Part shown: positions 1 to 64,000 of the stretch, in pieces
Layout: the number at the start of each line of letters is the position of its first letter
Position numbering within the stretch: position 1 is the first letter of the stretch
Source of the DNA: Escherichia phage StefiGeyer_Bas88
DNA length: 64,000 nucleotides
Sequence record: PQ850628.1
Reading direction: 5' to 3' (one strand)
Notes under the pieces: model-generated
Database searches by the model: none
Seen by the model: the letters and a program-made list of their open reading frames with translations, nothing else
What the model was told of the DNA's origin: nothing
Made by a program: the position numbers and the translations under genes

Positions 1-1542
1 ATGTCATTAGATAAAGAAATATATGAAGCACTAACTGGAGACAAGCTATCGGTAGAGGAGAAGAAGGCTCTGCTTGAAATGCTGAAGGATAGAGATCAAT
101 GGAGAAAGTATAATAGGATTCTTTCTTTTAAAGCATACCAGTTTCAGAAAGACTTTTATGCAGCGGGACTGAAGCATCGCTTTAGATTCCTGTGTGCAGC
201 TAACCGTGTCGGTAAATCTTACAGCGAGGCATACGAGTTTGCTTGTCATGTCACAGGTCGCTACCCAACTTGGTGGACAGGATATAGATTTAATCGACCC
301 ATATTGGCTTGGGCAGTAGGGATTACAGGGGACTCTACAAGAAAGGTATTGCAAAAGGAATTATTTGGAACACCTATCGGAAAGGATACAAACTTACTAG
401 GGACAGGTGTTATTCCTCGTGATGCTATCGTCATTGACACGATAGAACGAGATGGAAACAAATTACAGATCGTACAAATCAAGCACCAAAATGCTAGAGG
501 CGAATTTGATGGGCTGAGTACGTTAGAGTTTCGTTCTACCCAACAGGGTGAACACACATTAATGGGTGCTACAGTGGATTACATTTGGCTGGACGAAGAA
601 GATCCTTATGAAAGTATGGCAATCTTCTCTCAGTGCGTAACACGTACACTTACTACTAAAGGTTTAGTTACGATTACAGCTACACCAGAGAACGGATTAA
701 CAGAGCTGGTGGACAAGTTTATGAAAGGTGAAGGGGACGAGAACACAGGTTCTCTGTATTTCCAAAATGCTTCTTGGTGGGATGCTCATGTGGACCTAGG
801 TGGTCACATCTCTGACCAAGATATAAAGGATATGACAGAAGGTATTCCGGCATGGCAGCTAGAGATGCGCTCTAAAGGTATGCCTCTGTTGGGTTCAGGT
901 TTGATTTATGATGTATCTGATGATTCAATTAAGTGTGACCCGTTTGAAATTCCTGATACGTGGAAACGTGTTTGTGCCATTGATATTGGTATTGATCACC
1001 CGACGGCAGCTGTATGGTCAGCTTATGATGCTAACACCGATACAATCTACATTTATGACTGCTATAAAGAAAGTGGCTTTACTCCAGTGTATCATGCACC
1101 AGCTATTAATGGTCGTGGTCAGTGGATTCCAGTCATTCTTCCTCACGATGCTGATAACATTGAGAAGGGAAGTGGTGCTTCTGTAGCACAATTCTATAAA
1201 AATGCAGGAGTAAACGTACAAAATGATACCTTCCATAACAAGATCGGAATGGATGGTAAGAAGAACTTCTTTGTGGAGCCAGGAATTACTGATATTCGTG
1301 AGCGTATGATGTCAGGTCGATTCAAAGTCTTTAATACTACCGCATGTGCTAAGCTCTTTGAAGAGAAAGCACGTTACCATCGAAAAGTTGGTAAGATTAT
1401 TAAAGAACATGATGACCTTATGGACGCAATGCGATATTCAGCTTGTTCTGTTACACACAGAGGTCGGTCTAAGCATGACGCTAGCTATGGTAGCTCGTCG
1501 CTTTATCAAGAAAATATTAACAGATGGAATCAAAGCTACTAA
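1..1542 (+). CDS. terL: terminase large subunit
   Basis: Walker A-like LCAANRVGKS, Walker B-like IWLDEED, C-terminal nuclease-like acidic residues (CAIDIGIDHP, DDLMDAMRY); first gene of the structural module; starts at window position 1 so the true 5' end may lie upstream. Confidence 0.8.
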   Translation: MSLDKEIYEALTGDKLSVEEKKALLEMLKDRDQWRKYNRILSFKAYQFQKDFYAAGLKHRFRFLCAANRVGKSYSEAYEFACHVTGRYPTWWTGYRFNRPILAWAVGITGDSTRKVLQKELFGTPIGKDTNLLGTGVIPRDAIVIDTIERDGNKLQIVQIKHQNARGEFDGLSTLEFRSTQQGEHTLMGATVDYIWLDEEDPYESMAIFSQCVTRTLTTKGLVTITATPENGLTELVDKFMKGEGDENTGSLYFQNASWWDAHVDLGGHISDQDIKDMTEGIPAWQLEMRSKGMPLLGSGLIYDVSDDSIKCDPFEIPDTWKRVCAIDIGIDHPTAAVWSAYDANTDTIYIYDCYKESGFTPVYHAPAINGRGQWIPVILPHDADNIEKGSGASVAQFYKNAGVNVQNDTFHNKIGMDGKKNFFVEPGITDIRERMMSGRFKVFNTTACAKLFEEKARYHRKVGKIIKEHDDLMDAMRYSACSVTHRGRSKHDASYGSSSLYQENINRWNQSY

Positions 1543-1609
1543 ATATAGTGGGGAGGCTAGTCCTCCCTTTAGTAGTTTACTCCAAGCTATCAACCGAGGG
1601 AGAGATTAG

Positions 1610-3853
1610 ATGGCTAAGAAGAAATTTAGTGAAGATATTTTGGATGAATTACGCGTTGACCTTCAACGTCGATTCAATTATGCACAAGGTTATGTAGACC
1701 TCGCTGTAAAAGGTTATTCTCGTGAGGCATGGGAATACTTCTACGGAAACTTACCAGCTCCAGTAACTGCTGGAAGCTCTAGTTGGGTAGACCGTACAGT
1801 ATGGGAGTCTGTTAACGGAACTCTCCAAGATATCATTAACGTATTCTGTTCAGGCGATGAAGCGGTGACGTTTGTTGCGGACAACCAAGCAGATTCGGAT
1901 GCAGCTGATGTAGCAACTAAGCTGGTAAACCAAATCTTGCTTCGTGATAATCCGGGATATAACATCATTTCCTCAGCGGCTCAGGAATGTCTGGTTACAC
2001 GTAACTCTTTTATCAAATACTATTGGGATGAACAAACCTCTACCCAAACAGAAGAGGCTGAGGGCGTACCTCCAGAAGCTTTGGCTGCATACGTACAAGG
2101 TATGGAAGCAGGCGGACTTCAAGATTTAGAAATCTTTACCACTGAAAATGATGATGGAACAGTGGACGTTAAAGTAACTTACAAACAAACAGTAAAACGT
2201 GTTAAAGTAGAATATGTTCCTTCAGAGCAAATCTTTGTTGATGAACATGCTACCTCTTTTGCAGATGCTCAGTATTTCTGTCATCGCACACGTAAATCTA
2301 AAGATGATTTATTAGCAATGGGCTTCCCTAAAGACGAGATCGAAGCGTTTAACGACTGGACTGATACAATGGACACCACTCAGTCTACAGTTGCTTGGTC
2401 ACGTACTGACTGGAGACAGGACATTGATGCAGACATTGGTGTGGACACTGAAGATGTGGCTTGCATGGTTTGGGTTTATGAGCATTACATCCGTACAGGT
2501 GTATTGGATAATAACAAAGAATCTAAACTCTATCAAGTAATCCAAGCAGGTGAGCATATTCTCTCTTGTGAAGAAGTAACTAGCATTCCGTTTGTTACTT
2601 TCTGTCCTTATCCTATTCCGGGCTCCTTCTATGGTCAATCCGTGTATGACATTACTAAAGATATTCAAGACCTACGTACAGCACTTGTCCGTGGTTACAT
2701 TGATAACGTTAACAACGCAAACTATGGTCGATATAAAGCCATTGTAGGAGCCTATGACCGTCGTTCTTTACTAGACAACCGTCCGGGTGGTGTAGTTGAA
2801 ATGGAGCGTCAGGATGCGATTGATCTCTTCCCTTACCACAACCTACCTCAAGGTATTGATGGTCTGTTAGGAATGTCTGAAGAGTTGAAAGAAACTCGTA
2901 CAGGTGTTACTAAACTTGGTATGGGTATTAACCCTGATGTATTTAAGAATGATAACGCATATGCAACCGTAGGTTTAATGATGAATGCTGCACAGAACCG
3001 TCTCCGTATGGTCTGTCGTAACATTGCTCATAATGGTATGGTTGAACTAATGCGCGGTATTTACAACCTTATCAGAGAAAATGGTGAAGTTCCTTTACAG
3101 GTTCAAACCCCTCGTGGTATGGTTGAAGTAAATCCTAAACAATTACCAGCTCGTCATAATTTACAAGTTGTTGTAGCTATCTCTCCTACTGAGAAATCAG
3201 AACGTGCACAGAAACTGATTAGCCTGAAGCAATTGATTGCTGCTGATGCTCAGCTTGCACCTCTCTTTACTCTGGAGCAAGATCGTTATATGACTGCACA
3301 GATCTTTGAGTTGATGGGTATTAAAGACACTCATAAATATCTTATGCCTCTTGAACAGTATCAACCTCCTCAGCCTTCTCCGATGGAAATCCTCCAGCTC
3401 GAGATGACTAAAGCTCAGGTTGAGAACGTACAGGCTTCTTCTCAGAAGATGATTGCTGATGCATTCGACCAGCGTGAACGTACTACGTTTGAACAGCAGA
3501 AAGCTGCGGACGAGTTCAGCTTACGTCAAGAAGAATTGCAATTCAAGCAAGAGAATGCTGCTGATCAGATGACTCTTGAAAACCGTAAGGAAGATAACTC
3601 AGCTACTCTTGAACAAGCTAAACATAAGCTTTCTCTCCTTCAGCAACAGGTTCGTCAATATGAATCTATACTGAAAGAACTCCAGATGACCATGAATCAT
3701 CAGGTTGATCTTGAGAAGGTAGACCAGCAAGCTAAAATTCAAGATAAGACTTTGGAACTCCAAAAGAAAGAAGCAAATGAAACTAAGAAAGAACAACAGA
3801 GTTCTCTCAAAGATTCTAGGATTCCTAATAGAAAGCTTGGTAGTAGAAAATAA
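1610..3853 (+). CDS. portal protein (putative)
   Basis: 747-aa ORF directly downstream of terL, ATG preceded by GAGGGAGAG; size and position typical of portal; long charged coiled-coil C-terminal tail. Confidence 0.65.
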   Translation: MAKKKFSEDILDELRVDLQRRFNYAQGYVDLAVKGYSREAWEYFYGNLPAPVTAGSSSWVDRTVWESVNGTLQDIINVFCSGDEAVTFVADNQADSDAADVATKLVNQILLRDNPGYNIISSAAQECLVTRNSFIKYYWDEQTSTQTEEAEGVPPEALAAYVQGMEAGGLQDLEIFTTENDDGTVDVKVTYKQTVKRVKVEYVPSEQIFVDEHATSFADAQYFCHRTRKSKDDLLAMGFPKDEIEAFNDWTDTMDTTQSTVAWSRTDWRQDIDADIGVDTEDVACMVWVYEHYIRTGVLDNNKESKLYQVIQAGEHILSCEEVTSIPFVTFCPYPIPGSFYGQSVYDITKDIQDLRTALVRGYIDNVNNANYGRYKAIVGAYDRRSLLDNRPGGVVEMERQDAIDLFPYHNLPQGIDGLLGMSEELKETRTGVTKLGMGINPDVFKNDNAYATVGLMMNAAQNRLRMVCRNIAHNGMVELMRGIYNLIRENGEVPLQVQTPRGMVEVNPKQLPARHNLQVVVAISPTEKSERAQKLISLKQLIAADAQLAPLFTLEQDRYMTAQIFELMGIKDTHKYLMPLEQYQPPQPSPMEILQLEMTKAQVENVQASSQKMIADAFDQRERTTFEQQKAADEFSLRQEELQFKQENAADQMTLENRKEDNSATLEQAKHKLSLLQQQVRQYESILKELQMTMNHQVDLEKVDQQAKIQDKTLELQKKEANETKKEQQSSLKDSRIPNRKLGSRK

Positions 3854-3862
3854 GGACACTAA

Positions 3863-4099
3863 ATGAATACTAGACAACAATTCAATAAAGAGCATGCCGC
3901 CGCTTTGGCGGCTCTCAATCATAACGGCATTCTTGACGCAGCATTAGAGGCATTAAAAGAAACCCTCATGAAAGACATAGTTTTAACTGATGTGCATGAG
4001 TCAAAGAAACGCGAAGAGTGTTATCAAAAGTATAAAATGGTTGGTAGCTTAAAAGAGGTCATAAAAGCTGCTATCAATAGTGCAGGAGATAATTCCTAA
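3863..4099 (+). CDS. hypothetical small protein
   Basis: 78-aa ORF between portal and scaffold genes, same strand, tight spacing. Confidence 0.4.
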   Translation: MNTRQQFNKEHAAALAALNHNGILDAALEALKETLMKDIVLTDVHESKKREECYQKYKMVGSLKEVIKAAINSAGDNS

Positions 4100-5178
4100 T
4101 GGCAAATGAATTTTTAGACCCAAACGATTTTAAATCATTCCTCCAACTTGATGACTTGAAAGGATCTTTTAAAGAAGACCTAAGTCGATTAGAATCTGAA
4201 CAAGAACCAGAAGTGGACATTGACAGTGAGTTTCCAGAAGATACTGGAGATAGCTTTGACTTTGATTCCGACCTTCTCGGTAAGGGTGATGAACTCACGT
4301 TCGAAGATGAAGAAGGATGGGATGATTCAGAGGAGGAAGGAGAAGACGATGAAGGTGATTCAGACGACGACTCTGATGAAGTTGTTGAGGATGAAGAACC
4401 AAGTGATGTAGATCACGATGATTCTACTGACAGTGAATACGAAGAAGGTGATGCTTTCGACGTAGATTATGAAACTGTTATCACCCTTCCTGATGGTCGT
4501 GAGATGACTATTGAAGAGTTATCAAATGGCTATGTTACTGGCTCCGATATGACTGAACGGGAAGCTGTTCTTCAGCGTCATGTTGAAGCTTTTGAAGAGC
4601 GTGTAGGTAGTTTAGCGGATGTATTAGAATTGGCGTCCTTAGAAGCAGACCGAGTAATTGAAGATTATAACGGTTTTGATTGGGACAAGCTAGCAGTTGA
4701 AGATCCACAAGCCTATGTTGAAAACAAACGCTTTTTAGAGAAGTACACTGCTCGTCGTCAGCAGCTTGAACAAGCGCAAGTTAAGATCAAGCAAGATGCA
4801 GCAGCAAAAGAACAGCAAGCCTTCCAAGCTAAATGTACCGAATGTGTTAATGTATTGAAACGTGAAATTCCTAATTGGGATGACAATGTTTATCAGAATC
4901 TGATGCAATATGCAATTGATCTCGGTGCTACAGAAGAAGAAGTCTTGAAAGAGAATCGTCCGTCTATTTTCCTAGCTTTGCACAAAGCATACCAATTCGA
5001 TAAAGGTAAGCAACAGGTAATGGCTAAGATTAAACGTCCGGGTTCTCCACGTAAGGTTGTGAAGTCCGACTCTTCTAAGTCTCGTACTTCCAATACGCCA
5101 GACAACGCTAAGGTTGCCAAGGCATTTTCAGAGGGTCGAATTCGTCACGAAGATGCATTTAAGTATCTCGTAGATTAA
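4099..5178 (+). CDS. scaffolding protein (putative)
   Basis: Position between portal and capsid; extremely acidic D/E tract (EDEEGWDDSEEEGEDDEGDSDDDSDEVVEDEE) and helical charged C-terminal half. Confidence 0.55.
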   Translation: MANEFLDPNDFKSFLQLDDLKGSFKEDLSRLESEQEPEVDIDSEFPEDTGDSFDFDSDLLGKGDELTFEDEEGWDDSEEEGEDDEGDSDDDSDEVVEDEEPSDVDHDDSTDSEYEEGDAFDVDYETVITLPDGREMTIEELSNGYVTGSDMTEREAVLQRHVEAFEERVGSLADVLELASLEADRVIEDYNGFDWDKLAVEDPQAYVENKRFLEKYTARRQQLEQAQVKIKQDAAAKEQQAFQAKCTECVNVLKREIPNWDDNVYQNLMQYAIDLGATEEEVLKENRPSIFLALHKAYQFDKGKQQVMAKIKRPGSPRKVVKSDSSKSRTSNTPDNAKVAKAFSEGRIRHEDAFKYLVD

Positions 5179-5218
5179 TCGACAAATTATTTTTAAATAG
5201 TATAGGAGCTAACATAAC

Positions 5219-6277
5219 ATGGCAAATCCAACTTTATTTGTATCTTACGACCAGAACGGTAAAAAACTTTCTTTTGCTAACTGGATTTCTGTCCTCTCTC
5301 CGCAAGATACTCCGTTTGTGTCTATGACTGGTAAAGAGTCTATCAACCAGACTATTTTCAGCTGGCAGACCGATGCACTGGCAAGTGTTGATGCTAACAA
5401 CGCACACGTTGAAGGCTCTCGCGCTGATGACGGTGAAATGCAACCGACTGTTATCAAATCTAACGTAACTCAGATCCTGCGTAAAGTGGTTCGTGTTTCT
5501 GATACTGCTAACACCACCGCTAACTACGGTCGTGGTCGTGAACTGATGTATCAGCTGGAGAAGAAAGGTAAAGAGATTAAACGTGACCTCGAGAAAATCT
5601 TGCTGTCCGGTCAGGCTCGTACCGACGTTCTGGCTGACCAGTACCTGACTAACTCAGCAGCTGATCCTGCTCTGGCTGGTCTGAATGATACTCATGCAGC
5701 TCGCAAGACTGGTGCTTTCCAGTTCCTGTGTGCTCATGGTGGTCTGTCTGGTAGCGTTGTTGATAAGACTAAGAACGGCCCTGCTGACCCGGATACCGGT
5801 GCAGTAACTGTTAAAGTTGCACAGAACGCATCTAACCCTACCACTAACGTAGGCTTTGATGAAGCAGATATCTTTGATATGACTCTTCAGCTGTATACCG
5901 CAGGTTCTGAAGCTGATATCATCATGATTAACCCTGCTCACGCTAGCATTTTTGCTAAGCTTCAGGAAAACTCTGTTGGTTCTCGTCAGCGTATCTTTGA
6001 GAACACTAAACAATTCATCTACGAAGTTAACAGCATCACCGACCCGCTGGGTCAGAGCTATAAAATCATCGTTAACCGTTGGATGCCTACTGATGCAGTT
6101 TACTTCTTCCGTAGCTCTGATTGGACTCAGATGGTTCTTCGTGCACCGAAGCGTACTGAACTGGCTAAAGACGGTTCTTACGAGAAGTGGATGATCGAGA
6201 TGGAAGTTGGTCTGCGTCACCGCAACCCGTATGCTTCCGGTGTACTGTTCACCGCTGCGGGAAAGGCGGGGGCGTAA
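5219..6277 (+). CDS. major capsid protein
   Basis: 352-aa ORF after scaffold gene, RBS AGGAG 10 nt upstream, strongly biased codon usage (ctg/cgt/ggt) typical of a highly expressed structural gene. Confidence 0.75.
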   Translation: MANPTLFVSYDQNGKKLSFANWISVLSPQDTPFVSMTGKESINQTIFSWQTDALASVDANNAHVEGSRADDGEMQPTVIKSNVTQILRKVVRVSDTANTTANYGRGRELMYQLEKKGKEIKRDLEKILLSGQARTDVLADQYLTNSAADPALAGLNDTHAARKTGAFQFLCAHGGLSGSVVDKTKNGPADPDTGAVTVKVAQNASNPTTNVGFDEADIFDMTLQLYTAGSEADIIMINPAHASIFAKLQENSVGSRQRIFENTKQFIYEVNSITDPLGQSYKIIVNRWMPTDAVYFFRSSDWTQMVLRAPKRTELAKDGSYEKWMIEMEVGLRHRNPYASGVLFTAAGKAGA

Positions 6278-7890
6278 CAGTTGACAGCGTAACTGTTAGT
6301 CCCGCGTCAGTGGATAGTCTGCTGACCGGGGCTACCCAACAGTTTACAGCTGAAGCAGAACTAAGCGATGGCTCCACATCTACTACAGGCTTTGATTGGT
6401 CAGTAGCCGGTGGTGGGGCTATTTCTGTTTCTGGACTGTTCACTGCTCCGGGTTCGCCTCAAACCGCTGATATTACAGTGACTACTACTCTTAAAGGTGT
6501 ATCAGGTACTGCCGTTATCTCGGAAATTAAAGCTCCAATCCCTGACCCAGCTTCCATTGCTGTAACTGGAGGTGGTCTAACTGGTGATACTCTCACCATA
6601 ACTGTTCCAGATGCTACCAGCCTGACTGCTTCTGTATCTCCTGCTGGTGCACCTCAAGGTGTTACTTGGGAAATTGCAGATCCGACTAAGGCTACGGTAA
6701 CAACTGCTGGTCGTGTAACTGCTGTTGCAGCAGGTAGCACTACCCTTACAATTAAATCTTCTACTAAACCTTCTGTCACTAAAGTGATTAATGTTGTTGT
6801 CAACCCCCAGCCTCCAACTATCGCGGCTAAAGCTGCTATTACTGGAAAATCTGGTGGAGACAGTGTCGCTTTTACAGACATGTTTACTGTTCAACGCTCA
6901 GCTGCTAGTGACTATAATTTTGTAGTAACTCCATCTGCTGCTGGTACAGTGAATGCTGCTGGTCAGCTCACTTTAGCTGGTACGGCTAGCGGTAACGTAA
7001 CTGTTAAAGCTACTCACAAGACGGTAACCTCTGTTACTGCAACTGCTAGTATTAATGGTGTAACCCCTCTTCCAACTGTCGTAGCTAAAGCTGCTGTTGC
7101 TGGTAAGATAGGCGGTGATACGGTTGCGTTTGCTGACATGTTTACAGTAACCAATTCTGCGGCATCTGAATACAACTTCGTTGTTACTCCGACAGCTGCT
7201 GGTTCCGTTAATACTTCTGGGTTGTTAACTCTGGCTGATACAGCTACCGGTGATGTGAGTGTCAAAGCTACTCATAAAATTAAAACAACTGTCACTGCTA
7301 CGTTCAATTTGACAGGTGTATCGCCAAAAGCTACAATTACAGGCAAGATAGTAGGTGGTAAATCCGCAGGAGGTACAGTAACGTTTGCTGAAATGTTTAC
7401 TGTTACTAACTCCGCAGCTACTAGCTATAATTTCGTAGTAACTCCAACTGCTGCCGGTTCTGTTAATGCTACCTCTGGCTTGTTAACCTTGTCAGATACA
7501 GCGAATGACAATGTAACTGTTAAGGCTACTCATAAAACCCAGACTTCAGTAACTGCAACTTCTACCATAGAAGACGTAATACCTAAACTTACTGGTTTAG
7601 TTGTTTCAGCAGTGTCTGATGGGTCAGTAGCTGGTGATACTTTGACAATCTCAGACCCAAGCCAACCGGGAGTTTTTAACATAGCTTCTGTTCCTCAAGG
7701 TGCTCCACTAGGAACTATCGTATATGATGTAGAAGGCACAGATGCAGACAAATTGAGTATTACCATTTCTGGTGATGCTTTAACAATTACGCTCTCTGGT
7801 GCTATCACTAGTGAAGATACTAAAGTAACCCTGAGAACTGACCCAGGTTCTACAGTGTTCAAAACCTACACCGTTAAATCTGGTGCTTAA
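5219..7890 (+). CDS. major capsid protein long form (capsid fused to C-terminal Ig-like domain extension via -1 frameshift)
   Basis: ORF 6187-7890 has no independent RBS or start separated from the capsid gene and overlaps the capsid 3' end in the -1 frame; extension is Thr/Val/Ala-rich beta-type sequence with three tandem Ig-like repeats. Confidence 0.5.
6259..6265 (+). promoter_or_regulatory. putative -1 programmed ribosomal frameshift slippery heptamer GGGAAAG
   Basis: X_XXY_YYZ heptamer in capsid frame 4 codons before the capsid stop (6275-6277); the -1 frame stays open to 7890; nested hairpin immediately downstream (GCGGG 6266-6270 with CCCGC 6301-6305; ACAGTT 6277-6282 with AACTGT 6291-6296). 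Confidence 0.5.
6826..7575 (+). repeat. three tandem ~250-bp (about 83-aa) Ig-like domain repeats inside the capsid extension
   Basis: Repeated protein unit AKAA(I/V)(T/A)GK.GGD.VAF.DMFTV.NSAAS.YNFVVTP.AAG.VN..G.LTLA.TA.G.V.VKATHK seen three times. Confidence 0.6.
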
Positions 7891-7894
7891 AACT

Positions 7895-7925
7895 AAGGCT
7901 GCCTTCGGGTGGCCTTTTCTCATTT
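7895..7925 (+). terminator. intrinsic terminator-like hairpin after capsid gene
   Basis: AAGGCTGCC-TTCG-GGTGGCCTT imperfect stem with UUCG loop followed by TTTTCTCATTTT. Confidence 0.5.
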
Positions 7926-7990
7926 TAAGACCCTTATAAGGAGATATGTAATGTATTCTCTTTGTCTATACACAACTAGGAGGACAAGTT

Positions 7991-8737
7991 ATGGCAATGC
8001 CTGACGTTCAATATCCCATCAATACCTACGGATGGCTCAAGAAAGCTGTGTCCCTCTGGGCTGACAGGGATGATGATGAATTTGTTAATCAGATTCCAAA
8101 CTTTATTAACTTTGCAGAGAAGGAAATTTATCGTAACTTACGAATCCCTCCTCTGGAGAAGGAAGTATATTTAGATATCAAGGATGGTATTGCTTTTATC
8201 CCTCCTGACTTTTTAGAAGCACAATGGATTATGAGAGCTTCAAACGGGATGATGTTCAGAGTAACCTCTCCTGAAGAACTTGACTGGTTGAAGAGAAATA
8301 ACTCAGTCAACCCATCCAATTGGAATCAAGGGGAAGTTGTTTTTGCTCGTTTAGGTAGTCGGTTTATGTTCTACCCTCTAATTGATGCAGATACTCCTGT
8401 TTACCCTGATGATGGAGCACCTGAAATCCCTGCTGAGAATGCTGTAGTTTTAAGCTATTATGCAGACCCACCGGAGTTCCACTCTGATGAAGATACCAGC
8501 GCTATTCTAACTATTGCTCCTGAGCTGCTTCTATATTTTACGCTGCGTCATGCTTCTTTATTCGTTCAAGACGATAATGGAGTTCAAAAGTGGTCAGCAC
8601 TTGGTAAAGCAATCCTTGACGAGATTGTGGAGCAGAGTAAGAAAGCAGAATACTCAGGTTCCCCTCTAGTAATCCCTAATACTATCAGCCGTCTTAATAG
8701 CTCACGAGAAGTGTACGGCATTCGTAGATACAGATAA
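7991..8737 (+). CDS. hypothetical virion protein (possible head-tail adaptor)
   Basis: 248-aa ORF with RBS TAGGAGGA; position between capsid and tail fibre genes. Confidence 0.45.
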   Translation: MAMPDVQYPINTYGWLKKAVSLWADRDDDEFVNQIPNFINFAEKEIYRNLRIPPLEKEVYLDIKDGIAFIPPDFLEAQWIMRASNGMMFRVTSPEELDWLKRNNSVNPSNWNQGEVVFARLGSRFMFYPLIDADTPVYPDDGAPEIPAENAVVLSYYADPPEFHSDEDTSAILTIAPELLLYFTLRHASLFVQDDNGVQKWSALGKAILDEIVEQSKKAEYSGSPLVIPNTISRLNSSREVYGIRRYR

Positions 8738-8746
8738 GGAGAACAT

Positions 8747-11395
8747 ATGATCGTTTATAACAACCAAGAACCTACTACAGTAAATAATGTAGGCCAATTT
8801 GGTGCAACAGAAGGCTCTATCGGAGCCTATAAACAAGCAGCTGAGTATGCTGCTGATTCTAAATATTGGGCACTTTTAGCTGAGTCTAAGTTTGGTACAG
8901 TTGATGATCTTATTGCTGAAGTAGAGAAACTTTATAAGCAGGGTATTCTGTTACAGCAAGATATTGAAGATCTGAAACAGGACTTTAAAGATCAAGATGC
9001 TCGACTGATGCAATTGATTGCACAGACTAACGCAGCTGTTGCTAATGCTAACAACTCTATTGCTTTGATTAACCAAAAACTGATTGAAGTCGATCAGCAA
9101 CTTGATATCCTGTTGGCTATGAAAGTTACAGTGACCACTCTTCCTCCGGGTTCTGAAGCTACTGGTTCTTTCAATAACCAAACTGGTGAAATCAAGCTAG
9201 GTATTCCTGAAGGTGATCCGGGTCGTGATGGTTCTGTAACTGATCTAACTACAGCACCTTCAGGTACTCCTGTTCTTGGTGACATTGGGTTCTATGTAGA
9301 CTCGGAGGATAATAAAGTCTACAAAACAACCCTAAATAACATTGCTAATTTGATCCCTTCTGTTCGTTCTATCAAAGTTAACGATGGTCCAGAACAAACT
9401 GGAGATGTAGCTCTCACTCTTGATAAGAATACAGTTGGACTAGGTAATGTTTTGAACGTTGCTCAATATAGTCGTCAAGAGATTAATGACAAATTCGATA
9501 AACCTATTAAAATATATCAAACTAAAGCTGATGCTGATGCAAATGCTCAATATCGTCAGACAGGCGAATCTGTTATGGTTTGGGAAGATACTCAATATGT
9601 TTTCTATACTGTCGCAGCTAACAAAACACTAATTCCAGCTAAAACCGAAGGTCGTATTGTTACAGTTAACTCTCGATCTCCTGACTCGTCTGGTAACATT
9701 GATATTACTATCCCTACAGGGAACCCTTCTCTGTATCTTGGTGAGATGGTTATGTTCCCATACGATCCAGCTAAGAGTGTTTCTTATCCGGGTGTACTAC
9801 CTGCTGATGGTCGCTTGGTTTCTAAGGAAAGTGCTTTAGATTTAGGTCCATCTTTGGTCAGTGGTCAATTGCCCGTAGTTTCTGAAACAGAGTGGCAAGC
9901 TGGTGCAAAACAGTATTTCTCTTGGGGTAAATTAGCAGATGGTATAACTGATGCAGATTCCACTAATTTTATTAATATTCGCCTACCAGATTGGACAGGT
10001 GGGGAAGCTATACGTTCTCCAGATTCTGTAAAAGACAGTACATATAAAGGTAGTGTTCAGAGTCAGATCCCTTATGTAGTCACTGTTAATAATCAAGCTC
10101 CTGACGAAATCACAGGTAACGTCAACATCTCCAGATCTATACTTGGGGCTGCTTCTTCTGGTGCAAATTCTGATATAACATCTCTCGAAGGGCTTACAAC
10201 AGCACTCTCTGTTACTCAGGGTGGGACAGGAGCAAAAAATACCAATGATGCTAAAACCAATCTAGGTGTAGATAGAATGGTTCAAGGTTCTGGGGAGACT
10301 AAGATCTTATCTCCGAATAAAGAAACCTACATGTTTGTTGATAACAACGGATGGGGCTGTTACCGTACCACGGCTGGGTTGGTCGGTACTGTAGCTTTGT
10401 CAGTTGAAAGAGGGGGCACTGGAGCAACAGATATTGTTAGTGCAAGAGATAATCTAGGACTTAAATCTCTTTCTACATTAGATACTGTTCCAGTAACAAA
10501 AGGTGGGACAGGTGCTAGTGATGCTGCGGAGGCTCGGTCTAACTTAGGTTTAGGTTCTGTTGCCACTCTTAGTAACGTACCAATCGCTAGCGGTGGTACA
10601 GGTGCTGGTGATGCTGCTGGTGCAAGGTTTAATTTGGGGCTGGGAAGTGTTTCTACTCTTAGTAATGTACCTATTGCTAGCGGTGGGACAGGTGCTAGTG
10701 ATGCTGCTGGTGCCCGAATCAATATTGGAGCGCTGAGTAACGCCCCAGCAAACACAGGTACAGGTGGTACAGGTGCGCGAGTCCAACATGCCACCGGAAG
10801 TGGCCTGTTTACTTTAGACATGTTTAACTGCTACTGGTATATGCAGCCAGAGGATACTAACTTCTGGGTTGCCCACGGTGTGTCATATGCAGGAGCTAAT
10901 GGCGAAGCCTCAGATTATGGTCGTATATCTTACGCAATAAAGATTGCAGATGGAACAACAAAATATGTCCATTGTCTTACAAACAAAAACACCACTATTG
11001 ATACAGGTGGATTTATCAAAGCGGCATCTCCGGTAGTTAACATTTATACCAACGGTCAATATGAAACGAATGATGAATCTGAGGGGGTTAGTGTTATCCG
11101 GCAGGGTATTGGTGAATATCTGATTACCGGTTGCCTCGGTCTTAACTCTGATGCAAGATGGGGTGGGGTGGATGGGGGGTTTGAAATCCCAACAGATCGC
11201 AATAAGCAGCCTAGGATTTGGCTGGACTATGAGGTTAAAGAAGATGGTTCTATTTTAGTTAAAACCTATCACAGAACTCACCCAACCTCTCCAGTTTTTG
11301 CTAGAAATGAGATAGAAGGTTTTGCTGATGGAGACCCTATTGATATTCCAAGTGATGCTTTTATCTCAGTTCGTGTAGAGATGCCATCTAAGTAA
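8747..11395 (+). CDS. tail fibre protein
   Basis: 882 aa; N-terminal coiled coil; repeated GGTGA..DA..AR.NLGLGS..TLS.VP motifs resembling phage tail-fibre repeats. Confidence 0.65.
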   Translation: MIVYNNQEPTTVNNVGQFGATEGSIGAYKQAAEYAADSKYWALLAESKFGTVDDLIAEVEKLYKQGILLQQDIEDLKQDFKDQDARLMQLIAQTNAAVANANNSIALINQKLIEVDQQLDILLAMKVTVTTLPPGSEATGSFNNQTGEIKLGIPEGDPGRDGSVTDLTTAPSGTPVLGDIGFYVDSEDNKVYKTTLNNIANLIPSVRSIKVNDGPEQTGDVALTLDKNTVGLGNVLNVAQYSRQEINDKFDKPIKIYQTKADADANAQYRQTGESVMVWEDTQYVFYTVAANKTLIPAKTEGRIVTVNSRSPDSSGNIDITIPTGNPSLYLGEMVMFPYDPAKSVSYPGVLPADGRLVSKESALDLGPSLVSGQLPVVSETEWQAGAKQYFSWGKLADGITDADSTNFINIRLPDWTGGEAIRSPDSVKDSTYKGSVQSQIPYVVTVNNQAPDEITGNVNISRSILGAASSGANSDITSLEGLTTALSVTQGGTGAKNTNDAKTNLGVDRMVQGSGETKILSPNKETYMFVDNNGWGCYRTTAGLVGTVALSVERGGTGATDIVSARDNLGLKSLSTLDTVPVTKGGTGASDAAEARSNLGLGSVATLSNVPIASGGTGAGDAAGARFNLGLGSVSTLSNVPIASGGTGASDAAGARINIGALSNAPANTGTGGTGARVQHATGSGLFTLDMFNCYWYMQPEDTNFWVAHGVSYAGANGEASDYGRISYAIKIADGTTKYVHCLTNKNTTIDTGGFIKAASPVVNIYTNGQYETNDESEGVSVIRQGIGEYLITGCLGLNSDARWGGVDGGFEIPTDRNKQPRIWLDYEVKEDGSILVKTYHRTHPTSPVFARNEIEGFADGDPIDIPSDAFISVRVEMPSK
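10200..10740 (+). repeat. tandem tail-fibre repeat units (about 90 bp / 30 aa each)
   Basis: Near-identical nucleotide units ggtgggacaggtgctagtgatgctgc... repeated; protein units (I/V)ASGGTGA(S/G)DAAGAR.N.GLGSV.TLSNVP. Confidence 0.5.
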
Positions 11396-11405
11396 AATTA
11401 AGAAT

Positions 11406-11425
11406 GCCCTCTTAGGAGGGCTTTA
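11406..11425 (+). terminator. intrinsic terminator-like hairpin
   Basis: GCCCTC-TTAG-GAGGGC perfect 6-bp stem followed by TTTATGG; also overlaps the RBS region of the next gene. Confidence 0.5.
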
Positions 11426-11438
11426 TGGAGGATTATAA

Positions 11439-13631
11439 ATGTCTAGAGAATTAATGCCCAAATCTGGGATAATGATGCCTCACGTGGTAGTTACTAGAGA
11501 TGCCGCAGTTGTGGGTGTTTCTACAGTTGATGGTAAAGCGGGAGCTATTGATTTAACAGAGAAGTATTTACAGAAGACGGATGCTGAGAGTACTTATTTA
11601 ACTAAAACTGATGGAGCTACTAAGGTTTATGTTGCAGATTCTATTGCCCCTATAATGGAGGGTGCTCTGTTTAAAGCTGACCCTTTTGTAGCTAATGATG
11701 TGCCCTTTCGTGCTGCTGGGGCTAACGGTGTAGAGTCTGTTGATATGATTAAAGTAACACCAGAGAATACTATCAAGATTGGCAGTTATGCTTCTTCTGT
11801 TCAAGGTGTAGAAGTCCACACTGCTGGTCGTCTTCAAGTTGTAGATTTGAATGATGGTGGTGTAGAAACTAAATATCCTATCTACTCTAAACGATATCGT
11901 CCTGAGATTGATGAACTTCCCTTTGCAGCGATTGGTTCTTATGTCAAGGACTCTAAGGGTCGCACCATTGGTGTAAATCGTACTGGTATTAACTCTGATA
12001 TAACTCAAATGACTCAGAAAGTAACCTTTACACAACCGGTAACTGTTGCAGATGCTGTTGGTGACTATGATGCAGTAACTTTAAGACAGCTTCGTAATAG
12101 TGGTGGTGGTTCTGGTGGTCCTACCATGAGTGGTATCTCCAACTTTGGCATTGGTGATTTTCATCTTCGTGATAGCCGAGCTTTCATTCCAGCTTTTGAA
12201 GTTTTTTCTGATGGCCAACTGTTGAGTCGTGCGGAATATCCAGATCTTTGGGCATACGCTCAACTTCTTTCTCCAATTGAAGACTCTCTGTGGCTATCTG
12301 ATAAATTTAAGCGTGGTAGATATAGTACTGGAGATGGTTCTACCACATTCAGGGTTCCTGATAGAAATGGTGTTCAAGAAGGTTCCATTCGTGCTTTGTA
12401 TGCTCGTGGTGATGGTGGTGCTTCTTCTGCTAACGGGGATGTTTTTGAATCAGCAGCACCGAACATCAGCGGTTACGTGACTTCCTATTCTGGAGGTTCT
12501 TATGCTCAGGTATTCGGGGCTAATTATGGATCATTGTACGCAGATAACAGTACTTATCCAGCGGCTGCGGGTGATGCGATTCCCGACACAGGTGCTGTTT
12601 CCCTTGAGGGAAGATATAACACTTTACACATCGACGCATCTCGTTCCAATGCTATATATGGTGCATCAGCTGATGAAATCATGGGTCGTAACTTTGTTGG
12701 TGTTTGGACTATCCGTGCTCATGGTGGATTCACTGCTGCTAATACTTCTTGGTCTGTTATTAACAGTGATGCCTCAGAACCTCCTAGTGGTACACCGATT
12801 ACTGGTGGTTTGGTTTCTTCTAAATACCTAGTGGGTGGTGTAGATAAGTACCGTTCTTCCCTTCAACTACAAGGTGCTAACGAAGTCGATCTATCTACAA
12901 GACTTACAACAATAAACGATAGGTATGCAATTGGGGCAGCTACTTGGGATTTTAAACTGGATGGTAAACTACTTTTTAATAAATCACTTACCCCCAATGG
13001 GATAGGCTATTCTCCAGGGAATACATACCTAACCCTAGCTAATACATGGATGACCTCTCCTTACAGTGGATATGTTGGTTTCGTTGGTGGTGGTGTTGGG
13101 GTTTCTGCTGGCGGTTGGAGAAACTTTATTTCTTTAGGGTCTTTGATTTTCCCTGATACAAGTCATCCTACTGCTGTTATTTCTCAGGTTTATGATTATG
13201 ACCTTTCTACAGGAAACCAACCTAATGGAGATATTGTCAGAAATACCTATTTCATTGCTGAGAGCTATGATATCACTTTTGGAAACAACAGTGGGACTAC
13301 CAATTACATCTTCAGTAAGTCTCCAGTCTCTGACGAACGGCTAAAACATAGCATTAAGGAAGAAGGGACAGCCACAGCTCTTTCTAACTTAAATAAGATG
13401 GAGTATAAAACCTTTATCTATAATTATGATGAGAAAGCAACTACAAGGCGTGGATTTATTGCCCAGCAACTTGAAGCTATTGACCCTCAATATGTTAGGA
13501 AGTATAAAACCTTCAAAGGTACTGATACCCTAGCTTTAGATGAGAATGTGTTGCTTTTAGATGCAATTGCTGCTATTCAAGAGCTTACCAAAAAGGTTGA
13601 GGCTTTAGAAGCAAAATTGGCAGAGAAGTAA
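11439..13631 (+). CDS. tail fibre/spike protein with C-terminal self-cleaving intramolecular chaperone domain
   Basis: 730 aa; Gly-rich segment; C-terminal SDERLKHSIKEE...GFIAQQLEAIDPQYV...LDAIAAIQELTKKVEALEAKL matches the S-D-x-R-x-K autoproteolysis motif and helical chaperone domain of endosialidase/T5 pb1-type fibres. Confidence 0.65.
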   Translation: MSRELMPKSGIMMPHVVVTRDAAVVGVSTVDGKAGAIDLTEKYLQKTDAESTYLTKTDGATKVYVADSIAPIMEGALFKADPFVANDVPFRAAGANGVESVDMIKVTPENTIKIGSYASSVQGVEVHTAGRLQVVDLNDGGVETKYPIYSKRYRPEIDELPFAAIGSYVKDSKGRTIGVNRTGINSDITQMTQKVTFTQPVTVADAVGDYDAVTLRQLRNSGGGSGGPTMSGISNFGIGDFHLRDSRAFIPAFEVFSDGQLLSRAEYPDLWAYAQLLSPIEDSLWLSDKFKRGRYSTGDGSTTFRVPDRNGVQEGSIRALYARGDGGASSANGDVFESAAPNISGYVTSYSGGSYAQVFGANYGSLYADNSTYPAAAGDAIPDTGAVSLEGRYNTLHIDASRSNAIYGASADEIMGRNFVGVWTIRAHGGFTAANTSWSVINSDASEPPSGTPITGGLVSSKYLVGGVDKYRSSLQLQGANEVDLSTRLTTINDRYAIGAATWDFKLDGKLLFNKSLTPNGIGYSPGNTYLTLANTWMTSPYSGYVGFVGGGVGVSAGGWRNFISLGSLIFPDTSHPTAVISQVYDYDLSTGNQPNGDIVRNTYFIAESYDITFGNNSGTTNYIFSKSPVSDERLKHSIKEEGTATALSNLNKMEYKTFIYNYDEKATTRRGFIAQQLEAIDPQYVRKYKTFKGTDTLALDENVLLLDAIAAIQELTKKVEALEAKLAEK

Positions 13632-13634
13632 TAT

Positions 13635-13655
13635 AAGCCCCTTCGGGGGCTTTAG
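13635..13655 (+). terminator. terminator-like hairpin
   Basis: AAGCCCC-TTCG-GGGGCTT perfect stem with UUCG tetraloop right after the stop codon; weak U-tract. Confidence 0.45.
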
Positions 13656-13723
13656 TAGTAAGTCTGTTCAAGAAGTAATGAAACTACTATATCACAAAAG
13701 GAATACACATAGGAGATACGAAG

Positions 13724-13942
13724 ATGAAAATGATGAAACAAATCAGTTATGGGTTAGCTTGTGTTGCTACCGGTTTTGCTGTGTCAGTGGCTGTTCCTGT
13801 TAACGCTGTGCATCCTCTGGTAACACAACCTGCACCAGTTGAGAAATTGAGTGCATCATGCAAGCAGCGTACAATTCAAAATAATCTTGTGGTTATTTGT
13901 CCGGACTCTGATTCTAGTGCTCTGAGAAATATGCTTCAGTAA
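13724..13942 (+). CDS. small secreted/membrane protein (possible lysis accessory)
   Basis: 72 aa with N-terminal hydrophobic signal-like segment MKMMKQISYGLACVATGFAVSVAVPVNA; RBS AGGAG; immediately upstream of lysozyme gene. Confidence 0.35.
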   Translation: MKMMKQISYGLACVATGFAVSVAVPVNAVHPLVTQPAPVEKLSASCKQRTIQNNLVVICPDSDSSALRNMLQ

Positions 13943-13972
13943 TTTAGGGCTGACTAGAAAGGGAGGTGAAAA

Positions 13973-14464
13973 ATGGATAATGTCGCATTGCCACCGATAC
14001 AACTGAGCTTAAGCCCAGAAGGGATGGAATTCATCATGAAGCATGAAGGTATGAGAACTCGTGCTTACCAAGATTCCGCAGGTATCTGGACGATATGTGT
14101 TGGGGCTACGCGCGATATGAATGGGTATCCAGTTAGACAGGGATTAACGTATTCTATAGAGGATTGTCTAGCTCTGCTAGATAGAGACACACAAGACTCT
14201 GTTCGTGCTACTCAGAAAAATATAAGGGTTCCTTTGTTTACTAATGAGTTTGATGCTTTAACCTCTTTCAACTTTAATGTTGGCGGTACAGCTCTCGCTA
14301 CTTCTAAACTAAGGAAAGTGATCAACGGAGATGTTAGAGGTGATGTTTACTCTGAGTTTTTGCGTTGGGATAAAATAACAGTCAGAGGTGTAAAACAACA
14401 GAGTCCGGGACTTCACAACCGAAGGGTTGCAGAAGCAGACCTATACACCACAGGTAAATACTAA
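13973..14464 (+). CDS. endolysin, T4-type lysozyme (GH24-like)
   Basis: Catalytic triad spacing E-x8-D-x5-T in HEGMRTRAYQDSAGIWTICVGAT matches T4 lysozyme E11/D20/T26; RBS GGGAGGTG. Confidence 0.75.
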   Translation: MDNVALPPIQLSLSPEGMEFIMKHEGMRTRAYQDSAGIWTICVGATRDMNGYPVRQGLTYSIEDCLALLDRDTQDSVRATQKNIRVPLFTNEFDALTSFNFNVGGTALATSKLRKVINGDVRGDVYSEFLRWDKITVRGVKQQSPGLHNRRVAEADLYTTGKY

Positions 14465-14476
14465 TGGAGGTGCCTT

Positions 14477-15280
14477 TTGGCTATTGAAACTACAGCGGTA
14501 GTCACTACCGATTTAAACCCCCTGTACCCTCGTGACAGGGATTATATTTATGAAGGGGCGGCTCAACTCCGCCTTATCAAACAAGTCTTGATTAACACAT
14601 TCCCTAACATCACTGAACCAGTGAACCTTTCTTCTGAATCCTTTAAGGCTTTGTCAGAGAAAATCACCTTTACTGGCGATGCTATGGATGTTGGTAATCT
14701 GATGATTAAAAACCTGACTCCGGGCACTGGTGATAAAGATGCTGTAACCAAAGGTCAGATGGAAGCTTTCATGTTGAATTGGATGCAGAACAAACTGTAT
14801 CGTATTGGTGCTTACTACATCACTGAAGAAGATATCAACCCCGGTGATTCTAGTTCTCTCGGTTTTGGCTCTTGGGCTAAAGTTACTGGTGTTGTTATGG
14901 GTACTGGTGTTGTCAACCCCGATGGGTCTGTTCCTAACGCCCAACGTGTTGAGTTCCAAGCAGGCGGTACAGGTGGTCGTGTGTTTAATACAGTTCGTAC
15001 TGAGAATATGCCTCTAACTACAATCAATGGTTCTAGTTTCCAAGTTAGCTCCTACTCTCACGCACACAACATTACGATGGGCCGAGGGGATGCTAGTGGT
15101 CATAACAGCAGCCCTAACTGGTATAGTCCGGGTGGTGGTTATACTCAAGTAACTGACACAAACACTCACTCACACTCAATCTCAGGTTCTGTTAGTTTTG
15201 GTTATGATGATATTTCTCGTCAACCTATCAACACATTACCGCCATTCCGAGCAGCACATATTTGGAGACGTATTAGCTAA
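14477..15280 (+). CDS. hypothetical virion protein
   Basis: 267-aa ORF; apparent TTG start 6 nt after GGAGGTG; no in-frame ATG near the 5' end. Confidence 0.45.
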   Translation: MAIETTAVVTTDLNPLYPRDRDYIYEGAAQLRLIKQVLINTFPNITEPVNLSSESFKALSEKITFTGDAMDVGNLMIKNLTPGTGDKDAVTKGQMEAFMLNWMQNKLYRIGAYYITEEDINPGDSSSLGFGSWAKVTGVVMGTGVVNPDGSVPNAQRVEFQAGGTGGRVFNTVRTENMPLTTINGSSFQVSSYSHAHNITMGRGDASGHNSSPNWYSPGGGYTQVTDTNTHSHSISGSVSFGYDDISRQPINTLPPFRAAHIWRRIS

Positions 15281-15289
15281 GGAGGTAGC

Positions 15290-18200
15290 ATGGCTCTCTA
15301 TCCAATTAAATCACTAGGCGCAGTTGGGGTTATCGCTGACCAAGCACCTACTGACTTAGCACCAAATGCTTTTACTAACGCTATTAATGCTCGGTTTGTT
15401 GAGCAGAGAGTCTTTAAGACGGGGGGCAATGCCCCTCTTTCTTATGTAGACGAAGATAAAGATCTGACTCCTCTCTCATTCCTTTCAATGCCTTTCGACT
15501 ATTATAGCGCAGGTAATAGCTTTCTTGTGGTAGGTACAGATAAGAAACTGTATAAACTTACCGACGAGAGTTTAACTGATATCAGCCGTAAGGTTGCTAC
15601 AGCGACAAAGAAAGCATCAGCGACAATTAAGATTTATCCAGTAGTCTCAAATATTGTTCCTAAAGAGACTTCTGTATCTATGAATTTTAACCAGACCAAG
15701 ATTCTCGAAGTTGAAGTCACCCCTACAGATGCTCAAAATGCTAATCTAGTTTGGGAAGTAAGCAACTCTTCTTATGGTAGTATTGAAGTTGACCCTACTG
15801 ACTCCAAGAAGGCTACCCTAACTTCTAAGTCTGTTGAAGGTAATTTAGTTGTGACAGTGAGCACATCTGATGAATCTATCTCAGCTCAGATTGCAGTTAA
15901 TATCATTGATGGTGATTCAGGTATCTATTTGAGCCAAGACACTTTGACTATGCGTAAAGGTGGTACATCAACCCTTACAGCAATTACAGGCAAACCATCT
16001 GTAACTTGGTCTTCCTCTAACCCATCCTTAGTTTCTGTTTCTCCTAATGCTAATACAAAGACAGTTGTTCTTACAGCTCTTGGAGAAGGACAGGTAACTA
16101 TAACTGCTGATAATGGAACAAAGACTGCATCTTGTACAGTAACAGCAATACCTCAAATTGATAGCATCACATTAAGTCAGACAGACATTCAAATGAGTCG
16201 TGGTACTCAGTACATCTTAACTGCAACAGTTAGTCCAGCTAACGCACCCAACCAAACAATCACTTGGACTTCTTCTAATACCAACATTGCTACAGTAAGT
16301 GGTACAGGTACAGAAGCTACAATAACTGGATTGCTTGCGGGGTATACAGAGATTACAGCAGTTACAGCGGAAGGAGGTCGTTCAGCAGTTTGTACTGTAC
16401 GTGTTGATTTATCTTCTCGTCTGGCAAGTAGGGCTATGTCAGCAATGACTATCACTACAGAAGATCCTGTAGAAGAACCAGTGGTTGGCTCAGAAGAAGT
16501 TACTTATTTTGACGCTGATACAATTGGCATTGATACAACAGGGATGGCGGAAGGAAACAACTTCTACGACTACTCTAACGTCATGGACTTGGAAGGTTTT
16601 GGTAGAGCAGCAATGCTTGCTAATGATCCACCTTTGACTGGAGTTACTCTTGATGTTATTGATGCCTCTCTTGATGTAGGTGAAGAGATTGTTATCACAG
16701 CTACAGCATCTCCTACTGGAAGCTATACTTACAAGTGGACAGTTGATAAGAGTGGTTATGTTTCTACTACTTCTACAACTGACTCAACTTTGAAACTTAC
16801 TGCTATTCGTAAGGGTGAGGTTAAAGTGACTTGTACTGTAAGCCAGATGGTTCAGAAAGACTATGATGCGTTTGAAGATTATCCTTGGTATCATGCGATC
16901 ATCTCTAACTGTGCAGTAGCAACTACTCACTACGAAACTCCTCAGGTTAAGGAATTCGATTCTGAATACTTCACTGATCTTCCGGGATGGGGCGAGCAGA
17001 CGGTTGTTGATGCAGATGGTAATCCTTCTGTTAAGAAGTATAACTGGAAATGTGAACGAGTGAGAGCTTTTAACAATAGATTGTTTGCTCTGAATATGAG
17101 AGAGTCTAATGCCTCTGGTGTTACTACTCACTACCCTCTTCGTTTGCGTTGGTCTAACTTTGCAGAGGAAAACAAAGCCCCTCAGCTTTGGGATGATTAT
17201 GCATATGACCGAGCAGTGAGTTCTGACCTAGCAGCTAACATCGTAGGACAGACAGAAGCTCTTGAGAACGGTTATGCAGGATATATTGATTTGGCTGACT
17301 CTAATGGTAGTTTGTTAGATGTTCTTCCTCTGAAAGATTATCTGTTCGTTTACACTGAGTTTGAAACTTATATCGGCTCTCCTACCAACAACACCTATCA
17401 GCCTTTGATGTTTAAAAAGCTGTTTAACGATTCAGGGATACTTGCTCCTGAGTGTGTGGTGGAAGTTGAAGGTGGTCACTTTGTGGTAACTCAGAACGAC
17501 GTCATTCTACACAATGGTGCTTCTAAGAAATCTATTGCTTCTAACCGAGTGAAGAATATGATCATTAATGAGATTTGTCTGGTGAACCCAATTGCTACAC
17601 GAGTTCATCTTCATCAGGATAAGAAAGAAGTATGGGTTCTTTATGTAGGTCCGGGTGAGCCTAAGGAAAGTTTTGCCTGTACTAAAGCAGCAGTATGGAA
17701 TTATGAGTTCGATACTTGGTCTTTCCGTACGATTCCTTACTCTTACTGTATTGGTCTGGTTGATCCTCCGGTTCTGGAACGTGGTCCTATCTGGGCTGAT
17801 TTCCAAGAGATCACTTGGGATGACCCTTCGATTGACAAACTAGTGTGGAGAAAAGATGCAACTAACTTCCGTCAGCGAGTTACAATCATAGGTTCTTTCT
17901 TGAAAGGATTTTACCAAGTTGATATAGGAGCTTTGGATTATATCTATGACAGAACAAATGATGTGGTTATAGAGAAGCCTCTGGAAATGAGACTAGAGAG
18001 AACGGGGATTGATTTTGATAACGTCACTAATGAATGGAATCAGAAACACATTAACCGATTTAGACCTCAAGTAACAGGAACAGGGACTTATACTTTTGAA
18101 GCAGGTGGTAGTCAATTCTCTAATGAGTATGGACACAACCACTCTACTAAAGAGTTTAGGGTTGGTGTAGATCGTCACGTAGCAGTCAGACTGAACCATC

Positions 18201-18295
18201 CATACCTATTCTATAATGTTATAGATAATGATGTTAACAGTAATGCGTCTATGAATGGTTTAACCATAGAGTTTGCTGTTGGCGGTCGAAGATAA
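15290..18295 (+). CDS. large virion protein with tandem bacterial Ig-like domains (tail/adhesin candidate)
   Basis: 1001 aa; RBS AAGGAGG; three Ig-like segments (e.g. ITWTSSNTNIATVSGTGTEATITGLLAGYTEITAVTAEGGRSAVCTVRV). Confidence 0.6.
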   Translation: MALYPIKSLGAVGVIADQAPTDLAPNAFTNAINARFVEQRVFKTGGNAPLSYVDEDKDLTPLSFLSMPFDYYSAGNSFLVVGTDKKLYKLTDESLTDISRKVATATKKASATIKIYPVVSNIVPKETSVSMNFNQTKILEVEVTPTDAQNANLVWEVSNSSYGSIEVDPTDSKKATLTSKSVEGNLVVTVSTSDESISAQIAVNIIDGDSGIYLSQDTLTMRKGGTSTLTAITGKPSVTWSSSNPSLVSVSPNANTKTVVLTALGEGQVTITADNGTKTASCTVTAIPQIDSITLSQTDIQMSRGTQYILTATVSPANAPNQTITWTSSNTNIATVSGTGTEATITGLLAGYTEITAVTAEGGRSAVCTVRVDLSSRLASRAMSAMTITTEDPVEEPVVGSEEVTYFDADTIGIDTTGMAEGNNFYDYSNVMDLEGFGRAAMLANDPPLTGVTLDVIDASLDVGEEIVITATASPTGSYTYKWTVDKSGYVSTTSTTDSTLKLTAIRKGEVKVTCTVSQMVQKDYDAFEDYPWYHAIISNCAVATTHYETPQVKEFDSEYFTDLPGWGEQTVVDADGNPSVKKYNWKCERVRAFNNRLFALNMRESNASGVTTHYPLRLRWSNFAEENKAPQLWDDYAYDRAVSSDLAANIVGQTEALENGYAGYIDLADSNGSLLDVLPLKDYLFVYTEFETYIGSPTNNTYQPLMFKKLFNDSGILAPECVVEVEGGHFVVTQNDVILHNGASKKSIASNRVKNMIINEICLVNPIATRVHLHQDKKEVWVLYVGPGEPKESFACTKAAVWNYEFDTWSFRTIPYSYCIGLVDPPVLERGPIWADFQEITWDDPSIDKLVWRKDATNFRQRVTIIGSFLKGFYQVDIGALDYIYDRTNDVVIEKPLEMRLERTGIDFDNVTNEWNQKHINRFRPQVTGTGTYTFEAGGSQFSNEYGHNHSTKEFRVGVDRHVAVRLNHPYLFYNVIDNDVNSNASMNGLTIEFAVGGRR

Positions 18296-18301
18296 CAACT
18301 A

Positions 18302-18325
18302 GGGAGCTTCGGCTCCCTTTTATTG
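18302..18325 (+). terminator. intrinsic terminator
   Basis: GGGAGC-TTCG-GCTCCC perfect stem, UUCG tetraloop, followed by TTTTATTGTTTAT. Confidence 0.65.
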
Positions 18326-18344
18326 TTTATAATTGGAGGTACTT

Positions 18345-19355
18345 ATGGGTGCTGGAGGTTTTCGTAAGAATACTGGAAGAAACAACACCACACTTCCCTA
18401 CAACGTTGGGTTTCTAAACAATGTAGAGGATACGGATAAATACAACGTTGCAGTTTATGATGAATTGCAGAAAGTCAGTACAGCAACTAACCAGATGTTC
18501 CAAGCAATCGACGAGATTCATGAAGAGATAGATGTTCGTATTAAAGCTCTTAATGCAATGAACCTACAGTTTGATGAACTTGAGAACCGAATTACTACAG
18601 AGATTGAAACAGCTATTGCTGATATTCAAACACAGATGGGTAATCTTTCTACTGAAGACATTTGGGATAGAAGCACTAACCCTCCGACTAAACTAGATGG
18701 TACAGTTGCAGGTTTCAAAACTTCTATTGAAGGCAATGATTTAAAGATTCAGACAGTACAAGGTATTGTGAATGAACAAGGACAAGAGATTGCTTTAGTT
18801 CAGACAGAACTTACTGCTCAAGGTACTCAGATTGCCGAAGTGGATGGTAAGGTTACTACTGTACAGAACTCTCTTTCTCAATACATGAGACTAGATAGTT
18901 ACGAAGCTACATGGGGTGTCAACTCTTCTGTTAATGGTCAGTATGCTGGTGTTAAACTAACTAACAACGGTACGAACAGCCAATTCCAAGTAACGGCTAA
19001 TAAGTTTATTGTTGGTGATGGCAACTCTGGTAACACTCCTTTTGTTTTTGAAGGTGGTAGAGCTAGAATGGAATTCGCTGATATCAAGAATGTCAACATT
19101 ACAACTGCTCAGATTGCTAATGCTCGAATCCAATTTGCTCAGATTGATAACGTATGGATTCAAGATGGACAGATTGCTAACCTTACTGCTAACAAAATTA
19201 CTGCTGGTTCTATGAGCGGTTCTAACTGGAGACTTACAGTTGGTGGAGATTTTGTTATGGGCGGTACAGGTGGGGCACAGCTGTGGATGAATGGTAACAG
19301 GATTGATTTCTATGATGGTGGTGGTGCTTTGAGAATTAGAATAGGGAGTTGGTAA
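18345..19355 (+). CDS. hypothetical tail-associated protein
   Basis: ATG at 18345 preceded by GGAGG (track start 18333 is a TTG inside the RBS region); N-terminal coiled coil, Gly-rich C-terminus. Confidence 0.5.
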   Translation: MGAGGFRKNTGRNNTTLPYNVGFLNNVEDTDKYNVAVYDELQKVSTATNQMFQAIDEIHEEIDVRIKALNAMNLQFDELENRITTEIETAIADIQTQMGNLSTEDIWDRSTNPPTKLDGTVAGFKTSIEGNDLKIQTVQGIVNEQGQEIALVQTELTAQGTQIAEVDGKVTTVQNSLSQYMRLDSYEATWGVNSSVNGQYAGVKLTNNGTNSQFQVTANKFIVGDGNSGNTPFVFEGGRARMEFADIKNVNITTAQIANARIQFAQIDNVWIQDGQIANLTANKITAGSMSGSNWRLTVGGDFVMGGTGGAQLWMNGNRIDFYDGGGALRIRIGSW

Positions 19356-19356
19356 T

Positions 19357-20388
19357 ATGGCATATGGAATATGGTGTCAACCTGTAGGACCGGGGCCAGC
19401 CTCTCCGGCTCCTTTGTTTATCGACAGTGGGAGTACATTCCCTCAGATTAAGAACTCTATTAGTGGGAGTTTCAACTTTAATGGGGGTGGGAGATCTTTC
19501 CCTATTAATGGTTGGGATGGTAGCGGTCAGATAATTATCGTCCCTACTGGATCTCTGTGCTGGCAGTGGGAAGTTCCTCCTAACTTGGTTCCTGATGTTT
19601 ATTGTGTTAATAACATTTATGTAGAGAATAACTCCTCTTTCAGAGTTAACTTAAACCAGAATCCCGGAAGTAACCCCCTGTTTGATTGTGGGTTTAACGT
19701 TTACCAAATCTACCCAAGAGCTGACAGAAATTACGGTATTACCTTCTCTAATACAGCTGATTACTTCTCTATCTCTGATGCTGGTGTTGTTGGTCAGTGT
19801 ATTTGGGCTTGGCAAGGGACTATAAACGGCGCTTTACAGATTCCTGACATTGGTGGGTTTTATATGCCTAATGCTGTAGTCTTTGCTAACTGGTCTGACG
19901 GAGGGATTGGCCTTTCTTATACATCTGGAGATAGAGTAATCCGTGTATATCAGAACAGATCTTATAATAACGGAAACTCTAACGAAGGCGGTTCTGTATT
20001 TGCTAGGGTCGCAGTATTCTGTAATGGAGCAGGAGTTCCTGAGCACAATGGTGGATTAAATATTTATTCTCCCGGAACAACTCAGTGTGTGTTCTCTACT
20101 AATAGAACACCTTTTACTGTTGATAATTTTGTAGGTTCTGCTGGAGGTGATACTGGTATGGCATACCCAATGATACCCCTCTCCTCTGGTGTAGGTGCTA
20201 TTCGGGGTAGTGGTAGTGGTTGGTACTATCAGCAAATGAGATCTCATGTAATGACAGGATCTTCTATAGGGACTGGCTATGGTAGGTACATGTTCCAGTG
20301 GTCTACCAATTATGACCTAGGTTCTAACTCTGCCATTAACATATCAATTCCGGTAATAAATGCGGCTAAAGTTTTTGCGGGTCTATAA
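19357..20388 (+). CDS. hypothetical virion protein
   Basis: 343-aa ORF, start 2 nt after previous stop, RBS GGGAG. Confidence 0.5.
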   Translation: MAYGIWCQPVGPGPASPAPLFIDSGSTFPQIKNSISGSFNFNGGGRSFPINGWDGSGQIIIVPTGSLCWQWEVPPNLVPDVYCVNNIYVENNSSFRVNLNQNPGSNPLFDCGFNVYQIYPRADRNYGITFSNTADYFSISDAGVVGQCIWAWQGTINGALQIPDIGGFYMPNAVVFANWSDGGIGLSYTSGDRVIRVYQNRSYNNGNSNEGGSVFARVAVFCNGAGVPEHNGGLNIYSPGTTQCVFSTNRTPFTVDNFVGSAGGDTGMAYPMIPLSSGVGAIRGSGSGWYYQQMRSHVMTGSSIGTGYGRYMFQWSTNYDLGSNSAINISIPVINAAKVFAGL

Positions 20389-20401
20389 TAAGGAGGATTT
20401 T

Positions 20402-21196
20402 ATGACAATTCGCATGGGAGTGTCTGAGCTTGACCCTATGGTCCAGCAAGCTTCTAAGAAGTACGGCATTCCTGCTGCTCTTATCCATGCAGTCATTCAG
20501 AGGGAGTCTAGTGGTAGACCTTCTGTTGCATCAGGTACAGGGCCAGTAGGTTTAATGCAAATCAGTAAAGGGTTGGCTAAAGACTATGGATACAAACTAG
20601 AAGATCGTTTAGACCCAGCCAAAAATATTGACATGGGTGCTAGATATATTCGTGATAATTTGAAAGCTTTTAATGGTGATGTGAAGAAAGCTATGGTGGG
20701 TTATTCTGAAGGGACTGGTGGAGCAAAACAAATGTTCGCTGGTAAGAAGGGGTTTACACCTCAAGCCTTGGATTCTATGAACAACAAAAACTTCCTCCCT
20801 TTCTATACAGCCAATGATGCTGCTGGTCAGGTGGCTAATCCGGTTGGGGCTTTACAATCAGCACAGCCAGTGAACCAATTCTCTCCTGAGTTGGTTACTA
20901 AAGAAGGTGCTGCTAATGCTCCTACTCAAGCTGAGATTGCTGCTGCTAAGACAGGAGCTCTAGGCGGTTCTCCTGCTGAGTTCTATTCTGACGATGCAGA
21001 AGAGGCTGGGGAAGATCAGAAACCACAACAGAACTTCGGTAATGCTGCACTAGCTGCTGCTGCGATGTTAGCAGGAAAGGCTCCTAAGTCTCAAACAGTT
21101 CAGAGAGCACATGCACCAACTCAAGCAGGTTCTCAATACAGCCCACAGACACAAGCCGTTCTTAGACGTTTGGCAAGTGTTGGTGTTATTAAATAA
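20402..21196 (+). CDS. virion protein with lytic transglycosylase (SLT) domain
   Basis: ATG at 20402 after AGGAGG; motif QRESSGRPSVASGTGPVGLMQI matches SLT catalytic E-S...G-L-M-Q signature. Confidence 0.65.
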   Translation: MTIRMGVSELDPMVQQASKKYGIPAALIHAVIQRESSGRPSVASGTGPVGLMQISKGLAKDYGYKLEDRLDPAKNIDMGARYIRDNLKAFNGDVKKAMVGYSEGTGGAKQMFAGKKGFTPQALDSMNNKNFLPFYTANDAAGQVANPVGALQSAQPVNQFSPELVTKEGAANAPTQAEIAAAKTGALGGSPAEFYSDDAEEAGEDQKPQQNFGNAALAAAAMLAGKAPKSQTVQRAHAPTQAGSQYSPQTQAVLRRLASVGVIK

Positions 21197-21208
21197 TAAG
21201 GAGGACGT

Positions 21209-22258
21209 ATGTCTTTATTCGGGTCTGCTTCTAAGACTAAAACTACAGTGGCTCCATCCTCTCAGGTTGATGCTCTGTTAAAACAGATTGTGGCTAATGC
21301 TCAGAATATGAACAGCAATGATGCTGGATTTATTTCTCAGCAACTAGCTGGCCTTAACCCTAACCAACAAGCTGCTCTATCTAACTTAGCTAACTCTTCC
21401 ACCTTGAATCAACTGAGTAATATGTACACTCCTCGGACACAACAAGGTCTGGATCAGATGAACACTTTGGCTCAGAGATATCAAGACTTGGCTAATAGTT
21501 CAATCAGTGCTAGTGATGTTAACAAGTTCAGTTCTGGTCTAAACAGTTCTGCACTGGCTCAGGCAACAGGAAAGGCTGCATCTAACGTATCTCTTGGTAA
21601 TGGTTCTGATTCAGGATCTCTTCGTAGGGCTGCTGCTCAGGGTGCTGCTTTGAATTCTGCTAATACCAACCTGTCTCGTACTATCTCTGGTAAGAACTTA
21701 GGTGTTGACGCTTTAAGATCTAACAGTTCCTTCCAGCAAGGCCTTCTGAACGCACAAACAGGGTTGGCTGGACAAAACCTTAACCTCGGCTCTCAAGGCA
21801 CTCAGGCAGCTCAACAGGCTATCCAGAATCAACTTACTGCTGGTAACTTACAACAGCAGCAAGATCAGACTCAAGCTGACCTTAATTGGCAGAATGCTAT
21901 TGGCAGTCAACAGTATGGATGGAATCAACTCAACAACCAATTAAATGTATTAAACTCAGTAAGTCCTGTGGCTGGTTATACAATTACTAATAAAGGAGCC
22001 TCTCCTAACACATCCCAGCAAATTCTTGGTGCTGGAGTGACTGGTCTAGGTATTGCTGGTAGATTGGGTGCTTTCACTCCTAGTCAACAAACTCAGAATG
22101 CTTGGAACTCTTATAATGCTTCGGGTGGTCAATCTGGTATGGCTGGTCCTATGATCGGTGGGTCTAACCTGTCCAATCAGAGTAATCAGAATAACTGGTT
22201 GTCTACAGCTGGGAGTAATATTTTGGGTGGTGTTCTAGGTGCCTTCGGGGCAAACTAA
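21209..22258 (+). CDS. Q/N/S-rich hypothetical virion protein
   Basis: 349 aa, low-complexity Gln/Asn/Ser/Gly-rich; RBS AAGGAGG. Confidence 0.5.
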   Translation: MSLFGSASKTKTTVAPSSQVDALLKQIVANAQNMNSNDAGFISQQLAGLNPNQQAALSNLANSSTLNQLSNMYTPRTQQGLDQMNTLAQRYQDLANSSISASDVNKFSSGLNSSALAQATGKAASNVSLGNGSDSGSLRRAAAQGAALNSANTNLSRTISGKNLGVDALRSNSSFQQGLLNAQTGLAGQNLNLGSQGTQAAQQAIQNQLTAGNLQQQQDQTQADLNWQNAIGSQQYGWNQLNNQLNVLNSVSPVAGYTITNKGASPNTSQQILGAGVTGLGIAGRLGAFTPSQQTQNAWNSYNASGGQSGMAGPMIGGSNLSNQSNQNNWLSTAGSNILGGVLGAFGAN

Positions 22259-22269
22259 GGAGGTAAATA

Positions 22270-23241
22270 ATGGCAGGTTTATTCGGTGGAGGGGGTAGCT
22301 CTTCTACTTCCAAAATGACAAGACCTGAATATATTCAATCCTATATTGACCAACTGGTTAATCAGGTGAATAACACAAGTTCAGGCGATTATGTTTATAG
22401 AGATAATGTAGGTTTCAATCAGAACCAAACTGAGGCTCTGAATAACCTTTCTCAATCAGGAGCACTTGGTGCTCTGTCTTCTCAATATATGGATGCTGCT
22501 CAATCTGGTCTGGGATATCTCGACCAAGCCAATTCAGGCTATAACAACCTATCTAACTCTGGTCAAATTACTGGTGAACAGATTGGTGCCTTGGCTGGTC
22601 AGCTCTATGACGATGAAGCTGTTCAGTCTGCTATTACAGCTAACAATGAACAGACACAACAGGATTTGGCTCGTAATGCTCTACCTCAGTTGGCTCAGCA
22701 ATATGCTGGACAGCAAGGTTCAGGTGCTAGAATGGCTAAATCTTTTGCTCAAGGTGATGCTCTTAATCAGATGCAGAACACAGCAACCAATATTACCAAC
22801 AGTGCTTATGATTCAGCTCTTAATCAAGCTCAAAGCATTCTGTCAGGTAATAGACAATCTCAAGCTTCTGCTCTAAGTGGACTCTCTGGAATTGGTAGTT
22901 CTTTATCTAATCTAGGAACCCAAGCAGGTCAACTATCCCAGCAGCAGATGAAGAATCAGTGGGCAGCAGGTTTGCAGCAACAGCAACAGCAACAAGCTGG
23001 TCTGGATAATGCTTATACAAATGCTCAGAATGCAGCCAATTGGGGCTGGCAAGACATTAACAATCAACTCGGTGCAGCTGGTGTTCTCAACGGTGCTTTA
23101 GGTACTACAACTACTAATAAGGTTTCAGGTGGTGGGAGTGGTTTCTTAGGCGGTGCTATGAGTGGCGCAGCAGCAGGCTCTTCCTTCGGACCTTGGGGTG
23201 CGTTAGCAGGTGGGGTTATCGGTGGGTTGGCTAGTTCTTAA
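22270..23241 (+). CDS. Q/N/S-rich hypothetical virion protein (paralog-like of 21209-22258)
   Basis: 323 aa, similar composition and Gly-rich C-terminus; RBS AAGGAGG. Confidence 0.5.
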   Translation: MAGLFGGGGSSSTSKMTRPEYIQSYIDQLVNQVNNTSSGDYVYRDNVGFNQNQTEALNNLSQSGALGALSSQYMDAAQSGLGYLDQANSGYNNLSNSGQITGEQIGALAGQLYDDEAVQSAITANNEQTQQDLARNALPQLAQQYAGQQGSGARMAKSFAQGDALNQMQNTATNITNSAYDSALNQAQSILSGNRQSQASALSGLSGIGSSLSNLGTQAGQLSQQQMKNQWAAGLQQQQQQQAGLDNAYTNAQNAANWGWQDINNQLGAAGVLNGALGTTTTNKVSGGGSGFLGGAMSGAAAGSSFGPWGALAGGVIGGLASS

Positions 23242-23255
23242 TTAGGAGATTAATT

Positions 23256-24887
23256 ATGCAACAAACATCTTACGCGTATCTTCGTAGTCAAGACCCGCGA
23301 AATCAGATTTATGGTGATCGTCAGAGAGGGGTTACGGCCTCTCCTTACATGTCCAGACCTGCTGGTCCAGCAGCTGACTTATCTATGTATCAGCGTCCAG
23401 CTCTTCCTGCTGTCTTAGGAGCTACAGTTGAACAAGCACAGGCTGACCAAGAAGCTATGATGAATCCGGGATTCAAGCAACGTCTTTATGAACAGCAGGG
23501 TATTTCCACTCCTACTAGTTTGGCTGGTATTGATGCTGGCATTAATCCGGGTGATGAAGGCTCTATGATTCCTGCTGATGTAGCTCCTGCTTCTAGCCCT
23601 CTTCCGGTTACAGCTCCTGCTAAACCAATTGAAGAGTCAGATAAAGAGTTTGCCCCTGAACAAGTACAACAGGCACAAGGTGTCATGAATACTATCGCTT
23701 CTGGTGTTCCTCAGGGTGAAGGTATGAGCGGTGCTACTCGTGCTGCTGATCAGGAACGTGTGAATCAGGATATTCTTAAAGTTGCACAATCTAAGAACCC
23801 AGCAGATGCGTGGAAGACTATGCAGAAACAGCCTTTCTATCAAAACTCTAGTTTCTATACAGGATTGATGGGTGTGGGTCTTTCTATTATGTCTGGTAAA
23901 TCTCCGATTGAGGCATTCCAGATTGGCTCTGGTATGGCATCTCAGGATGAAGCTAAACAACAATTAGAACTGAACCGTGATAACCTGATCGAACAAGGTT
24001 ACTCTCAGGATTCTGTAGCTGCTGCTGTAGCTGCTGGTGATCCTTCTCTTCTGAAGATGCGTCAGATTAGTCCTCAAGAGAAGATGGCTCTAGCCGCTCA
24101 AGACGAAGCTCGTGCTAATCAAGAGTGGGACAGACGTCAACAGATTCAAGAGAATTCGATGCGGGAACGTGCTGCTGAAACTCGACGTGCTGCTGAACAA
24201 CGTGCTGATGCTCAGTTTGAGAAACAGAAAGAGTTGATTGGTTATCGTGATCAAGTTAAGGCAGACCGTGCAGAACAAGCTGCTCAAAGTTTTAACTTTA
24301 ACCCGAAAGAAGTTCGTCTTGCTCAGAACACTGCTGAAGGTACGGTTGCTAAACAGTGGGCAGAGAAGGCAGGACTGTTTAACCAGTCTCATAAAGACTT
24401 GGATTTGGCAGACAAAGCAGTTAAGGATGGTGATTATCAGACTGCTCGTTCTGCTTACATGCAGGCTATTATGAACTCCGCAAGAGCTGAGATTGGTGCT
24501 AACCGTTCTCTGCAAGCTGATGACTTATCACACTTCGCAGAAGACCCATCCATTCTTGTTAAGGTAGGTAACACTTGGTCTCTTAAAGCTGGTTATCGTC
24601 CATCTGATGCTGCTCTGTCTTATGCTCGTAAACAAGCGACGGTCGGTGCTACTTCTGCTGAGAAAGGTGTTAAAGATTCTAAGAAAGCAACTATTGAAGC
24701 TTATGTTGGTTCTGGTATGGACAAGAAACGTGCAACTGCTCTTGTTAACCGAGCTATTCCTTCTGCTGGTTTCTATGACCCTCTCGGTGTATTCGAAGCA
24801 GAGTCTGAAGCAGCTGTTGGTGGTTCAGCAACCAATCCTAAACTTAACGGTGCTTTGTCTTCTAACACTGATTGGATGACTCAGTAA
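23256..24887 (+). CDS. hypothetical virion protein
   Basis: 543-aa ORF with RBS AGGAG; charged helical regions. Confidence 0.5.
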   Translation: MQQTSYAYLRSQDPRNQIYGDRQRGVTASPYMSRPAGPAADLSMYQRPALPAVLGATVEQAQADQEAMMNPGFKQRLYEQQGISTPTSLAGIDAGINPGDEGSMIPADVAPASSPLPVTAPAKPIEESDKEFAPEQVQQAQGVMNTIASGVPQGEGMSGATRAADQERVNQDILKVAQSKNPADAWKTMQKQPFYQNSSFYTGLMGVGLSIMSGKSPIEAFQIGSGMASQDEAKQQLELNRDNLIEQGYSQDSVAAAVAAGDPSLLKMRQISPQEKMALAAQDEARANQEWDRRQQIQENSMRERAAETRRAAEQRADAQFEKQKELIGYRDQVKADRAEQAAQSFNFNPKEVRLAQNTAEGTVAKQWAEKAGLFNQSHKDLDLADKAVKDGDYQTARSAYMQAIMNSARAEIGANRSLQADDLSHFAEDPSILVKVGNTWSLKAGYRPSDAALSYARKQATVGATSAEKGVKDSKKATIEAYVGSGMDKKRATALVNRAIPSAGFYDPLGVFEAESEAAVGGSATNPKLNGALSSNTDWMTQ

Positions 24888-24952
24888 GACCTAAGTCCTA
24901 TCTCTTATAATGTATATAGGAGGTAGGACATTTTTATTTATAAGGAGAAATT

Positions 24953-27900
24953 ATGGCTAACTTAAAACCGTGGGAAGAAGCTTCTAAAAGCCCTGCGTAT
25001 TTGAATGCCTCCCCTGAGCAACAGTCTCAGATGCGAGAACAGTATAAAGCAGCGGGTGGAACGATTCCTGAGGCTGCTCCAGCTCCTAAACAAGAAGAGC
25101 AACCGGGGTTGGTTGGTGATTTTGCCCAAGGTGTGTCCAACGCTATTCAATCAGGTGGTGCAAACATTGCAGCTAGTGCTGCTAGAGGTATTGGTGGATT
25201 AGTTGAGATTGGAGAAAATCTAGCTGGTACACAGACAAGTTACGGTAAGCGTATTCAAGACAACTCTAAAAACTTACTAGAAGAACGTCTCTCTCAAATC
25301 GAAGATGGTGTAGGTAAATCTGTAGGTCAGTATGCTGGCGTTGCCGCTGATATTGGTCTTACGGTTGCTAACCCAGCTGTAGCTGCTGCTGTTATTGCAG
25401 CTCGTGAAACAGGTAGAGCTTATGCAGACCAAACTCCAGAAGAGGGTGAAGAGAAGTCTGTTCTTGATGCTGGTTTAGTTGGTGGTGCTAACTTTGCAGC
25501 TCAGAAGATTCTTCCGGGGATGACAGGCACTGCTTCTACTACTCTAGGTCGTGTTGGTCAGAGTGTAGCATCTAACGCAGTGGCTGGTGCTAAAGGTGGT
25601 GCTCTTGTAGGTGCTGCTGAAGCACAGAACAAATATGGTGATGACACTACTCTTGCTAATATTATTGAAGGTGCTGTAGAAGAAGGTGCGATGGGTGCTG
25701 CTTACGGTGGGGCTATTGGTGGGGTTCATGGATTGATAAGTCGTCCTAGTCCTCAAGTCTTTGACCGTACTCCAGAACACGTTAAGACTGACATTGCCGC
25801 TGAAGATGAAGCTATTCGCTCAGCTAAAAATGCAGACGAACTAAGAGAGGCTTACTCTAAAGCTGATAATGCTAACACAGCTTCTGCTCTTAATCTCCTC
25901 GATGAGAACGGTTTCCGTGTTACTGATGCTGTGGCTATGGACTCTCCTGCTGCTCAGCGTATCCTTAATACTGATCAAAGTCGTGCTGAGAAGGCTGCTA
26001 CTATTCTGGAAGATCGTTCTAATGTTCCTGGTTTAAATCCTCTTGCTGCTCCTAATAAGAAGCAAGGTAAAGCTAACGCAGACAACGAACATAACCAGAA
26101 ACAAGCTGTGGCAATGAAAGATGCAATGGCTGATTATACAAAAGACAACACTAAATCTTTGTCTGATGTTCTGGATAATCTTGATCGTGAATTAACAGCT
26201 GCTCGTGCCAGTGGTGATTTTACTGGTAGTGCTATGGACATTAAGAATCGTACCCAAGCAGATCGTGATTTTATTGATGCTTATAAGACTTTCTATAACG
26301 AAGCTAATCGATTCAAAGCTCGTGATGGTGAAGACTTTAATAACTTCATAGAGAAAGCTACAGAGCTTCAGAAACTAGCTGATAATGTATCCCCAGAAAT
26401 GAAAACTGCTATTGGTGGTTTGAAGAAACTTAAAGGAATGCCTGAAGGTTTCAACCCAATCCAAGATGCTTTCACTCTGAATAACACAGCTAAGTTGATG
26501 AGTAATCAAGACCGTGGTTGGACTTCTCTGACTGCTGATGGTTTTAAAGAAGCTGCTCCTCCAGTTCTGATTAAGAATCCTCTTGGTGCTGCTAAGCATG
26601 TTCTTAACCGTTTCCGTTCTGACCGTGCTCGCTCTCAACGTGAAAGCCAGCAGGCTGCTAACAGTGAAGCTATTCGTTCTCTTGCTCGTAGTGATATGGA
26701 AGTAACTCGTGCTCGTGCTCAGGCTGATGAAGCCCGTGCTGCGATGGAGAAAGAACCTGAAGTTGATGACATTAAATTTAAGACTCAAAATGACATGGAA
26801 ATCGAACCGGTTCGGGAGCCTTCTGCTACTACTGTGACGGAAGAAATTTCCTCTCCAGAAACCTCTCCTTTAACTGCTCGTGATTTGGTCGCACAGAGAC
26901 GTGCTTTGAAGGAAGCTGAAGCTAGACGTCAAGAAGCCGAAGCTAACAAGGTTCAGGAAGAACCAACTCCAGAGCCAGTTCCACAAGAACCAGTTACTAC
27001 CGCAAGGGATTTAGTTGCCCAGCGTCGTGCTGTTGCAGAAGCTCGTAAACGTCAAGAAGCAGAAGAGGCTAGCAAGGCTGCTGAGAGCGTTCCTGAGGAG
27101 CCTATCGTTCAAGCCGAGCCATTACCTACCCGTGCTCCTAAAGCTCCTGAGGTTGAGCCTGAGCCTGTTAAACCAGCTACTGGAATAGAGCGTCTGGCTG
27201 CTATGTCAAGTGCTGCCCGTCAAGCTACTAAAGATCGTGCAGATCGCTTTGCTCGTTCTCTGTATACGGCAGGTGCTAAGGCTAAAGCCACAGCTGAGAA
27301 CTTCCTTTCTTATAAAGGTGACCCGAAAGAGTTGATGCGTCGTATCCGTCAGGAAGACCAAGCCAACAATGCTGAACGTCATGCTGAGATGGCTCGTAAT
27401 CAACTTGCTTCTCAACAGGGTATTGCTGCTGCTAAGTCACAACGTGTTCGTTCTTCGTTTGCTGATTGGGTTAAGGAACGTGGTCTACCTTCTGATATTG
27501 CTACCAAGGCATTACGTGCTGAGGAGAAAGGTATTGGTGGGAACGTGACTAGTCTAGACTCACTGAAGCGTAGGTCTGAACGTCTGTATCAGAAACAACG
27601 TGATGATGAATTTAATAGGATGTATGAAGAAGCTCTTGCAGAGAATAAGAAGCTTGATAAAGCTGATGCTCCTAAGCTGGTTGACCAGAAGAAAGAGTTA
27701 CACAGCGAAATCAATTTACTTCTTGATGCAGAGCCATTACGTCCAGCTCAAAAAGATGCTATGCGTAAGTTGATGGAAGACTTTGTAGATGGGAAGTTTA
27801 AAGCTTCAGAGAAGGCTGGAAGGGAAGATGCTTTGGAAGTGGGACAGATGAAGGATATATGGGATGGCTTCATTAACACATATAACCGTGAAGTTAACAT

Positions 27901-29371
27901 GTTCAACAAAGCTAATAAGAACTCTCAGTACGAAGCAGCAGCTAAACATTTGCAAGCACGTCAAGAACGTCTTGAGACGCTCCGTAACAGGGCTAAAGCT
28001 CGTAGTGATGCCAAGGCAGCAATAGAGACAGAAAGACAGTCTCTCGAGGCTATAGCGGCTCAGAAATCGGAGATGGAGAACCTGTTGAAAGATTTACCAG
28101 AGTCGGTACGTGAGTCTCAGGAAGGTCGTACACTGAAACAGTTAGCAGCTCACCACGATAAGAACTCTCCTGTACCACCGGAGCGTTTCCGTAGTATTAT
28201 CGAACGTATCCACAACGCAGAAAGTGATTACATTGACCGTAAGCGTCGTCTCACTGAAGCGGAAGAAGATGCTCGAGAAGCTAAGTGGAATAAGATGTAC
28301 GAACAGGCGGAAGAGATGAACCGTAAATACGACATTGATTCCCGTGTACAACGTGACAAGAAGCTCAAAGAAGCTCAGGAAGCAGAGAACGATCGCATGG
28401 CAATACAACGCCAACGTGATGACATTCATAAGCGCCTGATGCGTTCTATGGAGGATAAAGGGATTCCTAAAGAAGATGCAGAAGTCTTTGCAGGTTCTTA
28501 TATGGATAACCGTTACTCTCTTCTGGAGAAACCTATGACTCCTACTGAGCACCAGAATGCTCGTTCTCGTATTGAATCTGATATTTCAAAGTTTGCTAAG
28601 GATTTTGAGAAGATGACACCTATCGAGAAAGATATTGCTAAGGCAACTGGTGACATGGATGGTAAGGTAGAGGTGGATGCAGATACTTCGAAAGCTATCG
28701 AAGATGCGAAGAAGGTAGATTCTGAGTTGAAGAAACTTCAGGATGAAGAGTTGGAAATGGAGAAAGTTCGTTCGGCATTGCCAGAAGATGAAAGATCTCA
28801 AGCCTCCTCTGATATACTGGAAAGCATTAAGAAGCAGGAAGATGACTTTGCTAACAAAGCAGAGAAAGCTTTTATCGAAGGGAAAGACTTGCAGGAGCTG
28901 GCTAGTGTAGCAGAGGTTCTAGATAGAGTTCATGGTGCTGACAAGGCTGGTAACAATCGTCGCTTTGTACGTGCATTACAAACTGCTGCGGAGAACAAGA
29001 AACAATATGGAGATAATCCAGTGGCTTGGTTTAGTGCTGATGATTACTCTGCTATTGCGAAACTTGGTGCTGCTTCAGCGGGTGGTAACAAATCTAGAGC
29101 ACTGGAGAAAATCTTTGGTTCTACTGCTGAACAAGCTAAAGGGAAACTTTTAGGGCGGGATGATGTAGCGAAGATTAGACGTGTGATTGAAGAGAATCCT
29201 GATGTTAAGATTCCTTCTTACAAGACAACTACTCGACAAGAGTATTTACAGTTCTTGGAGAAGTATAATGACGAGGGAGAATTGAAAGTCAAACGTGGTT
29301 CTCTGTCTGACAAGTTGGAGAGGAGTAAGCGTCAAGCTAAACTCCGTGTTAGAGTTCGAGCTAAGGAGTAA
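24953..29371 (+). CDS. large internal virion / DNA-ejection protein (putative)
   Basis: 1472 aa, highly charged coiled-coil-rich; last gene of the structural operon; internal duplicated motif TARDLVAQRRA. Confidence 0.55.
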   Translation: MANLKPWEEASKSPAYLNASPEQQSQMREQYKAAGGTIPEAAPAPKQEEQPGLVGDFAQGVSNAIQSGGANIAASAARGIGGLVEIGENLAGTQTSYGKRIQDNSKNLLEERLSQIEDGVGKSVGQYAGVAADIGLTVANPAVAAAVIAARETGRAYADQTPEEGEEKSVLDAGLVGGANFAAQKILPGMTGTASTTLGRVGQSVASNAVAGAKGGALVGAAEAQNKYGDDTTLANIIEGAVEEGAMGAAYGGAIGGVHGLISRPSPQVFDRTPEHVKTDIAAEDEAIRSAKNADELREAYSKADNANTASALNLLDENGFRVTDAVAMDSPAAQRILNTDQSRAEKAATILEDRSNVPGLNPLAAPNKKQGKANADNEHNQKQAVAMKDAMADYTKDNTKSLSDVLDNLDRELTAARASGDFTGSAMDIKNRTQADRDFIDAYKTFYNEANRFKARDGEDFNNFIEKATELQKLADNVSPEMKTAIGGLKKLKGMPEGFNPIQDAFTLNNTAKLMSNQDRGWTSLTADGFKEAAPPVLIKNPLGAAKHVLNRFRSDRARSQRESQQAANSEAIRSLARSDMEVTRARAQADEARAAMEKEPEVDDIKFKTQNDMEIEPVREPSATTVTEEISSPETSPLTARDLVAQRRALKEAEARRQEAEANKVQEEPTPEPVPQEPVTTARDLVAQRRAVAEARKRQEAEEASKAAESVPEEPIVQAEPLPTRAPKAPEVEPEPVKPATGIERLAAMSSAARQATKDRADRFARSLYTAGAKAKATAENFLSYKGDPKELMRRIRQEDQANNAERHAEMARNQLASQQGIAAAKSQRVRSSFADWVKERGLPSDIATKALRAEEKGIGGNVTSLDSLKRRSERLYQKQRDDEFNRMYEEALAENKKLDKADAPKLVDQKKELHSEINLLLDAEPLRPAQKDAMRKLMEDFVDGKFKASEKAGREDALEVGQMKDIWDGFINTYNREVNMFNKANKNSQYEAAAKHLQARQERLETLRNRAKARSDAKAAIETERQSLEAIAAQKSEMENLLKDLPESVRESQEGRTLKQLAAHHDKNSPVPPERFRSIIERIHNAESDYIDRKRRLTEAEEDAREAKWNKMYEQAEEMNRKYDIDSRVQRDKKLKEAQEAENDRMAIQRQRDDIHKRLMRSMEDKGIPKEDAEVFAGSYMDNRYSLLEKPMTPTEHQNARSRIESDISKFAKDFEKMTPIEKDIAKATGDMDGKVEVDADTSKAIEDAKKVDSELKKLQDEELEMEKVRSALPEDERSQASSDILESIKKQEDDFANKAEKAFIEGKDLQELASVAEVLDRVHGADKAGNNRRFVRALQTAAENKKQYGDNPVAWFSADDYSAIAKLGAASAGGNKSRALEKIFGSTAEQAKGKLLGRDDVAKIRRVIEENPDVKIPSYKTTTRQEYLQFLEKYNDEGELKVKRGSLSDKLERSKRQAKLRVRVRAKE

Positions 29372-29376
29372 ACGAG

Positions 29377-29415
29377 AAAAGCCCCCAACCTGAAAAGGAA
29401 GGGGGCTTCTTTATT
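29377..29415. terminator. bidirectional terminator at the convergence of plus- and minus-strand modules
   Basis: AAGCCCCC ... GGGGGCTT stem flanked by T-rich runs on both strands (CTTTATTTCT on plus; TTTTCTCG on minus). Confidence 0.55.
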
Positions 29416-29509
29416 TCTAGCTGCACTTAAAGGTAGCAAATCACCTAAATTTTAAATATTAGAATCCATCGAACTCATCATACATCCCAGTTTTCTTCTT
29501 CGAAATCAA

Positions 29510-29776
29510 TCATAAGATCTCCCAATCATCTGCAAATAAATCACCTTGAGATGGAACCCATCCGGGCTGTATAATACCTTGAGCATTCTTTAAAACTAAA
29601 TGAGGGGCAATATAGAACTGACCTATAATATCAGCTTTTTCATAAAGAGAACCCGGTAGAGCTTCTTCTACTTCATACCCACCTGCTTTAAAGACAAACT
29701 GGTTTGCACCGTTCCATCCAGAGCGGGTGATCTTTTTCCCTTCTTTTACTTTAATAAGCGCTGAACTAAAATCCAT
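29510..29776 (-). CDS. hypothetical protein
   Basis: 88-aa ORF, first minus-strand gene after the convergence point. Confidence 0.4.
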   Translation of the reverse strand: MDFSSALIKVKEGKKITRSGWNGANQFVFKAGGYEVEEALPGSLYEKADIIGQFYIAPHLVLKNAQGIIQPGWVPSQGDLFADDWEIL

Positions 29777-29784
29777 TTGTTCTC

Positions 29785-30144
29785 CTAGATTAAATCATAA
29801 TACTTAATAATATCGGAGAGCTTAAACTCTCGAATGTCATTCTTGTCGTTGTCCCAAGCGGTCATTATCCAACAAGGTTTGCCCCCATTATGATAACGGG
29901 AAGAAGCAACTGAGGTTCGTATAGGAATAACGGAGCGGTCTGCAACTTCGCCTCTCCAATTACGATAGCTAAAGCGAAGAGTTTGTGTCGTAGATACTTG
30001 ATCATTTGTATTTTCCTTGTTCATAGATTCAAAGACTTCCTTCTCTTCAGGAGTCTCTAGATTTTTTAAATTCGCGTCTTGCATCATTCTCTTCCTTAGT
30101 TTTAATCTTATGGCAAGGTTCTTTACACAAGACTTGAAAGCCAT
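29785..30144 (-). CDS. hypothetical protein (true start probably internal)
   Basis: 119-aa ORF; 5' part overlaps the HNH gene, so a downstream Met is likely the real start. Confidence 0.3.
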   Translation of the reverse strand: MAFKSCVKNLAIRLKLRKRMMQDANLKNLETPEEKEVFESMNKENTNDQVSTTQTLRFSYRNWRGEVADRSVIPIRTSVASSRYHNGGKPCWIMTAWDNDKNDIREFKLSDIIKYYDLI

Positions 30145-30619
30145 CTACCTCAACCAAAGCTCTCTCAATGATTTCATCCCAAGATGCTTCATGGTCCACT
30201 GGAACAATAGGATTAATGTGGTCAACAGCTACTTCCTTAAGAGGAGAGTCATTACCACACATGGCACACTTGTAGTGCATTGCCAGCTTGCCAGTCTTAG
30301 GGTTGATCTTACGTTCTGTCTGAGCTTCTTTGAGAGCATCAAACATAGGCTTCCACTTTCTAGTCAGAGAACGAATCCCTGACTTGATGAAGGAATTGTA
30401 ACGTGCTTCAGTCCACTGGTTTGAACATCTTGTTTTCTCAGCCTTCGCCATAACCAACATCCATCTCAGCGTCTTCCCAAATACGTTTGTTAATACGATG
30501 TGATTCTTTTTCAGCACGAGGGATACGTCCAGTACGACGATCAAATGCTTGATGTTTAATCTTCTGGTCTTTGCGAGACTCACGATTAGAGGAATTTTCA
30601 TCATACGAACGATAGTCAA
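30047..30619 (-). CDS. HNH endonuclease
   Basis: CAMCGN...VDHINPIVPVDHEASWDEIIERALVEVDGFQVLCKEPCHKIK: Cys pairs flanking the H-N-H core. Confidence 0.55.
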   Translation of the reverse strand: MTIVRMMKIPLIVSLAKTRRLNIKHLIVVLDVSLVLKKNHIVLTNVFGKTLRWMLVMAKAEKTRCSNQWTEARYNSFIKSGIRSLTRKWKPMFDALKEAQTERKINPKTGKLAMHYKCAMCGNDSPLKEVAVDHINPIVPVDHEASWDEIIERALVEVDGFQVLCKEPCHKIKTKEENDARREFKKSRDS

Positions 30620-30642
30620 ATTTACCCATTATAATATCCTTA

Positions 30643-31485
30643 TTACCAAGTTTTATCTAACCATGACCATTCAAAGAGGTCACCTTCAGCTTGTCCGACG
30701 AAGAGCAATCGAGCATTTTCTAACATCTTAGCTTCTGCTTCTTCCTCGAACCTCTTATAGTATTCCATTCGTATAATATGATAAAGAGTCCACTTATCGA
30801 ATACCTTCTCAATAAGTTTGATAGCAGCTTTGCTACCAATACCCTTACGACGCATAACTAAGTTACCGCCCCACATCATTTCAACTTTCTCACCACATCC
30901 GGGGATGTTGTCTGTACTGTCCCCAATCAACATCTGATAGAAGAAGTTCTGCCATGCTACTTCCTCTGGTACATAATGAGGGGGTACTTCTTTCTGTCGT
31001 TCACCACAAGCCCAGCGATAATGCCATCCGGGAGTGATTAACAAATCCTTATCACGAGTACAGATGATTGTGTTCTTTTCTATACGCTGTCGTTCAGCGA
31101 GTGCATCATCTGCTTCTCTGCCAAACACTTCAACATACTGGTAATGTTCTTTGATATAATCACTAACGTTCTGCCAGTGATGTGGCCTTTCTCCCGGAGG
31201 TCGGTTAGCTTTATAACCTTGCTGCTTGGCAACATCGAAGCGGAAGTTTCCACCTTCGCTGAAATAAAAGATTGTTCTTTCACAACCAGCTCTTGAGATG
31301 ATTACATCAATCTTATGTTGGAGACGTTCAATCAAGAATCCATAATCAACTGGAACACGACCTGTGTCTAGGAAAGGATGCTCTTGTGTAAGAGCACCAA
31401 CCTCATACCGTAGAACATCTGCATCCACAATTGCTACTTCAGGATAGATTACATCAGACATAGAGACCTCTCCGTGTCCCTTCAA
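30643..31485 (-). CDS. 5'-3' exonuclease / flap endonuclease
   Basis: Motifs IVDADVL, GREADDALA, TRDKDL and H3TH-like LIGDSTDNIPG typical of Pol I 5'-exo / T4 RNase H family. Confidence 0.75.
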   Translation of the reverse strand: MKGHGEVSMSDVIYPEVAIVDADVLRYEVGALTQEHPFLDTGRVPVDYGFLIERLQHKIDVIISRAGCERTIFYFSEGGNFRFDVAKQQGYKANRPPGERPHHWQNVSDYIKEHYQYVEVFGREADDALAERQRIEKNTIICTRDKDLLITPGWHYRWACGERQKEVPPHYVPEEVAWQNFFYQMLIGDSTDNIPGCGEKVEMMWGGNLVMRRKGIGSKAAIKLIEKVFDKWTLYHIIRMEYYKRFEEEAEAKMLENARLLFVGQAEGDLFEWSWLDKTW

Positions 31486-32050
31486 TAATCCACTCCAAAT
31501 CCTCCACTGCCTCTTCTACAGAACGGTCATTAAAGAGGAGGTAGGTTGGTAGGTTTGTTCCTTCAATATAAGAACGGGAGTCCCCTTCAAAGGAGCATCC
31601 ATCTCGGAGAATCTGAACTACTCGAACATGGAAACGTTTTTCCAGTTCTTCAACTTCTGCTTTAAACCCACCATCAGAGAATACAATAACATCATTCTGT
31701 GTTGGGATGCGTTGTTGAATACTGCTAACAGCAAGTTTACCCATGCAGGTATCACCAAACATTGGTTTCAGGTAGTTCTCACTAGTCGCAATCATTAAAT
31801 CTCGAACTGTCTTACCGCCCCATTCAGGACGGCTATATTCTTTCCACTCACGGTCGTTGTATAGCTCCATGAACTCATAAAGAGGAAGTCCTAATGCAGC
31901 AGCAGCCACTCGATACATAGGCTCCTTAAAAGCCTTTACATGCGGTCTAAACTCAGTGTTACCGACGGTCTTCTCTAACCAAGCATTAGCGATTGTATCT
32001 TTACCACAACCCGGTGGTCCATTCAGAATTACTACTAATGGTTTACTCAT
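31454..32050 (-). CDS. P-loop nucleotide kinase (dNMP kinase-like)
   Basis: Walker A GPPGCGKDT at N-terminus, 198 aa. Confidence 0.55.
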   Translation of the reverse strand: MSKPLVVILNGPPGCGKDTIANAWLEKTVGNTEFRPHVKAFKEPMYRVAAAALGLPLYEFMELYNDREWKEYSRPEWGGKTVRDLMIATSENYLKPMFGDTCMGKLAVSSIQQRIPTQNDVIVFSDGGFKAEVEELEKRFHVRVVQILRDGCSFEGDSRSYIEGTNLPTYLLFNDRSVEEAVEDLEWIIEGTRRGLYV

Positions 32051-32700
32051 TATTGAATCATCCCTTGAAGATCTTCTTTATCAAAGTGCTTCTCTACTAC
32101 AGCTTCATACAGATCACGATTCTCTGCATATCGGCGATAGAAGGTTCCGTGTGAAATTCCTAACTGCTGCTGAATATGATCATGAGGTATTCCAAGGAAG
32201 AGCATAGAGAACATGCTTGCCATTTTCTTGGTATCCATAATATCACTTAAGTCTTGGAAGAAGAAAAAGATTCTAGATTCCAAGAATGGGTCTCCAGTAG
32301 AGTCATGCTTATCCATCGCAATCTCTAAAGGACTTTCCCATGAGTTCATCTCAGGGGGTCTAAACATATCAGCCTCTGGAATAGAGTAGATACGTCGGTC
32401 TCCAACTGTCTGACGGTTAGAACGAATTGACCAGATGATATTCTTAACACGATAAGTCATGTGTTCAATATCTTTTTCATCAGTGAGCAGAAGTTCTTCT
32501 TGCTTTGCAAACACAAAACGCCAAGCGTTCAGTAACACTTCCTGAGCAACATCCTCTGCTTCGTGATAATCTTTAATGTCATACATAAAATAGCGATGCA
32601 CAACTTTCCAATTCTCTCGATAGAATTCATCGAAGGTTGGATAATATTTAATAGGAATGCCATGAATACGATAGCGTGTGGGTGTTGTCTTCTTCTTCAT
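32050..32700 (-). CDS. phage-encoded sigma-70 family factor
   Basis: Region-2-like [16 protein letters not shown] and C-terminal HTH-like [22 protein letters not shown], resembling ECF-type sigma factors. Confidence 0.55.
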
Positions 32701-32724
32701 AAGTCGTCCTTAACTTACTTTATA

Positions 32725-32949
32725 TTAAACTACACAGAACAAATACATTGCTGTGTCAGGACAAGGGATGGCTGTCTGAATACCACTTACCTTAATCCAC
32801 ATATCTTCTTCAGGGTCGTAATAGGCCCAATAGGATTGATCTCCATCTACAAAGAATTTAAAAGTTCGTCCCCAAACCTGATTATTATATTCCCATACTG
32901 CATGAAGTTGAGTAACACCTTCTGGTATTGTAAGTTCCGCTCTGATCAT
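32725..32949 (-). CDS. hypothetical protein
   Basis: 74-aa ORF in operon context. Confidence 0.35.
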   Translation of the reverse strand: MIRAELTIPEGVTQLHAVWEYNNQVWGRTFKFFVDGDQSYWAYYDPEEDMWIKVSGIQTAIPCPDTAMYLFCVV

Positions 32950-33206
32950 TGTATTCCTCTCTCCTTGAGAGCTTTCAGTAAACCATTATGGTTAGCAGCA
33001 CAGGTTGTGTAGTTGTCCTGATACCACTCTAATGTTGTTGCAAATGCCACTCCCTGTGCACTCTGAAGCAAAGGGAGATCAACATCACACTCAGCTTTTA
33101 GGTTTGTTGGTAAGGGTATTAGCTGCCTGCTGTTGTCGCTCATTGAACAAGCTGACATACTCATCGCTAGCGCACACATTGTAAAAAACTGGCTTAGTCT
33201 TCTCAT
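32946..33206 (-). CDS. o-spanin candidate (outer-membrane lipoprotein)
   Basis: Signal peptide ending in lipobox-like MSAC; Pro-containing body; start embedded in the 3' part of the upstream TM/coiled-coil gene in another frame. Confidence 0.4.
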   Translation of the reverse strand: MRRLSQFFTMCALAMSMSACSMSDNSRQLIPLPTNLKAECDVDLPLLQSAQGVAFATTLEWYQDNYTTCAANHNGLLKALKERGIQ

Positions 33207-33438
33207 AATGCATCTCTTTGTAAACAGTTTCCGTGTTCTTCTTCCAGTTAGTTAAACTAGTTAGAACTTTCTGAGCTACTTCATCAGCAGCCTTAGCTCT
33301 CTCAATCTCAATCTCTTGTTGTTTCTTCTCTTGGTCAAGAGTGTTACTATCATTTCGATATTGTTCAAACTTCATTCCACCAAAGAATACAAGAGCTGTA
33401 AAGATTAAGAAGCCGATATTGTTTTGAAGCTTTTCCAT
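33091..33438 (-). CDS. i-spanin candidate
   Basis: ATG at 33438 preceded by GGAG; N-terminal TM helix IGFLIFTALVFFGG followed by charged coiled coil; overlaps the lipoprotein gene. Confidence 0.4.
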   Translation of the reverse strand: MEKLQNNIGFLIFTALVFFGGMKFEQYRNDSNTLDQEKKQQEIEIERAKAADEVAQKVLTSLTNWKKNTETVYKEMHYEKTKPVFYNVCASDEYVSLFNERQQQAANTLTNKPKS

Positions 33439-33450
33439 TTTAACTCCAAC

Positions 33451-33474
33451 GAAAAAAGCCACCCGAAGGTGGCT
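33451..33474 (-). terminator. intrinsic terminator (minus strand)
   Basis: Minus-strand RNA AGCCACC-UUCG-GGUGGCU followed by UUUUUUC. Confidence 0.6.
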
Positions 33475-33497
33475 AAGCTATTACAAGGAGAGATTCA

Positions 33498-34238
33498 TTA
33501 GAAAGGGCTGTCATCTTCTTCAAAGGTAGATTGCGGCTCTTCATTAATAGTAGGGATACTTGGAGTCGCGTCTTTCTGTTCAGTGTCAGAAGCGCGAGTA
33601 ACTTCACGACCAGCCAGAGGAATGTTTTTAGCATCATTAGCTTGGGTCAGGAGGTTACGTTGGAATGGGAACATAGCTTGATAAGCAGCCAAGTTAGCGT
33701 CAGTTTCAGCATACGGTTCGAAGAAGATCAACTCACTACGAGGAGCACCTACAGCATCACGATACTTAGTTGGGATGGGGGTGATGCTCTTGATAGAGTT
33801 TTTCTTCTCACCAGCTTTGTTGGTGTAAGAATTAACCAGAATGTTGACAGGCTGACCAAGCAGCATATCTTTGAACCAACCCAAATCACCTTTCAGTGCT
33901 TGAACACTTGGGTCGATCATTTTAATTAGGTTCAGAATACCAGAGTTCTTAGCTCGTGGGTTTACATCGAAGGATTTAAACTGACAAGCAGGACGTGGGT
34001 CCAATGCCTTACCATCATTATCTGTACCAGTCGCGTCAACACCAATCAGTTCAAATGCCAAGTCCATACGGAAAGCGGGGTTCTTAGGAGTAACTGCTTT
34101 GGTCTTAGGGTCAATCCAAGGGTCACGATTGTGAACACCTAAACCTACTACACGAACAATGCGTGCTTCGTACTCGCCATCAGGGATTACATCGTAGTTG
34201 GATTTACGGGATACAGACAGTTCAGGGATCATAGACAT
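33498..34238 (-). CDS. single-stranded DNA-binding protein (putative)
   Basis: 246 aa ending in acidic tail FEEDDSPF resembling the SSB C-terminal DDDIPF tip; replication-module context. Confidence 0.5.
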   Translation of the reverse strand: MSMIPELSVSRKSNYDVIPDGEYEARIVRVVGLGVHNRDPWIDPKTKAVTPKNPAFRMDLAFELIGVDATGTDNDGKALDPRPACQFKSFDVNPRAKNSGILNLIKMIDPSVQALKGDLGWFKDMLLGQPVNILVNSYTNKAGEKKNSIKSITPIPTKYRDAVGAPRSELIFFEPYAETDANLAAYQAMFPFQRNLLTQANDAKNIPLAGREVTRASDTEQKDATPSIPTINEEPQSTFEEDDSPF

Positions 34239-34580
34239 ATTAATATTTCCTTATATAAATTTAAGATTGTTGCTCTCTTTGAGCGGTTGGTATACTATAT
34301 ACATTACACCTATACAGATAAGGTTCTATTATACTATAACCTTTTTGGTAGTAGATAACAGTAAGTAGTAATGTATATATGGTATAGCTAGTAAAGCTAT
34401 TGCAGGCTTGTATATTGGGCAATCATCGTAACCCTTGCAAGTACCGAAGGGCAGGAGACACCTGCGAGATAAAAATAGAGAATTAAGGAAACCCTTGATT
34501 TAGGTTGAGGACTCCTAGGACTTTGATTCTCTATTAAAATCAAAAGAAAACTAATTAACTTAACTTAAAAACAATAACTT
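34239..34580. promoter_or_regulatory. 342-bp AT-rich intergenic region with promoter-like elements
   Basis: Minus-strand TATAAT (complement of 34328-34333) with weak -35; palindromic CCCTTGCAAG...CGAAGGG segment; largest non-coding gap in the replication module. Confidence 0.3.
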
Positions 34581-35201
34581 CTACCATTCTAAAAGACCTT
34601 TAAAGCTAGTTTGTTCTACTGTTCTCTGAAAAGGTGAGTTAGATTCAGCTTGTTTACTTAACATCTCTTGTACTTCGCTGGTAATTGGATAATCTTTTTG
34701 TAATAAAGAAGCTACCCACTCTTTCCTACTTTCTAGTTCTTTTCTAATCTCTTGCAGAGATACAGCTCTATAATCAATTTGTTCCATAGAAGTACAAAAG
34801 TATCTCCAATCTTTAATAGTAGAATTATGAGTATGAGCATAGATATTATACTTCCCTCTCATTTCATCAGAGTGAATAGGAATATGAGTTACCCAAAACT
34901 CTTTGTACTTATAATCACCACTGATGTGTCTAAAGACTTTCATCATATCAGGGAGAAGTTCTAATCTGTCATGGTTTCCTAGGACAAGATGTTTCTCTCC
35001 TTTTACTTCAGCGATAATATCAAGTGCATATTTCTCAAACACCCAATCACCTGTAAAGAAAGTTTTATCACGTTTAGTAACATGGTCAAAAGCTGCTAGG
35101 ATAGCTTTGTCATGTTCTTCAATACTACTAAACTTCTTCCTAAAGTTACAGATGTTACGATGGCCTAGGTGACCATCACCTGCAAAATAAACTTCAGCCA
35201 T
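34581..35201 (-). CDS. calcineurin-like metallophosphoesterase
   Basis: Motifs AGDGHLGH, TGDWV, LGNHD, THIPIH, AHTHN. Confidence 0.7.
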   Translation of the reverse strand: MAEVYFAGDGHLGHRNICNFRKKFSSIEEHDKAILAAFDHVTKRDKTFFTGDWVFEKYALDIIAEVKGEKHLVLGNHDRLELLPDMMKVFRHISGDYKYKEFWVTHIPIHSDEMRGKYNIYAHTHNSTIKDWRYFCTSMEQIDYRAVSLQEIRKELESRKEWVASLLQKDYPITSEVQEMLSKQAESNSPFQRTVEQTSFKGLLEW

Positions 35202-35430
35202 TCTCGTACGTGTCCTCGTAATATGAGTAGTTGAAGGATTCGGCTTTCGTTTCAGCCTCCTCCCTATCGTCTGTTTCCAGAATCACTCTCCAGCCAAAAC
35301 CTTCAGGATATTCAGCCCCTTCGTCTAGCCAGACTTTAAACCTTTTAGATAGTACAGCCATCGCAGATATAATCTCCGCTGAGAGACTCTTGTAAGAGTC
35401 GGGATTGTTCATCTGACACCAGCTTATCAA
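35194..35430 (-). CDS. hypothetical protein
   Basis: 78-aa acidic ORF; start may be an internal Met. Confidence 0.35.
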   Translation of the reverse strand: MISWCQMNNPDSYKSLSAEIISAMAVLSKRFKVWLDEGAEYPEGFGWRVILETDDREEAETKAESFNYSYYEDTYENG

Positions 35431-35548
35431 CCTCTTCTTTCAGAGCCATAAGGTCAACAAAAGTCAGTAGTTCATGCCGATCAGCAATCACTTGGTATTT
35501 GTAATCACTGATATGTCCTACAGTTTGTGTGACGTAAATATTAGACAT
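35345..35548 (-). CDS. hypothetical protein
   Basis: 67-aa ORF. Confidence 0.3.
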   Translation of the reverse strand: MSNIYVTQTVGHISDYKYQVIADRHELLTFVDLMALKEEVDKLVSDEQSRLLQESLSGDYICDGCTI

Positions 35549-35772
35549 TACAACAACTCACTCTGTTTATTATTGATGATAGTCATCGCTGTGACTGGAT
35601 TATTTGTTCCGAGATACTCTAGAACAGGTGGACTACTAGCTGGTTTACCAGCCTCTACATAATTTTTAACCTTGCCACCAAGAATCGCTAGAGAAGCCTG
35701 AGCTTCGGATTCATCAGTATGAACTCGGTCAACTGTCTTCTTTCCAATCTTATAAGTGTGAACGTAAATCAT
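35548..35772 (-). CDS. hypothetical protein
   Basis: 74-aa ORF, tight coupling with neighbours. Confidence 0.4.
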   Translation of the reverse strand: MIYVHTYKIGKKTVDRVHTDESEAQASLAILGGKVKNYVEAGKPASSPPVLEYLGTNNPVTAMTIINNKQSELL

Positions 35773-35780
35773 TTTAATCC

Positions 35781-35963
35781 TTAGTAACGGGTGTTAGTAC
35801 GACTCCAACCCTCAACGTAACAGCGACCACCTACAAACTTAGTAGGTGCATTAAACTCTTTTGAGATTCGAGTCTCGCAATCTTCTTTACTATAGTCTCC
35901 AAGAGCATCCATCACCCAAAGAAATAGAGCAATAATAATAGACCAGATTAGGAACTTCTTCAT
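35781..35963 (-). CDS. small secreted/membrane protein
   Basis: 60 aa, N-terminal hydrophobic segment MKKFLIWSIIIALFLWVMDALG. Confidence 0.4.
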   Translation of the reverse strand: MKKFLIWSIIIALFLWVMDALGDYSKEDCETRISKEFNAPTKFVGGRCYVEGWSRTNTRY

Positions 35964-36352
35964 CGTATCACCAGAGGCTCTTCAGAGTACACAGGAGAAG
36001 CTATTTCTACTGGAGGTGCTGCTCTAAGGTCGTTAAGTCTTACGCCCTTCAGCATCCCTTCTAGGTGGTCCATTTTAGGAATACCAACAGGGAAGTCATC
36101 AATCCAAACATCCACAAAGAAACCTAAGCTCTGAGTAACAGAATCCTTCTGAACACCATTGCAAAAGATAACCGGGATATCTAGACTAGCAGCATCTGCC
36201 AGTAGTTCTTCATTTGTATACCCATTAGGTTCAGCGAATCGGTAAGTCACGATACGAACATCATGACCACGGGACTTCATAAGTCCTACGATATGTGTCC
36301 ACATCTCTTTGTCCGCTGTAAAAGTGTCGTCATAATCTAAGCCAATCTTCAT
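35960..36352 (-). CDS. HAD-family phosphatase-like protein
   Basis: N-terminal DxDxT motif (KIGLDYDDT) and C-terminal VWIDD. Confidence 0.5.
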   Translation of the reverse strand: MKIGLDYDDTFTADKEMWTHIVGLMKSRGHDVRIVTYRFAEPNGYTNEELLADAASLDIPVIFCNGVQKDSVTQSLGFFVDVWIDDFPVGIPKMDHLEGMLKGVRLNDLRAAPPVEIASPVYSEEPLVIR

Positions 36353-36365
36353 ACCAGCCCCTTAG

Positions 36366-36395
36366 ACAAGAAAAGCCACCCGAAGGTAGCTTATT
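36366..36395 (-). terminator. intrinsic terminator-like hairpin (minus strand)
   Basis: Minus-strand RNA AAGCUACC-UUCG-GGUGGCUU (one G-U pair) followed by UUCUUGUC. Confidence 0.5.
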
Positions 36396-36633
36396 TATTT
36401 TGTGTTTCCAGCTCGATAATACGAACCTTCAATCCATTGATCTCTGCATCAGCAGCTTCTAGCTTAATCAAACTTTCTTCAGCGTTAGCTTCAATCTGGA
36501 TAACAGCAGTAGTCAGTTCATACAAAGCTTGACGTAAGGTATCCTTACCCATAGAGTGAATCTGTGCAAGGAGATGTTGTTTACCTTCGGTTGTTTCCAG
36601 AGTTTCTTTTAATTCTTTAGAGGTTAGAGTCAC
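36391..36633 (-). CDS. hypothetical coiled-coil protein
   Basis: 80-aa helical ORF. Confidence 0.4.
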   Translation of the reverse strand: MTLTSKELKETLETTEGKQHLLAQIHSMGKDTLRQALYELTTAVIQIEANAEESLIKLEAADAEINGLKVRIIELETQNK

Positions 36634-36636
36634 TAT

Positions 36637-36803
36637 TAATTCCTTTCGTAGATTTTGAGAACTGTACCACCATCTGCTTCAATCTGAGCAACGACTTCAT
36701 CGCACTCTTCATCAGTATAAACCAGTTGGTTATGAAATTTACCAGTGGAATCTTGGTAATAGATGTTCCACTTTGGGGCGGGTTTACGAATCAGGTCCAT
36801 CAT
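36637..36803 (-). CDS. hypothetical small protein (55 aa, below ORF-track cutoff)
   Basis: ATG at 36803 preceded by AGGAG; translation MMDLIRKPAPKWNIYYQDSTGKFHNQLVYTDEECDEVVAQIEADGGTVLKIYERN; fills an otherwise empty gap. Confidence 0.4.
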
Positions 36804-36934
36804 TTAGCTTTCTCCTCTCGTTCTACCCATGTTTGAAATAATTCACCATAAGCTTTAGCGTCTTCAAAACGACCTTCATCCTGTGCGAGCTTTTGTTGCT
36901 TCAAGCACCATTCAGAACTTTTTACTTCTTCCAC
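36800..36934 (-). CDS. hypothetical small protein (44 aa, GTG start)
   Basis: GTG at 36934 preceded by AAGGAG; stop overlaps the next ATG (ATGA-type coupling). Confidence 0.3.
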   Translation of the reverse strand: MEEVKSSEWCLKQQKLAQDEGRFEDAKAYGELFQTWVEREEKAK

Positions 36935-37015
36935 TTCCTTGTCTCCTTAAAAAGAACTAATCAATAAGACTAGTTCATTTCGTAATACCATTCAACTCTT
37001 CCACTGAACTAATCA

Positions 37016-37327
37016 CTACTTCTCCACCACAAAGAGGTTAACTTCAATGAAAGTTTCGTATTGTGTTGACTCCTGCTTACGGGTGTAGTAGAAATGACGA
37101 CCTTCTAATGCACCTCCGTACTGAGTGGCACATCTTTTAACCATCTCTTTTATCACATCTACAACTGATACGCCTTTCCACGGACGTAACCCATGAGTAG
37201 GAATTTCTGCTGTGCAGGTTACTTGTGTGTAACCCACATCTTGGAGAGGTATATCAAGAATCAGTTTTGCCCAAGCATCAAAATTGAGCTTGGGATTATA
37301 TTTAACTTCAGTTTTGATATCAATCAT
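37016..37327 (-). CDS. hypothetical protein
   Basis: 103-aa ORF immediately downstream of DNA polymerase. Confidence 0.4.
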   Translation of the reverse strand: MIDIKTEVKYNPKLNFDAWAKLILDIPLQDVGYTQVTCTAEIPTHGLRPWKGVSVVDVIKEMVKRCATQYGGALEGRHFYYTRKQESTQYETFIEVNLFVVEK

Positions 37328-39174
37328 TAGTGAGTATGATTCCAGTTAAGCCCAATCTTACAATCTGATGCAAGAGGGCATTCCATCTTGAGGTATTCAC
37401 CCGCTTTACGAACACACTCCTCAGTGAGAGTGCGAAGTTTGTTAACATCGTCACGATGTACAGTGAACTGACCTTCATCATGCATGTCGATAACCTTCGC
37501 ACAACGAACACCATCACGCTCAATCCATTTATTGAGGAATAGCATTGCATACTTCATAACAATCGCCCCAGCGCTCTGTAAGAGCGTATTTAAGGCTTTG
37601 TGTGTCATGACCTTTCCTGTACCGTCACGTCTCATTGTAATACGACGACCGTCAACACCGTAGATGTATCCACTTTGTGCTTTCTCTGTCATACGTTCAA
37701 TAAGGATTGCAATACAAGGGTTCTCTGCTAAGAATCTAGCTCTCATTATAGAACCTTCATCAGCCCCACCACCAACAATACTACCTAGCTTAGCATCACC
37801 AGCTCCGTAGTTGAATGCGTAGATAAACGTCTTAGCATTATCACGGGTAGGCAAGCCAGCAAGTTTCTGGTTATGGGAGTGAATATCACCCTGTAAGAGA
37901 ATATCTCTGTACAATACGGCAGATGCTAAACCGCGTTCAGCTTCTCGTTTCTTAGCTGGGTTATTCTCTTGTTCTGCCTCTGCCAACATCTCACGACACT
38001 CTTTAATAAGGTAGTGAGCCAGCATACGCAGTTCTAACCCTGAACCATCATAACCAAGAAATACTTCATGACCAGAAGGTATGTAATATTTCAGAGCACC
38101 TATCGGTTTGTCTTTCTTGCCCGGTTTTCCCACTTCGTAGATAGTGTTTGTACCTTTTCGTACGTAACACCCATCAGGGATATGGTTGGTAATGATGATA
38201 GGATTGTGATTACTATCACTTGAGGTACAGTCAGACTGAAATAGACTGCGGCACTCGTGACCAAACAAACCGCGAGAAGGAATATTAACAACAATACGGT
38301 GTTTAAAACGAAATGTCGGAGTAGCGCAGCTATTAGCTTCGGCGGACAACTTACCATCTTCTCGTTCCTTGTCTATAAGACCATTAATCAAGCCAAGCCT
38401 ATGAGCCGCTACAACACGTCTCTTAAGCAAACTTCCCACACCCCCTAGCTCACCCCCAAGACCTTCTTCAAGCGTCTCCTCGAGGTTTGTAGGAGCTGTA
38501 GGCCATTTGTTTGACATGGCTAGAGCTTTCTTAATTTCATCAAAGGTTACAGGCTTCTTCCTGTTCGGATTCAAACCTAAACCGCTAACGTACGCTTTCA
38601 TGTAATTGACAGTGTGATAACGGAAGTGTTTATCCAAGAACCGACGAATGTCAGCGTCAATCATCTCAGCTGTCTGTTTTTCTTTAGCGTTTCCTCGCAT
38701 CCAAGCAGAATACCAAGCAGCATATGTGCCATACTTCTTCATCGCTTTACGGATTTCGTAAGTATTCCAAGGTTTCTTGGATGTGTTCCACTCTGGAGGA
38801 ATAAAGCCTTCGTCCATCAAGGCTTCTTTGATACGTGCATCTTTCGATGGGTCGAAGTCTACATACTCAACGCAAGTAAACGCCCCACCGATATCTTCTC
38901 TTTTAAGACCAACTCTGTCACAATAGAGCTGAGGCCACTTCTGTAAAGCACCTGACTTCTTAAAAGGTTTCGAATAAGTTGAACCATCCACCCGCATTTT
39001 GGGGAGGAGAGGAATCAGTTCTTTATCAATATTGACAATAATCTCTTTGAGAAGGTGAACAAACCACCGAGCGTTTCTTCTGTGGAAGTTGACGCCATGC
39101 TTCGCCTGCTTTGAGATTATATCAGCGACTGTCATCTCCGTTATGAAAGGTAACTTATCAGGGTTATCCATCAC
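37327..39174 (-). CDS. DNA polymerase, family A (polymerase domain only)
   Basis: Motif A YDGSGLELRMLAH, motif B RDNAKTFIYAFNYGAG, motif C VIDMHDEGQF; no 3'-5' exonuclease motifs in its N-terminal region. Confidence 0.85.
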   Translation of the reverse strand: MMDNPDKLPFITEMTVADIISKQAKHGVNFHRRNARWFVHLLKEIIVNIDKELIPLLPKMRVDGSTYSKPFKKSGALQKWPQLYCDRVGLKREDIGGAFTCVEYVDFDPSKDARIKEALMDEGFIPPEWNTSKKPWNTYEIRKAMKKYGTYAAWYSAWMRGNAKEKQTAEMIDADIRRFLDKHFRYHTVNYMKAYVSGLGLNPNRKKPVTFDEIKKALAMSNKWPTAPTNLEETLEEGLGGELGGVGSLLKRRVVAAHRLGLINGLIDKEREDGKLSAEANSCATPTFRFKHRIVVNIPSRGLFGHECRSLFQSDCTSSDSNHNPIIITNHIPDGCYVRKGTNTIYEVGKPGKKDKPIGALKYYIPSGHEVFLGYDGSGLELRMLAHYLIKECREMLAEAEQENNPAKKREAERGLASAVLYRDILLQGDIHSHNQKLAGLPTRDNAKTFIYAFNYGAGDAKLGSIVGGGADEGSIMRARFLAENPCIAILIERMTEKAQSGYIYGVDGRRITMRRDGTGKVMTHKALNTLLQSAGAIVMKYAMLFLNKWIERDGVRCAKVIDMHDEGQFTVHRDDVNKLRTLTEECVRKAGEYLKMECPLASDCKIGLNWNHTH

Positions 39175-39187
39175 CCACTCCTTATAA

Positions 39188-39541
39188 TTATTGGTATATT
39201 AAATCAGTGAACGCTTGGTTATCCTCGACAATATCTAACTGTTCATAGGATTCCGTTAATTCATCCACATAAAAGACTGCTGGAATATCTTCTGCTCGCT
39301 GTCTACGAGTTTCTCTTTGTTCATTGCTGTTTCTCTGAACCTGTGCAAGTTTCATACCCCACACCTGCTCATACAACTCAGGATACTTATCACTAACCAC
39401 TACAAAGTTTCGAGCTGGTTGGTTTCGGTTAATCTTCGCTGTTAATTCAATAAACTGACGAAACTCTTGAATGGAGAGGTTGTCATGAATATTGTCCCAT
39501 TTGAGAACGCAGTGACGTTCTAGGCGTTGAGGTACTGGCAT
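39188..39541 (-). CDS. hypothetical protein
   Basis: 117-aa ORF upstream of DNA polymerase. Confidence 0.4.
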   Translation of the reverse strand: MPVPQRLERHCVLKWDNIHDNLSIQEFRQFIELTAKINRNQPARNFVVVSDKYPELYEQVWGMKLAQVQRNSNEQRETRRQRAEDIPAVFYVDELTESYEQLDIVEDNQAFTDLIYQ

Positions 39542-39544
39542 AAC

Positions 39545-39814
39545 TTACTCCACTGTCGGGAAAGGTTTCAGATTGTTCATAGCTGTACGAACATCAGCAC
39601 AGATTTCAAGATCACGATAAGAAAGGAATTTTCCATCCTTACCACGAATCATTACATTAGTTCGTGCTGTTTTATTAGGCAATAAAGAAATCCCTCCAAT
39701 CAGATGGTTGGTAGGGTGTTGTCCTTGATTAACCTTGTAATCATGAGTCTGAGCATCACCATTAAAGAGATGATCACGGATTTGGATTAAGCTGATCTTC
39801 ATATTATGCACCAA
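39545..39814 (-). CDS. hypothetical protein (tandem paralog 1)
   Basis: Shares TARTNV.(I/L)RG.DGKF(L/I)S(Y/F)RD...NLKPFP with the adjacent ORF. Confidence 0.4.
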   Translation of the reverse strand: MVHNMKISLIQIRDHLFNGDAQTHDYKVNQGQHPTNHLIGGISLLPNKTARTNVMIRGKDGKFLSYRDLEICADVRTAMNNLKPFPTVE

Positions 39815-40055
39815 AGTTAGGGAAAGGTTTCAGGTTTTCAATAGACTTAGCAATACGCTTAGGAACACTCTTATCACGGAAGGAGATGAACTTGCCATCA
39901 GGACCACGAAGAGCCACGTTAGTACGAGCTGTTGTTGGGTTAAATTGAATCATCTCAACAGAGCTTGTAACATTGCTCACGGGGAAGGTGTAGCTTTCAG
40001 TTACATCCAGAAAAGGAAAGAAATCAGTTACAGTGATATAAGTTACTTTAGACAT
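39804..40055 (-). CDS. hypothetical protein (tandem paralog 2)
   Basis: Same motif as 39545-39814; overlaps it by 11 nt. Confidence 0.4.
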   Translation of the reverse strand: MSKVTYITVTDFFPFLDVTESYTFPVSNVTSSVEMIQFNPTTARTNVALRGPDGKFISFRDKSVPKRIAKSIENLKPFPNFGA

Positions 40056-40081
40056 ATTTATTACCTTAGGTTATATAAAAG

Positions 40082-40110
40082 AAAAGGCCACCCGAAATGG
40101 GTAGCCTTAT
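40082..40110 (-). terminator. terminator-like hairpin (minus strand)
   Basis: Minus-strand RNA AAGGCUACCC-AUUUC-GGGUGGCCUU, about 10-bp stem, short U-tract. Confidence 0.45.
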
Positions 40111-40111
40111 A

Positions 40112-40429
40112 TTAACTTGAGCTTAAAGCTCCTTTGCGACCGCCTGCTGATTTTCCAGCACGATCTCCACTTTTGCCGCCGTTCGAGCGATTTCCAGAGA
40201 CTGATTCAACACGTAAGTTACTTGACGCATTAGAACCTCCCGACTTGATTGATCGTTTATGTCCAACATCTTTACCTCGGACAGCAGCTTTTCCATCGCG
40301 CTTTTCAACGATGCGACGTGCACGGTGGCGCTGAGCATCTCCGCTCTTGCTACCAACGCCGGTTTCACCCCTTGCGATTGCAGTTCTTCGTTCTTGTGCA
40401 TAATCACGTTTTGCCTTATCAGTCATCAT
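40112..40429 (-). CDS. basic Gly/Ser/Arg/Lys-rich low-complexity protein
   Basis: ATG at 40429 preceded by AAGGAG; 105 aa, e.g. GGKSGDRAGKSAGGRKG. Confidence 0.45.
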   Translation of the reverse strand: MMTDKAKRDYAQERRTAIARGETGVGSKSGDAQRHRARRIVEKRDGKAAVRGKDVGHKRSIKSGGSNASSNLRVESVSGNRSNGGKSGDRAGKSAGGRKGALSSS

Positions 40430-40473
40430 AACTCCTTAATATATCAGTGTACACTAAGGAGTATACATTATGT

Positions 40474-41211
40474 TTAGGATTTTTCAGATTCCATTGCTTT
40501 AACAATAGCTTTACAGAAACCTGAACGAACAATATCATCTGACTCACCATCAACCAAAGCAGCAAACTCAAACAGGTTGTGCTTGTCAATGAAGTCAGTA
40601 GCCCATTCCAAACCACTCTCACCACGCATGTCGTGCTGGTTAGTGTCACCCATACAGAACATCTGAGAGGTTTCACCAAGACGAGTCATAATAGAATATG
40701 CTTCATCAGGAGTGGTGTTCTGAAACTCGTCAACAATCACAATAGCATCATTGAACGAACGACCACGGAGGTATTCCAGAGGTACGAACTCAATGTTACC
40801 ATTACCAATTTGACACTCGTAGAAACCTTTACCGTAACGCTGAGTAATAACATCAACGATTGGCATCAGGTATGGTTCGAACTTCTCACGCAACCCACCG
40901 GGGAGTAATCCAAGCGAGTTACCCATACCAACAGCAGGTCGGCTTAGGATAATCTTTTGAATCTTCCCACTTTTCAGAGCATCAATAACTGTTGTTGTGA
41001 TAACATAGGTCTTACCACAGCCAGCAGGAGCATCCGTAAAGACTACTTGTTTAGTCTTGATAGCATTGAGCAGTTCGGATTGAAACTGATTCTGAGGGAC
41101 TACAGGCTTAGCAAGAACAACTTCTTGATACTCACGTTTACCTTTATTAGTCACCTGTTCACCACGACGAGCTGCTTTCCGTGCTTCTCTACGAGTTTCT
41201 CTGCGATTCAT
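40474..41211 (-). CDS. phoH: PhoH-like ATPase
   Basis: Walker A APAGCGKTY, Walker B IVIVDEFQN; RBS GGAGGT. Confidence 0.8.
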   Translation of the reverse strand: MNRRETRREARKAARRGEQVTNKGKREYQEVVLAKPVVPQNQFQSELLNAIKTKQVVFTDAPAGCGKTYVITTTVIDALKSGKIQKIILSRPAVGMGNSLGLLPGGLREKFEPYLMPIVDVITQRYGKGFYECQIGNGNIEFVPLEYLRGRSFNDAIVIVDEFQNTTPDEAYSIMTRLGETSQMFCMGDTNQHDMRGESGLEWATDFIDKHNLFEFAALVDGESDDIVRSGFCKAIVKAMESEKS

Positions 41212-41389
41212 TTTCTACCTCCAAGTTCTTCATACGTGTAGCTACAGGATTTACACTCTGAACAATGAGTACCTATAACCTTAACTTCGACAAATTTCTT
41301 ATTCTTCCCTTTCGTCGGAGAGCCTTTAGCAAGCTCTCGTATTACTTTCGAGTCCAGATGGAGAAGAGTGGATTCACATTTAAAACATT

Positions 41390-41710
41390 TCAGATAGATT
41401 TGTCCTTATGTAAACGATATACTTCAGTAGCCATACAAGCAATACGCTCGTCATGAGGGAGATGCATACCAGTAGAGCCATTCCACCCATTGAACTCTGA
41501 ATCAAAGAATCCAATAGGCTCAGGATACATCTCTTGCAAAGTGGTTAAGTCATCAGCCACTTGTTGCCATTTATCATCAGACCAGATTGGGTCATCCAAC
41601 CAATAATACAAATAGGAGTGGATAAGCATCTGCGTTCTGTGTCGTTTAATCACTTCAGCAGGACTAATCTCGTTTCCGTTACCAGTCCTAAATGTATTAT
41701 CATTAATCAT
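41390..41710 (-). CDS. hypothetical protein resembling NAD-dependent DNA ligase domain Ia
   Basis: HSYLYYWLDDPIWSDDKWQQVADDLTTLQEMYPEP resembles LigA N-terminal [35 protein letters not shown]. Confidence 0.35.
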   Translation of the reverse strand: MINDNTFRTGNGNEISPAEVIKRHRTQMLIHSYLYYWLDDPIWSDDKWQQVADDLTTLQEMYPEPIGFFDSEFNGWNGSTGMHLPHDERIACMATEVYRLHKDKSI

Positions 41711-41711
41711 T

Positions 41712-41924
41712 TTAAACCTTTTCGATTTTAATTAAATCAACATCAGCCCAAATACCAACAGGTATCAGCTTCTTCTTGGATTTAAGGGCAACATCATAGA
41801 TGCTTTGCCAAGGCCAGATAAACACTTCAGAGATAATCTCATAAGGTTCAATCTTGGTGGGGTATGGATTCCTGTCTGAGATACGGAAAGTAAATCGATG
41901 TTTTCCTAATACTAAACCTTTCAT
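41712..41924 (-). CDS. hypothetical protein
   Basis: 70-aa ORF. Confidence 0.35.
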   Translation of the reverse strand: MKGLVLGKHRFTFRISDRNPYPTKIEPYEIISEVFIWPWQSIYDVALKSKKKLIPVGIWADVDLIKIEKV

Positions 41925-42134
41925 TTACTTAACCTCAATAATCCCAAGTTTCCAAACATATCCGGGAGAAGAGTCCTGAACAGCTCCGTATTGAAGAACA
42001 ACATCACAAGCATCACTACCCATACCATCTAGCATCAGCTGACCACGAGTAGGACGGTCTTTGTAATAAGTTGCTTTTACTTCTGTGTCGTGAGTCCATT
42101 CACTAAAGCATAGACTTAATTTGTAGATTCTCAT
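41925..42134 (-). CDS. hypothetical protein
   Basis: 69-aa ORF. Confidence 0.35.
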   Translation of the reverse strand: MRIYKLSLCFSEWTHDTEVKATYYKDRPTRGQLMLDGMGSDACDVVLQYGAVQDSSPGYVWKLGIIEVK

Positions 42135-42610
42135 TCCAAAACCCTTTCTTCTAAATCATAAAAGATTTGATTTGTCCCATTATTCTCAACAAGCACTGTA
42201 CCATTATCTAACAGAGTAGCAACTTGTGAATAAGGAATGTTCTTTAACATCAGAGCGTTGATGGTTGGCTTATTTTTGAAGTAAGCGACCGGTTCAACAT
42301 AGAAGGAAATCCCACGACTCCCTTTGATTGGGGTACTCGAAGATAAAACCCAAATCGTTTCTGGCTTGTCTATTTCCTTTTCAACACCAACCTCAACAAG
42401 TGAGTCAGCAGCGAAACCTACAGGACGACTAGAAGAGCCAAGTGCCCGAATAAATCCTGGCAATTTTGACATGTTAGACCAACTACCAGTGTTTTCATTA
42501 AACACAGGTCTTACGTCTCCATATGCCCAAACCAGATTATCATAGTCACGGGCTATGTATTTAACCCAATCAGGAACATCATACTCCCTTCCTTCAAAAA
42601 TAGCTTTCAT
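42131..42610 (-). CDS. hypothetical protein
   Basis: 159-aa ORF, ATGA-type overlap with the downstream gene. Confidence 0.45.
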   Translation of the reverse strand: MKAIFEGREYDVPDWVKYIARDYDNLVWAYGDVRPVFNENTGSWSNMSKLPGFIRALGSSSRPVGFAADSLVEVGVEKEIDKPETIWVLSSSTPIKGSRGISFYVEPVAYFKNKPTINALMLKNIPYSQVATLLDNGTVLVENNGTNQIFYDLEERVLE

Positions 42611-42841
42611 TTAGATAACCTTGTGCTTATAGATGTTAGGGTTGTAGTAATGCAACCAGTTTATGTATTGTTTCTGTTCGAGGTAGTGCCTGCAATCATG
42701 ACAAAAAGCATGACCCAAACCTGTTTCCTCATTCAGTTTGAAATTGATAAGAAGCTTCTGCTTTCGACAGAAGCTACATGCTTTAGTGGGCTTCACGTAA
42801 TGCATCCCAAGAGATTGGATATATTTTACGAAGCTCTTCAT
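42611..42841 (-). CDS. Cys/His-rich putative zinc-binding protein
   Basis: CSFCRKQ...HAFCHDCRH; track start 42919 overlaps thyX, so an internal Met (42841 or 42805) is more likely. Confidence 0.35.
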   Translation of the reverse strand: MKSFVKYIQSLGMHYVKPTKACSFCRKQKLLINFKLNEETGLGHAFCHDCRHYLEQKQYINWLHYYNPNIYKHKVI

Positions 42842-43433
42842 CAATTGTTGATGCGAACACTCGTACTTCGTACTGAGCATGGTCTGACAGTCGCTGACGA
42901 CACAACTCTGACCAACCATATAGAGAACCAGTCCATACCCACTCAGTGATCATACCCTGAGGTAATACGAATCGAGCTTGTTCTGGAGCAATGAACTTAA
43001 TCAATTCATCGTACGACTCAAGAGCTGTTTCATATGCTCGGTTAATCAGAACTAGTGCAGAGTTTTGTGCTCCTGTGGTGAGGAGATTCCCTGCACCTGC
43101 ATGGAGGTCCGAAGGTCTTTCAAAAATCTCTTTAGGGATGAAGAGTTCAACTGCTCCATCTTTATACCGCCGGGACATTTCGTTCCACGAGAATCCAACT
43201 TGATGCTTGCCCAACTGTCTCGCAATTGCGATTGGCGCTTTGCATCGGAAGCTAATTGTCGGATGACGGAATGGTGTGACATGCTTTTCTCTGGCAAGGA
43301 ACTTGATAAGGCGTTCATCTCGTTCATTTAACTCTCCTTCACGAGTAACCCCAAAGGAAACTCGAGCTGCATTAACAACAGATTTATCAGAACCCATTGC
43401 TTCGATTAGTGTTGCTTGTAATTGTTCATTCAT
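42783..43433 (-). CDS. thyX: flavin-dependent thymidylate synthase ThyX-like
   Basis: DKSVVNAARVSFGV, KAPIAIARQ and LSDHAQYEV resemble ThyX; the canonical RHR-x7-S signature reads KHQVGFSWNEMS. Confidence 0.7.
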   Translation of the reverse strand: MNEQLQATLIEAMGSDKSVVNAARVSFGVTREGELNERDERLIKFLAREKHVTPFRHPTISFRCKAPIAIARQLGKHQVGFSWNEMSRRYKDGAVELFIPKEIFERPSDLHAGAGNLLTTGAQNSALVLINRAYETALESYDELIKFIAPEQARFVLPQGMITEWVWTGSLYGWSELCRQRLSDHAQYEVRVFASTIDEELRKIYPISWDALREAH

Positions 43434-43447
43434 CCTTGAACTCTTCC

Positions 43448-43663
43448 TTAATAATGAATCTTTTTATAAATCATGTTGCTTCCACTTTCTGTTTCAATCC
43501 CTTTCTGAATTGTAATCTTAGAAGCGCCAGTGTTAGCAATTTTTAAAGCTCGCTTAAAGCGGCGAGCCTCTCTCCGTGTTGTATATGAGGAGAAACTAGG
43601 GATTGTGCTATCAAAATTAAACCACTTAACTGCCCAAAAAGTAATCCAAGGTTTCTTTTCCAT
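43448..43663 (-). CDS. small protein, K(V/I)HY-tail paralog family member
   Basis: 71 aa; shares W.V.(V/I)(K/R)W, TR.EAR..KK and C-terminal K(I/V)HY with 45528-45734 and 45734-45946. Confidence 0.4.
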   Translation of the reverse strand: MEKKPWITFWAVKWFNFDSTIPSFSSYTTRREARRFKRALKIANTGASKITIQKGIETESGSNMIYKKIHY

Positions 43664-43664
43664 A

Positions 43665-43940
43665 TTAAATACCTTTCAGAGCCGTGTCTAAAAATGCACG
43701 GAGATTAGATTCAGTTTGCATACCTGATAAGCTGTAATGAGCACCACTGTTCTTATCAGGGATGACAAAGGCTGGGATACTGCGAACACCATATTCAATG
43801 GCTCGCTCTCGACCATCACCTTCAGAGATATTTACTTCTTCAACTTCTACACTGTAGTCAGCCACAACCTTCTTAAACACAGGAGCCATAGCTGCACACG
43901 GAGCACATGAATTACTATAAAACTTAATTACTTTACTCAT
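43665..43940 (-). CDS. thioredoxin/glutaredoxin-like protein
   Basis: ATG at 43940; CxxC active site in KFYSNSCAPCAAMAPVF. Confidence 0.6.
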   Translation of the reverse strand: MSKVIKFYSNSCAPCAAMAPVFKKVVADYSVEVEEVNISEGDGRERAIEYGVRSIPAFVIPDKNSGAHYSLSGMQTESNLRAFLDTALKGI

Positions 43941-43941
43941 T

Positions 43942-44118
43942 CTATTCCTTGTTAATAAACAGGTTGATATGACGCTGGGTAGCAGGAACAACAATAAAAG
44001 ATTTATACTGACCTTTTGCTAAGTCATGAGCAATCTTCTTTGTCTGACCAAGACCCATCACACAGCCACTAACGATAATGGCATGTGCTTGTAATTCTTC
44101 AGGTAGGTTTAGTTTCAC
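43942..44118 (-). CDS. hypothetical small protein (58 aa, GTG start)
   Basis: GTG at 44118 preceded by AAGGAA; stop one nt before the thioredoxin ATG; fills gap between annotated ORFs. Confidence 0.3.
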   Translation of the reverse strand: MKLNLPEELQAHAIIVSGCVMGLGQTKKIAHDLAKGQYKSFIVVPATQRHINLFINKE

Positions 44119-44130
44119 TCTTTAGATTCC

Positions 44131-44316
44131 TTATAGCATACAAAGAATAATAACAAGAGGTAGTGTTATAGCAAAATGTACCAGAACAACACTACCTAGC
44201 TTGATAGCTTTAACATCCTCTTCTGCTGGGTTTTCTTTAATTGCTAAATTTCGAGCTTTATATATAACAGTACCAACTATTAACGACCACACGGCCCACA
44301 CAATCAGTGAAATCAT
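44131..44316 (-). CDS. small membrane protein (paralog 1)
   Basis: 61 aa, two hydrophobic helices; shares ENP...K.IK.GS..LV.F with 44326-44547. Confidence 0.4.
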   Translation of the reverse strand: MISLIVWAVWSLIVGTVIYKARNLAIKENPAEEDVKAIKLGSVVLVHFAITLPLVIILCML

Positions 44317-44325
44317 ATCAAACCC

Positions 44326-44547
44326 TTATGCAGTCAACAGGTGGAGAAGGAAAGGAATGACAACAGAGAAAATTACCAGAGCAATGCTGCCATGTTTAAT
44401 GGGTTTAGCATCATTCGGATTTTCTTTAAGCATCTGTTTCTGAGCCAGATAAACGATACCACCAACAAGAATTGCCCACACAGACCATACGATTGCTGAA
44501 AACATATTCACATCCTTATAAAGAAGTTCGCCCCACCTCTTAAACAA
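44326..44547 (-). CDS. small membrane protein (paralog 2)
   Basis: 73 aa, two hydrophobic helices, same motif as 44131-44316. Confidence 0.4.
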   Translation of the reverse strand: MFKRWGELLYKDVNMFSAIVWSVWAILVGGIVYLAQKQMLKENPNDAKPIKHGSIALVIFSVVIPFLLHLLTA

Positions 44548-44568
44548 AGAGACAGGGCGGAGGTTTGA

Positions 44569-45135
44569 TTAGTAAGACACGTCACCACTAGAGTGGGACA
44601 TGTTGCTCTTGACGAAGTAACAGAACTTGCCAAGACCTTCATTAATTTCTTGAAGCATACTCTGGTCTACTGGATAGGTGCACAAGTCTGAATCAAACTC
44701 GTCCATCTTTTCAATGATACACATCAGAGTCATGCACATGTCGGAAAGCATACCGTCCATGTCGAGATCAGCACTACCTTCTCTGAACCAAGCACAACTA
44801 AGATAGCTACTAGCTGTTGCATCCACTTTGATACAGTGATAACGCATTCGCTCAGCTACTCGGTCTCCTGTTTCACGAGCATAGTCTTCTAATTCATCGA
44901 ACATACCATGAACACCTTGGAAACCAGCTCCAGAGACGTTCCAGTGGTAATTCTTTGCTTTGATGTGTAGAAGCTCAAGGTTAGCCTGCACACCGCATAG
45001 GATGTGCTCTAGACTGTTACCGCTGATCAGTTTATTCATTCCCTCAAGACGAGAGATAGAGGAGTCAGTTGTAGAGAATGGGTTACTAGAACCCACTCGT
45101 GTTAGTTCAGGTAAGTCGAAGACATTATTATGCAT
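44569..45135 (-). CDS. Dps/ferritin-like protein
   Basis: ANLELLHIKAKNYHWNVSGAGFQGVHGMFDELEDYARETGDRVAERM matches the Dps pattern (N.HWNV.G..F...H..F.E.Y). Confidence 0.5.
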   Translation of the reverse strand: MHNNVFDLPELTRVGSSNPFSTTDSSISRLEGMNKLISGNSLEHILCGVQANLELLHIKAKNYHWNVSGAGFQGVHGMFDELEDYARETGDRVAERMRYHCIKVDATASSYLSCAWFREGSADLDMDGMLSDMCMTLMCIIEKMDEFDSDLCTYPVDQSMLQEINEGLGKFCYFVKSNMSHSSGDVSY

Positions 45136-45475
45136 TAGGAGTCTCTCCTTCTAAGTTAGTTGAATTAGCCACATTACGAGCAATGTTATCCATGACCTGC
45201 TGTGTAATAACAATGCAATTCTGAGGGTCTACTGATTTAGAACGCCCCATTTCAGGGTCATAGACTTTGACTCGCTTGGCTGTTGAGCCAGTAACTTGCA
45301 ACACTTTGAGAAGATAACCTTGATTTCCAATAGACCATGCAACAACATCACGATTCTTGATATAACGACCAAGCATATCACGATGATAGAACTGCTGCAT
45401 AACTTTAGCTTTGCTAATCTCTTCAGATGGCGGGGCCACTTTACTCAAATCTAACATAACTCTCTCCTGTTTCAT
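45128..45475 (-). CDS. hypothetical protein
   Basis: 115-aa ORF. Confidence 0.4.
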   Translation of the reverse strand: MKQERVMLDLSKVAPPSEEISKAKVMQQFYHRDMLGRYIKNRDVVAWSIGNQGYLLKVLQVTGSTAKRVKVYDPEMGRSKSVDPQNCIVITQQVMDNIARNVANSTNLEGETPNA

Positions 45476-45527
45476 ACAATATTCTTATACTGTATATACA
45501 TTTGAGAGTTATCATATCTACTACCAA

Positions 45528-45734
45528 CTAGTAATGAACCTTGCTAGTCAAGGATCCTGCACTGTTATTGTCACTTTGAAACCAACGATGAATCTCTACT
45601 TTTTCAGCGAGACCTAAAGCTTTTGTAGCTTTCTTAGCAAGACGAGCTTCTTGTCGAGTGTCGAATAATTTAAGACAATCACCACCAAGGTCTTTGTTAG
45701 CCCATTTAACGCGAACTGCCCATAATTTAGTCAT
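45528..45734 (-). CDS. small protein, K(V/I)HY-tail paralog family member
   Basis: 68 aa; WAVRVKW...TRQEARLAKKA...SKVHY. Confidence 0.4.
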   Translation of the reverse strand: MTKLWAVRVKWANKDLGGDCLKLFDTRQEARLAKKATKALGLAEKVEIHRWFQSDNNSAGSLTSKVHY

Positions 45735-45946
45735 TAGTAATGTACCTTTCCACTGATATAGAAACGACCTGATTTAAAGTCTTGAGCTTTGTGAATAGTG
45801 ACCTTATCAATTGTACTTTCACAGCTTAATAAGAATTTCTTATGAGCGCGAGCCTCTTGACGAGTATTCCTGATGCCCATTGATTCCGTACCACTACTCC
45901 AGCGGATACGAACGACCCAACGTCTTTTCATTGTTCCAAACTCCAT
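45734..45946 (-). CDS. small protein, K(V/I)HY-tail paralog family member
   Basis: 70 aa; WVVRIRW...TRQEARAHKKF...GKVHY. Confidence 0.4.
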   Translation of the reverse strand: MEFGTMKRRWVVRIRWSSGTESMGIRNTRQEARAHKKFLLSCESTIDKVTIHKAQDFKSGRFYISGKVHY

Positions 45947-46146
45947 TATCTGTCAACCGATTCAGGGACAAACTGCATTACACATACCTGATTACGAGGG
46001 AGATTTATTTCACAAGCAGCTTTTCTATCAGCAACCTTTGCTGATGAGTTAGGGCCTATTTGAGCCATCATTATTCCCATAGCAAACATGCCGATGATTA
46101 TGCCAATTGATAGAGATGCTACGGTTTCTTGTTTCATCTTAATCAC
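45946..46146 (-). CDS. small membrane protein
   Basis: 66 aa with hydrophobic segment SLSIGIIIGMFAMGIMMA. Confidence 0.35.
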   Translation of the reverse strand: MIKMKQETVASLSIGIIIGMFAMGIMMAQIGPNSSAKVADRKAACEINLPRNQVCVMQFVPESVDR

Positions 46147-46676
46147 ACCCCTTTAGATGCAACTACACTATTGCTACCATTGTAGCGACCCTTCACTGCA
46201 TATGAATCGTCGCCAGCGTGAGAGTGTTCAAACATAACCATCTGACCAACACGCATTCCAGCACGAACTCGTAAGCTGTGATTGTGGGTAACATTATGGA
46301 ACTCAAAGGTCAGCTTACTGTTGTTAAACCCTGCATCAGCCCAACCAGCATGGAGATGGTTTAAACCACAACGAGCCATTGAGGAGCGGAGTACAAACAG
46401 ACTTGAAATATTATCTGGAAGGTTAAACTCTTCCATTGAGTGAGCTAAGAAGAACTGTCCCGGAGTGATAACGATACCATCTTCAGGGATTTTTACTTCT
46501 TTCCACTTGAGGTTTTCTTTAGCATCAATGTCAACAATACCATCAGCCTGCTCTTCAACAAGGATAGTATCACCAATACGGATATCCACACTAGCAGCGT
46601 TAACATACTTATGCTCCGCATCTAAAAAGCCATTATCAATAACGCTGTGTAATTCTTGAGAACCTAAAAGACTCAT
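46143..46676 (-). CDS. dcd: dCTP deaminase
   Basis: dUTPase-fold motifs ASVDIRIGD, SSMARCGL, AGWADAGF; 177 aa. Confidence 0.75.
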   Translation of the reverse strand: MSLLGSQELHSVIDNGFLDAEHKYVNAASVDIRIGDTILVEEQADGIVDIDAKENLKWKEVKIPEDGIVITPGQFFLAHSMEEFNLPDNISSLFVLRSSMARCGLNHLHAGWADAGFNNSKLTFEFHNVTHNHSLRVRAGMRVGQMVMFEHSHAGDDSYAVKGRYNGSNSVVASKGV

Positions 46677-48109
46677 GAGTTTCTGTTTCCTTGTACAGAT
46701 GATGCCAAATTGTTAATCATATTACGAGCTGTTTCACGAGTTAGTGTAACACCTGCTAAGTTGTTATGAAGTTCACCAGAGAGTTCACGAGCAGTAGCCC
46801 GAAGCTCTTCACCAAGTGAAGTGTTAGAGTGAGCCAAACCATTACGACGACCAACAGGTCGAGGAGTTTCGTTAGCGTCATTAGCTAAAGATGCAAAACC
46901 AATACGAGCAGCTTCACGAGCGGCTATAGCTGCTACCCGATCTTCCGTAGGGGTTGGCAAATCACCAACCCCTACACGTTCAATATCACTAGCACGTAGA
47001 CCCTGAGTAACAGATCTTACTGTTTCCCATGAACGACGAGAGCGCTGCAAATCATCCATTGATGGAGAAGAAACAGGACGAGCAGTTCCTCCTGAGACAT
47101 GCCATGTATGGTTATGCATTCCAGAAGATCGTGCACTACCAAAACTACCGGTGAAAGTATCACGAGGTGCCATTGTACTAGGGGCTGCGAATCTTGCCTG
47201 TTGCCAAGAGTCACGTCTGTCAGTTCCCGGAGTCCAAGGCTGCGTAATTGCTTCAACACCAATAGTGGTTAACTCACTAGACCAATCTGTCTGTAGGTTA
47301 ACTTCTTCATCCAGATAGATACGACCCGCTTCCTGAGGAATATTTAATACAGTTTCCATCATCTTCAAGGTGTAGTGGCGACGTTGATTCTGATACAAGT
47401 TTACACCAGCCATAGGCCCAACTAAATCACTGATCAGATGAACTTCTGGTTCACCAAAAGCTCCCATTGCAAGGTGCATATACTCAGTAGAACTGCTGTA
47501 AACTGCAACTGTTGCTTCAGGCCACTTTTTGTGGACATACTTCATGTCACGACTTGTCACCACAGGGATATCATTAGTATATGCCATTGCAAACATACCT
47601 TCGTTCGACACATACATATCATCGAGAGTCATAAACCCTTGACAGATCATAGGGAAGCGACCGCTCAGAGTATCCATATCCAGAGGAAGGTTAATCATCA
47701 TCTGAATCTTCACTTCATCAATCTCAATTTCCAGAATCTCTTGGAAAGTGAAAAGTGCGTCAGCATAAGTTGTCCCACTAACAGGCTGGACTAAACGAGA
47801 TGTAACTTGAAGTCCCTTACTCTCTGTCCAAGACAAGAAGTTGTCAAGGAACAGTGCAGCATTACCCACGTTAGCAGGGCTGTTTTCCTGACGAGTGTTC
47901 CAACGAAACCCTCCTTGAACTAGGAAGATATCAACATCATTCGGAGTTCGGTTCTGGAAGAACGTATCACGGATAGCACCACCTGCAATAACAGGATAAA
48001 TACCATCAGGGACTACGTTATCTCTGATCAAATTACGAATCAGGTCAAGCCCTACGCTGAGGGCTTCTCCTTCTTGAAGGTTCAATTCAGACAATGGAAT
48101 CTTAATCAT
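46673..48109 (-). CDS. nucleotidyltransferase (CCA-adding enzyme / poly(A) polymerase-like head domain) with low-complexity C-terminal region
   Basis: AGGAIRDTFFQNRTPNDVDIFLV matches the class II tRNA nucleotidyltransferase GGAVRD...DxD motif; C-terminal 200 aa Ser/Arg/Thr-rich. Confidence 0.5.
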   Translation of the reverse strand: MIKIPLSELNLQEGEALSVGLDLIRNLIRDNVVPDGIYPVIAGGAIRDTFFQNRTPNDVDIFLVQGGFRWNTRQENSPANVGNAALFLDNFLSWTESKGLQVTSRLVQPVSGTTYADALFTFQEILEIEIDEVKIQMMINLPLDMDTLSGRFPMICQGFMTLDDMYVSNEGMFAMAYTNDIPVVTSRDMKYVHKKWPEATVAVYSSSTEYMHLAMGAFGEPEVHLISDLVGPMAGVNLYQNQRRHYTLKMMETVLNIPQEAGRIYLDEEVNLQTDWSSELTTIGVEAITQPWTPGTDRRDSWQQARFAAPSTMAPRDTFTGSFGSARSSGMHNHTWHVSGGTARPVSSPSMDDLQRSRRSWETVRSVTQGLRASDIERVGVGDLPTPTEDRVAAIAAREAARIGFASLANDANETPRPVGRRNGLAHSNTSLGEELRATARELSGELHNNLAGVTLTRETARNMINNLASSVQGNRNS

Positions 48110-48111
48110 TT

Positions 48112-48660
48112 CTACATTTTCCAGTTGAGAGATGGGGGATTCTTATAATCAAATCCAGCCATTTGGCAAAGACACATGTAAACCTTAACTGTCAAGTTAA
48201 CGTCTTGCTCACAATACGTGAACATGTCTTCAGTGAAAGCATCCCATGCTTCTTCCTGCTCACCATAATCACCCTTTAGCTCACCCAGAAATTCGCCCCA
48301 TTGCTTGAGGCCATGACCACGAGGGCCATGTCTTGGGTCGCCTTTGGGATATTCTGGATTGTCTCCAATACGGTCAGGCTTGAGATAACGACTCAGGCAA
48401 AGTGTATCGAAAACATTGAAACGGAAGGGTGTTACATGAGAGTAGAATTTAAAGAGAGCTGGTAGGTCAAAATCTATGATATTGTGTCCTACAACTACAT
48501 CAGCTTCCTTCAGTTTGTGAAGAGCTTCTTCAATTTGGTGAGGGCGATACCCCCACCGCTCTCCTGAGAGAATATCAAATATCCAGATACACCAGACATT
48601 TTGGATACCCTCATAAAGATTATCACCCTCAATATCGAAGGCGAATATTTTCTTTACCAA
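48112..48660 (-). CDS. DEDD-type 3'-5' exonuclease (probable proofreading subunit)
   Basis: Exo [10 protein letters not shown], Exo [13 protein letters not shown], Exo [11 protein letters not shown]; immediately downstream of primase-helicase. Confidence 0.7.
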
Positions 48661-50444
48661 GGTCGTGCCTCCCCGTCTTGTGTTAGAAGGGAAGCTGCAT
48701 CTTCACCATTGGTTAAGACAAACGGATTAGCTTCATCAACTTCATGATCTTCTCGTTCTACAAGACGACCTGTTTCGTTGATGTATTTGGTGTAGCAAAC
48801 ACCTGTCTGACCATAGTTACGCTCCTTAAGGAGACGTATGATTGACAAATTCTTGCCTAACCCATCTGCTTGCTTATCTCGTTCAAAACCGATGATACAC
48901 TGACACCAACGCATCAGTGAACGTGAACCAGTGAACTGAACCTCTTTCACCTGTCCACCTTCTTCGTGAGGAGCACCACCTGCCGGAGCATTCAAGTGAG
49001 ATAATACAAAAGCAGTGAAGTCTAATTCCTTACACATACCAGCAAGCTCTGAGGCAATCTTACTGATTTCTGTATTCACTTCAGAAGGAGTTAGGTGAGA
49101 TACCAATGCAGTGATGTTATCAAGAATGATAAACTTACATTGATTCTCAACTACCCAAAAGCGAATACACTGCTTAATATCATCCCACTCATTCTGACCG
49201 AAGTTATCATACAAGAAGAATTTATCAGCATAACGAAGTGCTTCATCACGTAGCTGAGATTCCTCATATTCAACATCAGGTCGGTGGAAAGGTACAGATG
49301 CTGACTTACCTGCAATGTTTTTAACAGACATGCCTACCTTCTCTTCCAAGAAGAAGCCACCACCATTAAACCCATGTTCAAGGCAAAGCCATGCTACCAG
49401 TTCGTGTGCTATCAGGGTTTTACCTGAACCAACACCACCACCGATTGCAACCATCTCTCCCCAACGAATGCCGAAGGTCATTTCATTCAGAGTTTTCCAC
49501 GGATAAGGAATACCCCACTCTGCTTTCTTCAGAGCATCTTCTAAACAATCAAAGACAGTAACAGCACCAGCAGGTGATTCCCGCTTCGCTGAATACTTCA
49601 GATTGTTGAATAACTCTTGACCTCGACCAGCGAGTAACATGTCATTTGCATCTTTGATTTCCTTCTCTTGACCATTGTAAGCGAAGGTTCCTTTCGGAAT
49701 ACGAGCAAATTTAACATGGGGATATAATGCACGACCTTTAGTTAATGCAATCTCACCTGCATCATCATTATCCATGCAGAGCACAATCTCCTCAAAACCA
49801 TTCAAGAAGTCACGGTTACGTGAGAGAACGGAAGAGATTGAACCTGCACCAAACGGTAGAGATACACACGCAGGTTTGATGTTTGTAGCGTTCGTGAACG
49901 CAGTGAGCACATGGAAGCCAGACATACAAGAGAGTGGGTCTTCAAAGATGAAGAGTTTCTTGTTGTACACGTCACCACGTTGTGCTTGAGCCATACCGAA
50001 TAGGTCAGCTTCTTTAACACTGCCGATGTAATAGAATTTCTTGCTGTCTAGAAGCTTAACTTCATAGCCAACAATGTTTCCATCACGTTCACGAGGGAAG
50101 AAGTAACTATCAGGAGTTTGCCCATCTGTCTGACTCAAACCGATACGACATTCATATCGTTCAGAGACAGCTTTAGGAATCAAACGACGAGTAAGCTCAC
50201 CCTGAGGTAGCTCTAAGCAATCGTCTAAGATCTCTCGGAGTTCTTCAGGGGATAGTTCTTTCTTCTCATTCGGTGTAGGAGTTGTTCCCTTTTCGAAAAC
50301 TTCATAACTACCACAGCGATTACAACTGCCCCACTCTTCACCGGACTCTTCATTTCGGAAGAGAATCATGTGATTGTGGGTCTTATCACGACCATGAGAG
50401 ATACATTCTTTACAACCTGTATCCCCTAAAATGATCTTTGACAT
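48654..50444 (-). CDS. DNA primase-helicase (T7 gp4-like)
   Basis: N-terminal zinc finger CKEC...CNRCGS, TOPRIM-like MDNDDAG, Walker [10 protein letters not shown], Walker B FIILDNI. Confidence 0.85.
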
Positions 50445-50480
50445 GCTCTATCCTCCTTGGAATTCCTTGAGCAGACTTCT

Positions 50481-50687
50481 TCAATAAAACGAACGTATTT
50501 CTTCCCACACATCATCTTGAAGATTTTTAAAACCCTGTAAAGCTGATTGGGTTCTCATGATAAAGTCTTCAGAATGTTTATTGCGGTCAAGCATACTGAC
50601 AAACTTGTCATAGCGGTTAATCTTCCACCGTAACTTTAAGTAGTCAGACTCGAGCTTTCTCAGCTTCTGTCGCTCAGTTACTGTCAT
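50481..50687 (-). CDS. hypothetical protein
   Basis: Start taken as internal ATG at 50687 (track start 50786 overlaps the upstream gene by about 110 nt). Confidence 0.35.
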   Translation of the reverse strand: MTVTERQKLRKLESDYLKLRWKINRYDKFVSMLDRNKHSEDFIMRTQSALQGFKNLQDDVWEEIRSFY

Positions 50688-51105
50688 CCTGATCACCTGC
50701 CAGATACGCTGTCCAGTCGCCAGATTCAACCAAAACATCTTGTTCTTCGTCGATATGATAAATCCATGCTTCCACAGTCTCGCCATTATCCAGCACCACT
50801 GGAATCAGTGTACGATTGTAGAAAGTGTATGGATTGTCTTTACCACGATAACCTTCCAGACCGTCATACGGACCTTCCAGACCAGCTTGGGTTGTTTCAA
50901 AGACTTCTACACGAACAGGCTTGCCATTGCTGTCATGCACCAGAGATACACTTGGGAAGTATGCTGTGCAATACTGATACAGGTTACAGTTGTTCACTGT
51001 CCAACCTTCACCAATAGACACACCACCTGCACGAGCATTGATAGCGTGGTTGTGTTGACCTTTACGAAGAGAACCATACGTTGCAACTAATACTTTATCA
51101 GACAT
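50674..51105 (-). CDS. gamma-glutamyl cyclotransferase-like (AIG2/GGACT fold) protein
   Basis: N-terminal YGSL motif (VLVATYGSLRKG), about 143 aa, downstream acidic residues consistent with GGCT-like fold. Confidence 0.55.
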   Translation of the reverse strand: MSDKVLVATYGSLRKGQHNHAINARAGGVSIGEGWTVNNCNLYQYCTAYFPSVSLVHDSNGKPVRVEVFETTQAGLEGPYDGLEGYRGKDNPYTFYNRTLIPVVLDNGETVEAWIYHIDEEQDVLVESGDWTAYLAGDQDDSN

Positions 51106-51140
51106 TATATTACCTTTTGTGTTTCAGTTAAATTCGAACT

Positions 51141-51162
51141 AGCCTCCTCTTTCGAAGAGGCT
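51141..51162 (-). other. stable RNA hairpin with GNRA tetraloop, no U-tract
   Basis: Minus-strand RNA AGCCUCUUC-GAAA-GAGGAGGCU (9-bp stem, one G-U) in the intergenic gap between 51171-51356 and the GGCT-like gene. Confidence 0.35.
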
Positions 51163-51170
51163 AAAGCAAA

Positions 51171-51356
51171 TTATTCTACTTCGAAGTGTTTGATCACACC
51201 AGTCAATACATCAGATTGGAACGTACCTACTAACTCTGCGCCTCGGAAGAAATTGACATTTGTTCCAAGTGTTTCAAAGCGTTCTGCTTGAATGTCCAGA
51301 GATTGAATATTCCCTTCTGAGTTTACTGTACGAAACATGATTGTGTATTTATTCAC
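51171..51356 (-). CDS. hypothetical protein
   Basis: 61-aa ORF, ATGA coupling with the upstream gene. Confidence 0.35.
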   Translation of the reverse strand: MNKYTIMFRTVNSEGNIQSLDIQAERFETLGTNVNFFRGAELVGTFQSDVLTGVIKHFEVE

Positions 51357-51595
51357 AGAGTTGTTACTCCCTTATCTTCTTGTGCAATTGCGATGATACG
51401 CTCAACACATTCCATTGAATATTTATCACCTCGTTTAAGGAAGGTGACAATTGCAGAGAACTGATTACCAATCATTCTCTTGTTTGTGATTCCAAACTCT
51501 TCACAGAGTTGGTTAATAGCTTTACGAGAACCAACAATCAGAGGTTCTTTTTGTTCGGTCATTCCACGACTGATCAAATCTTCGATAGACAACAT
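51353..51595 (-). CDS. hypothetical protein
   Basis: 80-aa ORF. Confidence 0.4.
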   Translation of the reverse strand: MLSIEDLISRGMTEQKEPLIVGSRKAINQLCEEFGITNKRMIGNQFSAIVTFLKRGDKYSMECVERIIAIAQEDKGVTTL

Positions 51596-51615
51596 TACAA
51601 ATTCCTTTTGTTTAA

Positions 51616-52863
51616 TTACAGAGTTACTGCTACTTCACTACCTTCAACAGTTACAGACTCTAACTTACGAGGGTTGTGGACTTGTTGCGGATGAACCGGA
51701 ACGTTCCAGCCACTGCGGTAGAAGTTACGACCATCGCAGAACAGAATGACATTGGCAGACATTGCATTAGGTTGCAGGTTGTTATGAACATGACGAATAT
51801 CTGCAATCCAGTAACCACGAGACAACACATAACCAGTAGGTGCATTACGGATTGTCTGAGTATTCATCTGACCTTCCAGTTGCATTTCTTCAGGAACTAC
51901 ATCCACTGAATCAACCGGCTGTGCGACTTGGCCTTCCAGTGCGAAGTTTTCATCATCAGCACTTTCACTGTCAGCAACCAATTCACCATCTCCATCTTCA
52001 ATTGGAGCTTCAACAGGTGTTGCATAAACCACTTTATACTGAGGAGTATAGAGAGGGTTTTGAGCTTTAACAAACTCAAGGATATTGTGACGGTAGATAT
52101 CCAGAGTTGTGCCAGTTAGGCCCGGTGCTGTATTAACTTCCAGTACCCATGCTTCTTGACCTTTGGTGATGATATCAACTGCACCGAAATCTAGACCCAT
52201 TGATTCAACAGCTTTCACTGCGTTGATCAGAGAGGCATCGTTCGGAACGTCTGTGAAGGAACTTGAGTAAACCCAACCAGTGTGATGGTTACGAACATCT
52301 TCACGATAGTTAGGGTCTTCACGATAACCGTTACGACGAATCTTTTTCTGAACATAGGTGATAGCACCTTTGAACACATGGACACGCCATTCACGACGTG
52401 GGCCTAGAATACCTTTGGTGTACAGTTCAGCTTGACCAACTGAATCACGAGGCTCTACAACAATGATACCTGAACCAGAGTGACCAGTCAGTTCATGACG
52501 TTCATACACAATGTTGCCAGAGTTTGACCACTCCTGAGCAGTTGATTGAACATCTGTATACTCAACAGTTTTAACACCTGCTTGGTCCATTACACTGAAA
52601 GCGCGACGTTTGTTCGCTGCCATATGTAAGGCTGCGGTACGGTTAAGAACAGTTGCAGAACCAAAGAAGGATTCAGGATAGCGACGGTTCCCGTAGTTCA
52701 CAACCACATCACCCTCACGAGAACGCCAGCGACTGTTCTCTGAAAGAAGACCCATTACGTTAGCGTTGATACGTTCATCACGGATAGTATCGTTAATGGC
52801 AGTTACCAGAGCGTTAACAGAATCAGAAGGGCCATACGGAAGAACACGGATACGAGTAGTCAT
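51616..52863 (-). CDS. ATP-grasp family ligase with C-terminal extension
   Basis: RimK/glutathione-synthetase-like core incl. AWVLEVNTAPGL; about 150-aa acidic C-terminal extension. Confidence 0.6.
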   Translation of the reverse strand: MTTRIRVLPYGPSDSVNALVTAINDTIRDERINANVMGLLSENSRWRSREGDVVVNYGNRRYPESFFGSATVLNRTAALHMAANKRRAFSVMDQAGVKTVEYTDVQSTAQEWSNSGNIVYERHELTGHSGSGIIVVEPRDSVGQAELYTKGILGPRREWRVHVFKGAITYVQKKIRRNGYREDPNYREDVRNHHTGWVYSSSFTDVPNDASLINAVKAVESMGLDFGAVDIITKGQEAWVLEVNTAPGLTGTTLDIYRHNILEFVKAQNPLYTPQYKVVYATPVEAPIEDGDGELVADSESADDENFALEGQVAQPVDSVDVVPEEMQLEGQMNTQTIRNAPTGYVLSRGYWIADIRHVHNNLQPNAMSANVILFCDGRNFYRSGWNVPVHPQQVHNPRKLESVTVEGSEVAVTL

Positions 52864-52865
52864 TT

Positions 52866-53096
52866 TTAGATACCTTTTAGTTTAAGAATTTCGTTACGAC
52901 AGGATTGAATTTTAACTTCGATTTCCCAATACTTGGCGAACATCTCGTCTTCTTGGTCATCGCTTGGTGAATCAATTAGGTTAAAAGCAAACGGATACAG
53001 CTTTCGCTGCTCCGTTACCAGTTGTTGAAGTCGGAGTTGTTGATACTCCAGCATTGTCAGGTGAGGCTTAGCTCCCTTGCTTGACATGAGGCTCAA
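52866..53096 (-). CDS. hypothetical protein
   Basis: 76-aa ORF within cassette. Confidence 0.35.
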   Translation of the reverse strand: MSLMSSKGAKPHLTMLEYQQLRLQQLVTEQRKLYPFAFNLIDSPSDDQEDEMFAKYWEIEVKIQSCRNEILKLKGI

Positions 53097-53301
53097 CTTT
53101 AATCCCCTTCAATTTCACATAGTCAGCCAACACGTTGTTGATAACGGTTGGGAAAGGGATTTCAACTGGAGAGTTAACCAGTCCCCCAATACCTTCTTGC
53201 ATCCATTTCTGAATAGCTCGAAGGTTATCACATCCTGTGCTTGTCATTGGGATACGTCGAGTGGTTACAACGTTATCCAACATCAATTTACGAACTTCCA
53301 T
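53068..53301 (-). CDS. hypothetical protein
   Basis: 77-aa ORF within cassette. Confidence 0.35.
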   Translation of the reverse strand: MEVRKLMLDNVVTTRRIPMTSTGCDNLRAIQKWMQEGIGGLVNSPVEIPFPTVINNVLADYVKLKGIKVEPHVKQGS

Positions 53302-53312
53302 AACTTCACCTC

Positions 53313-55346
53313 TTAATGTTTACCTTTACAGTAATCTGAATTACAGATCACCCTGTTTTCTTTGTTTAGTGAGCAAATTTCTGCATCACGCCACGGAATT
53401 TGTTTATAACAGACCGCACAAAACCCAATTGAAGTCCAGAGGGCTTTTGTGAACTCAGCTGTTCGTTGTCCGTCGTAACTGACAACTGTTTTTCGGAGAG
53501 TTGTTTGCTTTTCTGGAAATGTTTCCGCTTTCTCAGCGGGCACCTCCTTTGGGGCATTCTTTGGACCATAAACAGAGATGGCATAGGTATCGCCACCACG
53601 TTTTTCCAAATAAGAGTTTGGAACATCAGACAGCTCAATATCACCAGAACGTTTAGCTGAACTAGCCATTACAGTCATTCGGCTAAGCATACGCTGATCA
53701 ACACGAACTGCTACTTCAGGGCGACGTGGGTTAGTTGTGTCGACTGCTTTAGTCCAAATGTAACCTTCAGACAATGTAGTGTTAGTCACTTTGTCTTTGA
53801 TTTCTTTGGCACAGACATAACAAATATCTTCACCACGAAGTTTACTCATTTCGTTATCAAACTCGAAATCAGTTTTAACATTGCCACATACAGCACAGAC
53901 ACCTAAAGGAATGTCTTCATCTTCTTCAGACGGTTTGGACAACGCTTCGAAACAGGCCGGATGCCAATATGCTTGGTAAGCGAACACAGCTTTCTTAGCA
54001 TCTTTCCATTCAATGTGCTTGTCACAACCGCCACAATCACCATGAGAATGTGATTCCCAGAACTTACGGGTGACTTCCACACCATTCTTAGTGATGAAGG
54101 AGTCTTCTAAATCAAAAGGGATATCATCATCAAAATCAGCGGTGGTGCTTTGAGGCTCCTTATCGGTAGCATCAACAAACAGCCCTGAAGTGAGTACGAG
54201 GCGAATCATACTGTCCACTTCGGAGATACAAGCAACCGTCCCGCGATACACCACCTTTGGGTTTTCGAGAGCCTTCAAGTATTCACTCTTGGCTACATTA
54301 TGAACATCACCCTCAACATACTCTTGAGCAGCATCATCATAAATATAACCAACCATCTTACCACGGTCAGTGTTGTTGTAAGCGTGGAACTCGTGAGGGA
54401 TGATATCCACACGACCGTCACGACGATACGGAAGACCACGATCGGCAGCCAGTTTATTCTGATCTTCAATCGCTTTACGACGACGAATGTCTCCGCTTGT
54501 CACGCCGGGCTTGTCGTCTTTGTTTCCGTAAATGTCGCTTGTGCTGCTGCTTGACTTGTTTGTCTGTTGGTTCTGATATAGAGAGGAGTTCGAGTAATAG
54601 CCGCCCCAGCGACTCGTTACCGTAAAAACCGGAAGCTTGTGCTCCACCTCTTGAGTCAGAGTCATACGGTTGCCAGACAAATCAAAGATGTATTCAGTTC
54701 CCACTTTACACTCAAAGTGATCATTGATACGGTTCTTGTGTGACTTGGAACGATTAAGAATCCACATCAACATATCTTCTTCAGAAGCACCAAACCAATC
54801 CAGACCACAACGGGCCAGATGGAAAGGACGTTCATCGTTACGAATGATATGCAGAGTATTGTCTTTGGCGTCATGCCAGATTAAAGTGAACGCACCATCC
54901 AACTTCTGGATAGTCTCTGCTGCGCCGATGGTGTTGATTGAATGACAGATGTTTTCGCTATCAACTTCGAAATTCTTATGATCTGGTAACAGTTCCTGAT
55001 CTAACAGTGTACCATTATGAACCAGAGTAATGTCACCATGAGAGAATGGGTGAGCATTTCGAGCATTGACAGCACCACGTGTGGCATGTCGGCTATGACC
55101 AACAATCCACGATGGAGGAACTACATAGTTCGTAAGCCCCTTAGTAAGATTCGTGTACCCTGTCTGGAGCATGAAGGCATAGGAAGGAAGTGCTTCTTTA
55201 TAAGAAAATACTTTTTCATCACCTTTACGCTGACCGAACACACCAGTTGAGTGCTGACCACGGAAGACTCCAGCATACAGAAGCTGGTTGAATACGTCTA
55301 AGTCTGTGGAGGTCATGTTGCCCCCAGCTAATACGATACCACAAAT
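53313..55346 (-). CDS. class-II (Ntn-type) glutamine amidotransferase with C-terminal zinc-ribbon region; probable non-AUG start
   Basis: HSRHATRGAVNARNAHPF...HNGTL GATase-II motifs; the conserved catalytic N-terminus CGIVLAGGN lies upstream of the first in-frame ATG (55316), reached only via ATT at 55346-55344, itself preceded by AGGTGG; C-terminal Cys clusters CGGC...CAVCGN...CYVC...CAVC...CNSDYC. Confidence 0.65.
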   Translation of the reverse strand: MCGIVLAGGNMTSTDLDVFNQLLYAGVFRGQHSTGVFGQRKGDEKVFSYKEALPSYAFMLQTGYTNLTKGLTNYVVPPSWIVGHSRHATRGAVNARNAHPFSHGDITLVHNGTLLDQELLPDHKNFEVDSENICHSINTIGAAETIQKLDGAFTLIWHDAKDNTLHIIRNDERPFHLARCGLDWFGASEEDMLMWILNRSKSHKNRINDHFECKVGTEYIFDLSGNRMTLTQEVEHKLPVFTVTSRWGGYYSNSSLYQNQQTNKSSSSTSDIYGNKDDKPGVTSGDIRRRKAIEDQNKLAADRGLPYRRDGRVDIIPHEFHAYNNTDRGKMVGYIYDDAAQEYVEGDVHNVAKSEYLKALENPKVVYRGTVACISEVDSMIRLVLTSGLFVDATDKEPQSTTADFDDDIPFDLEDSFITKNGVEVTRKFWESHSHGDCGGCDKHIEWKDAKKAVFAYQAYWHPACFEALSKPSEEDEDIPLGVCAVCGNVKTDFEFDNEMSKLRGEDICYVCAKEIKDKVTNTTLSEGYIWTKAVDTTNPRRPEVAVRVDQRMLSRMTVMASSAKRSGDIELSDVPNSYLEKRGGDTYAISVYGPKNAPKEVPAEKAETFPEKQTTLRKTVVSYDGQRTAEFTKALWTSIGFCAVCYKQIPWRDAEICSLNKENRVICNSDYCKGKH

Positions 55347-55423
55347 TTTCTAATCCACCTGAAGGGTAAACCCTTTCATCTAATTAACCTTTAAATGCGC
55401 CCTTTATCAGAGCGCCCATTGTG

Positions 55424-56524
55424 TTACAGCAGTCGTTCTAATTGCATTTCCAGATGGTCTGGAATGTAATCGGTGATGTTATTATCACTGCTACCTGATT
55501 CACGCATCAGAGCAAACATGTGACGAATTTCACGAACCGTTGCGATTCGAGTGTTTTCAATCTGAGGGGTGTAATAGGTCATGATCTCTTCATAAACAGA
55601 GTTAGCATTACCTCGTACATATCCCAAGAAACCGTAGAAGTCACCCATGTCACGCAAGTTGATAAGGATTTCACCATCAGGTCCAGTCTGCTGTACACGA
55701 ACACGACCAACCAGAGTAACAGAATGTTCACGACAGAACAGAATATCACGAGCCAAACGATAACCGCCAGTCAGGTCATCATCATTAGGTGTGTAGTCCA
55801 GAGGCAGATACTGAATCATAGGAGCGAAGCGTAGCTCATTCAGTTTCTCAACATATGCTTCATTGTCCAAATCTGCATACTCAACAGCTAGTTTCTTGAG
55901 AACCAAGAAGCGGTTGACCAGATTAAGGAGTTGGCTTTTCTTCCACTTTGGCTCTGAGATACGAAATTCAACAGAACCAAACTGAGCCAGAGGTAATAGG
56001 TTAAGGGAGGTGTACTTGTCCCAGCTATTAACAAGAGTATTGAAGAAGGCTTCACCATCTCGGTTGAACGCTGCGGAAGCATTCATTACCTGTGCTTGAA
56101 CAACAGCAAAGGCAGGACAGAAGTTGCTACGATAGCGATGGTATCCAGAACATTTGAACATCATCTTTTCATAGAACGTCCATCCAAGAATTACTTTCTT
56201 CAGGATGTTACTATCAGCGTCACGCATATCCATATGAACGTGAGTAGAGCAGCGCCAAGTCCCTTCAGCTTCAGAGTCTTGTACTGCTTCACTCAGATTG
56301 TTAATAGCACTAAGCAATTCTACACCGTTATAAGGCCGTGCACAAACCATCTCACAGCCATCACGAAGTGAACCATCTTCAGTACAAACCCAAAGGTCTG
56401 CATCAATTTCAGAGGTTCCTTCAACTTCCAGCTCGATGCCAATACCACACTGAAAAGCGATGCTTGGGTGCGGCTCAGCCAGACGAGCATTACGGTATCC
56501 AAAAACTTGTGCTACGGTTGTCAT
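55424..56524 (-). CDS. glutamine-synthetase-like carboxylate-amine ligase (amidoligase)
   Basis: GIGIELEVEG and RCSTHVHMD resemble GCS2/YbdK-type amidoligase motifs. Confidence 0.5.
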   Translation of the reverse strand: MTTVAQVFGYRNARLAEPHPSIAFQCGIGIELEVEGTSEIDADLWVCTEDGSLRDGCEMVCARPYNGVELLSAINNLSEAVQDSEAEGTWRCSTHVHMDMRDADSNILKKVILGWTFYEKMMFKCSGYHRYRSNFCPAFAVVQAQVMNASAAFNRDGEAFFNTLVNSWDKYTSLNLLPLAQFGSVEFRISEPKWKKSQLLNLVNRFLVLKKLAVEYADLDNEAYVEKLNELRFAPMIQYLPLDYTPNDDDLTGGYRLARDILFCREHSVTLVGRVRVQQTGPDGEILINLRDMGDFYGFLGYVRGNANSVYEEIMTYYTPQIENTRIATVREIRHMFALMRESGSSDNNITDYIPDHLEMQLERLL

Positions 56525-57147
56525 AACGTTTCCACCAACTCTACATTATATGATGACAGATCTGAAGAAATATGCTTGAACTTCTCCAGAAGATTTAAAG
56601 ATTGACGACCATTGTCGCCGTAACCAGCAGAAAGATCAACTTGACCTACAAGTGCCCCTTTGTAATAAACTTTACCATCGACAGGGTTGATGTAGATGAA
56701 GCGAGTAACCAGACCTTCGAAGTCAGGATTAAACAGATTATACACCAGCTCTCCCGGAATCGAACGACCCATTGAAGGAGGTGCGCCACGTAATTTGTTC
56801 CCCATCAGACCTTTAGCTCGCTGACGAACAGGGTTGATATGAGTCCAGCTTACCATGTTGTTGCCGTGTTGTAAGTATCCCACATCTGGAGATTCCAGAA
56901 TAAGGCTTTGATCAAACACAGGAATGCCCTGAACAACCTGTCGTTCAAACTGCCCTTCGGCGTTCTTAGACCAGCGTTCAACTTCAAAAGTTAAGGCCAT
57001 TTCTGCTTCGTGAGAGAAGTCATCTTCTCCAAAGCGGTTTGCTTGGTTCACGTTGAGTACATAAAGAGGTAAGTTAATTCCTCGTTCTGCACGTTGGGCA
57101 ATCCATGTTCCGCAATAATAATGCTGAAAATCTCTTAACAGGCTCAC
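56521..57147 (-). CDS. hypothetical protein (cassette member)
   Basis: 208-aa ORF, ATGA coupling. Confidence 0.45.
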   Translation of the reverse strand: MSLLRDFQHYYCGTWIAQRAERGINLPLYVLNVNQANRFGEDDFSHEAEMALTFEVERWSKNAEGQFERQVVQGIPVFDQSLILESPDVGYLQHGNNMVSWTHINPVRQRAKGLMGNKLRGAPPSMGRSIPGELVYNLFNPDFEGLVTRFIYINPVDGKVYYKGALVGQVDLSAGYGDNGRQSLNLLEKFKHISSDLSSYNVELVETL

Positions 57148-57156
57148 GATAACACC

Positions 57157-57963
57157 TTAGATAATCTGGAGTTTAGAGGAGAACTTATCCGCTTCTTTAA
57201 CATCGTTGCTATTGATGATGTTGTGAAGCTTTTCGATAGGCAGACGGGAGTGCAGAGACATGAGAATTTCCATATCACAGCCCTGAATAACCTTATCAAC
57301 TTGATCGTAAACAAACTTACGAGTGGACTGTTCACCAATCCAGAAGTTCGACAGAGAACGGTATTCAATACCATAATCTTTATAACGAATAGCAGATGCC
57401 TTGCCGTAAAGCTCTTTACGACGAGTGTCCTTATCCATAATTACCGCTGGAAGTGACAAGAAGTAATCACACAGAACACCCAGCATCATCTGAGTCTGTC
57501 GAGTTACTTCCAAAGACCCTGCAACACCGAGGTGTACGTGACCGCCAGCAGTACGAAGACCTTTGTCTGTCGCTACCGGAGATGGGTTTTTCTGACCAGT
57601 GAAGGCGTTGAAATCAGGAGTACAGCCAAACACAAAGGCTGATGGATGGAATGATTGCAGCTCTTCAGAAGTGTACACATGAGAACTAATCCCAAGTGCA
57701 GCTTCCATACCACGTTCATTAAGAACTTTGTTGGTCAGATCAATACCACGCTGGATGTTATCATCAAACGCTTCGAACCCTTTCTGTGGGTTAATATCGA
57801 ATTCAGCCAGAACGTTGTCTTCTTGAAGACGAACATCAGGGGCCAGATCAATTTTGTTATCTTTAGAACAGCCCAGCTTACCAGCCACAGAGGTGATAAT
57901 ACCAGAAGCAGTACGAACAAACATTTCAGGGTCAGAACCAATAAGGAAAGCACGCTTAGTCAT
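57157..57963 (-). CDS. second carboxylate-amine ligase-like protein (COOH-NH2 ligase type)
   Basis: ATG at 57963 (overlaps upstream stop); FLIGSDPEMF and GGHVHLGV motifs. Confidence 0.45.
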   Translation of the reverse strand: MTKRAFLIGSDPEMFVRTASGIITSVAGKLGCSKDNKIDLAPDVRLQEDNVLAEFDINPQKGFEAFDDNIQRGIDLTNKVLNERGMEAALGISSHVYTSEELQSFHPSAFVFGCTPDFNAFTGQKNPSPVATDKGLRTAGGHVHLGVAGSLEVTRQTQMMLGVLCDYFLSLPAVIMDKDTRRKELYGKASAIRYKDYGIEYRSLSNFWIGEQSTRKFVYDQVDKVIQGCDMEILMSLHSRLPIEKLHNIINSNDVKEADKFSSKLQII

Positions 57964-58906
57964 TGTAATACTCCACAAGTTCATCAAAAAGGGAAACAAC
58001 ACGGGCACCAGCTTCTTCTGGTGTCATTGAGGAAGGTACTGCTTGCATCAAGCGTTCAATAAAACTGCGAACAGTAATTCTGTCCATACGCTGATCTAAT
58101 ACTTCACGTTTATGGCCTGCACACATTGACCAGAGACGCAACCACTCACTCATACTTTCGTAATAGTCAGGGTCTTGGTCACGACGACGAGCCATACTAC
58201 GAAGAACTCCGTCATTATGGTTTCGTACATAACCATCTCTGTTATCACCAACACCGAACACGTTCTGAACCCATACGTTTTCAGAAAATTCGTCAGTGGT
58301 ACAGACCAGTGGCAAGAATGCAATTGCACTCATTTCGCCAGTAAAATAGGTCGCTGCTGATTCATCATCAGTATCCACATCATGTGAATAATCCCAACGA
58401 CCAAAGAAGTTACGACTTAAACCAGCTAAGCGTAAAGCTAAGCCGATTCGTTGTCGCTTGAGTAACTCTTCCTTGTCTTGAACGCCTTCCTGAAGGAACT
58501 CCATTCCCATAAAATCCCCATCCAGATAACTACGGAGGGTCATTAATCCAGTAAACACCTTGTCTGCTGGGTGGTCTCGAAGGTTCACGGCAACTGAGTT
58601 CACCGAAGTGACAGAGAACATGTTTTTATAGCAAGACATTGAGTTAAAAATGTCTGTTGCTTCAACTAAAGCTCTTTCGATATCTTTAGCTGGTACGCCA
58701 TAAAAATTGTGAGGCCAGAAGTTGATAACTCCAACTTCTGAAGTTCTATCACGAAGGCTTGAGAGATTGATACTGTCGCCATTAATGTCTGTAACAGCAT
58801 ACATATGCTGACAGTTGAAAGTACCAAAACAAGCTCGCCCTCTGAACACTGACTCACCAAAGTTCTCTGATGGTGTTACCGGAGCAGTCGATGCGGAGAT
58901 TGACAT
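57956..58906 (-). CDS. hypothetical protein (cassette member)
   Basis: 316-aa ORF, no recognisable motif. Confidence 0.45.
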   Translation of the reverse strand: MSISASTAPVTPSENFGESVFRGRACFGTFNCQHMYAVTDINGDSINLSSLRDRTSEVGVINFWPHNFYGVPAKDIERALVEATDIFNSMSCYKNMFSVTSVNSVAVNLRDHPADKVFTGLMTLRSYLDGDFMGMEFLQEGVQDKEELLKRQRIGLALRLAGLSRNFFGRWDYSHDVDTDDESAATYFTGEMSAIAFLPLVCTTDEFSENVWVQNVFGVGDNRDGYVRNHNDGVLRSMARRRDQDPDYYESMSEWLRLWSMCAGHKREVLDQRMDRITVRSFIERLMQAVPSSMTPEEAGARVVSLFDELVEYYND

Positions 58907-58914
58907 ATTCGCCT

Positions 58915-60132
58915 CTATTTATTGAAGAATAATTTTTCCAAAATGTTTTCCCACTCTTCTGAGGGACGTACTGTATAATTACTACCTGTCAGTCCATTGG
59001 ACATACTACTGATAATGTTATACATGTTGTAGCTTCGAGCTGAAGCTGTTTCATTGTTCCAGTTATAACCGAACACAATTTTAGCAAAAGATGTTTCAGA
59101 TTCAGCCACCTCTCGGATAAATTCAACCAAGAGTGACTTTTCTGTGATGATTGGGCGGGTATCTTCCGACAGATGGCAATATTGAGGCAAAAGGATTGGC
59201 AAGAACATCGAGTTGTTCACTCGACAATCACGAACACCTTCACTGCGATAGATCAGACTGGAGAAGTCTTCATCACGAAGATGACCTTCACCTCCAGTGT
59301 ATTCACACTGTCGCCATTTGGTCTGGCGAGGCTCAACCATTGTACTACCAACACCCACTGTATACAGAGATGCTTGGAAGATACAGGAATCGTAATCATT
59401 CCCTGTTAAAGCAACACGTTCGTTACCGAACACATCCACTGAAGAGTTGATCAGTCGGCTGAATGCAAGAGAGGCTAAAGGAGACCAGCCCTTCTTATAC
59501 ATCTTGTTCAACATTTCATACACAGCAGATTTTTCATCATCTGTATAGAATGTGCGATTCAACATCAGATAGAACAGAGCACGATCAGCGGGACAGCCAT
59601 CAGTGCAAACACCCATGAACCCTACTTCATGCCATACCAGACATGAGTCAGAGTCTTTGTCCATGAATGCTGCAAAGGTTTCCATAACAACACGATCAGT
59701 GATGTCAGGACGGTTGTTTTCTTCTGCCCACGTTTCCACATGAGAAGGAGGACGAGGGTCTTCATTTTCTAACCCTTCACGGAAATACTGAGTAGCGATA
59801 TATTCAGTATCACCATAACGTCTTACACCGTGAGCTGGAAGATGTGTTCCGGAGTTCCAGATATACTTGATTTCAGACATAGGCAACATATTCTCAAGAA
59901 CGTTCTCTTCAGCAGTGCCTTGACGAACCATCATATTTCCACTCCACACCTTGATGCGGATATTCCAGCCGAAATTACTATCGTATGTATTATAGTAATC
60001 AGGATCACCATCTTCATCATCGTCATAATCACCACCCTGATAGTAACCTGCTTTCAGGAAACCATAACAAGGGGGCCAGACGGTTACAACGTCTTCTGAT
60101 TCTTTCCAGCTTTGAAGTGTTACAGGGAACAT
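58915..60132 (-). CDS. hypothetical protein (cassette member)
   Basis: 405-aa ORF, RBS GAGGT; acidic N-terminal tract DYDDDEDGDPDYY. Confidence 0.45.
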   Translation of the reverse strand: MFPVTLQSWKESEDVVTVWPPCYGFLKAGYYQGGDYDDDEDGDPDYYNTYDSNFGWNIRIKVWSGNMMVRQGTAEENVLENMLPMSEIKYIWNSGTHLPAHGVRRYGDTEYIATQYFREGLENEDPRPPSHVETWAEENNRPDITDRVVMETFAAFMDKDSDSCLVWHEVGFMGVCTDGCPADRALFYLMLNRTFYTDDEKSAVYEMLNKMYKKGWSPLASLAFSRLINSSVDVFGNERVALTGNDYDSCIFQASLYTVGVGSTMVEPRQTKWRQCEYTGGEGHLRDEDFSSLIYRSEGVRDCRVNNSMFLPILLPQYCHLSEDTRPIITEKSLLVEFIREVAESETSFAKIVFGYNWNNETASARSYNMYNIISSMSNGLTGSNYTVRPSEEWENILEKLFFNK

Positions 60133-60143
60133 CTTTTACCTCT

Positions 60144-60506
60144 TTACTCTGCTACCAAAAGGCTCAGAGATTTACGAATGTAGGCAATGCTACGGAAGTT
60201 TCGATAGTTCTCTTGGAAGCGCATCTTTTCAAATTCTGCTTCCTGAAGTTCTACCTCTGCTGCATTGTATCCTGCCACAGCCAAACTCACCACATCCTGA
60301 GGTAAGATATTACGACGACGAATAAGATATTTATTCGCCTTTAGTTTGCTTTGTGCACGAGCCATTTTGGCCTTTGCCGCCTTAATGCCATGAGCAATCC
60401 AGAGCAGTTGCTGCTCCAAATCATTCTCGTCCATGCCACCCAAATCATTTGCTACTTTATGCAGCGTAGACAGGTTCACATGGCCTTTGATGGGGCGTAG
60501 GTTCAT
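60144..60506 (-). CDS. hypothetical protein
   Basis: 120-aa basic ORF. Confidence 0.4.
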   Translation of the reverse strand: MNLRPIKGHVNLSTLHKVANDLGGMDENDLEQQLLWIAHGIKAAKAKMARAQSKLKANKYLIRRRNILPQDVVSLAVAGYNAAEVELQEAEFEKMRFQENYRNFRSIAYIRKSLSLLVAE

Positions 60507-60670
60507 AACTTCTCCTGTTTATCACATTGATTGGTCAGCCAGTTGTAAGCCCCTCTGTTGTTCTTGCTTAACTCACAAGATGCAAAAGAATAGGTTCTGA
60601 CAAACCCCACGGTGGCTAAGCAAATAAAGATTGCTGCCAATAAGAACTTAACTTTCAACTTATTATCCAT
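60505..60670 (-). CDS. small lipoprotein-like protein (54 aa, below ORF-track cutoff)
   Basis: ATG at 60670; MDNKLKVKFLLAAIFICLATVGFVRTYSFASC signal/lipobox-like; stop overlaps next ATG. Confidence 0.3.
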
Positions 60671-60688
60671 ACAACCTCTTCTTTGAAC

Positions 60689-60716
60689 TTAAAAAAGGAC
60701 TCTCCTAAGAGAGCCA
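60689..60716 (-). terminator. intrinsic terminator (minus strand)
   Basis: Minus-strand RNA GGCUCUC-UUAG-GAGAGUCC followed by UUUUUU. Confidence 0.6.
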
Positions 60717-60911
60717 AGCTTTAAGGCCAATTAAATAGATATCACCCAATATCTGTGGATAACCTGCTCTTAAAATATTCTATCCGACGGATGTTCGAGG
60801 ACTATTCCTCTCCCTAGCATCGGCCCCATACGGGTAAGATTAAATTAAGTTTAGGTTAGTTGAGCCAGAATAGCTCACATAGCCCTCTGATACTCACAAG
60901 GGCTATAGATG

Positions 60912-61163
60912 TTACTCTGTGGCTCCGTCAAAGCGAAGGATTGCTGTTGGAACAGGGATTACAACCATGTCAATCTCTAAACGGAAAAGATGTCCTGTAC
61001 TTAGCTGAACTGCTGTTACAGGTTTAGCGATACCACCAACAGATGCTGAGGGGATTCGAATAAAGAAATCCCCCGGATATTCCGTTGCACGAAATACATC
61101 TCCCGGTGACATATCCTTTACTTGGATAATTGATTCAGGAGGGGTTTTATTAGCAATTTGCAT
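60912..61163 (-). CDS. hypothetical protein, PGD-motif paralog family
   Basis: 83 aa; SIIQVKDMSPGDVF...GDFFIRI...VVIPVPTAI shared pattern with 62284-62550 and 62554-62808. Confidence 0.4.
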   Translation of the reverse strand: MQIANKTPPESIIQVKDMSPGDVFRATEYPGDFFIRIPSASVGGIAKPVTAVQLSTGHLFRLEIDMVVIPVPTAILRFDGATE

Positions 61164-61396
61164 TACAGACCTTTCTTAGCACGATCTTTGGCAGTTTTAC
61201 CAGTGCGGATACGATGGGAAACATTAACCAGCTCACCACCTTCGACGATGGTCACGCTTTTATTTTTCGCAATATCAAACACAGATTTCTCTGTGCCGCC
61301 CAGACGAATCTGGCGAGGTTCGCTGAAGGTTTGGGTTGATTTGGACTGGAACTGGAACGGCTGGCGGATGGCATCAATTGCGCTAACTTTAGACAT
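61163..61396 (-). CDS. hypothetical protein
   Basis: 77-aa basic ORF. Confidence 0.4.
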   Translation of the reverse strand: MSKVSAIDAIRQPFQFQSKSTQTFSEPRQIRLGGTEKSVFDIAKNKSVTIVEGGELVNVSHRIRTGKTAKDRAKKGL

Positions 61397-61424
61397 GTTT
61401 CTATTACCTTATATTAAAGAGAGA

Positions 61425-61838
61425 TTAAACAACGAATTGGAACGCTTCGTATCCAAACTTATAAGAGAAGTCGTGCTTAAACTTCACTACACGACCACGA
61501 TCACGGAAAGATTTCAGACGGCTGCTGAACCCAGCCATTGGCTCAGGGTCAATAGGACTACGAATCTTCATAGCTACAGAATGCAGCTTGAAGCGTTTAC
61601 CAGTGCTACAGGCCATCATCACATACTCCATACGAGTAGTCCAGATGTTGAGCACCATGCTTGTTTTCTCCGCTGACCAACCAGTCTTACGGGCGATTTC
61701 CTTATGGATGTTAAGCTCCAAAGGAAGAGGGAATTGCTTGTTGAATGAAGCCGGATAAAGCTTGACCAGAAGATCAATGTTTTCTTTATACGTGAGGTAG
61801 GCCAATTTCTTGCTTACGTTGGGGAATTTCCCAGACAT
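61425..61838 (-). CDS. ProQ/FinO-domain-like RNA-binding protein (putative)
   Basis: YPASFNKQFPLPLELNIHKEIARKTGWSAEKTSMVLNIWTTRMEY resembles ProQ N-terminal FPHCF...PLKIGIFQDL...LRSALRLYTSSWRYL. Confidence 0.45.
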   Translation of the reverse strand: MSGKFPNVSKKLAYLTYKENIDLLVKLYPASFNKQFPLPLELNIHKEIARKTGWSAEKTSMVLNIWTTRMEYVMMACSTGKRFKLHSVAMKIRSPIDPEPMAGFSSRLKSFRDRGRVVKFKHDFSYKFGYEAFQFVV

Positions 61839-62036
61839 TTTTGAAGCTCCAAAACAGCGCCGAAAAGAGAGGCGTCATAGTAGCTAAAGGGAGGAGAGAA
61901 GAGGGCTTATTTACTTGCCTTTTTCTGTCCGTTAATGTACCAGATAACTGAGCCATCAGGCTGTCGTTGACCGAAGCCTTTCAAGTTAACCATTTCTTCT
62001 TCAGAGTAGGCACGTTTTCTCACTGATTTTCTCCTG

Positions 62037-62294
62037 TCAATAGAAGGTGTGTGTAGAGTCGTCGTTCATAGATAACCAAACAAAGAAGACAATCACACAG
62101 AAAGCAATAATACCGAGAATTGCAAGGATTATAGTGTTAGCTAATGTGATATCTAACACGCTTTGCAGATACATAAAGAACTGTACGACACCACATATCA
62201 TTAGCACGACACCAACAACAATGAGGAGCCAATATGTGCAGAGAAGGGCTGCATCCAATAGTGACACATATTTTGGATGATCTTTACGTTTCAC
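62037..62294 (-). CDS. small membrane protein
   Basis: 85 aa with two hydrophobic helices. Confidence 0.4.
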   Translation of the reverse strand: MKRKDHPKYVSLLDAALLCTYWLLIVVGVVLMICGVVQFFMYLQSVLDITLANTIILAILGIIAFCVIVFFVWLSMNDDSTHTFY

Positions 62295-62550
62295 TAACCT
62301 TCTCCACTAAATCCAGAGTTGCTGATTCAAATACAACACCAACTGGCATATTAGGTGCCATATTACGAACGTACCCACTCTGCATAGACACGGCTCGAGA
62401 GTATTCAGAACCGTTAGAGCTTTTGTTTACCTTCATGTAAAGGGTTTGTTCTTTATCTTCTTTAAGGGTAAAGAAAGAGCCGGGAAGAATCCCCTGAACA
62501 GTCAGAGGGATATCTGCAACATGAGTCTTATTGATAGTAAGAACTGTCAT
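62284..62550 (-). CDS. hypothetical protein, PGD-motif paralog family
   Basis: 88 aa; DIPLTVQGILPGSFF... Confidence 0.4.
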   Translation of the reverse strand: MTVLTINKTHVADIPLTVQGILPGSFFTLKEDKEQTLYMKVNKSSNGSEYSRAVSMQSGYVRNMAPNMPVGVVFESATLDLVEKVSET

Positions 62551-62553
62551 TGC

Positions 62554-62808
62554 TTATTCCTTAATAATTGCTTCAGCTTTAATAGGAATAACAGCAACAT
62601 CTTTACGAGGCGCTGTCGCTCGGCCTGTGTTAAGACAGGCTACAAGTCTATGCTCGTCCGCACCCTTAATGCACAAGCGAGTGGAGAACTCTGTAGAGAG
62701 TAAGATGTATAAATCACCATCTTCACTGTTAGGGTACATGAAGCAATCCCCAAGTCGCAAAGCACTGAGAGGTATTGAATTTTTACCTGCTGGCATGTTA
62801 ACTTTCAT
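62554..62808 (-). CDS. hypothetical protein, PGD-motif paralog family
   Basis: 84 aa; SIPLSALRLGDCF...GDLYILL...VAVIPIKAEAI. Confidence 0.4.
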   Translation of the reverse strand: MKVNMPAGKNSIPLSALRLGDCFMYPNSEDGDLYILLSTEFSTRLCIKGADEHRLVACLNTGRATAPRKDVAVIPIKAEAIIKE

Positions 62809-63084
62809 TTAACCACCTTTAGTTATGGACCAATTTATGAGAGAACTCTCGGAAGAATGCTTTCATAAATAGGGGGAGGGGACGAATCCTCCCATATCCT
62901 ATTAATTAATGTTGCATGTAAGACCTAACAATCCGATGCTGTAGTGGATAGCGTAAAATGCTTACCGGCATTAAACCCAGCCCATGAGGGGCTTATGTGA
63001 TTAAAATGCTCAACATTGAGCGGTTAGTTGATAGGAGATCTGAAGTCCTATCTCAAAGGACTCTCGTAAGAATCCTTCACGATA

Positions 63085-63339
63085 TTACTTAGTAACAAAG
63101 ATTGTCACCTTATCCATTACCCAGCCTATCAACATAAGGAAAGGTAAGAAGAGGATAAAGATCAGCATAAAAGGCCAGAAGAATATCACCGTCCAAATAG
63201 AATATTCATCAGGCTTACCACTCCATGAGGAATGGAAGAAGTTGTAGAGTGTATTGGTTTTGAAGCACCATTTAACTACAATGGCTGCTAACCACCAACC
63301 AATAACATAAATCAGGAGGACATACGCTGCTGTAACCAT
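63085..63339 (-). CDS. small membrane protein
   Basis: 84 aa, two hydrophobic helices, Trp-rich. Confidence 0.4.
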   Translation of the reverse strand: MVTAAYVLLIYVIGWWLAAIVVKWCFKTNTLYNFFHSSWSGKPDEYSIWTVIFFWPFMLIFILFLPFLMLIGWVMDKVTIFVTK

Positions 63340-63566
63340 TCACCGTTCCATTGATAGTTGCGAGTTACCACGTTTCCGTGGATAAGGAAGTGCTGGCGGC
63401 GAAGGATATCTTTAACGTTGTAATAGGCAGCGTTTCCGATATGACCTTCTTTGATAAGCCAGCGCAGATTACGAATATCAACCAACAACATCTTTACTTG
63501 CTGTTGGCATGAAGTTTGAGCCGCTGTTTCAAGTAGAGCTTTCGTATCAGAATAATGACCAGACAT
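63312..63566 (-). CDS. hypothetical protein
   Basis: 84-aa ORF. Confidence 0.4.
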   Translation of the reverse strand: MSGHYSDTKALLETAAQTSCQQQVKMLLVDIRNLRWLIKEGHIGNAAYYNVKDILRRQHFLIHGNVVTRNYQWNGEWLQQRMSS

Positions 63567-63567
63567 A

Positions 63568-63894
63568 TCACCACTCCTTACCTGTTGTTGTCACAGAGCC
63601 ACCACACAGCTCACCACGAGAGATGAAGTCATAACGTGACCAATCACCTTGCGTCTCCATGTCACGCTCTGCATAAGCCTTCTCGTCAACAGCACCGCCA
63701 TTGGAACAAGAAGCACCAGCATAACGCATATCAATTTCTCCACTAGGAATCTTCTCTCCGCTATGCCAACGGGAAACACAGACACCTTCTACAGATAATG
63801 CACACCACCCATCAGGACGATGCTGTACGCAGCCTGTAAGAGCTACACAGGTGATAAAGATACAGGTTAAGGTAATTACACCACCCCAGCTCAT
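63568..63894 (-). CDS. lipoprotein (Cys-rich), superinfection-exclusion candidate
   Basis: Signal peptide with canonical lipobox LTGC (ITLTCIFITCVALTGC); RBS GGAGGG; 108 aa. Confidence 0.45.
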   Translation of the reverse strand: MSWGGVITLTCIFITCVALTGCVQHRPDGWCALSVEGVCVSRWHSGEKIPSGEIDMRYAGASCSNGGAVDEKAYAERDMETQGDWSRYDFISRGELCGGSVTTTGKEW

Positions 63895-64000
63895 GATCCC
63901 TCCTGAAGCGCCTTACGGCGGCTATCTCGCCAAGCCATCCATAGGTAGGTTTTAAGTTCTTCTCTTTCTTCTTCGCTGAACAGAGGAGAAGTAAAGATAT
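63893..64000 (-). CDS. partial CDS (3' end only; gene continues beyond the window)
   Basis: Open frame to the window edge; stop overlaps the downstream ATG (ATGA). Confidence 0.3.

What the first reader, a model, noticed from the sequence alone, without database searches (positions are those of the whole stretch)
43448..45946. Family of three small paralogs ending in K(V/I)HY
43448-43663, 45528-45734 and 45734-45946 (about 70 aa each) share W.V.(V/I)(K/R)W near the N-terminus, TR.EAR..KK in the middle and an invariant C-terminal K(I/V)HY. Maintenance of three diverged copies in an early region suggests a diversifying function such as anti-defence or host takeover.
Basis: seen in the sequence. 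Interest (0 to 1): 0.45.

Follow-up and report, generated by a model that had tools for sequence, protein, structure and literature searches.

The report
Variable family of small basic phage proteins
Three small genes in this phiEco32-like coliphage are true, anciently diverged copies of one uncharacterised family of tiny, strongly positively charged proteins; related phages keep 1 to 5 copies at two fixed spots among their DNA-metabolism genes, and the function is unknown, most likely binding of nucleic acid or another negatively charged target.

Summary
The three minus-strand ORFs (A 43448-43663, B 45528-45734, C 45734-45946) are paralogs: pairwise BLASTP E 1e-9 to 3e-8, z 13-14 against shuffles. 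All three match one orphan phage family, phrog_4939, over their full length.

Copies sit at two conserved hot spots:
- a stop/start-overlapping tandem array between the dCTP deaminase gene and middle promoter P68;
- a slot just upstream of thyX.

Copy number runs from 1 to 5 per phage. The copies diverge far faster than their neighbours (about 47-50% versus 80-93% identity to phiEco32).

All 43 members examined are basic (pI 9.3-10.75). They share an invariant W...TR..AR..K signature, and 42 of 43 end in Tyr. The conserved C-terminal K-V-x-Y partly encodes the ribosome-binding site of the next gene.

Two of three secondary sources place the region in the middle class, not early. Function is untested. 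My best guess is polyanion (nucleic-acid) binding modules with paralog-specific loops. An anti-defence role stays open.

The parts
43448..43663 (-). Copy A (71 aa, pI 10.3, net charge +9). It is the dispersed copy, lying between the thioredoxin gene and thyX. Its ATG starts 1 nt after the thioredoxin stop codon.
   Evidence: ORF. phrog_4939 match at E 5e-22 over the full length. 92-97% identical orthologs in IME267, ECBP2, 4E8, EK010 and Bas87, with dN/dS about 0.05-0.2. tblastn finds copies at 90% identity or more in 18 phage records.
45528..45734 (-). Copy B (68 aa, pI 9.8, net charge +6). It is the last gene of the tandem array and the ortholog of phiEco32 gp69.
   Evidence: ORF. phrog_4939 match at E 4e-19. 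It clusters with phiEco32 gp69. This allele is found at 90% identity or more in only 5 phage records. It is 76% identical to IME267 although the flanks are 97-99% identical.
45734..45946 (-). Copy C (70 aa from the first ATG; probably 65 aa from the ATG at 45931; pI 10.7, net charge +10). It is the ortholog of phiEco32 gp70.
   Evidence: ORF. phrog_4939 match at E 4e-25. GGAG lies 9 nt before the ATG at 45931. AlphaFold2 model: pLDDT 93.7, pTM 0.77, beta1 2-11, beta2 16-21, helix 24-37, beta3 41-51, beta4 57-64. dN/dS is 0.02-0.05 against close orthologs.
45732..45748 (-). Translational-coupling junction between C and B. The last codons of C, AAG GTA CAT TAC TAA (K-V-H-Y-stop), contain an SD-like AAGGT. 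The stop overlaps the B start as TAATG.
   Evidence: Sequence. Across 43 family members, 17 of 20 with a stop/start overlap carry AGG in the last four codons, against 4 of 23 without an overlap (Fisher p = 1.2e-5; the members are not phylogenetically independent).
45495..45503 (-). AAATGTATA, the counterpart of the phiEco32 gp36-dependent middle promoter P68. It marks the downstream boundary of the tandem-array hot spot.
   Evidence: Motif hit. The surrounding 33 nt are nearly identical in phiEco32 and conserved in all loci examined. The promoter consensus is tAATGTAtA (PMC8948821). P68 was used as a middle promoter in vitro (PMC12276001).
46143..46676 (-). dCTP deaminase gene, the upstream boundary of the tandem-array hot spot (context). 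In this window a small membrane-protein gene (45946-46146) occupies the slot where phiEco32 has a third family copy, gp71.
   Evidence: Pfam DCD at E 1e-34. Synteny DCD - array - P68 - gp68 - Dps holds in phiEco32, KBNP1711, 4E8, SU10 and four metagenomic contigs.
42783..43433 (-). thyX (flavin-dependent thymidylate synthase), the downstream boundary of the second hot spot, which holds copy A (context).
   Evidence: Pfam Thy1 at E 5e-43. A family member lies directly upstream of thyX in KBNP1711, L008 and L009, and in the Grimontviridae Salmonella phage PKM.Hi.22.6.

Best explanation
Shown:
- A, B and C belong to one lineage-restricted multigene family, phrog_4939.
- Its members are 65-80 aa, single-domain and strongly basic, with a four-stranded antiparallel sheet and one helix (beta-beta-alpha-beta-beta).
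- phiEco32-like prolate podophages (Gordonclarkvirinae, Grimontviridae and uncultured relatives) carry 1-5 copies at two fixed positions in the replication and nucleotide-metabolism gene block. One is a tandem array whose cistrons are joined by TAATG/TGATG stop-start overlaps, lying between the dCTP deaminase gene and middle promoter P68. The other is a slot directly upstream of thyX.
- The family is an old set of subtypes, including A, B (gp69), C (gp70) and D (gp71, absent here). Subtypes are gained, lost and swapped between otherwise near-identical genomes, and they diverge much faster than their neighbours.

Inferred (most likely mechanism):
- Each copy is an independent small binding module.
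- The residues invariant in all subtypes form a common surface for a polyanionic ligand, most probably nucleic acid (DNA or RNA). They are the N-capped basic helix T-R-x-E-A-R-x-x-K-K/R, basic positions on beta1 and beta3, His47, and aromatic residues on the sheet.
- The hypervariable beta1-beta2, helix-beta3 and beta3-beta4 loops give each paralog its own specificity.
- The role is accessory: modulating phage or host nucleic-acid transactions during the replication phase, possibly including counter-defence. It is not a core enzymatic role.
- The conserved C-terminal K-V-x-Y is doubly constrained. Val and Tyr are core residues of the last strand, and the (A/G)AG-GTN codons double as the Shine-Dalgarno sequence of the next cistron.
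For: Paralogy and family membership.

Restricted distribution:
- 18 representatives in 1.84e9 proteins, all 65-78 aa.
- 98 of 98 related GenBank phage records carry a copy; all are Escherichia or Shigella phages.
- Metagenome contigs of 39-87 kb show the same synteny.
- A Grimontviridae member has one copy.

Hot spots, copy number and subtypes.

Stop/start overlaps and the embedded SD.

Fast divergence and mosaicism.

Real genes: dN/dS far below 1 for A and C and a confident fold.

Basic character: pI 9.3-10.75 and net charge +4 to +13 in all 43 members.

Conservation pattern: W5, R24, A27 and R28 are invariant. T23, K31, K/R32, K/R48 and Y65 are at 90% or more. R/K8 is at 89% and H47 at 75%. 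No acidic position is conserved except E/D26.

The core argument is an inference. Surface basic residues conserved across all subtypes, combined with variable loops, fit a shared backbone-type ligand with subtype-specific recognition.
Against: - There is no direct evidence of nucleic-acid binding. I could not obtain model coordinates, so surface exposure of the conserved residues is inferred only from strand alternation and helical periodicity.
- A conserved basic face could equally bind an acidic protein, a nucleotide or a membrane.
- Positions 4, 6, 21 and 58 on the 'open' sheet face are mostly hydrophobic, which would also fit dimerisation.
- Cassette-like turnover is what one expects of anti-defence genes.
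Confidence: 0.4

Rival explanations
1. Counter-defence or host-takeover inhibitors. Each paralog binds and blocks a different host protein, such as a defence-system component. The family diversifies in an arms race.
For: - Copy number is variable, there are many subtypes, alleles are mosaic, and divergence is accelerated relative to flanking core genes.
- Gordonclarkvirinae are reported as remarkably resistant to RM and other tested defence systems, with no known inhibitor or modification pathway (PMC11990801).
Against: - The proteins are not in the variable early cluster where host-takeover genes of these phages are thought to lie (PMC8948821).
- They are strongly basic, so they are not DNA mimics.
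- The most conserved residues are shared by all subtypes, which is unexpected if each targets a different protein.
- Close orthologs of A and C are under purifying selection.
- There is no hit in the PADLOC, Pfam or NCBIfam libraries. This is uninformative rather than negative.
Confidence: 0.28
2. Accessory subunits or regulators of the adjacent dTTP-pathway enzymes (dCTP deaminase, ThyX, thioredoxin), or of the replisome, for example as assembly or allosteric factors.
For: Both hot spots abut dTMP-pathway genes. The array follows the dCTP deaminase gene, and the other slot precedes thyX. This holds even in a different virus family. The cistrons are translationally coupled within the replication operon.
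Against: - The partner enzymes are 84-99% conserved while the small proteins are 35-50% identical. Copy number varies from 1 to 5, and phiEco32 lacks the thyX-proximal copy. A dedicated subunit should co-evolve with its partner and stay single-copy.
- Operon ends and gene junctions are generic insertion sites for accessory genes.
Confidence: 0.1
3. The paralogs assemble with each other into homo- or hetero-oligomers, such as sheet-to-sheet dimers. These would form a structural or sequestering particle, for example a sponge for nucleotides or immune signalling molecules.
For: - Stop/start coupling predicts co-expression of adjacent copies at roughly equal levels.
- The helix-free sheet face carries several conserved hydrophobic or aromatic positions (4, 6, 21, 58, 64) next to conserved Lys, Arg and His.
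Against: One phage (PKM.Hi.22.6) has a single copy, and copy sets differ freely between phages, so no fixed hetero-oligomer is required. The fold hit is weak and generic. No multimer prediction could be run.
Confidence: 0.12
4. Small RNase toxins of the RelE/YoeB type used for host mRNA shut-off. YoeB ends in catalytic His-Tyr (from memory), and these proteins end in H-Y or Y-Y.
For: The proteins are small and basic, with conserved Arg, Lys and His and a terminal Tyr.
Against: - The penultimate residue is H in only 8 of 36 members, and otherwise Y, E or F.
- There is no Pfam or NCBIfam hit.
Confidence: 0.03
5. Virion-packaged internal proteins (like the basic T4 IPI-III, from memory), or RNA-polymerase-binding transcription factors.
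For: The family is basic, small, multi-copy and variable.
Against: - SU10 lysate and virion proteomics identified 34 proteins, including neighbours CDS65, 67, 68 and 74, but none of CDS69-72. This is weak evidence, because small basic proteins give few tryptic peptides.
- The genes lie outside the late structural module.
Confidence: 0.04

Closest known systems
PHROG family phrog_4939 (unknown function), including phiEco32 gp69, gp70 and gp71 and ECBP2_0060, 0067 and 0068
   Same: This is the same family. All 36 diverse members tested match it over the full length, with a best E of 1.7e-28, and match nothing else. Orthologs at 92-97% identity are annotated as hypothetical proteins in GenBank phages.
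   Different: Nothing differs. The family has no described function, structure or literature that I could find.
DUF2188 (Pfam PF09954, 'YdaT-like'), small bacterial proteins of unknown function
   Same: Size is similar (about 74 aa), and the linear pattern looks alike: W-x-V in the first strand, T-x-x-E-A starting the helix, and I-H in the next strand. hhalign aligns exactly those segments.
   Different: The similarity is not statistically supported. hhalign probability is 5.8% over 23 columns, and Pfam hmmscan gives no hit for 21 members even at E up to 10. DUF2188 also lacks the R..AR..K signature and the terminal Tyr.
T4 Dmd antitoxin (PDB 5hy3_B) and other very small phage alpha/beta inhibitor proteins
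Hyperplastic small-gene arrays of virulent phages, such as the T4 internal proteins IPI-III (from memory, not tested)
   Same: Both are lineage-specific, multi-copy, small basic proteins whose number and alleles vary between close relatives.
   Different: The present family is not in a structural or late module, was not detected in the SU10 proteome, has no recognisable capsid-targeting sequence, and shows no sequence or fold similarity to those proteins.

Membership tests
phrog_4939 | Full-length match to the family HMM. | tested here: met
   A scores E 5e-22 (residues 6-71 against profile 1-67 of 67), B 4e-19 and C 4e-25. All 36 of 36 diverse relatives match only this PHROG.
phrog_4939 | Signature W(beta1) ... 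T-R-x-x-A-R-x-x-K (helix) ... C-terminal Tyr, in a basic protein of 65-80 aa. | tested here: met
   W5, R24, A27 and R28 are invariant and T23, K31 and Y65 are at 90% or more in 36 sequences. pI is 9.3-10.75 in all 43 members, and 42 of 43 end in Tyr. A, B and C all comply.
DUF2188 (PF09954) | Significant match to the Pfam model, or a profile-profile match. | tested here: not met
   There is no Pfam hit at E up to 10. hhalign of A4 against a 24-sequence DUF2188 alignment gives probability 5.8%. The DUF2188 alignment was shallow (Neff 1.9), so a very remote relationship is not excluded.
RelE/YoeB-type mRNA interferases | RelE fold (beta-alpha-alpha-beta-beta-beta) and family HMM match. | tested here: not met
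DNA-mimic anti-restriction proteins (Ocr, ArdA or Ugi type) | Strongly acidic surface that mimics the DNA backbone. | tested here: not met
   All members are basic, with net charge +4 to +13.
T4 Dmd-like antitoxins | Sequence or strong fold similarity to Dmd, and a cognate RnlA/LsoA-type toxin target. | tested here: inconclusive
Virion internal proteins (T4 IP-like) | Presence in purified virions. | tested here: not met
   SU10 CDS69-72 are absent from the 34 proteins identified by MS. This is literature evidence, and it is weak because the sample was PEG-precipitated lysate and the proteins are small and basic.
RNAP-associated phage transcription factors (gp79-like) | Co-purification with host RNA polymerase from infected cells. 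| tested here: not met
   Only gp36 and gp79 were found with RNAP from phiEco32-infected cells (PMC12276001). The family HMM does not hit any other ORF in the window.
Nucleic-acid-binding proteins (functional class, not a homology family) | Direct binding to DNA or RNA. | not testable with these tools
   Only indirect evidence is available: high pI, conserved Arg, Lys and His, and aromatic positions.

The most novel reading that the evidence does not exclude
The family is a new class of counter-defence effectors. Small basic modules, alone or as oligomers, would sequester a nucleic-acid or nucleotide-type immune signal or guide, or occlude the nucleic-acid-binding site of defence nucleases. 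Each subtype would neutralise a different system. This would account for the unexplained broad resistance of Gordonclarkvirinae to restriction-modification and other defence systems.
Probability: 0.12. Interest if true: 0.75.

Novelty: new member of a known kind. Interest (0 to 1): 0.4.

Why it matters
phiEco32-like phages are common, have a broad host range, are candidates for therapy, and are unusually insensitive to known defence systems without any known inhibitor (PMC11990801). This family is one of the few clearly hypervariable gene sets inside their otherwise very conserved replication module. It has a confidently predicted fold without solved relatives, and every sequenced relative carries at least one copy.

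That makes it a compact, testable candidate set. The proteins are only 65-70 aa, natural allele panels already exist, and the BASEL isolates grow on E. coli K-12. The target could be a new nucleic-acid-binding mini-domain or a new anti-defence mechanism.

The work also gives two practical annotation points. The conserved C-terminal motif is partly an embedded ribosome-binding site. The family marks two recombination hot spots that are useful when comparing kuravirus genomes.

If the proteins turn out to be dispensable fillers, the finding is ordinary.

Tried and rejected
Homology to described families:
- Pfam, NCBIfam and PADLOC scans of the three proteins and of 21-36 relatives gave nothing credible.
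- I recalled a DUF2188 lead from memory and tested it. My recalled sequence retrieved genuine PF09954 proteins, but hhalign gave 5.8% probability. Rejected.
- The DNA-mimic idea was rejected on charge.

Fold and structure:
- BFVD returned only family members plus weak uncharacterised hits.
- The afdb50 library was unavailable.

Related loci:
- The search for related loci failed with A3. With A2 it found one IMG/VR locus.

DNA-level features:
- No Rfam family reaches threshold anywhere in the window.
- No meaningful DNA repeats link the copies, so the paralogy is visible only at protein level.
- The generic sigma70 and terminator scan was not enriched over shuffles.

Literature:
- The primary phiEco32 papers (Savalia 2008, Pavlova 2012) are not held. 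The temporal class therefore rests on secondary sources, and these disagree: middle in PMC8948821 and PMC9965538, early for CDS69-125 in PMC4281155.
- No paper found mentions these genes as a family.
Full report
**What the window is.** The region 43000-46200 is 92-97% identical at nucleotide level to Escherichia phages IME267, HC-25922, ECBP2, TH43 and 4E8. It has 98 related records, all Escherichia or Shigella phages of the phiEco32 group (Gordonclarkvirinae: Kuravirus, Suseptimavirus, Nieuwekanaalvirus). All genes in this part of the window run on the minus strand.

**Checking the observation.**
- The three ORFs are present as described.
- Pairwise BLASTP over nearly the full length gives 32-33% identity, with E 2e-8 (A-B), 3e-8 (A-C) and 1e-9 (B-C).
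- Smith-Waterman scores are 13-14 standard deviations above 5000 shuffles, and none of the shuffles reach them. The best unrelated small minus-strand ORF in the window scores 37, against 78-87 for the three pairs.
- An HMM of the three detects no further copy in the window.
- C probably begins at the second ATG (45931, 65 aa). That ATG has GGAG 9 nt upstream and matches the annotated or clustered length of its orthologs.

**Which family it is.**
- All three proteins match one orphan phage family, phrog_4939 ('unknown function'), end to end (E 4e-19 to 4e-25).
- No Pfam, NCBIfam or PADLOC model matches them or their relatives.
- An exhaustive HMMER search of 1.84 billion cluster representatives found only 18 proteins at E up to 1e-3. 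All are 65-78 aa and single-domain.
- Two word-indexed searches of 5.8 billion proteins found only further close members, none with a Pfam domain.
- tblastn of C hits 98 phage records, the same number as the megablast search of the region found.
- More distant members lie on metagenomic contigs of 39-87 kb with the same gene order. One lies in Salmonella phage PKM.Hi.22.6 of the family Grimontviridae.
- The family is thus confined to the phiEco32-like prolate podophages.

**Genomic anatomy.** The copies occupy two fixed positions.

- *Hot spot 1* is a tandem array immediately downstream of the dCTP deaminase gene and immediately upstream of a conserved intergenic region. That region carries AAATGTATA at window 45495-45503(-). 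It is the counterpart of the phiEco32 gp36-dependent middle promoter P68, and its 33-nt surroundings are almost identical in phiEco32 and conserved in all lineages examined (consensus from PMC8948821; P68 used experimentally in PMC12276001).
- The array has 2 copies in the window (C, B), IME267, ECBP2, EK010, Bas87 and L008. It has 3 in phiEco32 (gp71, gp70, gp69), 4E8 and KBNP1711, 4 in L009, at least 4 in L006 (the contig ends within the array), and 5 in L004.
- In the window the gp71 slot holds a small membrane-protein gene instead (45946-46146).
- *Hot spot 2* lies just upstream of thyX. It holds copy A here and a different subtype in KBNP1711, L008 and L009. EK010 and Bas87 have two copies there, next to an inserted HNH endonuclease. 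phiEco32 has none. PKM.Hi.22.6 has its only copy there.
- Average-linkage clustering at 40% identity of 43 unique members from 15 loci gives five recurrent orthogroups (B, C, A1, D and A2) plus 14 singletons.

**Evolutionary behaviour.**
- Between the window and phiEco32, DCD, gp68, the Dps-like protein, ThyX and thioredoxin are 92, 93, 83, 84 and 80% identical. B and C are 50 and 47% identical.
- Between close relatives, A and C are under purifying selection (dN/dS about 0.02-0.2). B shows dN/dS of 0.35-0.45 against the IME267 group.
- Nucleotide-identity profiles show gene-scale mosaicism. Against IME267, identity drops to 79-85% in the 3' half of B and to 59-64% in the adjacent membrane-protein gene. 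Against EK010, B is 99% identical, but two small membrane genes are missing and an HNH gene plus an extra family copy are inserted.
- The window's B allele occurs at 90% identity or more in only 5 phage records. The A allele occurs at that level in 18.
- These are real, selected genes that behave as a diversifying accessory family inside a conserved module.

**Expression signals.**
- Adjacent array genes share one nucleotide between stop and start (TAATG or TGATG) in every lineage.
- The codons for the conserved C-terminal residues, (A/G)AG-GTN-NNN-TAY-stop (K/E-V-x-Y), place an AGGT Shine-Dalgarno core about 9 nt before the next ATG.
- AGG occurs in the last four codons in 17 of 20 members with an overlapping downstream start, against 4 of 23 without one (Fisher p = 1.2e-5; members are not independent).
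- This explains why position -4 is either Lys or Glu. Those are opposite charges, but both codons end in AG.
- Part of the 'invariant K(V/I)HY' is therefore a dual-coded ribosome-binding site. The Val and the terminal Tyr (42 of 43 members, coupled or not) are retained independently, consistent with core positions of the last strand.

**Temporal class.**
- No gp36-type motif lies on the minus strand between P68 and the window end. B and C must therefore be read from promoters far upstream, while A lies in the P68 unit.
- PMC9965538, citing the phiEco32 macroarray paper, assigns YF01 gp23-81 to the middle class. That range includes thyX gp60, DCD gp68 and the gp79 homolog gp76.
- PMC4281155 instead counts SU10 CDS69-125 as early.
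- The primary papers were not available.
- On balance the region is the replication and nucleotide-metabolism (middle or delayed-early) block, not the variable early host-takeover cluster.

**Protein properties and structure.**
- All 43 members are basic, with pI 9.3-10.75 and net charge +4 to +13 (median +8).
- AlphaFold2 on copy C with a 26-sequence alignment gives pLDDT 93.7 and pTM 0.77. The topology is beta1 (2-11), beta2 (16-21), helix (24-37), beta3 (41-51) and beta4 (57-64). An earlier model of A had the same topology at pLDDT 76.
- Foldseek against viral models returns family members and weak uncharacterised proteins.
- In 36 diverse sequences W5, R24, A27 and R28 are invariant. T23, K31, K/R32, K/R48 and Y65 are at 90% or more, R/K8 is at 89% and H47 at 75%. 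The only partly conserved acidic position is 26.
- The hydrophobic helix positions 27, 30, 34 and 37 form the packing stripe. R24, R28, K31 and K32 lie on the adjoining side. The strand positions that alternate with the core residues carry R/K8, K43, H47, K62, and Tyr or His at 58 and 64. This geometry is inferred from periodicity, not from coordinates.
- The variable, indel-rich segments are the beta1-beta2, helix-beta3 and beta3-beta4 loops.

**Interpretation.**
- Shown: a real, lineage-restricted, fast-turning-over family of tiny basic alpha/beta proteins. Its members are translationally coupled in arrays at two conserved hot spots of the DNA-metabolism block.
- Inferred: the residues conserved across all subtypes are mostly basic, with no conserved acidic counterpart, while the loops vary. 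The most economical model is therefore a common polyanion-binding surface, most likely for nucleic acid, with subtype-specific recognition supplied by the loops. I give this about 0.4.
The evolutionary pattern fits it, and these phages are unexplainedly defence-resistant (PMC11990801). The charge excludes DNA mimicry, however, and the location is not the early cluster.
- An enzyme-accessory role (about 0.1) is suggested only by adjacency to DCD and thyX. The variable copy number and the lack of co-evolution argue against it.
- Self-assembly or nucleotide sponging (about 0.12) cannot be tested here.
- RelE-like toxin, virion internal protein and RNAP factor are each unlikely.

**Comparison with known families.**
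- The proteins are members of phrog_4939, and that is the only membership that passes.
- DUF2188 (PF09954) looked similar in linear pattern. I retrieved genuine members, aligned them and compared profiles. The probability was 5.8%, so membership is not supported.
- No literature on the family was found.

**Verdict.**
- The genes are near-identical to annotated hypothetical proteins, so they are new members of a catalogued but uncharacterised kind.
- Interest is moderate (0.4). A confident fold without solved relatives, a distinctive genomic behaviour and an experimentally tractable system are offset by the absence of any functional evidence.

Noticed in passing
window 44131-44316(-) and 44326-44547(-) (probable start 44505): Two adjacent small hydrophobic (membrane-type) proteins are themselves paralogs (45% identity, E 3e-17). 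They form a second tandem small-gene family in the same block. One of them is missing in EK010, and they diverge fast (34-53% identity to phiEco32).
   Followed up: partly
window 45495-45503(-): This is the counterpart of the phiEco32 gp36-dependent middle promoter P68 (CAAATGTATATA), in the intergenic region between B and the gp68-like gene. The surrounding GGTAGTAGATATGATAACTCTCAAATGTATATA is conserved from phiEco32 to divergent metagenomic relatives. The only other minus-strand [TA]AATGTA[TA]A sites in the window are at 40470 and 34306. The plus-strand sites are at 24908 and 34369.
   Followed up: partly
window 45946-46146(-): A small membrane-protein gene occupies the slot where phiEco32 has the third family copy, gp71. 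It is only 60-63% identical to IME267, ECBP2 and Bas87, although its flanks are 97-99% identical, and it is absent in EK010. This is another fast-turnover cassette.
   Followed up: partly
window 42611-42919(-): A Cys-rich 102-aa ORF (CxxC...CxxC; weak Zn_ribbon_Elf1 hit at E 0.008) overlaps the 3' end of thyX by about 137 nt in another frame. It is annotated as a gene in phage 4E8 (g061c).
   Followed up: no
window 46673-48109(-); L008 4085-5263; L003 2935-4248: This is the 'nucleotidyltransferase' next to the dCTP deaminase gene, which the BASEL paper suspects of a DNA-modification role. Its orthologs weakly hit the PolyA_pol head domain (E 3e-4 and 2e-3). The L008 ortholog carries a precomputed weak hit to PF26128 (Gad2, an anti-Gabija family), which my hmmscan did not reproduce. 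The window protein has a long, low-complexity, divergent C-terminal half and no Pfam hit.
   Followed up: partly
L012 (EK010) 1927-2849 and L013 (Bas87) 1927-2857: An HNH endonuclease gene is inserted directly upstream of thyX, next to an extra, very divergent family copy. The EK010 copy is the only member that does not end in Tyr (it ends in YR).
   Followed up: partly
window 45128-45457(-): The gp68-like 109-aa protein has no Pfam hit, yet it is the most conserved gene of the block (90-100% identity even to the most divergent metagenomic relatives). It was detected by MS in SU10. It is likely an essential unknown.
   Followed up: no
window 44529-44559(-): A strong terminator-like hairpin (13 pairs, 7 of them G-C, followed by a T-rich tail) lies right after the Dps-like gene, within the P68 transcription unit.
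   Followed up: no

Follow-up and report, generated by a model that had tools for sequence, protein, structure and literature searches.

A divergent Dps-family mini-ferritin with a complete ferroxidase site encoded in the replication module of a Kuravirus phage

We analyzed a stretch of 64,000 nucleotides from Escherichia phage StefiGeyer_Bas88 (PQ850628.1; hereafter "the window") and found that the open reading frame at 44569..45135 on the minus strand (188 aa; hereafter dps) is a genuine gene for a Dps-family mini-ferritin, carried by a Kuravirus phage. The assignment draws on the reading frame itself, on Pfam, PHROG, and PDB searches, on an AlphaFold2 (AF2) model compared by Foldseek, and on dN/dS. 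Protection against oxidative or iron damage would be the most plausible role of this protein: judging from its sequence, it is probably a dodecameric ferroxidase that would sequester iron during phage DNA replication. The gene starts with ATG and is preceded, 7 nt upstream, by a putative ribosome-binding site, GGAGAG (45143..45148, minus strand), read from the sequence and located within the 3' end of the upstream gene.

A Dps/ferritin-like protein had been proposed in the initial annotation, which named no strand, and profile searches, fold prediction, and structure comparison all bear this out at a level well above chance. Pfam PF00210 matched the product at 31.4 bits (cut-off 24.5 bits; E = 2.1e-7), over residues 56–99 only, and PHROG 3636 matched it at E = 5.4e-53, with residues 37–181 aligned to profile positions 3–149 of 149. 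In PDB, a phmmer search gave a best match of 1e-9 and returned Dps proteins exclusively down to E ~0.2, while a 21-sequence profile gave 60 matches with full-length alignments, all of them Dps or engineered Dps chimeras, led by Bacillus anthracis Dlp-2 (1JIG; E = 6.6e-19). All PDB matches at E = 0.001 or better were likewise Dps or Dps chimeras. By contrast with these family-level searches, NCBIfam Dps equivalogs (NF006975 and others) scored below their cut-offs (34.8 vs 114, 28 vs 170, and 17.8 vs 300 bits), and by these scores the phage protein is a divergent member of the family rather than an equivalog of any characterised group of cellular Dps. The helix pattern on which the initial annotation was based was largely recovered: in the segment KNYHWNVSGAGFQGVHGMFDELEDYARETGDRVAERMR of the product, every element is there and in the right order, but the literal spacing is slightly off after F79, where the sequence reads F-x-E-x3-Y-x8-AER and not F.E.Y...AER.

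The predicted structure is that of a Dps subunit. For the AF2 monomer model, which was built from the 21-sequence alignment, pLDDT averages 81.6 overall and at least 90 per block across residues 41–180. Four helices (42–66, 72–99, 126–146, and 155–178) form a four-helix bundle, and a short BC helix (108–113) lies in the long B–C crossover loop, a Dps signature. The best 50 Foldseek matches to this model in PDB were Dps dodecamers throughout, mostly with TM-scores (target) of 0.8–0.9 and rmsd of 1.2–2.3 Å across ~140 residues. The 24-mer ferritins and bacterioferritins belong to the same PF00210 family and the same four-helix-bundle superfamily, but the phage Dps differs from them in its inter-subunit ligand set and its short BC helix. 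A fifth C-terminal helix was not found in the AF2 model, and there was no Ftn or Bfr among the significant PDB matches, which rules out a ferritin or bacterioferritin of the 24-mer type.

The set of ferroxidase ligands is complete. When aligned with E. coli Dps, codons 62–96 (44848..44952, minus strand), spanning the end of helix A and helix B, place H64, W65, H76, D80, D91, and E95 in the same columns as H51, W52, H63, D67, D78, and E82. The numbering of the E. coli Dps sequence used for this comparison is consistent with that published for the ligands. All six residues are kept in the window protein and are invariant among the homologues examined, i.e., 21 metagenomic sequences and those encoded by Proteus phage P59, Aeromonas phage LAh_6, and Salmonella phage SE131. 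The initial annotation had named a missing four-helix bundle or a lost metal site as arguments against a Dps; since the bundle is predicted and every metal-site residue is kept, neither applies. Further acidic residues that might line a ferritin-like three-fold pore for iron entry, E146, D148, D150, and D157 (C–D loop and start of helix D in the monomer model), align with the DDD region of E. coli Dps and are only partly conserved among the phage homologues. Given that a Dps ferroxidase site is divided over two subunits, the phage protein would be expected at least to dimerise.

Compared with its cellular counterparts, the phage Dps keeps the fold and the iron site on a strongly diverged sequence. 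E. coli Dps (1DPS and other entries) shares the fold (Foldseek) and has identical ferroxidase residues at identical spacing, yet is only 18–22% identical depending on the alignment, and lacks the 41-residue extension carrying phage-specific motifs. The two proteins also differ in composition: E. coli Dps has a pI of 5.7, no Cys, and a Lys-rich N-terminal tail of net charge +3, whereas the phage Dps has a pI of 4.7, seven Cys, and an N-terminal tail of net charge −1. The best profile and structural matches are tail-less Gram-positive and actinobacterial Dps proteins, namely B. anthracis Dlp-2, S. aureus Dps (2D5K), and M. smegmatis Dps2 (2Z90); the 2D5K and MsDps2 entries follow 1JIG at profile E-values of ~1e-17 to 1e-16. 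These proteins superpose on the phage model with TM-scores (target) of 0.82–0.89 and rmsd of 1.2–2.3 Å at ~22–25% identity, but they have neither the FDLP/RL[DE]xM extension nor a conserved neighbor resembling phi32_68, the gene described below. Across solved Dps structures and E. coli Dps taken together, identity to the phage protein is ~18–25%.

The N-terminal extension itself (residues 1–41; 45013..45135, minus strand) is not basic. It was modeled at low pLDDT (39–56) with a short helix at residues 26–37, and it carries two motifs, MH(N)N.FDLP and, within the predicted helix, S.xRL[DE]xM, that are kept in Kuravirus-like homologues down to ~50% identity. As far as the aligned sequences tell, these motifs of Kuravirus-type Dps are not present in cellular Dps, a modestly new observation.

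Selection on dps is strongly purifying, with pairwise dN/dS values of 0.04–0.06 against phiEco32, Bas87, and 4E8, and a value of ~0.05 rules out that dps is a decaying remnant. The 4-kb region around dps is 92–97% identical to genomes of Kuravirus (subfamily Gordonclarkvirinae), phiEco32-like prolate podophages of E. coli, and of the 135 records matching the Dps protein, 97 carry at least 80% of it, compared with 98 records matching the 4-kb region. Identity of the protein reaches 100% in phages TH34 and TH42 and is 81–96% in the other Kuravirus records. Thus, dps is found in essentially every Kuravirus genome of the collection, and also in other prolate podophages: those of Salmonella, Cronobacter, Proteus, and Aeromonas have copies at 28–42% identity, as do a few scattered phages of Synechococcus and Streptomyces.

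Cellular relatives are distant. We searched one genome each of 185,579 species for a close cellular relative and found none; the best match, at 43% identity, was on a 568-bp contig, and the rest barely exceeded helices A and B. In an exhaustive search among 1.84 billion cluster representatives, 14 alone reached E = 1e-10 or better. The phage Dps clade therewith looks phage-specific, which is modestly new. A recent capture from the host is rejected because identity to E. coli Dps is merely 18–22%.

The identification of the family is not new, because the gene had earlier been annotated as Dps in GenBank and in two papers, with the annotation in phiEco32-like coliphages going back to the sequencing of phiEco32. 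Orthologues of the window gene are phi32_67 in phiEco32 and CDS67 in SU10; together with PHROG 3636 these form one set of orthologues, 81–100% identical over ~97 Kuravirus records and in the same gene order, and the window gene is one more allele of it with no material difference. In GenBank, phi32_67 is annotated as "DNA binding protein; member of the Dps family". SU10 CDS67 was described as a DNA-binding protein with a DPS domain and counted among the few CDSs common to all five C3 phages sequenced by then (PMC4281155), and the report of a Dps-family protein in phage Privateer noted the Kuravirus homologues (PMC7881722). As a confirmation of the existing annotation of a long-annotated core gene in a well-studied genus, our Dps call matters little in itself. 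However, several GenBank Kuravirus records, e.g., those of IME267, vB_EcoP-101114UKE3, MLP3, ES17, and YW01, call the same gene "integrase". This label is an error, and one that could flag a strictly lytic Kuravirus as temperate in therapy-safety screens.

The initial annotation had placed the gene in an early region; by homology to SU10 and phiEco32, and by a middle promoter element, dps instead belongs to the middle class. In SU10, CDS25–68 were assigned to the middle class and CDS69–125 to the early class by homology to phiEco32 (PMC4281155). Promoters dependent on gp36, a phage sigma factor, have been mapped upstream of phiEco32 genes 6, 13, 26, 40, 58, and 68 (PMC8948821), with the consensus tAATGTATAtA quoted in PMC4281155. 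In the window, a match to this consensus, AAATGTATATA (45493..45503, minus strand), lies upstream of the phi32_68 orthologue, and the surrounding 35 nt do not differ between the window, phiEco32, and Bas87 and show one mismatch in 4E8. It is likely the middle promoter of the unit containing dps. An exact search for TAATGTAT gave no match near dps, the local element being the one-mismatch variant AAATGTATA, and one-mismatch matches across the window were not enriched over shuffled sequences; since the pattern count is unenriched, the promoter call rests on the conservation with the mapped phiEco32 site. A sigma-70 promoter scan of 43400–46800 identified no site immediately upstream of the phi32_68 orthologue, and counts of sigma-70 and terminator sites in this interval were at or below the shuffled expectation; the SU10 authors report a sigma-70-like site upstream of the phi32_68 counterpart in SU10.

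The stop of the upstream gene overlaps the start of dps by 8 nt, which places dps second in what reads as the first of the middle units, where early and middle genes meet. Directly after the dps stop, in a 63-nt spacer, a terminator-like scan and RNA folding identified a 13-bp stem-loop (44529..44559, minus strand; −19.5 kcal/mol, z = −2.3) followed by a weak T tract. Its stem is conserved and its loop differs in sequence in phiEco32; the structure may serve as a weak terminator, in attenuation, or in RNA stability. The genes around dps are annotated as primase/helicase, exonuclease, nucleotidyltransferase, dCTP deaminase, thioredoxin, ThyX, PhoH, and DNA polymerase, i.e., a predicted replication and nucleotide-metabolism module, and the Kuravirus order is phi32_68-like gene, dps, small genes, thioredoxin, and ThyX.

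We propose the following scheme for the favored antioxidant role. Subunits would pair such that H64, H76, and D80 of one face D91 and E95 of the other, and, by family membership, would assemble into a hollow 12-mer. This shell would oxidise Fe2+ with H2O2 or O2 and store the ferric product, and the lowered levels of free iron and peroxide would lead to less Fenton damage during replication of the phage DNA. In phages of the phiEco32 type, gp79 inhibits sigma-70 transcription of the host (PMC8948821). With this shut-off, an infected cell would be unable to induce its own dps/OxyR response, and a phage-borne dps would make sense for that reason. Since the subunit-split ferroxidase site is complete and the gene evolves under purifying selection, we argue that iron oxidation in an oligomeric shell would be the selected activity, and a strictly lytic phage with a full ferroxidase centre under such selection offers a clean system in which to examine whether phage DNA replication is limited by the control of iron and peroxide. 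Our search of the open-access literature found no phage Dps characterised by biochemistry or genetics, and given the sequence divergence, the seven Cys, and the N-terminal extension, the function could have shifted. In addition, a simple antioxidant role does not explain two observations, the conserved basic partner gene and the presence of the Privateer orthologue in CsCl-purified virions, both considered below.

One alternative keeps the iron chemistry and changes its purpose: the shell would act mainly as an iron reservoir rather than an antioxidant, supplying iron to enzymes of dNTP synthesis (host class I RNR, or the phage or host anaerobic RNR activase). Gene neighborhood is what speaks for it, as dps always lies within a nucleotide-metabolism block (dCTP deaminase, ThyX, thioredoxin), adjoins or neighbors anaerobic RNR genes in relatives (Aeromonas phage LAh_6 and 100-kb metagenome contigs), and sits immediately 5' of a small gene annotated as RNR/ATP-cone in both Proteus phage P59 and LAh_6. 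However, neighborhood within a phage replication module says little about function, annotations of the module list no iron enzyme here (window positions 42000–52900) or in close relatives, and ThyX is a flavoenzyme. Dps proteins are, moreover, generally poor iron donors compared to ferritin and bacterioferritin. On balance, we regard an iron-reservoir function as unlikely.

Another alternative concerns DNA. The databases name the family "DNA binding protein", and the initial annotation had considered DNA compaction beside protection from oxidative damage. A Dps associated with DNA or with the virion would form a shell that binds phage DNA, possibly via a basic phi32_68-like adaptor, that protects or organises this DNA, replicating or packaged, or serves as a nuclease shield, and that is partly particle-borne. 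Lys-rich tails confer DNA binding on E. coli Dps. We looked for a Lys- or Arg-rich N- or C-terminal tail in the phage Dps and 20 homologues and found none: residues 1–41 include one Lys and have a net charge of −1, the C-terminal tail is also at −1, the whole protein is at −14 (pI 4.71, seven Cys), and the N-tail charge ranges from −2 to +1 across the 20 homologues. Because the N-tail, C-tail, and whole-protein charges are all negative, we consider Lys-rich DNA-binding tails absent, and because the protein is acidic and without a basic tail, a direct coating of DNA in the manner of E. coli Dps appears unlikely. DNA compaction is thereby partly disfavoured on sequence grounds, and the database label "DNA binding" appears to be without support in the sequence and inherited from the family name.

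The evidence for association with particles comes from proteomics. The Privateer orthologue was detected by mass spectrometry in particles purified through a CsCl step and an equilibrium gradient (PMC7881722), and the SU10 orthologue, with six peptides and 35.8% coverage, in a PEG-concentrated phage preparation (PMC4281155). These peptides show that the SU10 orthologue is expressed. The SU10 sample was not CsCl-purified, though, and also contained DNA polymerase, thioredoxin, and the sigma factor, with its authors warning of a possible carry-over of non-structural proteins (PMC4281155). In the SU10 cryo-EM study, gp20–24 are assigned as the head-internal ejection proteins, and gp67 or Dps is absent from the text and supplements. 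Dps shells loaded with iron are dense and might simply band together with phage in CsCl, in which case free shells would travel with the particles. Weighing these data and the charge of the protein, we doubt that the phage Dps is DNA- or virion-associated and favor the iron-sequestering shell.

The basic gene that such an association would call upon is itself well conserved. The partner of dps (45128..45457, minus strand; 109 aa) is the phi32_68 orthologue, matching PHROG 10984 at 1e-62, and members of its family (94–117 aa) overlap or abut dps in Kuravirus, Privateervirus, Lahexavirus, and metagenomic relatives. A phi32_68-like homologue lies directly upstream of dps in Proteus phage P59 (38% identity), Aeromonas phage LAh_6 (36%), and metagenomic contigs L008, L010, and L011; the coordinates in metagenome and relative loci are 2639–2923 in L004, 2609–2962 in L005, and 5681–6001 in L010 and L011. 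At the dps locus of Salmonella phage SE131, a phi32_68 homologue was not found: ThyX is the upstream neighbor, and the gene after dps is not a homologue either. Among Kuravirus-like metagenomic relatives, partner homologues are 70–95% identical to the window protein while Dps homologues reach down to ~48%, so that the partner appears more conserved than Dps. The protein is basic (pI 8.8–9.7) and gave no match in a Pfam search. Its AF2 model, of moderate confidence (pLDDT 64), is a five-stranded small β-barrel flanked by helices, for which Foldseek returned weak generic small-β-barrel matches in PDB (Tudor/PWWP/SH3-like, E = 0.01 or worse) and uncharacterised phage proteins only in BFVD. The pairing of dps with a conserved basic upstream partner is modestly new, and the occurrence of a basic partner (pI ~9.1–9.7), predicted as a small β-barrel, directly upstream in three distant phage groups is a further point for a DNA- or virion-associated Dps.

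Extending this idea, the two genes may make up a phage-specific module of two components that would be a hallmark of prolate (C3) podophages and in which the partner would anchor the acidic Dps shell on phage DNA or on the particle during assembly. The phage-specific clade, the partner pairing, and the N-terminal motifs allow such a module but do not demonstrate it, and we rate it as quite improbable. If true, it would explain both the detections in virions by mass spectrometry and the conserved FDLP/RL[DE]xM extension, and the protein would be a DNA- or particle-associated trap for iron and peroxide, or a nuclease shield, rather than a free cytoplasmic mini-ferritin. The conserved basic partner and the reports of Dps in phage preparations make this a concrete, testable hypothesis. 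Finally, a use of the Dps fold for something else, e.g., to cleave DNA or to interfere with a pathway of host defence or stress, could be read into the divergent and apparently phage-specific clade (no close relative in the genomes of the 185,579 species), its additional conserved N-terminal motifs, and the precedent of in vitro endonuclease activity reported for a Pseudomonas aeruginosa Dps-like protein (PMC11150526), but the fully conserved ferroxidase ligands argue for iron chemistry as the selected function and nothing points directly to a nuclease or anti-defence activity, making this reading highly improbable.

Several other features were observed in the region around dps. Three basic paralogues of ~70 aa (PHROG 4939; 43448–43663, 45528–45734, and 45734–45946, all on the minus strand) all end in K[VI]HY; two of them form a tandem that closely precedes the phi32_68/dps pair, and the third is downstream beside thioredoxin. 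Immediately downstream of dps are two tandem hydrophobic, membrane-like paralogues of ~60 aa (PHROG 9296; 44326–44505 and 44131–44316, minus strand), the copy number of which varies between Kuravirus genomes, with one in phiEco32. The gene annotated as a nucleotidyltransferase (PHROG 12715; 46673–48109, minus strand; 478 aa) has a long C-terminal half rich in Ser, Arg, Thr, and Gly and without a Pfam match, and its product is shorter in phiEco32 (437 aa) and slightly longer in Bas87 (482 aa). Lastly, a Cys/His-rich ORF of 102 aa (42611–42919, minus strand) shares 137 nt, read in a different frame, with the 3' end of ThyX (42783–43433, minus strand); both genes are annotated in phage 4E8 (g061c and g062c), and Bas87 annotates a shorter version of the Cys/His-rich ORF, with an overlap of only 14 nt with ThyX.

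Follow-up and report, generated by a model that had tools for sequence, protein, structure and literature searches.

Identity and Extent of the Cassette

What is made by the set of amide-forming enzymes encoded at 50674-60132 (minus strand) of Escherichia phage StefiGeyer_Bas88, and on what acceptor do they act? The window, i.e., the whole stretch of 64,000 nt that was analyzed (PQ850628.1), is that of a phiEco32-like podovirus with 98.9% identity to Escherichia virus TH43, and the block is orthologous to phiEco32 gp77-gp88. It is the already-catalogued "amidoligase" block of phiEco32-type phages, with the same genes in the same order as the phiEco32 gp77-gp88 / LUZ24 gp14-gp22 cluster: unkA, unkB, COOH-NH2 ligase, a 200-aa protein, Amidoligase_2, class-II amidotransferase, DUF7195, ATP-grasp, cyclotransferase and primase/helicase. 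Differences from that cluster are confined to details of lineage; unlike many relatives, for instance, the window phage has no HNH homing-endonuclease insertion. We take Iyer, Abhiman, Burroughs and Aravind (2009) to be the source of the cluster prediction (Pfam PF14395 and PF12224). Passages in PMC10580990 and PMC11318856 cite Iyer et al. 2009 for the cassette, which bears out the comparative-genomic prediction mentioned in the first-pass annotation, and the phiEco32-named Pfam family that it also mentioned is PF14395, matched in the Pfam search. The genes have been discussed since 2009 and many GenBank records already annotate them. The cassette is therefore known but unexplained: what has been published on it since 2009 is a prediction, and a literature search, like the first-pass annotation, found no experimentally identified product.

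The named genes are all present on the minus strand and run in a single direction, overlapping or closely spaced except for a 77-nt leader before the amidotransferase gene. The block had been placed inside the replication module; it does adjoin the replication genes, but as the upstream edge of the module. Upstream of the unit, a terminator-like hairpin followed by a T-run (60698..60715, minus strand; consensus scan only) is a probable transcript boundary, and no gp36-type TAATGTATA promoter was found inside the block.

The Three Ligases

Profile searches matched GGACT/AIG2, RimK-like ATP-grasp, class-II amidotransferase, Amidoligase_2 and PF14395, in agreement with the families first assigned. 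Four of the five cassette enzymes score above curated cutoffs, and the fifth, the ATP-grasp, is backed by PHROG, orthologue and PDB sequence matches. The HVH motifs and zinc ribbons noted earlier can be read in the translations as STHVHMD, GGHVHLG and three CxxC...CxxC.

The COOH-NH2 ligase (57157..57963, minus strand), a GCS/GS-like carboxylate-amine ligase of 268 aa, most likely starts at ATG 57963, while the mechanical ORF extends to GTG 58008. It matches Pfam PF14395 with 33.1 bits (cutoff 25) and PHROG 3815 with E 3e-112, and 39 of its alignment columns are invariant in ten phage lineages, DPE, GGH.H.G and EYR.LSN.W among them; the ligase catalytic residues (DPE / H.H / EYR) are intact. 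The second enzyme, a GS-like amidoligase of 366 aa (Amidoligase_2, PF12224; 55424..56524, minus strand), scores 28.6 bits in Pfam (cutoff 22) and E 2e-143 against PHROG 7469, and orthologues occur at 9/9 loci. Those of Privateer and BUCT695 carry an N-terminal extension of 100-157 aa that is lacking in the window phage.

The RimK-like ATP-grasp ligase (51616..52863, minus strand; 415 aa) has an acidic linker and an extra C-terminal domain of ~70 aa. It matches PHROG 2599 (E 1e-171), and its C-terminal domain PHROG 20552. In Pfam it falls just under the RimK cutoff (19.9 bits, cutoff 21), which its Privateer orthologue passes with 33.7 bits, and the best PDB match is RimK (E 2e-3). The motifs EWRVHVF, HSGSGI and LEVNTAPG are found in the translation, and the E.N motif is intact. 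The best NCBIfam matches (MptN, RimK and CofF) are confined to the Mg-ATP motif; since the protein is far below all NCBIfam equivalog cutoffs, the amino acid that it adds is a guess.

The Amidotransferase Gene and Its Leader

In the class-II (Ntn) glutamine amidotransferase (53313..55346, minus strand), the amidotransferase domain is followed by a linker of low complexity and a middle domain rich in beta structure, and three zinc ribbons lie in the C-terminal part. The open reading frame at 53313-55316 matches Pfam GATase_6 (E 9e-15), but the true start is ATT 55346, which lengthens the protein from 667 to 677 aa. With this AUU start, the catalytic N-terminal cysteine is retained; otherwise, it is lost. 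The resulting N-terminus, (M)CGIVLAG, aligns from residue 2 onward with the GlmS model, beginning at model position 2, and the phiEco32 gene uses the same ATT start. Cys1 is intact, and the glutamine-binding motifs are conserved relative to GlmS and YafJ. At least one CxxC...CxxC ribbon occurs in the C-terminal part of every orthologue, and profile searches found no known synthase domain.

The 77-nt leader (55347..55423, minus strand) contains a hairpin, a near-invariant core of 46 nt and an AGGTGG Shine-Dalgarno sequence 8 nt ahead of the AUU start. The core is kept in an alignment of the window phage, Bas87, phiEco32 and Aeromonas phage BUCT695, even though the neighboring proteins are merely ~38% identical, and the hairpin shows compensatory changes in phiEco32. 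The leader folds with unexceptional energy (z -0.79) and has no match in Rfam, and the window contains a single copy of the core.

The Cyclotransferase and the Remaining Proteins

The fifth enzyme is a gamma-glutamyl(amine) cyclotransferase of the AIG2/GGACT family (50674..51105, minus strand; 143 aa), with E 4.7e-16 against Pfam GGACT, E 1.6e-42 against PHROG 2520 and the YGSL motif at residues 10-13. Orthologues were found in BUCT695, LUZ24, Rembedalsseter and one metagenomic relative.

At least five further proteins had been listed as lacking recognizable motifs. One of them (51353..51595, minus strand) proved to be the orthologue of phiEco32 gp79 (PDB 9m7y_G, E 1.3e-38), which binds RNA polymerase and displaces sigma-70 (PMC12276001, PMC8948821). 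It is embedded in the block but is no part of the ligase chemistry, and phage 7-11 lacks gp79 while keeping the ligase. UnkA (58915..60132, minus strand; 405 aa), from a phage-restricted family, is encoded by the first gene of the conserved block; unkB (57956..58906, minus strand; 316 aa) is its distant paralogue, and an invariant His position of unkA is Tyr in unkB. The structure prediction proposed for the unknown proteins yielded a confident model of unkA, but the predicted fold has no structural neighbor outside cassette phages. The Grimontviridae unkA is ~100 aa shorter than that of the window phage.

The 208-aa protein (56521..57147, minus strand), a candidate scaffold or carrier, is always encoded between the two GS-like ligases. 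HMM searches gave positional orthologues in Privateer, BUCT695, LUZ24 (gp17) and Rembedalsseter, and the Zobellviridae versions share motifs with it. Its 36 homologues, all of ~200 aa, lie on phage-sized contigs; the invariant residues are D6, Y10, P87, K112-G113, K163-G164 and G168, and there was no match in PDB or Pfam. In the lineages of phiEco32, Privateer and LUZ24, the gene that comes after that of the amidotransferase always encodes a DUF7195 protein, here of 77 aa (53068..53301, minus strand; Pfam E 1.4e-18). DUF7195 is present in LUZ24 (gp20), Rembedalsseter (CDS0035) and one metagenomic relative; its C-terminus is not conserved. Two proteins are lineage-restricted, with orthologues in Bas87 and phiEco32 only: a small helical protein of 73 aa (52866..53087, minus strand; PHROG 13464) and the product of a 61-aa ORF (51171..51356, minus strand), which is restricted to Gordonclarkvirinae and has no match in Pfam.

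Conservation and Distribution

The same ordered block is present in nine independent phage loci, the four cassette enzymes co-occurring in each, a recurrence far beyond chance. Gene order is shared by Gordonclarkvirinae, Grimontviridae, Bruynoghevirus, Vicosavirus and a divergent 94-kb metagenomic phage, and the block always lies just upstream of primase/helicase in phages of Proteus, Aeromonas and Pseudomonas (LUZ24), in Zobellviridae and on metagenomic contigs. Among nine further MAG-binned contigs (longer contigs from a species-genome collection, not close relatives of the window phage), eight carry the four enzymes together within ~5 kb. The COOH-NH2 ligase was found by tblastn in 310 phage records but at only 20 loci among 100,044 species genomes, all on short MAG or contaminant contigs, and genuine bacterial chromosomes practically lack the family. 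Some of the ligase-bearing contigs were binned with Bacteroidota, Patescibacteria or archaea. At 8-10 kb, the block takes up 12-18% of the genome in cassette phages and always adjoins the replication genes. Two independently evolved lines of a Bruynoghevirus acquired missense, not null, mutations in both the amidoligase and the amidotransferase (PMC11450229). In the Zobellviridae versions, a Peptidase_C26 gamma-glutamyl hydrolase takes the place of the cyclotransferase; the two enzymes are unrelated but have the same bond specificity.

A Proposed Gamma-Glutamyl-Type Amide Product

Tentatively, and at somewhat less than an even chance, we read the cassette as a set of phage-specific enzymes that first build a small amide-linked product of gamma-glutamyl type and afterwards trim it. 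The first-pass suggestion that such a product is built and turned over fits all of the findings, and the Zobellviridae hydrolase swap strengthens it. We infer the step order, the use of glutamate and glutamine and the nature of the acceptor as follows. Each of the three ligases would form one amide bond at the expense of ATP, the two GS-like enzymes probably via an acyl-phosphate, like glutamate-cysteine ligase, while the ATP-grasp would most likely attach an alpha-linked amino acid such as glutamate. The amidotransferase may use its N-terminal cysteine to hydrolyze glutamine and pass the ammonia to a ligase-activated carboxylate, giving a carboxamide, or may hydrolyze a gamma-glutamyl amide as EgtC does. 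The cyclotransferase (in Zobellviridae, the C26 hydrolase) would release the gamma-glutamyl group as 5-oxoproline, either to recycle the product or, like BtrG in butirosin synthesis, to remove a group that had served as temporary protection. The 208-aa protein, DUF7195 and unkA/unkB may be dedicated partners, serving as scaffold, carrier or extra catalytic subunits.

Known pathways offer partial parallels. Glutathione synthesis and turnover (GshA, GshB, GGCT/ChaC) likewise combine a GCL-type ligase, an ATP-grasp and a gamma-glutamyl cyclotransferase, but the cassette has two GS-like ligases instead of one, as well as an amidotransferase and four dedicated proteins without an assigned function, and none of its enzymes reaches a glutathione-enzyme equivalog cutoff. 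In butirosin side-chain synthesis, the ATP-grasp BtrJ adds a gamma-glutamyl group that the AIG2-like cyclotransferase BtrG later removes as 5-oxoproline, with intermediates riding on a small dedicated carrier protein, BtrI. The cassette shares the ATP-grasp and the AIG2/GGACT-family enzyme, with homology at the superfamily level only, but profile searches detected no acyl-carrier protein, PLP decarboxylase or acyltransferase in the block. In ergothioneine synthesis (EgtA/EgtC) and in catabolic pathways that proceed by gamma-glutamylation (PuuA/PuuD type), a GS/GCL-like ligase adds a gamma-glutamyl amide and an amidotransferase-fold hydrolase, of class II in EgtC and class I / C26 in PuuD, removes it; both types occur among versions of the phage block. 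However, the EgtC match of the phage amidotransferase is marginal (E 0.0065, far under cutoff), and its C-terminal region of ~430 aa with zinc ribbons has no counterpart in these enzymes.

Alternative Targets

A possible, though doubtful, alternative is that a host or phage protein receives glutamate or a short peptide from the GS-like ligases, on a lysine or a C-terminal carboxylate, in the manner of PafA with Pup or RimK with ribosomal protein S6. The ATP-grasp would extend the chain, the amidotransferase would act as a deamidase or de-tagging enzyme like Dop, and the cyclotransferase would clear gamma-glutamyl-epsilon-lysine remnants. Pupylation (PafA ligase, Dop deamidase, Pup tag) resembles the cassette in pairing GS-fold enzymes on a gamma-glutamyl linkage with small proteins alongside. 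RimK, the archetype of the RimK-type ATP-grasps, modifies a protein, and RimK proteins are the closest solved relatives of the phage enzyme; GGACT-family substrates include gamma-glutamyl-amines such as gamma-glutamyl-epsilon-lysine. Zinc ribbons in every amidotransferase orthologue and conserved small proteins within the block, namely DUF7195 and the 208-aa protein with its two invariant Lys-Gly pairs, also suit tagging. None of the small block proteins, however, ends in a conserved Gly-Gly-Gln/Glu or acidic tail, DUF7195 was not detected in the Zobellviridae versions, and there is no proteasome-like or AAA partner near the block. To our knowledge, phage protein modifications rely on single enzymes, not on nine-gene sets. 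The title of Iyer et al. 2009 frames such systems as peptide-tagging candidates.

Modification of peptidoglycan precursors or the envelope, e.g., amidation or extension of the gamma-D-glutamyl-containing stem peptide, so that an altered wall excludes superinfecting phages or tunes lysis, is improbable. Ligation by an ATP-grasp (Ddl) and amidation that depends on a class-II amidotransferase (AsnB/LtsA-type) are both part of stem-peptide chemistry. Envelope modification is also the published prediction, as passages in PMC10580990 and PMC11318856 summarize Iyer et al. 2009, and the evolved Bruynoghevirus lines had also mutated the virion peptidoglycan transglycosylase (PMC11450229). Nevertheless, profile searches found no Mur-ligase, transpeptidase, flippase or signal-peptide protein in the block, which is kept across hosts with differing envelopes, including the contigs binned with Bacteroidota, Patescibacteria and archaea; slow exclusion by wall remodeling seems a poor return on 8-10 kb, because the cassette phages are virulent and have short latent periods.

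The placing of an amino acid or amide on a DNA base, nucleotide precursor or tRNA is a similarly long shot, and the tag on a DNA base that had been suggested is disfavored, since Pseudomonas phage Rembedalsseter has the full cassette, yet its native DNA sequenced and mapped normally by nanopore, with no modification relative to an amplified control and only 13 nicks (PMC11780129). DNA modification as the cassette function looks unlikely. Nucleic-acid modification would account for the unexplained restriction resistance of Gordonclarkvirinae. The window contains 9 EcoRI, 27 EcoRV, 6 EcoKI and 114 EcoP1I sites, so avoidance of these sites is not the explanation. The replication genes always adjoin the block, cassettes of several genes in the replication modules of phages typically encode DNA modification, and the zinc ribbons may bind nucleic acid. 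On the other side, profile searches of the block found no hydroxymethylase, base-exchange (TGT/DpdA-like) or DNA-kinase-type enzyme, the LUZ24-group nick motif is not enriched in the window, and the BASEL authors name a dCTP deaminase and a nucleotidyltransferase instead, both of which Rembedalsseter lacks.

For the preferred reading, a small gamma-glutamyl-type amide product, we lean toward a small, free or carrier-bound peptide-like molecule rather than a DNA tag. A protein or nucleic-acid target would be at least as good a match for the amidotransferase zinc ribbons, the RimK-type ATP-grasp and several conserved proteins that do not look like enzymes. It is also unusual for a small-metabolite pathway to fill 12-18% of the genome and always adjoin the replication genes, as DNA-modification cassettes typically do. 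The pairings themselves have precedents: GCL, ATP-grasp and GGCT in glutathione synthesis and turnover, a GCL-like ligase and a hydrolase of class-II amidotransferase fold in EgtA/EgtC, and an ATP-grasp with an AIG2-like cyclotransferase in BtrJ/BtrG. The product would be made in the infected cell, in the middle phase of infection.

Gene content and distribution of the cassette

All of the minus-strand ORFs described in the first-pass annotation between 50674 and 60132 are present in the window, and profile searches placed the GGACT/AIG2, class-II amidotransferase, Amidoligase_2 and PF14395 proteins above the curated Pfam cutoffs. This stretch is 98.9% identical to Escherichia virus TH43 and 95.7% to ECBP2, and has full-length matches in 22 phiEco32-like podoviruses (Gordonclarkvirinae), the phiEco32 counterparts of its genes being gp77-gp88. 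In the curated record of Bas87, a relative from the BASEL collection, the same genes are named gamma-glutamyl cyclotransferase, S6 glutaminyl transferase, aminotransferase, amidoligase and COOH.NH2 ligase. The annotation of the remaining proteins as motif-less held for several of them: no Pfam family was found for the products of 52866-53096, 56521-57147, 57956-58906, 58915-60132, 50481-50786, 51171-51356 and 51353-51595, but the last of these is an orthologue of phiEco32 gp79, and 53068-53301 encodes a DUF7195 protein.

The common gene order runs from unkA (58915-60132) and unkB (57956-58906), two genes for large unassigned proteins, through the COOH-NH2 ligase, a 200-aa protein and Amidoligase_2 to the amidotransferase, DUF7195, ATP-grasp ligase and cyclotransferase, and then the primase/helicase. 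It is kept in Privateer (a Proteus phage), BUCT695 (Aeromonas), LUZ24 and Rembedalsseter (Pseudomonas), phiEco32 and a divergent 94-kb metagenomic phage, and persists down to about 30% protein identity. The cassette is permuted in Zobellviridae (Phriendly, CVT22 and GP100), where it starts with a large unassigned protein and a Peptidase_C26 / class-I amidotransferase-like hydrolase and continues with amidotransferase, ligase, a 190-aa protein, amidoligase and ATP-grasp; here too the primase/helicase comes next. Four enzymes are present together in every locus compared, and the quartet was complete within about 5 kb on eight of nine further MAG contigs examined. The cassette occupies 12-18% of the genome in Kuravirus and relatives and in Bruynoghevirus, and is also carried by marine Zobellviridae. 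The COOH-NH2 ligase was found in 310 of 50,697 phage records, and among 100,044 species genomes scanned for it there were only 20 loci, each lying on a short contig of MAG or contaminant origin. Because phage-like contigs account for essentially all occurrences of the ligase family in that scan, the family offers no bacterial operon context to borrow, and the module belongs to phages rather than having been borrowed from host chromosomes.

In many relatives (ECBP2, E20-1, SU7, Bas86, UFV-P2, GP100 and Phriendly) the cassette is interrupted by an HNH homing-endonuclease insertion of roughly 0.6 kb, at sites that differ between lineages; the window cassette has none. Just upstream of the cassette in the divergent metagenomic phage (L010-L012, 400-9300) are genes for a PRPP synthetase, an NAPRTase-family enzyme, TerC, TerD and a vWA-TerF-like protein, which look like an NAD-salvage and tellurite-resistance-like set. 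No exact copy of the phiEco32 gp36 promoter motif occurs inside the cassette. At 60698-60715 (minus strand), just upstream of the two small genes preceding unkA, is a terminator-like hairpin followed by a T-run, a probable boundary at which the cassette's transcription unit starts. In the early region, a 137-aa protein (61425-61838, minus strand) has a match to ProQ/FinO, a family of RNA chaperones (Pfam 27.2 bits, cutoff 27; E 4e-6).

The ligases

The ATP-grasp assignment (51616-52863) is supported by PHROG 2599 (E 1e-171), by a top PDB match to RimK (E 2e-3) and by an orthologue in Privateer (43% identical) that scores 33.7 bits against Pfam RimK, but the window protein itself falls just below the cutoff of that family (19.9 bits, cutoff 21). 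Its translation contains the Mg-ATP motifs HSGSGI, EWRVHVF and VDIIT...LEVNTAPG, and it is over this part that the protein aligns to the RimK, MptN, CofF and Ddl models. All NCBIfam equivalog cutoffs tried were missed (MptN 35.4 against 350 bits, RimK 21.8 against 331, CofF 15.7 against 300); the scores lie so far below them that no substrate can be transferred from RimK, MptN or CofF.

Of the two GS-like ligases, Amidoligase_2 (PF12224; 55424-56524) scored 28.6 bits (cutoff 22), and its gene adjoins that of the amidotransferase in every locus. The Pfam description of PF12224 places its genes in neighborhoods with an amidotransferase-like or AIG2 protein. The other, COOH-NH2_lig (PF14395, phiEco32-like ligase type 2; 57157-57963), scored 33.1 bits (cutoff 25), and its GCS-type motifs DPE, GGH.H.G and EYR are invariant across ten lineages; a sequence search gave no solved relative. 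Its start is most likely the ATG at 57963, as annotated in Bas87, the called ORF running on to 58008.

The amidotransferase and its AUU start

The amidotransferase (53313-55346) matched GATase_6 (55.3 bits, cutoff 27) and GATase_7 (25.4 bits, cutoff 25), but the mechanically called ORF, beginning at ATG 55316, is without the class-defining N-terminal cysteine. The in-frame sequence upstream reads TAG AAA ATT TGT GGT ATC GTA, and initiation at the AUU at 55346, with AGGTGG 8 nt before it, would give (M)CGIVLAG. Judged from the sequence, it is only with translation from this ATT that a cysteine would directly follow the initiator methionine, and residue 2 then aligns to position 2 of the GlmS model. 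The ATT-TGT start is common to Bas87, BUCT695 and phiEco32, where ATT is already annotated in RefSeq, while the starts in Privateer, LUZ24 and Zobellviridae are ATG-TGT. In residues 240-677 a linker is followed by a beta-rich domain and zinc ribbons (the ribbons occur on every amidotransferase orthologue), and the only Pfam or NCBIfam match there is a weak one to a LIM-like zinc finger. Neither database revealed a known acceptor (synthase) domain (SIS, PRTase or Asn-synthetase), fused or partnered.

At 55344-55423 (minus strand) the AUU start is preceded by a leader with a 46-nt core, ATTAGATGAAAGGGTTTACCCTTCAGGTGGATTAGAAAATTTGTGG, that is near-identical between Escherichia and Aeromonas phages, where protein identity is down to about 38%, and a further hairpin upstream of the core shows compensatory changes in phiEco32. 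The leader matched no Rfam family, and RNA folding indicated no unusual stability. Taken together, the conserved core, the compensated hairpin and the AUU start suggest translational control of the amidotransferase gene alone.

UnkA, unkB, the small proteins and gp79

An iterative HMM seeded with unkB (316 aa) recruits orthologues of unkA (405 aa), and both proteins contain the motifs PAD[RK]..GLM..R and W.Q...G.G[HY].R[DN], by which unkB is a distant paralogue of unkA. Cys22, Asp183 and His284 are invariant in unkA and the histidine position is occupied by Tyr in unkB, so that the two could possibly be an active/inactive pair. Searched with an unkA profile, 1.84 billion representative proteins yielded 23 relatives, all uncharacterized proteins of the cassette-phage type. 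Its matches in a viral structure library were likewise confined to uncharacterized cassette-phage proteins, among them two Cronobacter GAP52 paralogues and a 503-aa protein of Salinivibrio CW02; the predicted fold thus appears to have no structural neighbor outside the cassette phages. Sequence profiles of the unkA, unkB and 208-aa families had no match in the PDB, and hhalign comparison of unkA and unkB with the two GS-like ligase families gave no signal; the positive control, the PF14395 family against the Amidoligase_2 family, gave none either, which makes this negative uninformative. The 208-aa protein (56521-57147) is conserved in position and sequence with few invariant residues, including two Lys-Gly pairs; relatives of established function were not detected, and a role as scaffold or carrier seems likelier than an enzymatic one.

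The protein encoded at 51353-51595 (minus strand), between the ATP-grasp and cyclotransferase genes, is the gp79 orthologue (PDB 9m7y, E 1.3e-38). The phiEco32 factor, whose structure has been solved, is made from a middle gene and removes sigma-70 from RNA polymerase (PMC12276001, PMC8948821), and phage 7-11 keeps the ligase while gp79 is absent. The gp79 orthologue is a passenger in the cassette and is excluded from the ligase chemistry. Its residues 46-78 also gave unexpected secondary matches to TAL-effector repeats (E 3e-13), none of the stretches passing by itself. None of the ten proteins compared matched any PADLOC model of defense or counter-defense.

A proposed pathway and its acceptor

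The cyclotransferase (50674-51105) matched GGACT/AIG2 (PF06094) at 59.9 bits (cutoff 22.8) over 118 of 120 profile positions, with the substrate-binding motif YGSL at residues 10-13. The cleaving enzyme is this GGACT cyclotransferase in the window lineage and an unrelated C26 hydrolase in Zobellviridae. Neither is found in the 18.5-kb stretch around the Privateer cassette; its cleaving enzyme may lie elsewhere in the genome, or may have been replaced by one of the unannotated genes gp083-gp085.

In the pathway envisaged, three ATP-dependent carboxylate-amine ligases would form amide bonds, the Ntn amidotransferase, specific for glutamine or a gamma-glutamyl group, would donate ammonia to an activated carboxylate or act as a hydrolase, and gamma-glutamyl amides would be cleaved by the GGACT cyclotransferase (the C26 hydrolase in the other lineage). 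Pathways in which a gamma-glutamyl group is installed and later removed include glutathione synthesis and turnover, EgtA/EgtC, Puu-type pathways and BtrJ/BtrG of butirosin synthesis. Since the enzyme set is that of such pathways, we tentatively read the cassette as building a small amide-linked product, giving this reading somewhat less than even chances. In two experimentally evolved Bruynoghevirus lines the amidoligase and amidotransferase genes both acquired missense mutations in parallel (PMC11450229), which shows that selection tunes the cassette pathway as the phages adapt to a host.

Protein tagging is a plausible function, if rather unlikely: the RimK-type ligase, the zinc ribbons on every amidotransferase orthologue and the conserved small proteins count towards it, but none of the small proteins has a Pup-like or LysW-like tail. 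Pupylation systems have a small tag with a conserved C-terminus, whereas alignments of the DUF7195, 73-aa and 208-aa proteins showed non-conserved C-termini without Gly-Gly-Gln/Glu. A broader proposal, which we consider improbable, is a new covalent adduct on a macromolecule, either a host or phage protein tagged with a glutamyl group or a peptide, or a nucleic-acid modification of low abundance, with unkA and unkB as new-fold, cysteine-dependent transfer enzymes. If true, it would be the missing explanation for how Gordonclarkvirinae shrug off restriction and most tested defense systems.

That DNA or another nucleic acid is the acceptor seems very unlikely. In its favor, the BASEL study found Gordonclarkvirinae to be remarkably restriction-resistant without a recognized modification pathway, and EcoRI, EcoRV, EcoKI and EcoP1I sites all occur in the window, so that site avoidance is rejected as the cause of the resistance. 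Against it, Rembedalsseter carries the entire cassette, and native-versus-amplified nanopore sequencing of its DNA revealed no modification, only 13 nicks (PMC11780129). The BASEL authors point instead to a dCTP deaminase and a nucleotidyltransferase, both of which Rembedalsseter lacks. They linked relatives of a 478-aa protein (46673-48109, minus strand), labeled 'nucleotidyltransferase', to possible DNA modification; the window protein has no Pfam match at E 0.01, and the label rests on something other than Pfam. Cell-wall modification, the published idea as summarized by citing papers (PMC10580990, PMC11318856), is equally hard to credit, the cassette containing no gene that would support it.

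Hexamer palindromes are strongly depleted across the window (580 observed, 1068 expected from base composition), twelve of them, mostly GC-rich, being wholly absent, and GATC occurs 137 times, less than half of the Markov expectation of 298. The EcoRI (9) and EcoRV (27) sites are not avoided. The nick motif of the LUZ24 group, WACTRTGMC, was discarded as a feature of the window (2 matches, 4.4 expected).

Significance

The cassette was reportedly described computationally by Iyer et al. in 2009, a Pfam family is named after it, and it is annotated in many GenBank records, so that as an object it is already known; a literature search found no report of its substrate, product or knockout. New here are the corrected amidotransferase start, the identification of gp79 and its separation from the chemistry, the paralogy of unkA and unkB, the invariant four-enzyme core and the case against bulk modification of DNA. 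The cassette was first flagged seventeen years ago, and the genera that carry it (Kuravirus and relatives, Bruynoghevirus) are widely isolated and in therapeutic use. Genetics and metabolomics are now practical, because the cassette-bearing BASEL isolates Bas86-Bas93 grow on engineered E. coli K-12. The identity of the product would reveal a metabolite or modification needed by a large group of phages, and would give a function to two Pfam ligase families and to a protein family whose predicted fold appears confined to these phages.
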